Positions 1 to 64,000 of a stretch of DNA of 64,000 bases are shown here, piece after piece. Made by a program: the position numbers and the translations under genes. The notes under the pieces were generated by a model. That model was not told where the DNA came from, did no database searches, and was given only the letters and a program-made list of their open reading frames with translations. Numbering within the stretch: position 1 is the first letter of the stretch; each line of letters begins with the position of its first letter. Source of the stretch: Schmidtea polychroa. Lineage: Eukaryota. The DNA lies in the NCBI GenBank assembly GCA_044892525.1, contig CM097888.1, forward strand, positions 7,440,001 through 7,504,000. The letters run 5' to 3'.

Positions 1-27335: not shown

Positions 27336-27584
27336 TCATTGTTGAAACACATCTATTGCCTTTAAATTATCCAATATTTCTACTGGCACCTTTTCACATT
27401 TGGCGACACCAGTTACTGTTTCAATATCCATTTGTCCTCGGATACGATTAATACCGCCCTAGAATGTCTTTGAACAGTATAAGCATTGCACTTCAAAGTT
27501 ATTTTTTTTCTCCACAAGAACAGTAACATGATCCCACTCTTTTCCTTTCATACGGGTTTTTCTATTTTCTGGAAATAACGGCAT
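27336..27584 (-). mobile_element. BED zinc-finger fragment of a hAT-type transposase
   Basis: EWDHVTV...VQCLYCSKTF*GGINRIRG...GVAKCEKVP resembles the W...C-x2-C...GGI.R...C.KVP BED finger; one in-frame stop. Confidence 0.65.
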
Positions 27585-27854
27585 ATTTAAAATTAGAAAT
27601 ACGAGAAATAAATTACAATCAGTAGTTAGGAAAAGTTTGTCTGTTTAAGTAAATTGTATAGTATAAATTTAACAAAAATTATGACTTTTGTCAAAGAAAT
27701 TTAACAAAAATGGTAAATGAAAATAATTGTCAACTCAACCACTTTAAAATAATAAAAGAACCACGTGGAAATGAATAATGAAAGTAAATAAAATAATTTA
27801 AATATTTTAAAATTATAACGAAAGACATAAAACCCAAATATAGAACGGTTCGAT

Positions 27855-28610
27855 TCACATGAGGCCCGACTAACGAAAAATAGAGGACCCGTGAGGGTAG
27901 AAAACCGGGTTGACTGTCAAGTCGACCAGGCGGAGGACACCCCGCGTATGATCCCGCTAGAGCTTTCTATTGAGTGGTAGGTAAAGATTAAAATTTTTCA
28001 GAGCGCTTAATTGTGTTAAATAGTTAATTGTACAGATAGGAAAAAAAGTCTCGGGAAGAATAAGGGTAGATAGAATAGTAAATTTGAGAAGTAAACCTAA
28101 TGTGTCAGAATGAAGATAGGCTTAAACCACACATTATAGACCAAAATAATAATACAAGCCTAACTTACGACAAATTTCATCGAAGAGAGATAAGAATCAT
28201 CGCGCGAAAACCCGTCTATTGCGCCAACAACGGGTTAAAACCGAATTGGCCACTCTGGCTCCTCCACCAACCACACAAGTTATCATACAGACCTTCACTG
28301 TACGTAGTCGTCGATCCAGGAGTTGGTTGATATTCCATGATGTAAGGCATTCTAACGGCAGTCCTGATTGTTGAGGAGTGTATGAGTCAAGTAGTCGGAT
28401 TAAGTCAGCTCACCTTTGCTCATGCATTCTGCCGCTATATACAATACCCACGCGGGTTGGTTGCTTTAAATAATCTTGTTAGGCGTTCTAGGCTTTTCCA
28501 CCAGGATCGAATACTTCACCCTTAGCGAAGACTCTATAGGAGAGCCTAGGTTTAATCAAATCGAGTCAGCACAACTAGTTAACAGCCATCACAACTAGTT
28601 AACACCCAAT
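27855..28610 (+). mobile_element. Fragment of the LTR-like ORF/RNA-motif family (copy E7)
   Basis: Contains CGGCAGTCC...AGTAGT...GCTCACCT and CACCCTTAG, shared with 36686-36900 and 1523-1585, and GGACCCGTGAGG, the reverse complement of part of the 33318-33452 motif. Confidence 0.55.
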
Positions 28611-28984
28611 TAACATAACACTAAATTATTAATAACCAACCAACTAAATTATTGATAAAATGATAAATTATTTTAAAATTTTCTATTACAATAAATAAAT
28701 CGAATTTCAATTCATTTTATTTTCAAGTATACACCTATCTTTAGTTTTACACGGTAGATACGTTCTGACAAAACCTTGTAAATCATTTTTATATGGGAAA
28801 ACCGTGTAAAACTACAACGACTATAAATAAGTTTTATAGATATTTATTGACCACAAAATATGACTAATACACTAAAACATCATTTAAATCATAGAAAAAA
28901 TAAAAATAGTTAAATTTATTTTTAAAAAAAACAAAAAACATATTTCATAAACAAATATCAATTCATCATTAGATTCTTATTCTA

Positions 28985-29240
28985 CAGTTGCTATATTAAT
29001 TTTAGTCTTAGCTTGCTGAGACTTTTCAGGAAAAAGTCTCTAATAAGCATTTAAAAAATTATTAACATCTCGTTGAAATTTGAGAGCTCGTTCATCATTC
29101 GGATCATGTTTTTTTCAAAATATTTTCATAATTTTCCTGCAACGACTTTTCCTTTGAATGCACTGGGTTCATAGTCTTCAAGTCAGATTCAATATTATTT
29201 TTGTTTTCACTAATATGTTTGACAATTTCAATTAAGTCAT
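28985..29240 (-). mobile_element. pogo/Tigger-like transposase C-terminal relic
   Basis: DPNDERALKFQRDVNNFLNAY*RLF resembles the Tigger C-terminal DP..ER..KF.......Y pattern; heavily decayed. Confidence 0.4.
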
Positions 29241-31549
29241 CTTCGTGTAATATGCAAATCTAAATTAAAATCAACCAGTTTTTGAATAAACGTTTTAAAC
29301 TGGTTAATTAATTTTTCAGGACTTAAAATAAATTAATTTGTTAGATTTAGAGTACATTTGATAGTACTTTGAATAAATTTTCAGATCATTAAAACGCACA
29401 TTAAATTAATTAAATAATGTTGTTATTTTTGAAATAAAATTGTCGTATAAAATAATCTTTACACAATAAACACTTAAAAATTACTTATAAGCAAACCTCA
29501 CATGTATATTCAATTTGATTGACTGATTGCTCAAATTATTCAGAAAATTCAGTATAAATTCATTTACAAATTATCAAAGTTAACCATTTACCTTAGAAAT
29601 ATCTAAATAATTATCATTAAATTCCAAAGGCGACTGATATAAGCCCTTCTAATGATTGCATTAAATCATTGAATAAACCATTAAATTCATTCAAATGACA
29701 ATATTCTACCATTTTTTATATCCAAGCGAATTCCTCATTAAAATCATCTTAAAAGCATCAAATTTCCCTAAAATATCTATCCATCTTTAAAGATTGGTAC
29801 TTTATCGATAAATATCTGTAAAAGATCATATATTCCCCTAATAATATTAAACAAATAAGATTCATTAAAATCCCTTTAAATCACTATATCTCACTATTTT
29901 ATTTATTATCTAATAATCACAAATTTTTCACTATAAAACATCTAAAATCAAGTAAATTAAATTGGTCATTATTCCTAAATAATTTATAAAATCTATTGAT
30001 AAAATCAGTTATAATGAAAAATAATTAAATGTTTGTTCTAAAGGTAAATCACTCCTCGAAATTTAAAATAAAATGACTTTATATTACTGGACAATTCCCT
30101 TTTAAATGACTAGATCCCCTTGGAAGATTATAAATTCTTATTATCCATCCGATAAAATCTCTATATTCCTTCAAATGACCATATTTCAAATTTTACTGAT
30201 ATTCAACCGATTTAATTTCTAGAAATCTAATTAAAATCACATTATAAATCAAAATTTTTCTACTACAACGATCAATTTTCTTTAGTTGTTGTCGATGTCC
30301 AACATTCAGCTTTTAAGTCAATATTTCTCAACTTTTGTCATTGTCTACCTATAACATCTTAAATAAAGATAAAATAATTTAAAGTATCGATTAATATCAA
30401 TTCCAATTGTATCTAAAGATCTCAAATATTAATAATCCTAAACCACTGTTTCGGCCGATTGTGCCTTTTCATATTTTATTTTGATCGTGTCTGTGCACCT
30501 GCCTTTTGGAATTATTGGAATTTCAAATTTTTGAGTTAAATTTTTAATTCCTATTAATTAAATTGTCTCTTGGAAATTCATAACTGTGTTCCAAATCAAC
30601 CGTCATTATAATTTATTAAGATTATACAAAATTTATTTTAAATTAAAACTTTTCAACAGGTGATGAATTTAGAAATTATGGAATGAATTGTAATATTCCA
30701 AGAGAAATTTTTTTCATGATTGATTGATCCTAATCTTAATCGTTTACTCAAAAAACTCTGACTCATTCTTTATCTTCATTTATTTCCCTCTATTTTCAGA
30801 TATAAAATATTAATAATAATTTTATTTTTTCCTTGTATAATTATTTGAAAGGTTTATATTCAAATTTTGTTATCTTTCTACAATACTTACACCATATTAT
30901 TCTTCTAAACCAGACAATTATTGGCATAATTTTTCTATGTAATTTTCCTAATTTTGGTGTTCAAATTGTTCGCTTAAATGTTACTTCGCTTACAAATTTC
31001 TAGTCTATAGATTTTTCATTATTTTCCCATCTTCTAACCATTTCATATGGTAGGGTGAAAACATTTATATTAGACAATGAGTCCTATATGTTGAAACTTT
31101 ATCCTGAATAATTCCAGTAATCGATGCACTACCGTTGCAAAGAATTTACCACATCGGTTAGCAATGTAACCCACTACCGATTGCTGATCTTATTTTTGAA
31201 AGTCTTTCCAAATTGTTGAGCTGCATAATGATGTCGGTTTTCAGTCCCATTACTGACCGGCCATTTTTTCACAATTTTCAAAGTTTTCGTGTCCTTATAT
31301 AGCGACAAAGTAAAATTTAAAAGAAATAAAGTTTAAATAAATAATATTCATAAAAAATAATAATTATTATTAATGATAATATATATTATATAATAATAAT
31401 AATATATAATTAATAATTATGGTCAATCCTGAGTTGCATTTTGGATTGAATTTTTTGAATGTTGTTGGCTTGGTAAATTGATTGTGAATTGATTTGTTTT
31501 TTATGGTTATGTAATTTGATAGAAGAATACATTTACTGTAACGTAATTT

Positions 31550-32404
31550 ATGGAAGAATCCAACTTTGCTGAAGATTGTTTCGCGAATAATACCTTTGTC
31601 GATAGAATCTATTTAAATGACTAGTTATTGAAATTGTTGAACGAATGGGTCAAACGATTTGTATATTCTAGTAATCCTAAGTTAATTCGAGAAGAAGTTT
31701 ATAAAGTATTTAACGGAAATTATGATATTTCTCAAAGCATCAGTAAAGATGAATTTCAGCAAATGATATGTACTAAAATTCATTGCACTAAAAGGATTAA
31801 AAATAAAGAGATTTCAAGTTGTTTATTCAATTCAATATTGCAGAGTTTGATCCATCAAATAGAAAACATATATGGTCTTGCCAGTAATCTTCACATAGAA
31901 GGTGCGACAGATGAATTAAAATCATCACCAGTGCGTCGAATGTTATGTTTAATTATTTTAATCGACTTAGTGATATGTGTTCTTCTTTGGATAATATATC
32001 TGCAGCAACATCCACCTCTTATTGACAATTTGAAAAAAGAAGTTCTCAATTATACTTTTAACAATTCATTATTCGATATGACCGTTTTATCCGGTTGTAG
32101 GTTTTTGTATTTATAAATCGCTTATGGTTGTGTTAAATCACAATTTCCTTGGTATATTTCTGTATCTACATTAATTACCAGTGTGTTGTCCATTATTAAA
32201 CTGGTTCTTAATATGATTAATGATCGTGTTGTATATAAATATTTAATGATAATTCTTTCATTTATAATGGAAACAATATTTTTAATTTACCGTGTCTTGC
32301 CAAAAGAAAAAGCAGCTGAAAGGGCCATGGAATACTATATATTTGTTTCTCAGCAACAATTAAGTTTATTATATAATATCTCGTTATATATTTCGATCTT
32401 TTGA
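31550..32404 (+). pseudogene. STARD3: MENTAL-domain protein (STARD3/STARD3NL-like), intronless, two in-frame stops
   Basis: SPVRRMLCLIILIDLVICVLLWII...LKKEVLNYTFNNSLFDMTVLSGCRF...WYISVSTLITS...YRVLPKE matches the MENTAL domain. One frame throughout, with TAG at 31622 and TAA at 32114; no START domain seen. Confidence 0.8.
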
Positions 32405-35147
32405 CAGTCTTCTTCATGCTAGAAATTGTATTAATAATAATGTTGGGCTGAATCGAAAACGTAAATTTAGAAAATAAGGAAAATAGGGCAAATAAGATAG
32501 TAAAGAAAATAAGAATAAAATAAACAATTTAAGAATAAAACAGAATAAGAAATAAGAAAAACAATAATTAAAAAATAAGAATTAAAACAAAATAATAAAA
32601 CAAGAAAATTAAAAATAAGAAATAAATTAACAGCCAAAATAATGTAAAATATAATAAGTATTGAAGAAATTAAAAGAATAAATAAAAAATATAATAGAAA
32701 TAAGAAAAGCAAGAAGATATAATCAAAAAACAGGAAAAAGAAATTAAATTAACTAAAATAAGCGGTACTCAATTTTGATTGGTCCGCATAAACGCCAAAT
32801 TACTATATAAGGAAATGTAAAACTCACTTAAGTTAATGTTAATTTCAACCTACTATAGGTAAGCCGAATTCAAAAATTATGAATGTTAATTTCAACCTAC
32901 TATAGGAAATGCACTAGTGGACAACAACAACTTACCGGAGAACAAAACCGACTACAGCGTACTCATCAACAAGCACACGGGACGACTAATTCCGAATTAG
33001 ACAATTCATTTAACGGACTCAGCGAGATTTTTCGATTCAGCCTAAACAATTCGATACCATAGTAAGGAGTATTTCATTTGTTCATTTACTTATTCTTTTC
33101 AAAAGTTAAAAGTAATGTTAAATATTAGAAATTAAACAACTTAGTTTAACTCTCTTCATTTGGTTCCCTTTAAAGTTTCAACCATGATAATGATTTAACA
33201 TGTAAATGTAATGGAGAACAATAAATGATTTCATTTTCAGCAATTTTTATGATTTACTTTATGAGTTCAGAATTTTATGAGTTAGTATGATATATATTAA
33301 ACTTCGATGCGAGTAACGTGGAGTTGAGGAACTTCATGTCATGGTGTGAGGTGCCTTCGGGAGCTCCGCCGGTGGACATGAGGTTTTTCAATCACGCAGC
33401 TTGATTGGGCCGAAATGTGGGGGTTTCCTCACGGGTCCAATCGCTGAAGATTGACTTAAAATTTGATTTGAATGATGAAAAGTGGTTTATAGTAGTGGTT
33501 CTAAGTCTATAATGAACACAAATTCTAAAGTGATTGAGGTGAAAGCCATATCTACCACGATCTTATATCGCCAATTACTTTCGCGAGGAACCGTACGATC
33601 CTGAGTCTAAACCTTCAATAGTATAGTCGTAATCCGTTTGAGTTTTGGCTCTAACATCTTACCAAATTCTTCATTCATATTCGTTTGTTCACTAATAAGA
33701 CGGGTTCGAGGTTTTCAGATTCATCTTATGACATTTAAAAATTATAACACGTAAATGACATTTATCAAAAATAGAGTAAAAACGTAAAATCCATAATGGT
33801 AATAGATTTTATTCAATACATTGTAAAACAAATGAATACTTATAGTATAGTTCTCCTATTACGAACTGTTCGAAATTTCCGCACCTGAATCAAGAATGAT
33901 AGGTATCGTCTAGACGAGACAAGTAGACCCTCCGTCGCGTAAAATATCCTATGTTAAGGAAAAATCCGAGCATCAGTAATAAACTCCAATTTTCTTCTAA
34001 GCTACTTGAGGATCCATAGACGAGAATAGAATGCTAATAGGTTTGTCTAGGCAACGCGATCAATTTTTATCAATAAAATGCTAAGGCAATTTGAATCGTA
34101 AAGGTCAAAATTCCAATGTTGCAAACAGTCGAAAGTAACCGATGACTATAGAACATTGAAAGATTTGTGTTCACCACGAGATAGTGATAAAACTCCAGTT
34201 GATTACTGTTGCACGCGACGGTGAGAAAAAATCCAATGTGATGAATGTGAATAATCACAAGGTGGCTGAGAAATACACACGATGGTGAATAAGAATGACA
34301 CAGTGAATGCATGGCTAACCACAGTAATCCGTATTCCACATGACGTATCTGGCATAGATTCTAACATCATGACTGATAACGAAGGGACATCGATTAACCG
34401 TCATAGTAGCTCCATGAGTAGCAGATGATGGCTCTCTTAGATTGTGTGTTGCAATGCGATCAACGAAAGATAACCGCATGCAGTAAAATTACATAAGCCA
34501 CTCATTAAGAAATTTTGAATGAATTAATTTAAATGATAACAGAATGGCTAAATTAATAATTATAGACAATTATGATTTGAATTAAATGATTTAAAGGGTA
34601 ACAGAATTACTAAGTGAATAATTGTAGACAAGTATAATTAAATAATTTAGACGATAACGGACTTGCTAAATTAATTAGGGATAATCAGGACATGCTAACC
34701 AACGATGGAAAACTTAAACCAAGCGCTAATAATAGAATCGGGATTTTTAAGCCTGAGCGTTACAAATGGTCCTGAACCTTGTTCTATTAAATATCATAGA
34801 TAACAATTGCGATCTTAACTCTAATATCATAGCTAACCTTAGAGAAATATTGACTGAATAAGCTACTAACCATCAGAATCGTTAACGGAATTTTATAACG
34901 AATCATTTTCTTAAAATCTTATAAATATCGGAAATAGAAATTCAAGATATTCTCGATAAGAATTAAAAATATTGTTTAACTAATAATTGGTGTCAGTCTA
35001 ATTGATAATTAAGCACATTTTAATAATGAAAAACTTAGTTTACCTAATCAAAGGTATTTTTAAACTGTACTCAAAGGTAGCGAACGATATTCAGGTATGT
35101 TTCGGGAACGATTAATTTGGGGTAATATGCGGTACTGTATATTAAGG

Positions 35148-35342
35148 CAGTGGTTCTCAAACTTTTTTGATCACGACCCAAATTTTTGACATTTAATGCC
35201 AAAAATTTTATTGCGACCCACATGACAAAGATTAAATAAATTTAAAAGGCTTAAACTTCCAAAATTTATATTTGTAGATCTTTCCATAAGTCATCGCGAC
35301 CCACCAAAAATTCTTTCGCGACCCATAGTTTGAGAAACACTG
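35148..35342. mobile_element. hAT (Charlie-like) MITE, 195 bp, nested in E2
   Basis: TIR CAGTGGTTCTCAAACT (15/16 match), perfect 8-bp TSD TATTAAGG. Confidence 0.93.
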
Positions 35343-35655
35343 TATTAAGGGGTCGGTAGTAATAGCTGGTTTGGAAAACTTTAGAGAAATTTAGGTAGCA
35401 ATCAATCAATTAATTCAGGATATTGAGTATGTATCCGTCAATACCATGATATATGTATAGTAAGACCAGTAATTTTTCTGGCAAATGATTATTTTACTAA
35501 TACCTTAATCCAGGGGAAGGTCTTTTCTTTTCTCTCATCTATTCCAAACGAGTTATCATCGAATGTCCGATAGTAACCCACCCCACACTCTAACAACGAT
35601 TTCGTGAATATAATATATTGTAGTAATCATGGTTCCTTCTGTTTAGCTATTCAAA

Positions 35656-36405
35656 ATGTTGCCATCGACTAAACCCACTTTGTGTCCTTGCTTCTCTTGC
35701 TCGGACAAAAATACAATTATCAAAGATCTGCAAGCCCAGATCGGGCGGTATAAAAAGAAGATAGATGAGTTGGAGGGCACTTGGTTTAGCCCCACTCAGA
35801 TGAAAGAAACACGGAAAAAACTGTATCGCAGCGAGCACTGTCGGGACGCTCTAATCTCTGAGAGCCGTGCCCAAAGAAGTTTGATCAAAGAGCAGTCCGA
35901 AGCGCTGCATAAAGTCTATCTCCAGGCAGCCACCACACGAAAGATTGTCCAAATTCCCATTAAAGAAGCCGACAACCTTTTTCCGCCCCATCACGATGTT
36001 TCTTCAAAATCGTCACCTCCCGTCAAGAGACCTTGTCCGGAGTGTGTCGAAACGGAACTTTCTCCCAAACGGTCAAACGTCATATTTATAGGTTCTAGCA
36101 AGGCGCCGACCGTTAGTTCATCAACATCAAGCATGTCTCAGCAAGTCTCAACTGCCGGAAAACCTAAACGCAAACAGCTATCGTGTGCAGAGCGTAAGAA
36201 AAGGCAACGTGAGCGAACATCTGCTAAGCCGAGTAAAACTCCAACGGACAACCCAGTCAGCAATAATACTCATCCTACAGTCGTAGATTTGACAGTCGTG
36301 GTCCCAGGGCGAATCATCTCCGCCGCTGGTGTGACCTGGGAGGAGAATGCCTCCGAATTCTTCGGCTTGGAAGAGCTCTTAGCAGTCACCGAATGGGAAA
36401 AATGA
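35656..36405 (+). CDS. 249-aa element-encoded protein of unknown function (Cys cluster, coiled coil, basic NLS-like segment, SIM-like VVDLT, acidic/aromatic tail)
   Basis: Intact ATG-to-TGA ORF, GC-richer than its surroundings; decayed homologues at 21175, 37727-38110 and about 57055; splice-acceptor-like TTCCTTCTGTTTAG 9 nt upstream. Confidence 0.75.
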   Translation: MLPSTKPTLCPCFSCSDKNTIIKDLQAQIGRYKKKIDELEGTWFSPTQMKETRKKLYRSEHCRDALISESRAQRSLIKEQSEALHKVYLQAATTRKIVQIPIKEADNLFPPHHDVSSKSSPPVKRPCPECVETELSPKRSNVIFIGSSKAPTVSSSTSSMSQQVSTAGKPKRKQLSCAERKKRQRERTSAKPSKTPTDNPVSNNTHPTVVDLTVVVPGRIISAAGVTWEENASEFFGLEELLAVTEWEK

Positions 36406-37361
36406 GGTCCCACAGTGAGATATTCGACAGATCTTATGAACTACAATCCATGTGTGTCTCCTCCTTCCTTATGTAAATACATTTGTAGTATGTAGTCTTC
36501 TGAGCAATTGTTGGGATAATACATTTTTATTTTTCCCTTTTGTTATGATGTCTTCTTTGTAAGGAATTAGTAACGATATTTAAATATATGAAAGTTTGCT
36601 CACTCTGGGAGAGTATCCGTCAATTTGCATTCGGCGTAATACCCAGCGGAGGGTCTGATAGCGTTGTTAGACGTAAGTCCTTCCATCGGCAGTCCGGTGT
36701 GGAAAGTCGAGGCCTCAGCAAGGAGTAGTTTTAAGGCAGAAGCTCACCTGCTTGCTGGCGTCTCGCCTGCATAGTGCAGTACCAACGTGAAGTAATTCAC
36801 GGGCACTATGTTGGAGTGCAAATTATGTGGGGTTCCTCTCCGAGTTGAACAGGTGAAGACGAATTCCATGCGAGATGGACAATCAACCCTTAGGCCAGCC
36901 ACTAATGTAGAGCAGTCAACCGAGTGGTACCCCAACAATAACTAAATGAAAATAAAGAATATTTAAACAAATTGACCAATAATAATCGTAATCAAATTGT
37001 ATCAAACATAAATATAAAATTTTATTTGGATATTTTAACAAACATTAACATTATTTCAGACTGTAGACTAGGCACTTTAAATATTAATTATAGGATTTAA
37101 AGATCTAATCAGCAACGCTTCATAAGTTACTCGTTCCCATTAATTACTCAAATCTTTCGCCATAATCCTAAAATCTCTGATTTCTCAGTTTCATAAAAAG
37201 CTAAATATTTATTGTCTTTAGTTTAAATTTGATTGATAGTTATCAAATCTAATACCATTCCAAGAGTTTCTACTAATAAATGAATGGGTTGTTTGTTTTA
37301 ACTCAGATTGTAAGCTTATGCAAATATTGATAATGAGTTATTGAATATTAAGGGAAACAAT

Positions 37362-39340
37362 TGATGGGTTACAGGTAATCCACAATTTCGCTTTCGTGCT
37401 GTTTCCAGCGTAACCCAGAATACAAAAATGCTGTGTACCGCTCGATACCCGTTGAGTGATCGTTGGAACTGTATCAAGTGGGCGAGTGGCAACGAAAAGT
37501 GAGCATATCTTTATATACCTTTATATACTGTATACGGCAAGCACTCGTGCGGGTTCGCGGACTACCAATAGAAGGCCTACATCCGACTTTCATTTAGGTC
37601 CCCTTTCCGGTGATCGCTTGTACCTATGATTCGGCTCTTATTATAATATCACTGCTTAATCAACGAAAATAACTGTCTAAATACATGAATAGATTTATTT
37701 AAAGGAAATCAAGGTTATACAGATATTTACCACTGTACCTTGGTTGTGATCAATTTTCGATGCATCTTGAGTCGTGCCCGTTTGGCTTTTCCAGGGCATT
37801 TCTTTTTCTGGTTTACTGTTCGTCGTTTGGCAATTTCCATCATCTCTGTCGTCATTGATCGAATCTGTTTGCTCAATTCTTGGTCAATGACATACTGATT
37901 TACTTGCATCTCCAGCTGTTGCAATTGGAGCCGGAGCGCTTTCATCTCAACTTGATTCTGCGTACTTTGGAGTTTTAGTTATTGTATCTGTTTCAGCTTC
38001 TTCTGCATCTCTATGAAACTAAACCAGGTGTCGTCGATCTCCCCGTACCGTCCCTTGAACTTGATAATCCGGCGCCGTTGCTACCCCACTTGGACCCCAA
38101 ATTTTCCATTAATTGGATCGCTGAAAGAGAAACAAGAACTTTAATTTGTAAAGGTTAAGTCTTTTAATTTAATTCCGAAATAAGATGTTTCGTATTTGCG
38201 AGAACTCGTCCGTCCTTATCGCTCCCCTTCGCTGACGGCATCCAAATCCGACCCTATTTCCCATTATTATCTAAATCGAACTTAAATATAACTGAGTTCG
38301 GTTGTTAATTTTCGCTTTATATGGTTTACACAGTGCATTAAAACGTCACTCAGGGTTATATAAAATTTATTAGCTTGTAGTTAGGGTGGCTGTGGGCCAA
38401 AAATGGTAGATGTGTAGGGTTGGGATGGATCTCATTTATCTAAAAAAGAATAGCAATAAACAACGATTCCACTCAAGCCTGCATCTCTGTAGCTGTGATA
38501 GAATCAAAAAAGATTGATATAAAAAAGTTCATAATCAATTAATAAATAAAACTGTCCTTACTCAGAATTTTTCTCAAGCTAGATCAAAATAAAAAATTTT
38601 GGCATAAGAGTGATTTGTAAACGAAATGTATCGGTATATATACCCTAATTTTGGTGTGCCAGTATGTGTACGTGCATTGGTTCAGTAAAACAAATTCGAA
38701 TTATTTTAATTCTAGTTAATTTTGGATCTTAATTTTTATCGATTTTAATGGTGATTTTTTGTAAATTAGTATTAATTTTATTTTCTAATTTTGATTTTTG
38801 ATTTTTTTATTAAATTTGCCACCATGATGGATATGGGTGTTTCTAGAACATTCCATGATGTTTTCTGATATTTTTAATATAAAATTATAATTTTTCTAAA
38901 TTTTCTGTTGGTTCTTTATACATTTTATTAATTTTAATACTTAAATGTTTTCTTTTGTTGACTTTGTAAAGTTGTTCGGCGGACATGATAGATTTCGCCA
39001 TTTTATGGACTGTTCTGGGTTTTTACTTATTTTTGCTTTAATTTTGTTTCTCACTTGCTTTTTGTTGTTATTTTATGGAAATCGTTTTGATTTCTGTTCT
39101 CATTTTTTTATTATCGCCATTAATTCTTTACTGGGTTATGTGTTCATGTTGTGTTTGAGTAGGTTTTATGCAATGCTTCTTGGTTTTGTTTGATATTTAT
39201 ATTAATTTGGATTTGTAACCTTTCCTTAGTTGATGTTTTACTATTTCTTATTTTAACTTTACTTAGTGCTTGGGTGTGCATGTTGTGTACGTTTCGTTAC
39301 GATCTCTATACTTGGGCCCTAATTCAGTTTTTGTCCAACA
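37362..39340 (-). mobile_element. TG...CA-bounded element (copy E4), 1979 bp
   Basis: Ends TGATGGG and TCCAACA, perfect 4-bp TSD CAAT; CCAAT at 38676-80 and TATATATA at 38635-42 on the minus strand; ORF; 3' structured motif. Confidence 0.8.
37727..38110 (-). pseudogene. Coiled-coil ORF of E4, homologous to the 35656 ORF, two in-frame stops
   Basis: IIKFKGRYGEIDDTWFSFIEMQKKL versus IIKDLQAQIGRYKKKIDELEGTWFSPTQMKETRKKL; acceptor TTTCTCTTTCAG 11 nt before the ATG. Confidence 0.65.
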
Positions 39341-39676
39341 CAATCTTAGAACCATGTTCTTTGTAATTTTGGTGATTAAAAGCTGAATTATCATCGATGT
39401 TTGTTTTGTGTTTGTGTGCGTCTTCTGCTAAGATTTTTTGAATAATTACGGATTTATATTTTCCTATAAGTTTCCAAATAATATTTTATCTCAATTATGA
39501 CTTCAATCCACAACAATTTTTTTGAATCATAAATCTAATAGAAAGTCATAAATCGTGTATTAGATTATAAACCACTTCCTTAATTGATAATATTTATTTC
39601 CTAAAAATTTAATCTACCGAAACTAACAATAATGTAAATAACTGGTTGACTTTTTTCACGCTATTAAAATTTTAAG

Positions 39677-40116
39677 GAGATACTGCGATTCGAGAAGTTT
39701 TCGAAGAGACTGGTATTGAAACAAAGTTTTTATCGGTCATGTCACTATGGCAACGTCACAATTTTCCATTAGCGTTTGGTCGATCTGATCTTTTGGCTCT
39801 TTGTCGGTTACAGGTTCTAACTGATAAACAAATTGATTTCAGTCCCTGCCCAGTGGTATACGTCTTGATTTTTTGCATCTTTTATTAGTCTCATCAGGAA
39901 ATAGAAGAGTGTTGCTGGATTTCTCCAAGATCTGTTTTAGCCGAAAAGTCTTATATTCAGACCGAGTATTTGTCTACTGTATTAAAATTGATAAATCATT
40001 GTTTGGAAACAAACAATTGGTCTGATCATCAGATGATAGGAAAACCCATTTCTAGTAGGCATTCGAAGAGCTTGTATAATTTATACTTATCTGATACCTC
40101 ATGGAATAGCATATAA
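39677..40116 (+). CDS. NUDT6: Nudix hydrolase NUDT6-like, last two exons (39677-39855, 39898-40116)
   Basis: GDTAIREVFEETGI (Nudix box 3' half)...FGRSDL..LCRL...EIEECCW matches NUDT6; 42-nt GT-AG intron; TAA stop at 40114-16. Confidence 0.85.
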
Positions 40117-42038
40117 CTGTAGAATTTAATAAATTTTATTAAATAAATTATTAGTTTTTAATTTGTTTATTTGCTGTGAGAATGTAATTAAATTAATTAA
40201 TTTAAGTGATTAAAGTGATTAATTATAATAATTATTATGTGAATGTGTATGTGGATGACATATTTATTTAATCCAATTTCAAAATGAAATTATTAAGTGA
40301 TCCTTTAAGTTGAGCGGAATTGAACAAAACAAAGCGCCAGTTGATGGACTCAAAGGAAATTGAATTAAATTAAAAAGACGAAATGAAACCAAGTTATAGA
40401 AACCAGATTGTGGAGTGATAGTAAAAAAGGTGATGTACACTATCAACGCTCATTTTCAAATTGTCAATTGTATTCAGTTTTAATTGAAATAAAGTTGTTT
40501 TGTTAGGATTCAAGTTTTATTTACTCAATTCTTGAACACGGGCGAATTCCTATCGAGAAATTATTAATATCCCACCAGTGTGATCAATTGACAACTATTC
40601 AAAATATCATCGTAATCGGATTGTATATTTTTAATCGAAATCTTTGTAATCGCTGTTGTTTGATTAGATATTTAAAAGGAAGTAAATTTGTTATGTGTAA
40701 TGTACGCGGAGCAAATAAATATGAAATTATAATATTCAATTAAGATAACAAATGTAAGTCTCTATATTTTTATCTCAGGCTTATTATCATCTTGATCTGG
40801 AATATAAACAAAGTTGTTTTTCAACAACCTTTCTACTCCATGTAAGCAGATTTTAGTCATGCCAGTATTTTTAAATTCATCATATGACTTTACAAGATCT
40901 TAGATTTGTGAAATACCCTACATTCATGGTTGTAATCAAATATTTCCGCCATATCACACAATATGAATCTTGGTGCAGGAAATCGTAAAATTCAATTATT
41001 TCCTAAAATATTTGAAATTGTCTTTATATCCCGTGTTGATACTGAATTTAGGGAATTGTATCTACTGCAGAAGTTCATATTTCTTACCATTGATTGTCGT
41101 TTTAAATGGGCCGCAAAAATCAATTAGAATTGTTTCGTATAATATGGAAATCTAATATTTAATTACTGTCTCTTTGGTGCATACTGTAATTGTATTCTAT
41201 TTTAGCAGTTTTCTTAACTTTGAATCACTTTCAATTGGCTCATTCTTATTTCTCATCAAAATTAGAGGATATATAGTTATTCATTTTCCTTACTTCTGTA
41301 TGACAATGTCTGATGTGTATGATTTTTTTTACTATTTTATCCACTATTTTGGCTGAATTTCCTTGCCATTCTGAATCACTATTTCCCAACATCAATGCCA
41401 CTATTCTTGTTTTCACCTATCGTTTTTATAAAATTACATCCATTTAGGAAATCATACTGAAAGAGTTTTGGATGCAGGTCGTCAAGTCAACGAAGAGCGA
41501 ATTCAAAATAACCTGTTGGATTTGCCGCTAAAAAAGGGTGCTAAATGATGCATATGTTACAAATAATCGACAAACAATTCTCAACCAAATCAAAGAATTG
41601 AGGGTCGAAAACTCGAATTTGAGAATTGAGAACCTACTTTTATTAGATAAACTTTATCCAACGAAGATGTGTATAATAAATTTTTATTATTTCTTATTTT
41701 CATTTGTGTAATTAATAAAAGTAACCAAAAAAGCACCCTTCCCCATTAGACCAAAAAAGAATTTATGAGAGTCGAGGCTGGAGTTCACACATCTATCTAC
41801 TTAAATGACAGTCAATAGCAAATATTTTTTCCAAGTGTCCATTTGTGAGAAAAAAATTATTTTTTTCGGTGGAATTACATTCATTGGTTACTAATGATGA
41901 CTTTAAAAATATCGTTTCCAAAGATCCTTTCTAGAATTAGATAATTTCCTATAGTAATACCAGAAATTGTATGCAATAAAATAACCTGAAAATATGTTTT
42001 TCCAAGTTCAACTTATAGTAATAAAAAACTCATAGTAA

Positions 42039-42938
42039 TGTTGAGGATACCTGAATAGTTAGAATAACTTGGGGGAAAACCGATAGGGGGATTGAAATAG
42101 CATTCTAAAACTTGAAGAAAACAGAAAAGTAAAAAAATGAGAAATGAAGAAGGAATAACAAAACAAAAGAAATTCAACAATAAGGCGGAGAAATGTCACT
42201 TATAATTAATAAGTGCAAGAAACCAAAAACAAAACACGAAAACAAAATCGGCATCTCCAAACTTTTAGAGCTAACATGGGAACTAGTGAAAGTATGGAAA
42301 ACGTCATACGCAGATGAAATGGAAAAAAAAAGATGACGAATTATCCCCAGTGCCGAACTGTCAGGGGTAACACGGGAGTTGAAAAAAGAAAATGAAAAAT
42401 GCTAGAGAAAAAAGTTATCTTAATTAAATCCGAAGTGAAGTTGTGTTAAAATTGGAAAAGGAAAGTTGCGCGATATTTGAAAATTAAAATGAAGAATTCG
42501 AATTGTAATTGAAAGTTGTTGAATGCAGTAGTAGATTTAAATTGAATAGGCGACGTGATATTGTAGAGACCCGATATTGAGATAATTTAAGTGAACGGTG
42601 GGACGAAATTTGAATCAAATAAAAGAATTAGAGTATATCTAATAAAGTCACGTCAAAGAACATGGGTAATAGAAACCGATTTACCCAATTGTTGAGTCAT
42701 ATCAGCGGCTAGCGATTATTAGTGTATTTGGGAATTATACACTGTGATCTATTCCTCATTTATTGTTGTAATAAGCTTCGTATAATTGCCTACTTGGGTG
42801 TTGAATCGATCGTGTTGTTATAATTCGTGTAATCAACTGTGATAATCAATAAAGGTTTATATTGTCTGAGAATTGTTATTTTTTGGATCAAATCAGAGAT
42901 TTGATTGGCAACTTTTATATTTCACCAACAACCCAATA
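42039..42938 (+). mobile_element. Solo LTR (family 2), boundaries approximate
   Basis: Starts TGTTGAG and ends TCACCAACAACCCAATA, similar to the ends of 51080-52078 and of 63377 (reverse complement); no clear TSD. Confidence 0.5.
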
Positions 42939-43079
42939 AAATCAGAAGTGAGACGACAATATCTTTTTATGTAATATTTTATAAAGTCAATAAATTATTA
43001 CTTATATTAAACAAATGTATAATTAATATACAAGGCAAAATACATTAGGAAACTTAAAGTATGGAAAAGTTATAACCGG

Positions 43080-43810
43080 TGACCGTTTTAGCGAAGCGGG
43101 CACAATCTTCGTCACGTTTGTGATTTTAGTTTTTGAAGATTTTTTGCTTTTTTAGTTTTTATATTCTATCTTATTATTTTATGCCGTTTTTCTTTTTGGA
43201 TTTTTTCCTTTTCCGGTCGTTTTCTTTTTTATTCGTTAGCTCGGTTGTTTTAGCTTCTTCCTATTCTTCTATGCGTTTTTTGTCGCTTTTTCTTTTTCTT
43301 GTGCTTCCATTATTTCCTTTAAGCCTATCATATCTTCTTTTTGGCGTTTAGGTTTTATTCTCTTTGTGTTGTTGCTAAATCTTGCGTATTTAGCTTCGAT
43401 TACACTTTCGCTTTCTTCGGATTCTTCCGTTCTCGAATCTAATCTATGGGATTCATAGTCTGTTTCTAGATATCTATCCTCAACGTAGGATATTTCCTCT
43501 TCTTGTTCACTTTCTTCTGATTCTAATAATTTTAGGTATTCATCCCTATCATAGGATATTTTCTTTTCTTGTTCGCTTTCGTGGGATTCTAATATTTCTT
43601 CTTGGAAATTATTGTCCTCTTCTGCATGGGATTTTTTTTTATCCTTTTCTTGTTCATTTTCACTTCCTATGGATTCTATTATTTCCATTTCGGAATTTTT
43701 GTTCTCTTCTGTTTGGGATTTTTGTTTATCCTCATCCTCCTCATTTCTGTTTGGGAAGCCAATCAGTAATGTAAGGGAAAATTTTGTATGTTTAGTAATT
43801 TAGTCACGCT
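43080..43810 (-). pseudogene. Decayed acidic/basic low-complexity ORF, possibly gag-like
   Basis: Long Glu/Ser-rich open frame followed by a Lys-rich segment and a degenerate CPL(R)*NGH knuckle-like motif. Confidence 0.3.
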
Positions 43811-45291
43811 TAAATCTACACCAAATTAAACAACTTATAAGTTAAATTTTACAGAGAAAATTGCATTCTTCAAATCATGAGTTGAATGAAAAGCGAACTT
43901 TTTAATAAATTCACAAAGAATAAGACGTAGCGGTTTAGGTTGTATTAAATAGCAGATCATTCGCATTCGAATGGAATGACTATATCCAAATTCGAGTATA
44001 ATCCTTAAATTTAGAGAATTACCGGGGAATTATATTGAAAAGAAGAAAAGCTCGTAAGGTAACTCATCGGCATTTCGAGAAAGTTATTCTACAATTTTCT
44101 ACTCGTAGATATGAATTATTTGACATGTACACCATTTATGTCTTATATACGTTGATAAATCTGCCTTTAAGTAATAGTTCGATTGGTTGATAAATTACTA
44201 GAAGCTCGTGATCAAAGTAGAATATTTATATTATGCGAAGACAATATCTTTATATATAAAATTATTTATTGACGTATCTGTTAGTTTGATGCTAAAGATT
44301 GTCGGAAGTTACATTTAAAGCACCAATTGCTATTCAAAAAGTTAGATGTGTTTTAGAGTAATTAAGTATATGGATATTTAATAAAAAGATTTTGACTGTC
44401 AAAAGAGTTGTAACATTTGTCACATTTATATCACTCTCTCCTCCTCTTCTAAAAAATATATCTCATTTAATGGTGAATTATGTTTTCAGTATTTTGTACA
44501 TGCAAAACTTGTCTCAGGATTTTGTATATGGAATTGTGGTGATGCCAATTTTGTTACATGCATTTTCATGATCGAATTTGATATTGTCTACAGTGAAAAA
44601 TTATCTCAACCAAAACCACCAGAAATAGTGGTCAAAGCTGTTATTCAAAACTCATTCAACCATAAAACTCCTCATTAAAAAGATATAACCACAATTTCCT
44701 ATAGAAATATCATGAGAATATTTTTGTCTGTACAAATTCATCCCTCAAAAATATCCTTATATAAAGGAATGAGCAAGATAGGACGCATGAAATTATTGTC
44801 TCAAGCATCTAATGATATCTTTGCTTTGTTACAAATATCAGAGTTGAGAATATTTGAAAATTAAATTAAATAACTATTACAATTGTCTATTCTAGAAGCA
44901 CTTCGCAATTCCGAAACCTTTTTCATAAAGAGAATCGCAAAAGCTGTCTTGCTAATTAAAAAATTAAACATATTCTTGTCTTAGAATGAATTCAGATCCG
45001 GCTTATCAATAATGATAAAATTGTCCAAAATGAAATAATGACCTTAAATTATTTTTATTACGGTAATTTATTTATTTTTTTTAATATATGTTTTATAAGG
45101 ATTTCTTAAAATGAGTTTCTCAAATATATCATTGGCTCTACGAATGTCATCCATGACCTTTTCATGCATCTGTAATAATTGTTATATTATAAAATGCAAA
45201 TATAAATAATATATCTTAATGAATAAATTTGTTATAATTCAAAACAAAAAAAAATTATTATAAAACTAAGAAATAAATTAAAAACTAAATA

Positions 45292-46288
45292 CAGTGGCAG
45301 ACAAAGGTTAGTAGCACTACGTATTATTTATTACCATTTATTACAATACTTTTAGTAAATATTTATCAAATGTTTGTGATGCAATATAATCTAAACATAG
45401 AATTTAGAAAAAACAATTGCAGCAATATTTAAGCTTGATTTCTCTTGTTTGTCCTTATATATTTATATTTTTCTGTCTCTGCTTACTGGTCAAAAACAAG
45501 AACTTTCAAACTTTAAGGTCTCAAATAGTGATCTTGAAGAAGGAAAACTACTCTGAGAGGTAAATAACATTGAAATTAGGAGTACATTCATCAACTGTTA
45601 CTCGTACAGTTTCTAGATATTATTATCCTGGGATTTATTCATCAAAACATCGCTGTGGAAGGCTTACTGTTACTACCGAACGAGATCATTTTGACTGCTA
45701 TTAGCAGTACTGGAACATGTGGATTTTGGATCATGCACAACAATTAACTCCATTCTATATGTTGATATACTGTCATATCATCTCCTACCATACATAGCAT
45801 ATCATAACTTCACCCAGCTACTTCATGGCAGAGCAACATACCAATCGGGACAGGTTGTGCAAAGCTGGCTCATGAAACGCAATAATCCTATGGTGGCTCA
45901 TGAAACGCAATAATCCTATGGTGGCTCATTAAACGCAATAATCCTATGGTGGCTCATTAAACGCAATAATCCTATCGTGGCTCCTCTAGCCTGGGTCATC
46001 ACCAGGTCTAAAACCAAATGAAGAAAAAGTTTCAGCCAAGAAACCATAATCTATGCTTGATTTAAAACAGAAGATACATGATGTATGGTCAACAGAAATC
46101 ACCCCTGCTTACTGCGGCAGGTCAGTGAACTATATGCCAGCAAGAATTGTTACTGTCATCAAGACTAAAGATTACAAACTAAGTACCGAAAACTGCTTTA
46201 ATATGTTTATTAACTTTTGAATTGATTGTTAACTCTTATTTAATAGAATTTTAAATTGGAATAAGTGCTAGTAATCTTTTTGCCACTA
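45292..46288 (+). mobile_element. Decayed Tc1-type transposon
   Basis: Imperfect TIRs CAGTGGCAGACAAAGGTTAGTAGCACT; fragments RCGRLTVTTERD, INSILYVDIL, SSPGLKPNE (from SPDLNPIE) and VNYMPARIVTVIKTK. Confidence 0.8.
45866..45983. repeat. 28-bp tandem repeat x4 inside the Tc1 relic
   Basis: TGGCTCAT(G/T)AAACGCAATAATCCTATGG repeated. Confidence 0.95.
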
Positions 46289-46755
46289 CTATAACTTTTG
46301 ATAAAATATTTTGCACGAGTTTCCAAAGCTTCATTTTCCAGCCGGTTCTGATATCAATGATGATTTCCATTTACATAAATCTGAATAAATTATTCAAACC
46401 TTTCTAACAGAAAAACAAGGTTCAATTCTTTGTACTTTAAATTAAGTCGAAATTTTCAAATGAGATAATCCGCACTCTCTAGAACCTTTTTATTTAGAGC
46501 CCCTGGTGAAATACGAGTTTATGTTGCGTCTGTGTGCGTTTTTTTGCTTTTGACATTGGGTGTTTGTATGCGCACACAGACGCGATCAGTGTAATTTTGG
46601 AGCATTTTATTATCGACAATTGTCGAATGATATCGAATTTTTGGATTTATGTCAAGTTTTATTTTTTTGGATTTATATCAGTTGTTTAAATTTGGTAAGT
46701 TTTGTGATTGTTTTGAAAATACAAAAGTTTTAAAAATTCGTTTATTAATTTCAAA

Positions 46756-47245
46756 ATGGAAAAGGATATTATGATTGTATAGAGTTTAGAAGATGGCAAA
46801 CAGAGTGATGTATTATATGGACATTCAGAATCAATAACGAAATTAATCAACGAAACTAACTCATTCCTTGGAAGTGTGGATTTATGTAATCGTATGGAAA
46901 TTAAATCTTGATCAAATGAAGTTGAATAAATTCAAATCAGTTGAAGGTTCAGAAATGATTGACTTTAAGCGGATAGTTGATCCATTATCCAAATATGAAT
47001 TTCTATATATTCGAACAATAAAATTGGAACAGACGCGTGGAAATTTGGACACGAATCTCTATAAATTAATCTTTATGCTTGCTGTTATCCCCGAACATGA
47101 GTTATTACTATATGAGGAATCAAGTCAAAGGCTTTTAGCTGATGCTTCGAAAGAAGATGATGCTCAATTCAAGAGCGAGTTTATCAGAGCCAACATGTTC
47201 CGTTCGAAATTTAAACAACCCCATATCGATTATATATGGATATAA
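46756..47245 (+). pseudogene. WD40-repeat protein relic
   Basis: IMIV*SLEDGKQSDVLYGHSESITKL...GSVDL/VIVWKLN: GH...IT.L and GS.D..VIVW pattern with TAG at an expected Trp (46780) and a frameshift near 46885. Confidence 0.55.
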
Positions 47246-47593
47246 CCTATTATAATTTATGCCGAATTGTATCGGAAAAGAAACTTTGTCTTATAAACTT
47301 TACGAAGACTTTTTGAAGTTACTAATTTAGAAATTAACAAAGATGAAAATGAAAAAATGAGAATACAAACATTTCCAAAACTTTCTAATAAATAGGCTAG
47401 TTTAAAAATGAAATCATAATTTTTAACCCAAGTTTCTTCTTCTTTGCCATTTTCACAAGGAAAAATAATGTAGTGAAGGTATAATTATATCATATTTTAA
47501 AATATCTTTGACTCGATGATGAATTTGATTAGTTTGTTCCACGTCGGCAATTACCTGAGTATTGTCTTCTGTGGCACCTTTTGTAATTACATC

Positions 47594-48294
47594 TGTTGGG
47601 TATTTTGTGCAAGTCGGTATCACTGTCTGACTCATTTGTGTCCTTTGAAAATAAGTTAAACAACCCAACACAATCTATATTCGAGACTAATACAATTACA
47701 CTTGGGTTACACTTTTTATCGATTCAACCACACTTTTTTGCACTTTTCAATACCACTGTAAATCTTACATAGGGATAAATCTTCCAATGGGAGTTTTCCG
47801 TTTCTGGTACGCTCGATTTTAAAAATATTCCGTTATCACTAAGTTCAAAATTTTCTTGGTTTTACTCTCGCAAAATTGTTCGTTAACTTTTCTTCGCTTC
47901 TGAGCTCTCTTTTTATACTGTTCAGAAAATTATCTAGAAAATTGCGCTAAATTATCTCTTCGGGAATTTTGGGTTTTTTGTTTATTCTAATTTGTTTACC
48001 CTTGATTAGGGCTAAAATATTCCTCCTTTTATCTCACTGCCATCGGGTTTCCTACAACGCTTAGCTTTCCATTACCGATTAATTAATTTTAATTAATTTG
48101 TTTTTTTCGCATTAACTTTCCATGTGAACATTAAATTTTCATTATAATTTCTGAAGTCGTCTATCAAACCGTTCAATATTGATTTTTGATTTTTAATTAA
48201 TTTTAATTAATTTTCCACTTTTATTGATTTTTCCATTATTTATTATGCTTTCCTTTTATATATGAATTTTTTGGTGTTTGCGGTAACCCCAACA
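47594..48294 (-). mobile_element. Solo LTR (family 2), 701 bp
   Basis: TGTTGGG/CCCAACA termini, perfect 4-bp TSD CATC, internal homology to 51080-52078. Confidence 0.85.
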
Positions 48295-48447
48295 CATCGT
48301 TCATGTTTGCACTTCAAGTACTTAAGTTTGGGATGTCCTAATTGTTAATTTTTGATTTAGCCGTTGTTAGATTTGAAAGGCTTGAGTTATTGATCATTAA
48401 TTTCTTTATGTTCGTATAAGTAATATTTATATTGGTAATGTTAGAAT

Positions 48448-50976
48448 TAGGGCTTGCAATACCGGGATCCCGGTATTACCGACATTTTTAATACCGTTCA
48501 ATACCGGTATTAATGACCACTTAATACCGGTATCCGGTATTAATTTTTTTTGCTGTAAGTTAACATTCATATCATTTTTATTTTTTATAAGTAATTAGCA
48601 TATGTTTAGGTGTTGTCATGTTTAAAGATTAAATCTAATTTTGAAATTTACTGAAGTAATTTGTTTTTTTTACATTAAGAAAGAGCCTTTTTGTACGTTA
48701 ATTTTTCTAATACTAAAAAAATACTAAAAAAGACACAAATTCACATAGCAAGTCGTTTCTATGGGAAATTATTGTTTTCTATTTTTCCAAATTTTCAATA
48801 TTGAAGCTATGTTTTTTATTTTATAAAGAATAGTTAGTTAGTTCAGTTGTAAAGTTTTTGAAAATTTAGAGAATTGTGTTTATGTATAATATAAAAGTTA
48901 AAAAATATTTAAAATCATAATTATAATTAATAATCATTAATTCAATTGATAAATAGCAGATAGATAAAGGTAAGTTAAAAGTGTGAAAATTAATTATTGT
49001 ATAAGTAAAATTTTTATCTTCTATATATTTATATAGATAGCGGAGCTATCATAGCTCACTGCTGCGGGTTTTTTAAAAATTAAAAATAATAAATAATAAT
49101 AAAGAATAGCAAGATTTCTGCCGTTTTAATAAGTGGGTACAAATATTCAAAAAATTTTGTAATTTACTTAAAGTTAAAACGCTGTTTTTTTAGCCATGGA
49201 AAACTATGTTTTTGAGGGAAAATCAGCTGATGAAAATTCCGTATGGTTCTATTTTCTTCGTGAGAAAAAGGGACAAATTTCAAAATGTAAGAAGTGTAAC
49301 AAAGAAATAAAGACGCAAGGTAGTACAAGTGTGTTGCCCTCGTTGAAGAAAGGCTTAAATTATTCCAAGTTTCTTTAAATAAACACATTGTGTGCATTAC
49401 AACTGATGGTGCATCTTTCATGACCAAAGTTGGAAAGTTGATTTGTGCAAGGAAACAACTTTGCTTAGTTCACGGAATTCAATTGGCTGTCATTAAGGTT
49501 TTATATATAAATATGATACACCAAAATTTAGAAAATGAACATTCTAATTGTAACGAAAATGATATACAAGTATACCAGTATACAAGTGATGAAAATGATA
49601 GTGATCTTGATGATAATAGTTTTTCCATACTTCAAGAAAACAATGCAATTGACTGTTTAATTATTCATGAACAGATAGGTCCATTGATTAAAAAATAAGA
49701 AAGGTTGTGAAGCTATTCAGACGTTCGCCAATGAAAAATGATAAAGCTTTACAGAAACATGTTAAAGAACAATTTGGAAAGGAACTGAATTTAATTCTAG
49801 ATTCTAAAACACGTTGGAATAGCTTACTTGCCATGCTAAAACGCTTTGTCCAGTTAAAGAACTGCATACAAAAGGCTTTGATTGATTTAAATTTAAATGC
49901 CGAAATATCATTTTCGGAAATTGATTTTTCTTTAGCATCATCAGTTATTTCAGTTCTTCTTCCAATCAAATTAACTGTTGAAGCTTGTTGTCGTCAAGAT
50001 GCTACTCTTCTTAGCGCAGATGCAGCTTTACTATTTATGTTTAATCAATTGACAGAACAGAATACTGCTTTAAGTAATTAATTCAAAGAAGAGCTAATTA
50101 TTCGTATAAAACAAAGGCGTACTGATTTATCGAGTCTACTACAATACCTGCACAATCCTACTGAATCAGCAGATGACGACCAAAATGAAATTTTTAATCG
50201 AATTAACAACGCAACAATTATAAAAATAATTATAAATTTATTGGAACGCTTATATACTATCGATGTCATCGATATTGAAAACATAGGAGCCTCTTCCATC
50301 GACGTTTCTGAGATTTTCTGCTGATTCTGAGCCAGAAATTCTAAGTTCGATGACAATGAAAGAAAAACTAGAAATGGCAATTTCCAAGAAAGTTAATGTG
50401 ATGAATTTCAAAAACGATGAATTCTAAAATACTTTATAAAGTTATAAAACAGGAACTAGCATACTTCGAAGTAGAATATATTAGAGGAAAATATCTTCAA
50501 CTAGTATATGACTGCCTTATGTCCATACCACCAACTAGCGTCGAGTCCAAAAGAGCCTTTTCAGTAGCAGGGCTGTTGTGCACAAAAATTCGATCCAGCT
50601 TAAGCGACAAAACTCTTGATAGTTTAACATTGTTGAGGGCATATTTTAAAGGCAAATCACAACAATAGGAGTCCTATTATAGGACATAGGACTTATTATT
50701 CTTATATATTATTAATTATATTATTACTCTTTTTTTATTTTATATTTTTTTTGTCTTTTGTGGCACTTTAAAAAAAAAGTTTATTGTTTCGAATTATTCA
50801 TTATTGAATTAAATATTTTATTTTCTTTATAAATATTTTTTTTCTATTTTTTGCGGTGTAGTTTTGCTTTTTTTGTTTTTTCTTAAATACCGGTATTAAT
50901 ACCGGGATCCCGGTATTAATATAATGAAATACCGAAATACCGGTTTTGAAAATTTGATCCGGTATTGCAAGCCCTA
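48448..50976 (+). mobile_element. hAT DNA transposon with intact ends
   Basis: Perfect 18-bp TIR TAGGGCTTGCAATACCGG, 8-bp TSD GTTAGAAT/GTTAAAAT (7/8), subterminal ACCGGGATCCCGGT palindromes at both ends. Confidence 0.95.
49196..50668 (+). pseudogene. hAT transposase, deleted and frameshifted
   Basis: BED finger (VWFYF...KCKKC), ITTDGAS, CLVH, DSKTRWNS and SIPPTSVESKRAFS across several frames. Confidence 0.92.
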
Positions 50977-51079
50977 GTTAAAATTAATAATCATCTAATT
51001 TGGCATGCTTGAATTTAATAACTTTTCTTAACACATTTAACCAAATTTAATTTTTTAATTTACAAATATTTATAAATAG

Positions 51080-52078
51080 TGTTGAGATTTTAAAAGTAAA
51101 TTATTAAATTATATAGTTCAGATTAAAAGGAAAACGGAAATCGAATAGCGGTCAAGCAGAGAAGTAATGGCAAAGAAAGATGGGATAAAAACAGAACTAT
51201 AAAAGGGTAGAATCAGTCAGGAAATGGAAAAATGCGCAAACATGAGGAAGTGGAATAAAGTGAAAAAAATATCGAAATTGAAGCTGGAAAACGGGAGAGG
51301 GGTAGATTAGGGGATGGTGAAGACAGTGAGCTAGAAATTGTTAGAAAATGTTTAGAAAGGGTCGTAAAATAGGCAAATATGAAGAAACGCAAAATATTAA
51401 TTAATTAATTGGCTAATGGGAAACCCGAGCTAATGGGAAGCCCGAGCCAATGGAGAACCCGAGAGATGAATGAAACCCGAGCACGGCAATTTGGTAGGAT
51501 AAACAAACAAGGAATTCAGAGGGCAATTATACAAACAGCCGGGTAAACGAGAGTAAACAAAACAAGGGGAATTACGAAGAGGGTCAACAGAAATAGCTAA
51601 ATAGATAATGATAACTAAGGAAGTCAAAACCAATTAGGTCAAAAATGGGGAAATTACAACGATTATGGGAGTATATAAGGAAACTCCAAATTCACATAAT
51701 CGGCAGTAGCCTTAGGTAGGGAAGAAGAAATTGACAATAGGAGTTCAAGGAATAAAATAAAAGAAAAAGAATAAATAAAGAAAAAAGAAATAAGAGGAAT
51801 TGAAGAGTGAGAAAAGGAATATTAAGAGTTCGGATCAGAGAGCGGAATCAAATAAAAAGGTGAAACTTATTTTTAAATCGTTCAAGGTCGAGACCTTCCA
51901 GAGCGGAGTTCGATCGGAAATTGTGAGAAAATTGTGGTTAACTAAAAGTGTAGTTATTTATTGAGAATTGTAAATTTTCTATAAAACAAATATACGTTTG
52001 AAGTTGTGTTTATTAATTTTTGGAACACGTGGAGTCAGAGTAACCAACGGTTGATTTTCGGTATCAAAGAACCCAACA
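51080..52078 (+). mobile_element. Solo LTR (family 2), 999 bp
   Basis: TGTTGAG...CCCAACA, flanks ATAG/GTAG; internal 17-18 bp tandem repeats at about 51411-51485; GAGTCAGA motif near the 3' end. Confidence 0.75.
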
Positions 52079-52174
52079 GTAGTAATAAAAAATGTGAGCA
52101 GTAAAAATGGCAATTTCACTTTTCAGTTCGAAGACTGCAAAGAAATTTAAAATTTAAAATATCTTATTGTAAAA

Positions 52175-53330
52175 TTATGTAAAAAAATTTGCAACCCTTT
52201 CTGAATTAGTTCGCGACTTCTTGTTTGGAAACCTCTGAATTAGAGTAACTAAAATTCTAAAGTAGACATTTACCCGATCTTTAATACTTTCAATGCATTT
52301 AACGTAGTCTTGATAGATTGATTCCAATGGTTGGTTTTTCATTACACATATCTCATTCCATGGATGCTTTAAGGCACTGATTATGTTCATTCGGGATTTA
52401 GGATCTGCTATCAACAGGTGGTTTAGAAAATCCTTTGAAGAATTGCTAGTGGAGTCGCAATTGAAATTATAGGAATAATTGGCAGTGATAACTGCTCGGT
52501 AGAGTTCTGTAGTTTTCTCTCGATAAAAAGGCTCATATCCGCAAAGTCTGGTCATTGTAGTTTTATCATTGATAAACAGTGAAAAGAAATTTTACAAAAT
52601 GAAAATGCAGAGCCCTATTGCCCACATATCGAGTGCAAATGTTCGAATTTGTGACAGAAGTACCTCAGGTGGACACAGCGAAGGCAATGCGATTATTGAC
52701 AGTCTGTATATATCGTAATGCATAATTGTTGATTGGATATGGTCGCCTACATAAACAGTTGTCAAAAATAGTATGAGTTGTCAGTTTTATGAATTTACAT
52801 ATTTTTAAAATAAGATTTCCTTCTCCCGTATCAATGATGATGAGATTCTCTGACTTAATGTTTCCATGGATGATATTAAATTCGTGAAGATATCTAACGC
52901 CGGATAGAATCTGTTTAGTTATTCGACCTACTTTACTTTCTGTATAAGAACCACAGTTTTTGAAACTTTAAAAAAATTATTAAAAATAAGAAATTTTTGC
53001 AATCTTTGGTAAATATTCGACTCACTGATTAAATAATTCTTCGCCCGTTAAATGCTCGCGTATTACATTGATGTGTGTCCATGTCTCAAACACTTCTACA
53101 ACTCGCATCTGGTAGTTNNNNNNNNNNNNNNNNNNNNNNNNNNNNNNNNNNNNNNNNNNNNNNNNNNNNNNNNNNNNNNNNNNNNNNNNNNNNNNNNNNN
53201 NNNNNNNNNNNNNNNNNNNNNNNNNNNNNNNNNNNNNNNNNNNNNNNNNNNNNCAGATTTGACCTGTTTGATGCACCTATTATGATTGTCTGGTTTGATA
53301 ACCCCTTCATACATAGCAAATCCGAATACT
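52175..53330 (-). CDS. CaMK-family protein kinase-like gene (probable pseudokinase), 5' part incomplete and spanning an N gap
   Basis: Exons 53117-53026, 52965-52799, 52746-52596 and 52547-52175 join via 60, 52 and 48 nt GT-AG introns into ...QILSGVRYLHEFNIIHGNIKSENL...KICDHI...PPEVL...DMWAIG..IFILLCGYEPFY...ALKHPW. Confidence 0.85.
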
Positions 53331-54795
53331 CCTTACAATATTTTGCATAAGTATTATATCAGAAATACTTAAATTTTATTTTAACTATTTATTTTATGGG
53401 GCGCATTTCTATAGAGTTGAAAATATCGCAGGAGCACAATCATAAATGTTTCTGCTTCGACGGAAATTAGCATGATTGGTATACACTAAAGGGCATTAAT
53501 TACGGTATGTTTAACCATAAATTAAGGTAAAGGCATAATTAATTAATATTTTAAAAAAGCTACTTGCGATAGGAACAAAAATTAAGGGCATTTATTATAG
53601 AAAGCAGGAAAATAATTACCGATAATTATTGTATATGCCAGGAAAAAGCCTCGAAAAACGTATTTTATAATCGAAATATTAAAGTTAATTATTTTTAAAT
53701 AATCAGAAACTGACAAAGAAAAGATTGATCGAAGTCACGGAATAATGAGAAAATTATTGCAATCACTTCAAAATAAAATTTTCCGAAATTATTTATAATT
53801 GAAAACATTTTAGAATAGCTTCAAAAATGTGTTTAAATGACAATTTAATATATCTTACCTTTTTTGAAAATTAATAATAAATGCAATGAAATTTATAATA
53901 AATACGAAATATTAATTTTAATAAAAATATGAAAAATATTTTTATAAAACTTTAGAAAAGTGTAAATTTAATGAAAAAAATAACTTGTAACTTACCATTT
54001 GCCCATACTATTTGTTTTTCTTGCATATAATTTATTTAAACTTTGATGTACACAAATTAAATGTGCTGTATGTGCGCAGGGTCTTGGCTCTTTTACTAAT
54101 GTGCGATTACTTCTTTTTTCATTATGTTAAGGTGTGTGGCGGTCTCTAGTAGAATTTATCGAATTTTTGTTTTTTTTTAAAGAAGCTTTGAATTTATAAT
54201 AATTTTATTATGTTTTGGATATTATTTAAATTGGAATAAATTTAGGTATTTTAAATGCTATTAGTTCAATTACAAGATAAAAATGAAAGAAAATGTGGTC
54301 AGAAATAATAAATTTACCTTTATCAAATCGACTTACTTAAATATTAATGTAGGTGTAACCAATATCTGATGAGATAAGATCTTATGTTAATTAATCAAGT
54401 TATGGTAATGGAAGTACTAACAAGTAGCAACATGTGTCTAGTGGCGGTCCTCGTGGAAGGATGGGGGCGAGCAAAAGAAGCTTTCATTGTGTTACAGTCG
54501 TTTACAAAAAATAAATAATGAAAACTCAATTTGAAAAACGATAATACTGCTTAAAAAGAATTTATACTGTAAATATTTTAGTAGAGAAATTGCCTCGTAC
54601 AATATTGTAAAATATTTTTATGAAATCAGCGTTGTTTTGGCAAGCCATCATCGAAGGGACACATTTTACCTAGATTCTAAGATAAGATAATTTGAAACAA
54701 TATAATAAACATCGTTTGTTGCCAAGTTACCAAGACACGAATGTCTTTAGTTTTAGTAAACCAAACCAAATGTGTGAAAATAATTTACATTGGAA

Positions 54796-54799
<4 letters not shown>

Positions 54800-54878
<79 letters not shown>
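54800..54878. repeat. (TA)n microsatellite
   Basis: Pure TA run. Confidence 0.95.
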
Positions 54879-54882
<4 letters not shown>

Positions 54883-55043
54883 TAATTCCTCATAAAAAAA
54901 CTGCGTCACTTTGTACGAATCGAATCTAGTTCGATTACAGATCCCAAAGAGGACTTTAAAATAAGTTTCTGTTACAACTTTAGATCACATAAGCAAAGAA
55001 ATTAAAGAAATTGATAACGTCGCTTTATTTAAATCTTGTAGGG

Positions 55044-55356
55044 CCTTGGTTATCAAACTTTTTGAAGTCGGGGAACACTGAACTCTGATTTATTTTTAGG
55101 CGGAACATCTACAATACAACAATACAGTTTGTGGAATCTACAATCGGCTTAAGCAGAATTTTGATAACTGAAATAATATTTTATGTTTCCAAGAAGTAAT
55201 TTTAACTCGAAAGATGTTTTTATTCATAAAAACCCGAATGGTACGTGTAAATTTTACATTGAATTGATTCTTATTTAATTTCTAATTGAATTGTACATTT
55301 GATTTTTTTGCGGAACACTTGAAAATTCATTGCGGAACACGATTTGAGAACCAAGG
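55044..55356. mobile_element. hAT-type MITE
   Basis: TIR CCTTGGTT(A/C)TCAAA, 8-bp flanks TTGTAGGG/GTGTAGAG (6/8), internal GGAACAC repeats. Confidence 0.65.
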
Positions 55357-55466
55357 GTGTAGAGAACTGGTTATAAAATTAATGTCGAGCAAAAATAATG
55401 TTTTTTAAAGAGATTTAGATGGTACTCAGTTATATAATGAAATACGGTCATATTGAGAAAGATTTG

Positions 55467-55563
55467 GATATGTGCAAGAGGGAGCCTATGGGATATGTGC
55501 AAGAGGGAGTCCGTGAGATATGTGAATGAGGGAGTGCATTAGATATGTGTAAGAGGGAGCTCA
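55467..55563. repeat. 25-bp minisatellite x4
   Basis: GATATGTG..GAGGGAG unit at 55467, 55492, 55517 and 55542. Confidence 0.85.
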
Positions 55564-56779
55564 TTGGAATGTAGAAGTAGTAGTATTTTCCTATCGAAAT
55601 TTTCGGATAAACTCAGAGGATCAACTAGTATGATTTCATAGGGACATTTCAATCCAGAAAGCATAATCGCTTGATATTGAACAGTGTCGTAAATGTTCAA
55701 AATATGATTCAAAACTGGATCCAAAATTCCTGCTAATTCGATTTCGATTGAGGAATTATGTAATTTACATAGCTGATGAAGTAACGACAATCTGTGATTT
55801 ACTATCAAATGTGATCCATTTCGCAATGAACTCGTTTTCGGTGATTCTTCTTATTCGAATCTCGATATAAATGCAAATCAATTGGACCGGATTTTATGAT
55901 TTCTCTGTTGATTTTCGATTCCTTTTCCACTTTAAAAAGCAACTCGGAATTTTCAGTTATTAGAATAAATACAATTTCATAAACGGTTTCCGCTTCCAAA
56001 TACCGGTTTTCCAACAATCCACCTTTGCTTTGAATCAAATCGAATATATTTTGGACTTTTCGTAGATTGTCTCACTTCGATATCCCTGAGAAGTGCTGAT
56101 AATTATATGAGAAAACTTCATAATGTGTTTCTTTTCAAGAATGTTTTCCAACAGTTTGGATCCTTCAAATGCTCAAATTTCTCTAGCTTCATGGAAAATT
56201 GCCTCCCAATAATTCATCGATATCCAAAGCGTCCATGTTCTTAACTGAACTTATAGAACTTATAAATATCGCTTTTCATGCAATCTGCTCAGTACACTGT
56301 GACAAGTGTACAATCCCACACGTCGTTGGAATCCTCGATTCAAACTGTTTTAATAGTCTGAATAAAGAATCCAAGATATTTGACTGATCCTTGGGGAATA
56401 ATTTCCGGTAATTTATTTAGAAAACTTGTTTGTTCAATGTTATCAGTCTCCTTTGGAATTTAATGATAATTAGTTCTAATGTAAATTGTTGACTTCGATA
56501 ACTTGATAATAATATTTTGAAGAATTTAAGTCAAAAAATCGTTTACTGACTAATTCATCAGTAGCACATCCAACAAATAATAAATATTTACATATAAATA
56601 GAAATATATTAATCTTTCTTGGTGAATAAATAATAATTAATTAAATGTTCCTACCCCTTCCCGATTTGACTAATATTTGGACTGGATAAGCTTATTTTAT
56701 TTATTCCTCATGAAAATGATTTTTAAATATGCACATAAATTACTGTGATGATCCAACGATTGAAATGTAATTGAAATTG

Positions 56780-58023
56780 AACTAATTTTGGTCTTTCAGA
56801 AATGAAAGGTTCAAAACTCCTGATGACAACGTTATCGCATTCTTATGCGACAAGGGGTTAGGTCCTCTTAAACGGTCTGATTAGTAGTTCCTTTTATAAT
56901 TAAATTAATCTTGTTAATATATATTATTATTTAACATACTCTTTTCTATTTACAAAAGAATTTTTTTGAATGGTTTTTGGAATTATTATTTTTAATTGTA
57001 TTTTGTTGTTTAATTAAATTAATTTTTTGTTTAACAATATAATTACTCGAGAATATGCGGGTAGACGGTAAAAAAGCTAAGGACCCGAATAAAGAAGCTT
57101 GGGGTCGATGCTGAGAAATGGATCACTTCTGGTTTAATTACGAGGACATGAAACATTTACAACAAATACAGCAATTACAAACCCAGATTGACCAGGATCA
57201 AGTAGAGTTAAGAGCACTGAAGATAAAGATGAGACAAATAGAGACCCAGATCCACTAGCGGGAGATTGATACTTATGTTGATGAATCAGATTGTGCCTCT
57301 AACACAGACAGAGCTTGCTCACGCGAGGTGCTCAAACTGTCGAGTGGCGGAACCAGAACGAAAAATGACCATATTAGGCCGTAGTTGTAAACCCCGGAAA
57401 GATGTGCGCGCAGAGGCTCAAATCCTGATATATTCTAATATTATAAATGTGTTATTGAAATGAAATAGTTTAGTTAGTCTTACGATACACATATTTATAA
57501 ACTCGTATAATCTATAAAAATGCATGATAATCGATGAATACTAACATTTAGCACGAACAGAACTGTAATCCCTACAACGGGAGCATTGGATTGCCGGGGA
57601 GTTGACGAAAGAAGTGAATTTAAGACTAAGGCGTCTCCGAGAACCGGCGGGTAGTAGAAATGGAATATCGATAGAACTCACATTCTGTATGTTATAATTT
57701 AGCAAATAAAGTTTATTTAGCGATTACTTTTCTTAATCAGTCGAGTATTTTAGAAAAATGGGTTAATCAATAGGGGACCAAAATTAAAGACAGACAAATA
57801 CCTTCTAACGGTGCTACGTGAAACCACTCAAATACTAAACGATTATAGTGTACAATAGTATGCTCATTTTCGCGAGTATTCACCCATTCGACACAGTTCC
57901 AATTTTGATTTTGTCAACGGGTTTCGTATGGTATATTGTATTCTGGGTTACGCTGGAAACAGCACAAAGTGATTCTATTCAATTATTCTTGTCAACTTGA
58001 AAGCTTTGCTAACTAGTAAACAG
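56780..58023 (+). mobile_element. Truncated LTR-like element (copy E5) with decayed coiled-coil ORF (about 57055-57380)
   Basis: DHFWFNYEDMKHLQQIQQLQTQIDQDQVELRALK aligns with the E4 ORF; 57860-57967 is the reverse complement of the 3' motif at 14465-14620 and 37362-37505. Confidence 0.65.
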
Positions 58024-59272
58024 AATATTTAGAAATATTTTAATAAAGTATTCTGTAAATGTAAGGACAAATAATATGAAATAATTGTCTGAAAAAATGT
58101 TCATGGAAAAATATTTTCATTAGCTTTCGCTTATATTAAAATAAAGACTGAATGTGACAGTTAATAAACAATACGATGATATCAATAAATGAAAAATAAT
58201 ACAAAAGAGCTTGTCAAAATATATTACTGATTAATAGTTATTTATAAAACATTTTATTTAAAGTTTACAAATGTAACAATAAACCTCAATATTTAACGGT
58301 TGACCTAATTTATTTACACCAACAAATTGCTTACCAAGTTTCTGTCATTTAATTTCAAAAAAATCCCAATATCATTATTTTCAGGGCAATATCCAATCTA
58401 AATAAAATTTTAATAAAATTTTGTTTTTCAAAGAATTTCAACCTTTTTCTTCATTACATTTACCGCAAAAGATTTGCGAGTCGTTCTGTTATAACAGGCT
58501 GATACTACTGACAATGCTCCTCTTGAAAATAAATAAGAATTTTAATCAATTGACTCAATTCAGAAGAGAATAGTAAAATTACTCAACTTGAAATGGGCAT
58601 CTAAAAATCTCATTGTTAAAATAAAATTAACAAGACAACGAGAAAACCTGAAAATTTCATGTCCAATGTCATAAATCTCTTCAACATTTTGATTTTTAAT
58701 GCTGTCCTTAATCCAATAACAATCCATTTATTTATTACCCCGTTTAACCTTGAATATTTTATTAACGATTCAAATAAACAATTTATCATTGTTTAAATTT
58801 TTCAAATCAGTTACAATTTTATAATGAAAATAATGAAAAAATAGAAATTCAAATTTAAAGATCCATATATATTTCATTAATTTCGATATAAATGAATTCA
58901 TTGTATCCAATCTTTTGTGATGTTTGTCTAAGTGTAACTGGATAAAAGTCATCTCATTATGCAAGTGATATTTTTGAATCAGTTTATAGATACAAGAAAT
59001 TATTTTTCAAAGTGTCAGTAAAATAATGATCGGAATGAAGCTCGTAATGATGCTGGACTGGAACTTATCGAGTTTTAAATTTATTTAAACACGTTGAAAG
59101 AAAAACGTACATACATTTCGCACCAAGTCAATTTAAACTCCAATATAAGACATTAAATAAAACAAAATTAACCTAAACAAATCTTGAGGTTCATTTAACA
59201 ACTTATCTATTGCAATTTCAATTTAAATTCAATAAATTTAAATAAAAATTGAAACAAATCTGCCTATTAATA

Positions 59273-59731
59273 ATCCTTTTTAAAGACCTACCAGTGAAAG
59301 TGGATGAGAATGAGTGCCAAATCAATATCCAGTTATCCAGTCTGGTAATCAAAAGAGAATCTGGTGTTAAAATCGCTGGTTTCGTGCTAGCAGAAATAAA
59401 ACTTAAGTTATATTGTGGAAGAATTAGGCTTCAAATTAGTCATGGTTCAAATTGTGTTTAGATAGACCTTTCAATGGTAGCCTGTGAAACCGAGGTGCTT
59501 CCGGACAATTGTAATCCTGAAGTAGAAGCTCACTTTTTATGGACGATGGTTTCCTCATGTCATAGTTCCAATTTTGACCCACGACAGGTGTCGGATATGA
59601 CAATCTCATATGCTATGGTGATGTGGCAACAAAGTTTAGGCAATCTCTGGAAGTCGGTTTTTAAACGAGAAATTCTCGTAGATAACACAGTTGTGCTATC
59701 GAACGATTACAACAAATTTTTCACGTCTTAA
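59273..59731 (+). other. About 150-codon frame of unknown product split by one TAG (59459)
   Basis: Track ORFs 59249-59461 and 59474-59731 are in the same frame; no recognisable domain. Confidence 0.35.
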
Positions 59732-60244
59732 ATTTTTCTAAAATTTTAAATTCTTTATTGATTATTTTAAAACTTAAAAAAATTATTCTTTCGCAAATAT
59801 TTTCCTACTCAATTTCTTAAAATTTTCAGTGCAACAATTTTTCTTTAATTTGAGCTTATCGGACGATTTTTGACACGGCTTATGTGTCATTGAAACTTCC
59901 TCGGCCTTATGAGATTAAATCCCAACAAATACGTTATATAAAAAATTTGATTTGCCAACTATATCCGCAAAACTAATAAATTGAGTTATATCATAAAGCA
60001 TTAGAGAAATTATTTAGAAAAATTATTTCAAAAAATTATATCAAAAAATTAATATTTTATTTTTCAAAAACAGTATAATTTGTTGATAGTAATTAAATCT
60101 AATAAAAATTTTAATGTATACCAGTTTGTTTAAATTTGTGGTAAATGTTTAGTTGCTTTATAAATTTTTAAATAAGAATTTTATTTTTATTTGTTAATTT
60201 GTTAATTACAAAATTTTGTCATTTAAAGTTTGCTAATTTTAGAA

Positions 60245-60712
60245 ATGGGATCCGCTGCACAAAGACGCTTAATTAGAGACCTGAAACGTCTTCAGGACGA
60301 TCCACCAGCTGGTGTATGTGGTGCTCCAATTGATGACAATATCATGTACTGGAATGCAGTTATTTTTGGTCCAGATGGAACTCCATTTGAAGATGGGACT
60401 TTTAATTTGAGATTAGAGTTTTCAGAAGAATATCCAAATAAACCACCTCGAGTAGTGTTTACCTCTAAAATGTTCCACCCTAATGTATATGCGGATGGAA
60501 GTATTTGTCTTGATATTCTTGGAAATACCTGGAGTCCCACATATGACGTAATTGCTATACTTACATCAATTCAATCACTATTAGATGAACCAAATCCAAA
60601 TTCTCCAGCAAATAGTGTTGCTGCTCAATTATATACAGAAAATAGGAGAGAATATGAAAAGCGTGTTAAAGAATGTGTTGAAGAAAGCTGGTTGGAGAAA
60701 GATGATCTCTAA
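60245..60712 (+). CDS. UBE2A: Ubiquitin-conjugating enzyme E2, RAD6/UBE2A orthologue (155 aa)
   Basis: [17 protein letters not shown]...GTPFEDGTF...YPNKPP...[16 protein letters not shown]...[10 protein letters not shown]; catalytic Cys intact; ATG at 60245; no coding introns. Confidence 0.97.
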
Positions 60713-62216
60713 TAGCGCGACAATTTCAATTTGAATATAAATCTAAAAAAACAATGTATATTGAAATACTGTTAATTTCTACTTACAGATTATTTAAGAT
60801 GGTTTTCTTTTTCGTTACATAAATTATTGTCGTGTTTCAATTAATTATCGGTTTTAATAAAAATTTAACATTATAATTTTGTAGTTTGTAATTTTAGTTT
60901 CACAAATATAATTTTCATTGCAGCACTGACATTGCTTTGTATGTTTTATTTCCCATGATGTTCGTTGAAGTCATTGTGTAGATCAGCTGTGCTCTATCAA
61001 TCTATTTATCAAATAGTGTTATGTACTTTCTTATTTCAATTAAATATTATTATGTTCCATTATATTTCTTTAATGTCTTTTTCTCGTTCAATTTTGCTTA
61101 GTTATGCAACTATTGTTTTTGTTGAAATTATTGTTCAGAATTTGTACTGTAGAATTTTCATTTTCTTGTCGGATATTTTGCAAACTTGACATCGTAACTA
61201 TGTGCTGCTAGTTCATTTTCAATATTGACTGAAAACATCACATAAAATCAATGAAAAATTTAACAAATATAATATATAATCAATTGTAATTCTAGTATTC
61301 CACGTGTTGACTTATATAGAGTACATAATAGAATCTAATCTACGTCTCATACTTGAGAAATTATTACATCAATTTTGTTATTTTTAAAGGATAAATTAAA
61401 AAGTAATTAATTATGTAAAAGAAAAAAATTACTGAGTTGAATTTACATTATATCCCATCAGGGATTGAGAATAGAAAATTTAATTATAACGAAATATTTA
61501 TAAAAAATATTGATTAATTAATTATTATTGAATTATTGCTCAGGAATTAGTAATTTTACATAAATTGAAATTTTATCTAAGACTACATTTATTTAGAAAA
61601 TCTGAAAACCTTTAGCTTTACATTTGACCTACATAAATTAATTATCATTACTCACCTACTTATTTGTAACATTTTTCCATGTAGTTTTCATATTAGCATT
61701 CATAAGTAATTTTGTAACTACATTTTGCAAATTGAAACATTTTTCTGGTTTCAAAATGATTTTTTTTTTACTTAAACTTAGTAATTTTGATTCAGTTACT
61801 GCATGTTCCTGTGGTGCACTATTTTGTTTGTGGGAATTTTGGGAGAGGAGTAAGCAGTATTTGTTGAACAAATAAAACTATTTATAATGCAAATTAGGTG
61901 ATTATAAAAACTCATTTCAAGAATAAAGTTTAGTTTTCATTTTACAAAGCTCTTTTTCAAACAAATATTCCACTAAACCTTCATTTAGGTTGTGAAATTG
62001 ACAGATCTGTGGATAGGAAATCTCAGCCGTAAAATCCAAACAAATGAGAAAAGTTTGCAATTGATACTATAATCATGCTACGCGATAACTGGATAAAAGT
62101 GATCCAGGCCAGGCACTTCACTACTCACCATACATAATTGAGGGGTTATTCCTTTTAATTATGTCGGAGTTATACAAAAATATAAATTGAAATGTAAATT
62201 GTTAAAGATTAATAAA

Positions 62217-62879
62217 CCCCTTTACCGTCAACTTCTTTTTCTGAAATCGACCCTTAATTGGCCACTTTATTTGCGGCTATAAAAAAATTAATCTTTTAAT
62301 TATTTTTCAAACATCTTTATCAACAATAACGAACAACTAATAACGAATAACAGTTAACTAATTAATAACAAATAAAGCAGTTTTTAGTATTGTTGTAAAG
62401 TAATGAGTAGTGGACAACAAGGTACTGAATAAGATGAACAATTGTTTTGCAAGTTTTTGTGTCTCTTGCTCCAACCTTTTGTAAGAATTTTTTTGTATTG
62501 TCTTCAATTTTATTTATCTGACACACTAGAACAGCATAATAATAGTTGTTGTGATGATTTAGCCTACAGCGATGAGGTAATACAGCTATATTGAGGTTTG
62601 AAACGTTTTCTGAGATTTCATGGGAAATGTTTTCTGTCTAATTTTTTATTTTTTTAGCCCTGCCATACATTCTTGACCTCAGAGTTGTAGTAGAGTGCAA
62701 GGTTATTATGGTTTGATGTTTCTAAATGACTTAGAACGACGTATTTACGTTTAGCCACGTATACTCGGGTCTACCGTGCTTCAGTACGCTTTCAAATATA
62801 TAAAACGAGTTAACTCGGGCCTACCGGTTATCAGCCGGTTTCAGCTTGACGAGTATCCTCGGGTCTACCGGTAAAGGGG
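62217..62879 (-). mobile_element. Non-autonomous piggyBac derivative (663 bp)
   Basis: 11-bp TIR CCCCTTTACCG, flanks TAAA/TTAA, three subterminal CTCGGG(T/C)CTACCG repeats, Cys-rich C-terminal remnant on the minus strand. Confidence 0.85.
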
Positions 62880-63376
62880 TTAAAAGCTAATTAAATATTC
62901 AAAAAAGTAAAAATTAATAGTTTTCTGGGGAAGGCAACCGGTGGCAAATTAAAAGTTGTAGAAGAAAAAAATTATTTTAAATTGATAGGTGGTCCTAGAA
63001 AGGGTGCAATGAAGAAACAAATTAATTAATTTAATTCATTTATTCTTTATAGAAAATTCATAGATCATTCAGAAAATTTCGGAGTTGACAAATCGATTGC
63101 GTACATAAATCATTTTGAGAGAAACATCTCAACAATCATTCGTTTATCCTGAGAAGGGAATTGACTAAAGCCAATAACAAAAATCGTTAATGACAGATAA
63201 TTTGTATAAACAACAACGAAGAATGAATAAAATTACCACATTGGTTGGAAGAGGGAAAGTTACAACTCACTAGTCGGCATCAGTTTGCAGAACGATATAG
63301 AAGAACCCTAAGGTTTTGAATTTTAATTATTGTGGACGTTTTCTCATGATCAATAAATAATTTTATTTTTTGATAT

Positions 63377-64000
63377 TGTTGGGTTATTGAGTTGGTGATA
63401 ATTTTAAATGTTACTCTGACTCCAAGCGTGTCTTTAACTGATTCACAAATAACACTTGATAACAGAAATCTTTATTGATAATCACAAATGAACTTTCTCT
63501 TTACACTGACAATAAATTCAACACTCTGCTTGGTGACTATACAATGCTTATTACAACACTCGATGAGGAATAGTACTTGTGTATAACACCGGATTAAAAG
63601 ATCACAAATCACTGATTGGTTTATCACTGGGACTTTAAGCTGGTTGTTATCTTTGACTTTCTTCACAACTTTATTCAAATAATCAAATAACGTCTTTTCT
63701 ATTTATTCTTCAACTAATTCTTTTCTTCAACTCTTCTCCAATAATTATTCTCCACAATTATTTCCTTTACAATTATTTTTGACAATCGTTTTTCCGACAA
63801 CGTTTCGTCCAACGTCTAATTTTCTCCAATAATTTTATCTCTCAAATTGTCTCAATTTCGCGTCACTTTTGTCTCTAATTTTATTCTGATATCATGTCCA
63901 CTAGTTTTCCCTTATACAGTTCGCTTCTCTTGTGACACTCTAGATAATCAAGTGTTTTTCCATTTTCCTTCTCCTGCTTTCCTCGACTGTCCCATTTTAT
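63377..64000 (-). mobile_element. LTR (family 2), partial, runs off the window
   Basis: Reverse complement ends GGAGTCAGAGTAAC...AATAACCCAACA, like 52078. Confidence 0.7.

Follow-up and report, generated by a model that had tools for sequence, protein, structure and literature searches.

The window, a stretch of 64,000 nt, contains a family of elements that are probably solo LTRs of a planarian, presumably Ty3/gypsy, retrotransposon, whose giant R-U5 would hold a spliced accessory gene, perhaps of the Rev/Tat-like kind. Altogether, pieces of the family occupy 14,458 of the 64,000 nt (about 23%), and no internal region accompanies them. The copies are genuine insertions into a planarian-like genome and were mobile recently, and the family is probably old, diverse, related to GLT2 of S. 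mediterranea and already recorded. A solo LTR is normally no more than an inert remnant of a promoter. The ones described here keep a protein that is under selection and is unexplained by Pfam, PDB, BFVD and the ESM Atlas, as well as an RNA motif that is conserved across copies otherwise barely alignable.

The most complete element of the family, c4 (32441..36937, plus strand, 4497 bp), is a true insertion. Its termini, TGTTGGG and CCCAACA, form an inverted match that is perfect over 7 bp, and both sides are flanked by a 4-bp target-site copy, ATAA (32437..32440 and 36938..36941). The empty site was found in contigs of run X5, where 32440 is joined directly to letters matching 36942 onward and a single ATAA is left. 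Three versions of this joint are present, with a depth of 41-43. The sequence flanking c4 on the left occurs in many copies (depth 578-992 in X5), and the empty-site contigs may therefore be paralogous loci. Depth in X5 is zero across 33748-34275, which agrees with the empty site, a gap alone proving nothing. The earlier note had taken TG...CA ends with 4-bp target-site duplications (TSDs) as the footprint of retroviral-type integrases; insertion of this type is supported by the empty site with its one target copy and by the ends. A second possible 5′ end at 36509 (TGTTGGG after CAAT) was rejected, since the empty site sets the ends at 32441 and 36937.

Run X1 contains young, near-identical copies of the c4 type. 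A MITE of 195 bp (35148..35342), flanked by the 8-bp TSD TATTAAGG, was inserted later into c4 and is skipped by three X1 contigs (joint 35139-35343); from its features we take it to be hAT-like. Contig depth was kept out of copy-number use, and at 36916-37443 it stems partly from another repeat in the spacer. From the 1573 loose contig ends, 24 were listed.

At least six related copies had been claimed. Similarity between copies is confined to patches at 58-75% identity, part of them merely A-rich, and not all pieces are complete. Copies c1 (94..1754, plus strand, 1661 bp), c2 (14465..16202, minus strand, 1738 bp) and c5 (37362..39340, minus strand, 1979 bp) have both ends, and c5 was found at the same place in run X5. 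Copy c3 (19114..21448, plus strand) consists of the 5′ part only and lacks the right end and the 3′ motif; c6 (56780..58010, plus strand) is a decayed 3′ part with neither terminus recognisable, and c7 (27855..28610, plus strand) is a fragment with approximate outer limits. The neighbours c4/c5 and c2/c3 lie in opposite orientation and belong to different subgroups; as LTR pairs, c4 with c5 and c2 with c3 were rejected because they are on opposite strands. The idea that c3 and c7 are two ends of one element was likewise rejected: the 6.4 kb between them contain a host-like frame and palindromes of MITE type, and the TSD is inexact.

The TG..CA-type ends were confirmed. Copies c1, c3 and c4 (94, 19114 and 32441) all start with TGTTGGGCTGAA, the minus-strand copies start with TGTTGGGCTAGA (c2, 16202) and TGTTGGAC (c5, 39340), and the far ends read CCAACA, CCACCA or CCATCA. 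The perfect inverted match of 7 bp in c4 compares with 6 bp in c1, and with 2 bp, one mismatch and then 3-4 more bp in c2 and c5. The 4-bp TSDs hold for half of the four complete listed copies: they are exact in c4 (ATAA/ATAA, confirmed by the empty site) and c5 (CAAT/CAAT), while c2 matches in three of four letters (AAAA/AACA) and c1 is mismatched (GATT/ATCT), which the earlier note passes over. Two random 4-mers from the window match by chance with P = 0.008.

The 3′-terminal RNA-like motif of the earlier note is present in all six listed pieces that have a 3′ part. In c4 it covers 36670..36806 (plus strand, the putative U5) and comprises a donor-like GTAAG, a CCTTC block, a branch-point-like CTCAC at 36743, an AG at 36778-36779 and an AA-bulged hairpin; the others are located at 1506-1640 (c1), 14607-14566 (c2), 37595-37431 (c5), 57779-57975 (c6) and 28328-28485 (c7). 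Outside its own members, a profile of c1, c4 and c7 scored highest on c5 (E 7e-7), followed by c2 (E 6.5e-4). With an nhmmer profile built of c2, c5 and c6 only, a seventh copy absent from the earlier note was found at 59460..59594 (c9, plus strand, E 6.4e-7). The motif cross-validates between the two subgroups of the family, and this is the fair test, since the null for the six-copy regular expression (0.05) overstates the case, the expression having been written from the copies themselves. In all four complete copies the motif lies 100-151 nt from the element end. Its internal spacing of 30-33 nt breaks the frame and the motif is thus non-coding; a protein remnant was rejected on this ground and because there is no Pfam match. 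The bulged hairpin ends the motif in the best-kept copies, with a clean fold in three of six tested, and its arms, though different in sequence, form pairs in each of c1, c2 and c4. The donor-like word is retained in only four of seven copies. An Rfam scan of the 64 kb returned one chance match, outside the copies; motif scans of viral contigs gave 0 and 0 matches, and a metagenome scan with a 19-nt motif gave five, all unrelated.

At its other end, c4 starts with an A-rich arm (32441..32770, plus strand, 56-69% A across the first 300 nt), the putative U3. A predicted promoter follows at 32778..32810 (plus strand), with a reverse CCAAT box (ATTGG, 32778) and TATATAA (32804), and the spacing between the two is the same in c1 and c3. 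The proposed order of A-rich arm, ATTGG/CCAAT and TATA-like word was found in four of the five copies with a 5′ end; the TATA-like word is present in all five, and the exception is c2, which has no exact CCAAT ahead of its TATA. The predicted promoter lies 0.35-0.7 kb inside one end, and the layout of the element is asymmetric. Long, GU-rich leader hairpins of c4 map to a conserved high-copy block (33303..33452, plus strand), for which the fold is stable on the sense strand only (z -6.7 versus -2.0 antisense) and the summed contig depth in X1 is 26,425 versus about 18 in unique flank. The structured leader is shared by part of the family: leader folding is significant in c1 (z -7.0; rod at about 948-1045, plus strand) and c4 (z -5.6) and weak in c2 (z -3.3), and the scan of c5 detected no strongly folded leader. 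AATAAA occurs in the last 800 nt of two of four copies (340 nt from the end in c2, 338 nt in c5), not in c1 and c4.

A splice acceptor is predicted in c4 at 35630..35646 (plus strand), 9 nt ahead of the ATG of an intact ORF of 249 aa (35656..36405, plus strand). This ORF ends 530 nt short of the element end and carries no host or ubiquitin domain. In c5, the strongest acceptor (38121) is located 11 nt ahead of its ATG. The combination of acceptor and small ORF, ascribed before to the shared layout, is intact in c4 only; the ORF is broken in c3 (21177-21448), c5 (38109-37727, distant) and c6 (about 57055-57380) and was undetected in c1 and c2. With one intact ORF and exact TSDs in two of four copies, the layout is shared in part and less uniform than claimed. 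The family ORF is under purifying selection: over 46 codons, c3 and c4 differ at 9 first, 9 second and 31 third positions, with a dN of 0.17 and saturated synonymous sites. The ORFs of c5 and c6 link weakly to the family (E 0.079 and 8.4).

The c4 protein contains two long helices (aa 16-40 and 46-99), an Arg/Lys-rich motif (aa 178-186) and an acidic aromatic tail (aa 217-249). Pfam gave only weak coiled-coil matches for it, and no match in the six frames of 33241-35642 or the three sense frames of 36406-36937. Of the ten scanned ATG-ORFs of at least 90 aa, eight include no RT or integrase; the two Pfam-positive or hAT-like transposase pieces sit outside the copies. A word-indexed search with the single c4 protein retained 0 of 634 candidates, the ESM Atlas gave best scores of 0.82 and 0.81 and no family, a profile search of PDB one match (E 0.27), and Foldseek against BFVD and PDB none at E 0.001. 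Protein scans of viral and metagenome contigs yielded 0 of 22 and 0 of 160 candidates.

Fifteen outside relatives of the ORF were identified, none of which is fused to Gag or Pol. Thirteen are joined to unrelated host domains and two are without any other domain; if the solo-LTR reading is true, these recurrent chimeric gene models would be explained. The motif P/R-x-[KR]-N-x-RR..ERR (RRRRERR-type) is present in 8 of the 15, and c4 has RKKRQRER in its place. Pfam REV matches one of nine aligned members at E 9e-4, which is below a family call. In runs X5 and X7, the match of high-depth relatives is restricted to the core, aa 178-186 and aa 217-239. X7 and X8 are guessed to be RNA runs; their joints also occur in a DNA run and thus say nothing on expression.

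Of the two options offered by the earlier note, giant solo LTRs with an accessory gene and elements mobilised by a Ginger-like partner, the first fits because of the LTR-consensus ends, the asymmetric layout and the ORF under purifying selection, while the second lacks the expected terminal inverted repeats (TIRs). As noted before, long terminal direct repeats are missing: comparison with shuffles revealed no long direct or inverted terminal repeat in any of the five copies, the inverted matches having been sought in the terminal 400 nt. No PBS- or PPT-like flank was found at the five 3′ ends and six 5′ ends examined, as expected of solo LTRs, and neither paired LTRs, PBS, PPT, gag nor pol were seen with the copies in the 64-kb window. 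A two-LTR parent would have inserted by its own integrase with a 4-bp TSD, an insertion seen for c4, and recombination between its LTRs would then have removed the inside. In each LTR, the A-rich U3 that carries CCAAT and TATA would be short (0.35-0.7 kb) and the R-U5 very long (1-4 kb), accommodating the structured leader, the splice acceptor, the gene for some 250 aa and the non-coding motif. Because promoter, leader, acceptor, gene and 3′ motif are all carried by the LTR, a lone LTR is predicted to resemble a small transcription unit.

Given the LTR reading, the protein might oligomerise, bind RNA and regulate the transcript of the element that encodes it. This proposal, which we put at slightly less than an even chance, follows from its build of coiled coil, Arg-rich motif and acidic aromatic tail. 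Rev-class proteins bind RNA through an Arg-rich motif. Translated from a spliced RNA, the protein would target the hairpins and shift the balance towards full-length RNA, in the manner of Rev, Tat or CERV of Cer1, and the acceptor-like motif near the 3′ end would let a gag-pol mRNA skip kilobases of upstream AUGs. A further and rather unlikely extension is that a flatworm retrotransposon lineage relocated a Rev/Tat-like gene, together with the introns and the RNA target of that gene, to a giant R-U5. The very many solo LTRs of the genome would then each be a stand-alone spliced coding unit, able to influence intact elements in trans and activated, as GLT2 is, in one tissue or another once piRNA silencing is relieved. 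If true, this would be complex-retrovirus-style regulation packed inside an invertebrate LTR.

LTR-derived units might also multiply although they have no autonomous parent, either in a TRIM/LARD-like two-LTR or tandem form borrowing RT and integrase or as single units for which one-LTR DNA integrates again; the gene inside would serve the unit or its helper. The large share of the window filled without an internal region, the young c4-type copies in X1 and the absence of Gag or Pol fusions among the ORF relatives speak for this improbable explanation. However, a transcript starting past the TATA would be without the A-rich arm, and a single unit could not rebuild the arm without a second repeat. 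Reverse transcription of LTR elements needs such a repeat to restore the region upstream of the start. In addition, the window contains no tandem or paired copies, its neighbouring copies being opposite and of different subgroups. TRIM/LARD elements are defined by a pair of direct terminal repeats that enclose PBS and PPT; none of the five copies contains a direct terminal repeat, and a two-LTR form might exist elsewhere in the genome.

Very unlikely are non-autonomous cut-and-paste DNA transposons of the Ginger1 or Ginger2/TDD type with a passenger gene. Such elements share TGT ends and 4-bp TSDs with the family, Ginger2 prefers AT-rich targets (excerpt of PMC2836005), and the empty site is compatible with either route. 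According to the same excerpt, however, Ginger TIRs measure 40-270 bp, compared with 2-7 perfect bp here and nothing longer above shuffles. The family also differs in having no transposase; c4 is without an integrase-like frame, and the few targets, ATAA, CAAT and AAAA, represent neither CCGG/CCGT nor a clear RTATAY core.

Solo LTRs of a BEL/Pao family have a still slimmer claim. TSDs of BEL/Pao elements are usually 5-6 bp, compared with 4 bp here by the empty site. Short inverted ends are found in BEL/Pao LTRs too (excerpt of PMC3601003). It is scarcely credible that the copies are mosaics thrown together by chance from unrelated AT-rich repeats, their TG..CA words being coincidence: pairwise similarity is partly A-rich low complexity and the window holds 38 TG[TGA]TGG words and 44 of the mirror word, but the empty site at the exact ends contradicts this for c4, the 3′ motif is cross-validated at its set distance from the end of all four complete copies, and the ORF is under selection.

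As solo LTRs, the copies resemble those of Metaviridae (Ty3/gypsy) such as the flatworm Saci2-like elements, which have a 4-bp TSD and TGT..ACA ends (excerpt of PMC12471100), in their short inverted ends, 4-bp TSD and AT-rich promoter region; the LTR end consensus is TGTTRNR..YNYAACA (excerpt of PMC3601003). Gypsy elements make up more than 90% of the LTR elements of planarians (bioRxiv 10.64898/2025.12.11.693146). Saci2-like LTRs of 251-521 bp (PMC12471100, same excerpt) contrast with the 1.7-4.5 kb of the family, in which the TATA is followed by an ORF under selection and by predicted splice signals. Multi-kilobase size and accessory ORFs are shared with planarian Burro/GYPSM1, from the same host group, and plant Ogre (Ogre LTRs 1.9-6.5 kb, Burro >30 kb); in this comparison, made by description only, their accessory ORFs are described as internal (PMC6431247, in part) and that of the family would lie within the LTR. 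Rev binds structured RNA, and a precedent is CERV of C. elegans Cer1, a novel protein made from spliced RNA of a gypsy element and needed in exporting the unspliced genomic RNA (excerpt of PMC10309623). CERV has 517 aa and is encoded between gag/pol and the 3′ LTR (same excerpt), whereas the family gene would be inside the LTR, and the likeness is one of analogy.

On sequence grounds, the family appears to be kin of GLT2. A literature search on ORFs inside long LTRs and on GLT2 structure, with Repbase outside its scope, found no description. GLT2_SM presumably stands in Repbase under Gypsy. GLT2 is the transposon probed in Li et al. 2021, and by eye the reverse strand of the S. mediterranea probe (PMC8532177 Table S1, 400 of 485 letters) contains a stretch rich in A and T, next a run of pyrimidines with AG, and then an open frame with TW..PE....L...I..L. 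This likeness is one motif behind an acceptor in an unscored reading by eye, and the second family motif, E.R.QR, is absent from the frame in these 400 letters. The first motif occurs in 11 of the 15 relatives and in none of the six frames of the window, c4 departing from the full pattern. SMEDWI-2 silences GLT2, and neurons show derepression of the transposon; its structure, class and protein are not described in these sources (excerpts of PMC8532177 and PMC10954484). If the solo-LTR reading is true, GLT2, a marker in planarian piRNA work, would gain a molecular identity.

The insertion of c4, the most complete copy of the family of TG..CA-bounded pieces (32441-36937, + strand), was tested directly by comparing four public sequencing runs over window positions 31900-39800. 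A contig of run X5 joins position 32440 to letters matching 36942 onward, so that exactly one ATAA remains. Three versions of this empty-site joint were present at a depth of 41-43, similar to the unique flank. Since the flank left of c4 is itself multi-copy, some of the joints may be paralogues; paralogous or not, they fix the ends of c4 and its 4-bp duplication. c4 is an integrase-type insertion that is present in some samples and absent from others. The neighbouring copy c5 (39340-37362, -) is present at its own place in X5, and further c4-type copies were found in X1, where three contigs lack the 195-bp MITE located inside c4 (35148-35342, 8-bp TSD). The left flank contains a MENTAL-domain gene piece (31900-32427) that is multi-copy in three runs, with contig depths of about 216, 578-992 and 270 vs about 18, 45 and 8 for the right flank. 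The spacer between c4 and c5 (37083-37360) contains part of another high-copy repeat, and contigs of both X5 and X7 have a loose end at position 37083.

The first 12 letters are identical in c1 (94-1754, +), c3 (19114-21448, +) and c4, and c2 (16202-14465, -) and c5 begin with close variants. The 4-bp TSDs claimed in the earlier note hold in part: ATAA is confirmed by the empty site and the duplication is exact in two of the four complete copies (chance of equal 4-mers, P = 0.008), but one copy agrees in only 3 of 4 letters and c1 has none. The ends match in inverted orientation over 7 bp in c4 and 6 bp in c1, and in c2 and c5 the match is interrupted after 2 bp. No longer inverted or direct repeat exceeded shuffled sequences in five copies, in line with the reported lack of long terminal direct repeats. 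The short inverted ends of c1, c2, c4 and c5 agree with the LTR integrase site TGTTRNR..YNYAACA (PMC3601003, in part). The Ginger-like origin offered previously is unlikely here, as Ginger TIRs of 40-270 bp (PMC2836005, in part) are unmatched by ends of 2-7 bp.

Other elements with similar ends were observed in the window. A 701-bp element (47594-48294, -) with the ends TGTTGGGG..CCCAACA and the exact 4-bp TSD CATC has a TATA roughly 375 nt from its start, behind an A-rich arm; the family 3' motif is absent, its similarity to the family is confined to A-rich sequence, and it is probably an ordinary-sized solo LTR from another family. Its TSD is not significant alone, since 172 pairs gave 4 exact matches against an expectation of 1.4. 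Segments 42612-42947 and 63368-63708 are 62% identical in opposite orientation, each ending in a CCAACA-like word, and may be 3' ends belonging to yet another LTR family. The surrounding DNA is AT-rich and eukaryotic with assembly gaps, and its host genes include the MENTAL-domain piece and a ubiquitin-conjugating enzyme. An open 312-aa Tc1/IS630-type transposase frame (2995-3933, -; Pfam DDE_3, E 7e-30) is accompanied by a 65-bp inverted repeat (2840-2904/4021-4086). A hAT-like transposase recognised by eye (49164-50668, +) is broken and spread over several frames, and one piece of it gave no Pfam match. Tandem arrays lie at 4621-5305 (about 173 bp), 8999-9632 (80-90 bp) and 45838-46005 (28 bp), and MITE-like palindromic inserts at 22684-22933, 23125-23208 and 44493-44736.

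c4 carries an intact ORF of 249 codons, 9 nt downstream of a predicted acceptor; the strongest predicted acceptor of c5 lies 11 nt before an ATG. The ORF of the family is under selection: the broken copy in c3 differs from c4 over 46 codons by 9, 9 and 31 changes at codon positions 1, 2 and 3 (dN 0.17, synonymous sites saturated), which indicates that the frame was selected. An exhaustive search returned eight relatives (E 1.6e-7 to 3e-4), and profile searches added seven. Thirteen of the 15 are joined to unrelated host domains, two have no Pfam match, and none contains a Gag, RT or integrase domain. We infer that they are gene models that swallowed intronic repeat copies; in three of them the four residues preceding the family Met are identical, the pattern expected from a shared acceptor. 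Shared motifs are TW..P (13/15), E.R.Q[RK] (14/15), an RRRRERR-type stretch (8/15) and an acidic aromatic tail (6/15). Matches between the c4 protein and relatives at high depth in X5 and X7 come as islands: the core, residues 178-186 (AERKKRQRE) and residues 217-239. A profile built from the first eight relatives alone and run on six frames of the whole window found c4 (E 6e-24) and c3 (E 1e-9), followed by a broken frame of c5 (E 0.079) and a frame of c6 (about 56780-58010, +; E 8), with nothing in the sense frames of c1 and c2. The description of each copy as a self-contained transcription unit therefore fits the anatomy of c4 but not the others, the ORF being intact in one of seven pieces. 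In the structure model of the c4 protein (pLDDT 71, pTM 0.35), two long helices are accompanied by a disordered linker and a basic motif that is helical; a fold search with the model gave no match, and Pfam REV matched one family member weakly.

Sequence resemblance suggests that a relative of the family is probably already catalogued as GLT2. GLT2_SM is presumably filed under Gypsy in Repbase. In S. mediterranea, smedwi-2 RNAi leads to derepression of the transposon GLT2 in neurons (Li et al. 2021; PMC8532177, in part). Visual, unscored inspection of the reverse strand of the GLT2 probe (first 400 letters, Table S1 of that paper) shows an AT-rich stretch, then pyrimidines up to an AG, then an open frame. 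By the same unscored reading, this frame matches TW..PE....L...I..L, a pattern found in 11 of the 15 relatives and in none of the window's frames; c4 itself has only the TW..P part. The second family motif is absent from these 400 letters, and by eye the probe named GLT in this table has no such motif. PMC10954484 (in part) mentions GLT2 by name only.

The earlier note had counted at least six related copies. Nucleotide similarity between the pieces is patchy (58-75%), with subgroups A (c1, c3, c4 and c7, about 27855-28610, +) and B (c2, c5, c6), but the relationship is upheld by a shared non-coding motif that sits 100-151 nt short of the 3' terminus in each of the four complete copies and is cross-found by subgroup profiles. 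In it, CTCAC is separated by about 30 nt from CAG, after which come T-n-CC-AA and a stem-loop; the spacing of the motif shifts by single bases, which argues that it is non-coding. A CCTTC-type block precedes it in six of seven copies. Outside its own group, the group-A profile matched c5 (E 7e-7) and c2 (E 6.5e-4) best and missed c6; with the group-B profile the best outside hit was an additional fragment at 59460-59594 (E 6e-7), ahead of c1 (E 0.01) and of c7 and c4 (E 0.5-0.7). CTCAC..CAG reads as a putative branch point and acceptor, and a donor-like GTAAG or GTAGG lies 66-76 nt upstream in four of seven copies. The arms of the AA-bulged hairpin after the AG pair despite differing sequence in c1, c2 and c4; the hairpin is degenerate in c5, c6 and c7. 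Rfam gave no match to the motif. The fragment at 59460-59594 (+), the seventh motif copy, is followed by CCCAACA at 59927 and, some 650 nt further downstream of the fragment itself, by the ubiquitin-conjugating enzyme gene (60245-60712), which is intronless and on the same strand. Part of the c7 motif (28365-28393) recurs as a near-exact 29-bp copy about 1.1 kb upstream (27239-27267). Group B ends (c5 37362-37420 (-), c2, c6) have a tetraloop hairpin of the form GCTG-GNRA-CAGC, with GAAA as the loop in c5 and c6 and GTAA in that of c2; it is enclosed by a TGGGTTAC/GTAACCCA stem, which in c5 closes at the terminus. Loose ends of this type were seen in 57 contigs of X1 and 82 of X5.

At the 5' side, five copies have an A-rich arm with a TATA-like word 364-699 nt in, preceded by about 30 nt by ATTGG (c1, c3, c4) or CCAAT (c5). 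Long hairpins follow these promoter-like words on the sense strand (z -6.9 in c1, -6.7 in c4; antisense -1.7 and -2.0); the sliding fold scan showed a weak leader hairpin in c2 and none in c5. c1 also contains three diverged tandem units of about 73-80 bp each (1247-1450). AATAAA is located 340 nt (c2) and 338 nt (c5) from the end; downstream of its stop codon c4 contains AATACA words only, and c1 has none, so the R/U5 border is uncertain.

We infer that the seven pieces represent solo LTRs. A transcript that begins downstream of the TATA would lack the A-rich arm, which could be restored only from a second repeat, and this supports the LTR reading. Neither PBS nor PPT was found in the flanks of the copies, as is the case after LTR-LTR recombination. 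The parent element was not seen; among the 24 loose ends listed of 1573, none reaches past a terminus, and the viral and metagenome collections scanned yielded nothing usable. Gypsy is the most likely superfamily, preferred over BEL/Pao on the 4-bp TSD, which Saci2-like flatworm elements also have (PMC12471100, in part), and on the gypsy share of >90% among planarian LTR elements (bioRxiv 10.64898/2025.12.11.693146, in part). As LTRs, the pieces would comprise a U3 of 0.35-0.7 kb and an R-U5 of 1-4 kb. If the parent had introns and a gene within R-U5, both the accessory protein and gag-pol would have to come from spliced RNA, and copying of its LTR would require unspliced RNA. The spliced form would encode the coiled-coil protein with its Arg-rich motif, which may bind the leader or the 3' hairpins; a predicted protein of this kind acting on hairpins would correspond to the solution of complex retroviruses to the same need. 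Given the LTR reading, we tentatively propose, with slightly more doubt than confidence, that the accessory protein is an RNA-binding self-regulator; its acidic aromatic tail would be just as compatible with an activator of the Tat/Tas kind.

Solo LTRs are known, as are genes overlapping LTRs, e.g., MMTV sag. In the literature searched, which did not include Grohme et al. 2018 or the reports in Repbase, we found no account of a spliced, selected accessory gene 3' of the TATA within a gypsy-type LTR, and no description of the GLT2 protein. LTRs of several kilobases occur in Ogre (1.9-6.5 kb; PMC6431247, in part), and CERV of Cer1 is a gypsy precedent for a regulatory protein of the kind proposed here (PMC10309623, in part).

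Follow-up and report, generated by a model that had tools for sequence, protein, structure and literature searches.

The hairpin motif analysed here is the third domain of a four-domain RNA that makes up the last ~250-280 nt of a group of long terminal repeats (LTRs), and its carriers are solo LTRs of an LTR retrotransposon clade. The window, i.e., the whole stretch of 64,000 nt that was analysed, consists of AT-rich animal-type DNA with transposon remnants and microsatellites. That a selected RNA structure is present in these LTRs we regard as almost certain. Regarding its function, we tentatively put first a structured, regulated splice acceptor that might sort spliced from genomic RNA, since no other reading accounts for three separate conserved words that follow one another in the correct order and at the correct distances; we consider it possible rather than probable. 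The sequence-only reading of this DNA had recognised the motif itself. The assignment of its carriers to solo LTRs, its place as one of four domains, and the match of its letters to splicing signals and to the start of the LTR go beyond that reading.

Solo LTRs as carriers of the RNA

The carriers and their relatives with the features used below are:

94 to 1754, + strand: element A2, LTR-like, 1661 nt, its 12-nt start identical to that of A1, TATA at 665-670, without target duplication
14465 to 16202, − strand: element B2, solo-LTR-like, 1738 nt, one of the 4 bases of its target duplication mismatched, no domain 1 left
19114 to 21460, + strand: element A3, an A-family LTR of which the 5′ part is present, including a broken ORF copy, and the structured 3′ end is missing
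32441 to 36937, + strand: element A1, solo-LTR-like, 4497 nt, TGTTGG...CCAACA, 4-bp target duplication in A/T-rich context
32441 to 32451, + strand: start of the A1 LTR, complementary to the domain 3 loop plus closing bases, the variable loop base staying unpaired
35656 to 36405, + strand: LTR-borne ORF of A1, 249 aa, with predicted helices 16-40 and 46-98, a basic helix 177-189, and an acidic-hydrophobic C-terminal helix
37362 to 39340, − strand: element B1, solo-LTR-like, 1979 nt, 4-bp target duplication, TATA near 38640 common to B2

All four elements with defined ends start with TGTTGG and finish with CCAACA or CCAYCA, their TG...CA ends forming a short inverted repeat of 6-7 bp, and their lengths range from 1.7 to 4.5 kb. 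Target duplications are exact over 4 bp in A1 and B1, carry one mismatch in B2, and are lacking in A2; the ends of the further homologues B3, C1, and G1 could not be fixed from the sequence. The alignment of B1 with B2 begins at base 1 and reaches the last base; it covers the first 800 nt, including the TATA block (73% identity over 274 nt), and the last 140 nt, whereas the middle does not align. Families A and B give no BLAST alignment with each other except via the structured end. Neither an internal region nor a primer-binding site nor a polypurine tract was found in the window, and no primer-binding site was found behind the LTR end in contigs of four sets.

Several other identities were considered for these elements. 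BEL/Pao elements produce target duplications of 5-6 bp, whereas one of 4 bp points to the gypsy type; the duplications of A1 and B1, which measure 4 bp, do not fit BEL/Pao and rather point to a gypsy-type element. Penelope, DIRS, and DNA-transposon identities were set aside by the TG...CA ends, the 6-7-bp inverted repeats, and the 4-bp duplications. For the end of family B, a 7-bp stem followed by ACCA, a tRNA-like reading was considered; since this stem carries an ACA overhang in family A, an integrase end is the simpler explanation.

A G+C-rich hairpin at 55-93 (+) directly precedes A2, which is not flanked by a target duplication. Possibly, A2 is the 3′ LTR of a longer element that extends beyond the window, and it would then be without a plain polypurine tract. 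Another G+C-rich block is common to A1 (33318-33452) and A3 (19885-20010, +), with 67% identity over 140 nt amid diverged surroundings, and is possibly another structured or promoter element. In G1, a 15-nt tandem duplication at 28570-28615 (+) creates three possible TTAACA ends. An AATAAA is located 113-230 nt before the loop and upstream of domain 1 in B1, B2, B3, and C1, i.e., in four of seven homologues; it would place a poly(A) site downstream of the ORF and ahead of the structured RNA, although the word is common in the DNA of the window.

Apart from these LTRs, the window contains an IS630/Tc1-type transposon at 2862-4063 (−) with a DDE_3 ORF of 358 aa and terminal inverted repeats of 43 nt, a hAT transposase-like remnant at 6480-6830 (+) with a weak Pfam match, and minisatellites at 4645-5337, 8999-9604, and 45838-46005 with units of ~172, 81, and 28 nt. 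By eye, we take 49324-50081 (+) for another hAT transposase-like remnant, the intronless 161-aa ORF at 60230-60712 (+) for a relative of the ubiquitin-conjugating enzyme Rad6/UBC2, and a short fragment at 11720-11870 (+), which adjoins an uncertain motif copy at 11902-11932, for HSP90-like.

Domains, covariation, and controls

The four domains, as they occur in A1, and the remaining copies of domain 3 are:

36670 to 36695, + strand: domain 1 in A1, a short stem, the donor-like GTAAG (GT at 36673), and a hairpin with a T-loop-like loop of 7 nt (UUxxAxx)
36709 to 36764, + strand: domain 2 in A1, a long covarying stem with an AGU/GCU helix and a CAC bulge on the 3′ side; branch-like A at 36746
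36769 to 36811, + strand: domain 3 in A1, the motif under study, a 9-bp stem, the loop AGUACCAA at 36778-36785, a 6-bp hairpin with a GUAA tetraloop, G at 36802, and the other strand of the stem
36828 to 36937, + strand: domain 4 in A1, a terminal stem-loop starting with UGG and stopping 3 nt short of the LTR end
1603 to 1645, + strand: domain 3 in A2, loop at 1612-1619; donor-like GT at 1509, branch-like A at 1581
14543 to 14581, − strand: domain 3 in B2, loop at 14574-14567
37442 to 37478, − strand: domain 3 in B1, inner stem decayed, loop at 37470-37463; donor-like GT at 37580, branch-like A at 37500
57889 to 57926, + strand: domain 3 in B3, decayed, loop at 57895-57902
59558 to 59602, + strand: domain 3 in homologue C1 (59455-59714), TAG replacing CAG with the partner changed to match; inner stem diverged
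28339 to 28450, + strand: homologue G1, in which domains 1 and 2 are intact and domain 3 (loop) is decayed; nhmmer E 0.004
11902 to 11932, − strand: uncertain extra copy of domain 3 with six of eight loop bases, the inner hairpin, the G, and three outer pairs; without domain 1; 17-21 bits

Sequences and coordinates of five motif copies had been given correctly before, and the layout of outer stem, 8-nt loop, inner hairpin, single G, and outer stem is complete in the copies at 36769-36811 (+), 1603-1645 (+), and 14543-14581 (−), with 9+6, 9+6, and 7+6 base pairs in outer and inner stems, respectively. In these same three copies the minimum-energy fold is the drawn layout (z −2.3, −2.3, and −1.4), but it is not in 37442 (−), with z −0.8, or in 57889 (+), with z −0.4. 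The two latter copies, called weaker at first sight, are decayed ones: the inner stem of 37442 lacks three bases that are present in 16 sister contigs from sequencing run X2, and 57889 is mismatched. The three homologues that close the list above are additional, a profile search having extended the homology to 59455-59714 (C1) and 28339-28615 (G1). C1 is recovered by nhmmer at E 1.3e-6 but obtains only 8.4 bits with the covariance model; its loop is kept and is closed by a U-A pair. Where ends are defined, the motif is situated 127, 109, 80, and 78 nt from the 3′ end of its element, close to that end as had been proposed.

The other domains display conserved features of their own. The loop of domain 1 consists of 7 nt with U, U, and A at positions 1, 2, and 5 fixed in six of six copies, which is the signature of a T-loop, and GUAAG precedes the hairpin in three copies. 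Fifteen of the 21 predicted pairs of domains 1 and 2 show two-sided changes, while the AGU/GCU helix of domain 2 is nearly fixed. Domain 4 begins with UGG and stops 3 nt before the LTR end in each of the four elements with defined ends. GNRA tetraloops occur in three domains, and they cap hairpins in A1, A2, B1, B2, and B3; because of these tetraloops, the T-loop-like hairpin, and the keeping of G-U pairs, RNA is favoured over single-stranded DNA as the form in which the structure acts.

Stems that differ in sequence yet still pair had been reported for this motif, and the five-copy alignment bears this out, with 91% of cells paired and 10 of 16 pairs changed on both sides. None of 500 shuffles reached this level and slid controls were paired at 30-46%; the structure came from RNAalifold on those same sequences, and that origin together with kinship inflates the result. 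Between families, the test is cleaner. The copies at 36769 and 1603 are identical at only 24 of 49 positions, yet all 15 pairs form in both and nine are changed on both sides. When a covariance model is built from these two copies alone, it scores 14543 at 40.5 bits, 37442 at 22.4, 11902 at 21.1, and 57889 at 14.8, compared with a best control score of 16.2 bits in 48.5 kb of control DNA. Thus, of the three copies kept out of the model, 14543 and 37442 rise above the control, but 57889 stays below it. Pairing and model test between families are the cleanest test of the fold, and the earlier claim that a selected RNA structure exists close to the 3′ end of the element has found support.

It is the combination of loop and stems that is rare. 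The octamer alone is not, with 10 matches in the window vs 7.0 expected, and the motif shape without the loop sequence occurs one to seven times per shuffled window. Octamer plus both stems is found three times in the window and not once in 200 block shuffles, a pattern derived from the copies themselves, so that its significance is overstated. Folding of whole regions gives modest z-scores (−0.7 to −2.6), and the global minimum-energy fold is without domain 3 as drawn in three of five regions. RNAalifold on a long alignment of six copies finds domains 1 and 2 but not domain 3, because domain 3 is poorly aligned there.

Within the LTR, the conserved blocks stand out by being shared much more widely than the remainder. 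In run X2, they reach a summed contig depth of 18,000-65,000 vs 25-36 for contigs matching the window exactly, contig depth not being equal to copy number, and the blocks of domains 2 and 4 are also deep in a second organism. Domain 3 has a lower depth (from 39,000 down to 9,400 in family A, 1,600 in family B), as expected of diverging stems. Between A1 and B1, a 90-nt repeat at 37060-37150 has very high contig depth in X2 and in run X6 of the second organism.

The initial impression that no known family is involved agrees with an Rfam search of the whole window, which at E up to 5 yields only two AT-repeat artefacts. Pattern scans of viral contigs gave 0 and 0 matches; the same kind of scan in metagenomes gave 12 stretches, none with a flanking motif, which were taken as chance and reused as control DNA. 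In an atlas comparison the best score was 0.82 with no family, and a word-indexed protein search returned 0 of 634 candidates. A literature search found no description of such a motif, which subscription papers, Repbase, or supplements could contain; the portions available of three papers on flatworm LTR elements describe none (PMC11410931, PMC8532177, PMC4558846).

Splicing signals, LTR ends, and an LTR-borne protein

If domain 3 acts as a structured, deliberately weak 3′ splice site, the bulge of domain 2 would present the branch-like CUCAC, the paired stretch between domains 2 and 3 would be the pyrimidine tract, and the internal loop would display the YAG. The donor would be the GUAAG in domain 1 or one near the upstream TATA. 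Use of this splice would cut away part of the leader, which is long and contains an upstream ORF, and produce a message, whereas RNA in which it is not used would remain at full length for packaging and copying. The invariant UNCCAA behind the AG might then be a control handle, either pairing with the first bases of the LTR or being bound by an LTR-encoded basic protein.

Splice-site-like words occur in the copies in this order. YAG marks the 5′ edge of the loop in six of seven homologues, TAG for CAG being tolerated in C1 along with a change of the partner base. CUCAY, which is branch-like by a human consensus that may not be the host's, is present in all seven, its A lying 30-33 nt before the G of the AG; human branch points conform to yUnAy, and 83% of clones have them 21-34 nt before the end of the intron (excerpt of PMC2367711). 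From the branch word to the AG, 68% of the bases are pyrimidines vs 49% in the surroundings, and there are 3 AGs vs 12.7 expected, counts that come from homologous copies and are not independent. About 105 nt upstream, four of the six copies that keep domain 1 have a donor-like GTAAG (three copies) or GTAGG (one copy), which implies introns of 103-112 nt. We put the probability that chance mimics all these signals in order at roughly 1e-3 to 1e-4, a rough estimate that was not computed. Some observations speak against a splice site. The predicted intron joint is absent among the 15 listed of 24 joints from four contig sets, none of which is recorded as RNA, and a donor is missing at the homologous place in two of six copies. 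A1 has a competing TAG 6 nt upstream of the conserved CAG, and in B2 and B3 a GAG closely follows the branch word. Furthermore, the pyrimidine tract is almost wholly base-paired, so that its recognition would be hindered. Splicing alone also leaves the six invariant bases on the exon side unexplained.

These exon-side bases are those that could contact the other end of the LTR. Loop and closing bases are complementary to the first 10-11 bases of the LTR itself, leaving out the variable N. As an 11-mer, they find in the LTR start the best partner of the whole LTR in three of four elements and the second best in the fourth; 11 of 272 control 11-mers did equally well, and the loop is the only position common to all four elements. 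The eight unpaired loop bases alone are unremarkable, 4-7% of windows being as good, and the pairing needs the bases that close the stem. We estimate the chance probability of this pairing, judged on four LTR starts from two families, at a few per cent. Both the splicing and the end-pairing idea were formed after inspecting these few copies.

Priming or packaging, suggested for the motif from the outset, survives as a rival reading, although we think it unlikely to be the principal one. Domains 3 and 4 might start reverse transcription or packaging, and a pairing of the loop with the start of U3 could circularise the genomic RNA and select full-length molecules, as the CYC5/CYC3 contact does in Ty1. 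The fixed place of the motif, 78-127 nt from the LTR end, is in favour of it, and so is the terminal stem of domain 4, which stops 3 nt short of the end in four of four elements and resembles the U5 inverted-repeat stem that reportedly exists in retroviruses and Tf1. The complementarity to the LTR start would explain why only N varies. Both Ty1 and Ty3 need end-to-end RNA contacts (excerpt of PMC4974528), and self-priming is treated in PMC4600332 (in the part available). However, the window contains neither a tRNA gene nor any of the internal sequences named above with which a partner tRNA could be compared, the pairing rests on four LTR starts from two families, and the branch-, donor-, and YAG-like words are left unaccounted for. 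Neither the ribozyme also proposed at the outset nor epsilon-like priming found positive support. We judge it very unlikely that the RNA is a ribozyme that cleaves itself or forms a branch on its own, or that reverse transcriptase copies an epsilon-like bulge of it into a short GTTGG primer. Loop bases that are invariant within covarying stems and a bulged A in domain 2 would suit catalysis, and the CCAAC of the loop equals the LTR end of family A; the bulge sequence is equal to the putative start of the minus strand in A1 and A2 and has one mismatch to it in B1 and B2. But family B LTRs end with CCAYCA while their loop still reads CCAAC, so that a copied primer would mismatch. Rfam gave no ribozyme or epsilon match at E up to 5 (hammerhead, twister, pistol, hatchet, and HDV-like included), the copies have no hammerhead core in common, and both the termini and the target duplications are of the kind seen in ordinary elements that use an integrase. 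An element for internal ribosome entry or reinitiation, which would let gag-pol be translated despite a preceding leader of 1-4 kb that carries an upstream ORF, seems just as improbable. Retroelement leaders with internal ribosome entry are known, and one would be in line with the long ORF-carrying leader and with a fold of several domains, T-loop-like and GNRA loops included, that lies shortly before the expected gag start. No Rfam IRES matches, though, neither a pseudoknot nor a 40S-binding motif was identified, and the gag start is outside the window. It might finally be argued that unrelated hairpins or neutral remnants were chosen by eye, as the shape alone is common, the octamer occurs at chance level, and copies are few. 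The copies are, however, homologous and embedded in homologous flanks, and covariation, cross-family recovery, and blocks shared far beyond the rest of the LTR have largely refuted this reading, for which we see hardly any room.

A response element for a protein encoded in the LTR is the remaining rival, and its basis is the A1 ORF, which defines an unnamed protein family with eight database relatives (E 1.6e-7 to 3e-4). Five of the eight have an NxRRRERRR-type motif, and one has a weak Pfam REV match (E 0.0013, 19.1 bits, under the cut-off of 22). The predicted structure of the A1 protein, a coiled-coil protein, has a mean pLDDT of 63 and contains a hydrophobic C-terminal helix (238-248), which by eye we take to fit the pattern of an export signal and equally well an acidic activation domain. 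Six of the eight relatives come from gene models in which host domains unrelated to the family are fused to it, which would be expected if such LTRs lie in introns and gene prediction takes them for exons; PDB matches of the relatives came from these fused host domains and were discarded as irrelevant. In viral contigs, none of 22 candidates for ORF-related loci was confirmed. Family B has a broken coiled-coil ORF with a basic tail in B1 (~38074-37727, −) and a broken homologue of it in B3 (~57115-57384, +).

Such a protein could export the RNA in the manner of Rev or Rex, or activate in the manner of Tat, by binding the asymmetric loop with its arginine-rich helix and without any role of splicing; in our opinion this is improbable as the sole function. 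Besides the arginine-rich runs and the REV match of the relatives, the predicted order of long helices, basic helix, and hydrophobic C-terminal helix is that of Rev-like proteins (excerpt of PMC5568270), Rev binds asymmetric internal loops (excerpt of PMC4488727), and the ORF of B1 likewise ends in a basic run. Yet equally strong basic runs are found in 25 of 281 random stretches of 800 nt and may be mere nuclear signals, and the basic helix of A1 is less arginine-rich than those of its relatives. A fold search found nothing at E 0.001, and homology between the ORFs of families A and B is weak (E 0.028) in one comparison and absent in another. Rev sites are purine-rich, which the loop of domain 3 is not, and known targets are situated in env or U3. 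In the available parts of PMC5568270, PMC3856414, and PMC4488727, the RNA targets of Rev-like proteins are placed in env or the LTR.

A regulated splice acceptor is ranked before priming or packaging, and the latter before a pure protein response element, combinations of them being possible. One such combination, to which we give only a slight chance in its entirety, would be an RNA control of the complex-retrovirus style in an invertebrate LTR. The acceptor of domain 3 would be free in the 5′ LTR, whereas in the 3′ LTR the transcribed start of U3 would pair across CAG-UNCCAAC, so that splicing could act on the 5′ leader but would leave the 3′ copy intact. Strand transfer would use the 80-130 nt that follow the AG as its repeat, so that the long LTR with its intron and ORF would be rebuilt in each cycle, and the LTR-encoded arginine-rich protein would bind the structure and govern unspliced RNA. 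A precedent for position-dependent masking is the foamy virus, whose splice donor is masked only in the 3′ LTR (excerpt of PMC3694450).

Significance and comparison with known systems

Structured LTR ends are already a known kind, and the RNA described here matches no Rfam family. Except in yeast and retroviruses, the RNA signals that LTR retrotransposons use have mostly been presumed without being defined, and here a compact, covarying four-domain RNA is kept across LTR families that have little else in common. Its very many copies, partly common to a second organism, offer hundreds of natural variants for structure inference, and the isolated 280 nt are directly testable. If the splice-switch or the Rev-like reading is true, a regulation of the complex-retrovirus type would exist in an invertebrate retrotransposon, and the upkeep of multi-kb, ORF-bearing LTRs would be explained; if the RNA is a priming or packaging signal only, it still is an undescribed RNA family for Rfam.

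The hosts and sizes of these elements recall Burro/GYPSM1, i.e., giant gypsy-like planarian elements with an LTR total >5 kb (excerpt of PMC6431247), with which they share an AT-rich planarian-like host, a multi-kb LTR (4.5 kb in A1), and accessory ORFs. The elements described here are without an internal region, and the text available for Burro describes neither an LTR RNA structure nor an LTR-borne ORF (PMC6431247). The size of A1 fits Burro, which is no test of membership.

With the hepadnaviral epsilon, which consists of a lower stem, a 5′ bulge, an upper stem, and an unpaired base on the 3′ side, the motif has the layout in common, and the likeness seen earlier is one of shape only. In contrast to epsilon, the motif has an 8-nt loop, a variable apical loop, no Rfam match, and integrase-type ends, and the loop of family B mismatches the 3′ terminus of its LTR, unlike an epsilon/DR1 pair.

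Closer in position are the structured R/U5 leaders of retroviruses and Tf1, of Ty1 with its 5′ pseudoknot and CYC5/CYC3, and of Ty3 with its bipartite primer site, all of them cis-acting folds at the 3′ end of the LTR, beside the primer-binding site, with a possible contact between both RNA ends. Compared with these, the RNA described here shows no sequence or Rfam similarity, it has four domains, its putative partner is the U3 terminus itself, and its loops stay invariant between LTR families whose other sequence gives no alignment.

As in the foamy virus LTR, where the donor and 13 adjacent U3 bases control polyadenylation, a splicing signal would be located in an LTR and its access could depend on the presence of U3 upstream (excerpt of PMC3694450); in the LTRs of the window, the site is acceptor-like, its partner is 1.5-4.3 kb away, and both are only predicted. 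The Rev, Rex, Rec, and Rem systems have been described for lenti-, delta-, and betaretroviruses (excerpts of PMC5568270, PMC3856414, PMC4488727). They resemble the present case in that a small, predicted helical protein with a putative arginine-rich motif, followed by a hydrophobic helix, is encoded beside a multi-domain LTR RNA with asymmetric loops, binding and export being predictions here, and they differ in that the ORF described here lies inside the LTR of an invertebrate element and the RNA is placed at the 3′ end of that LTR.
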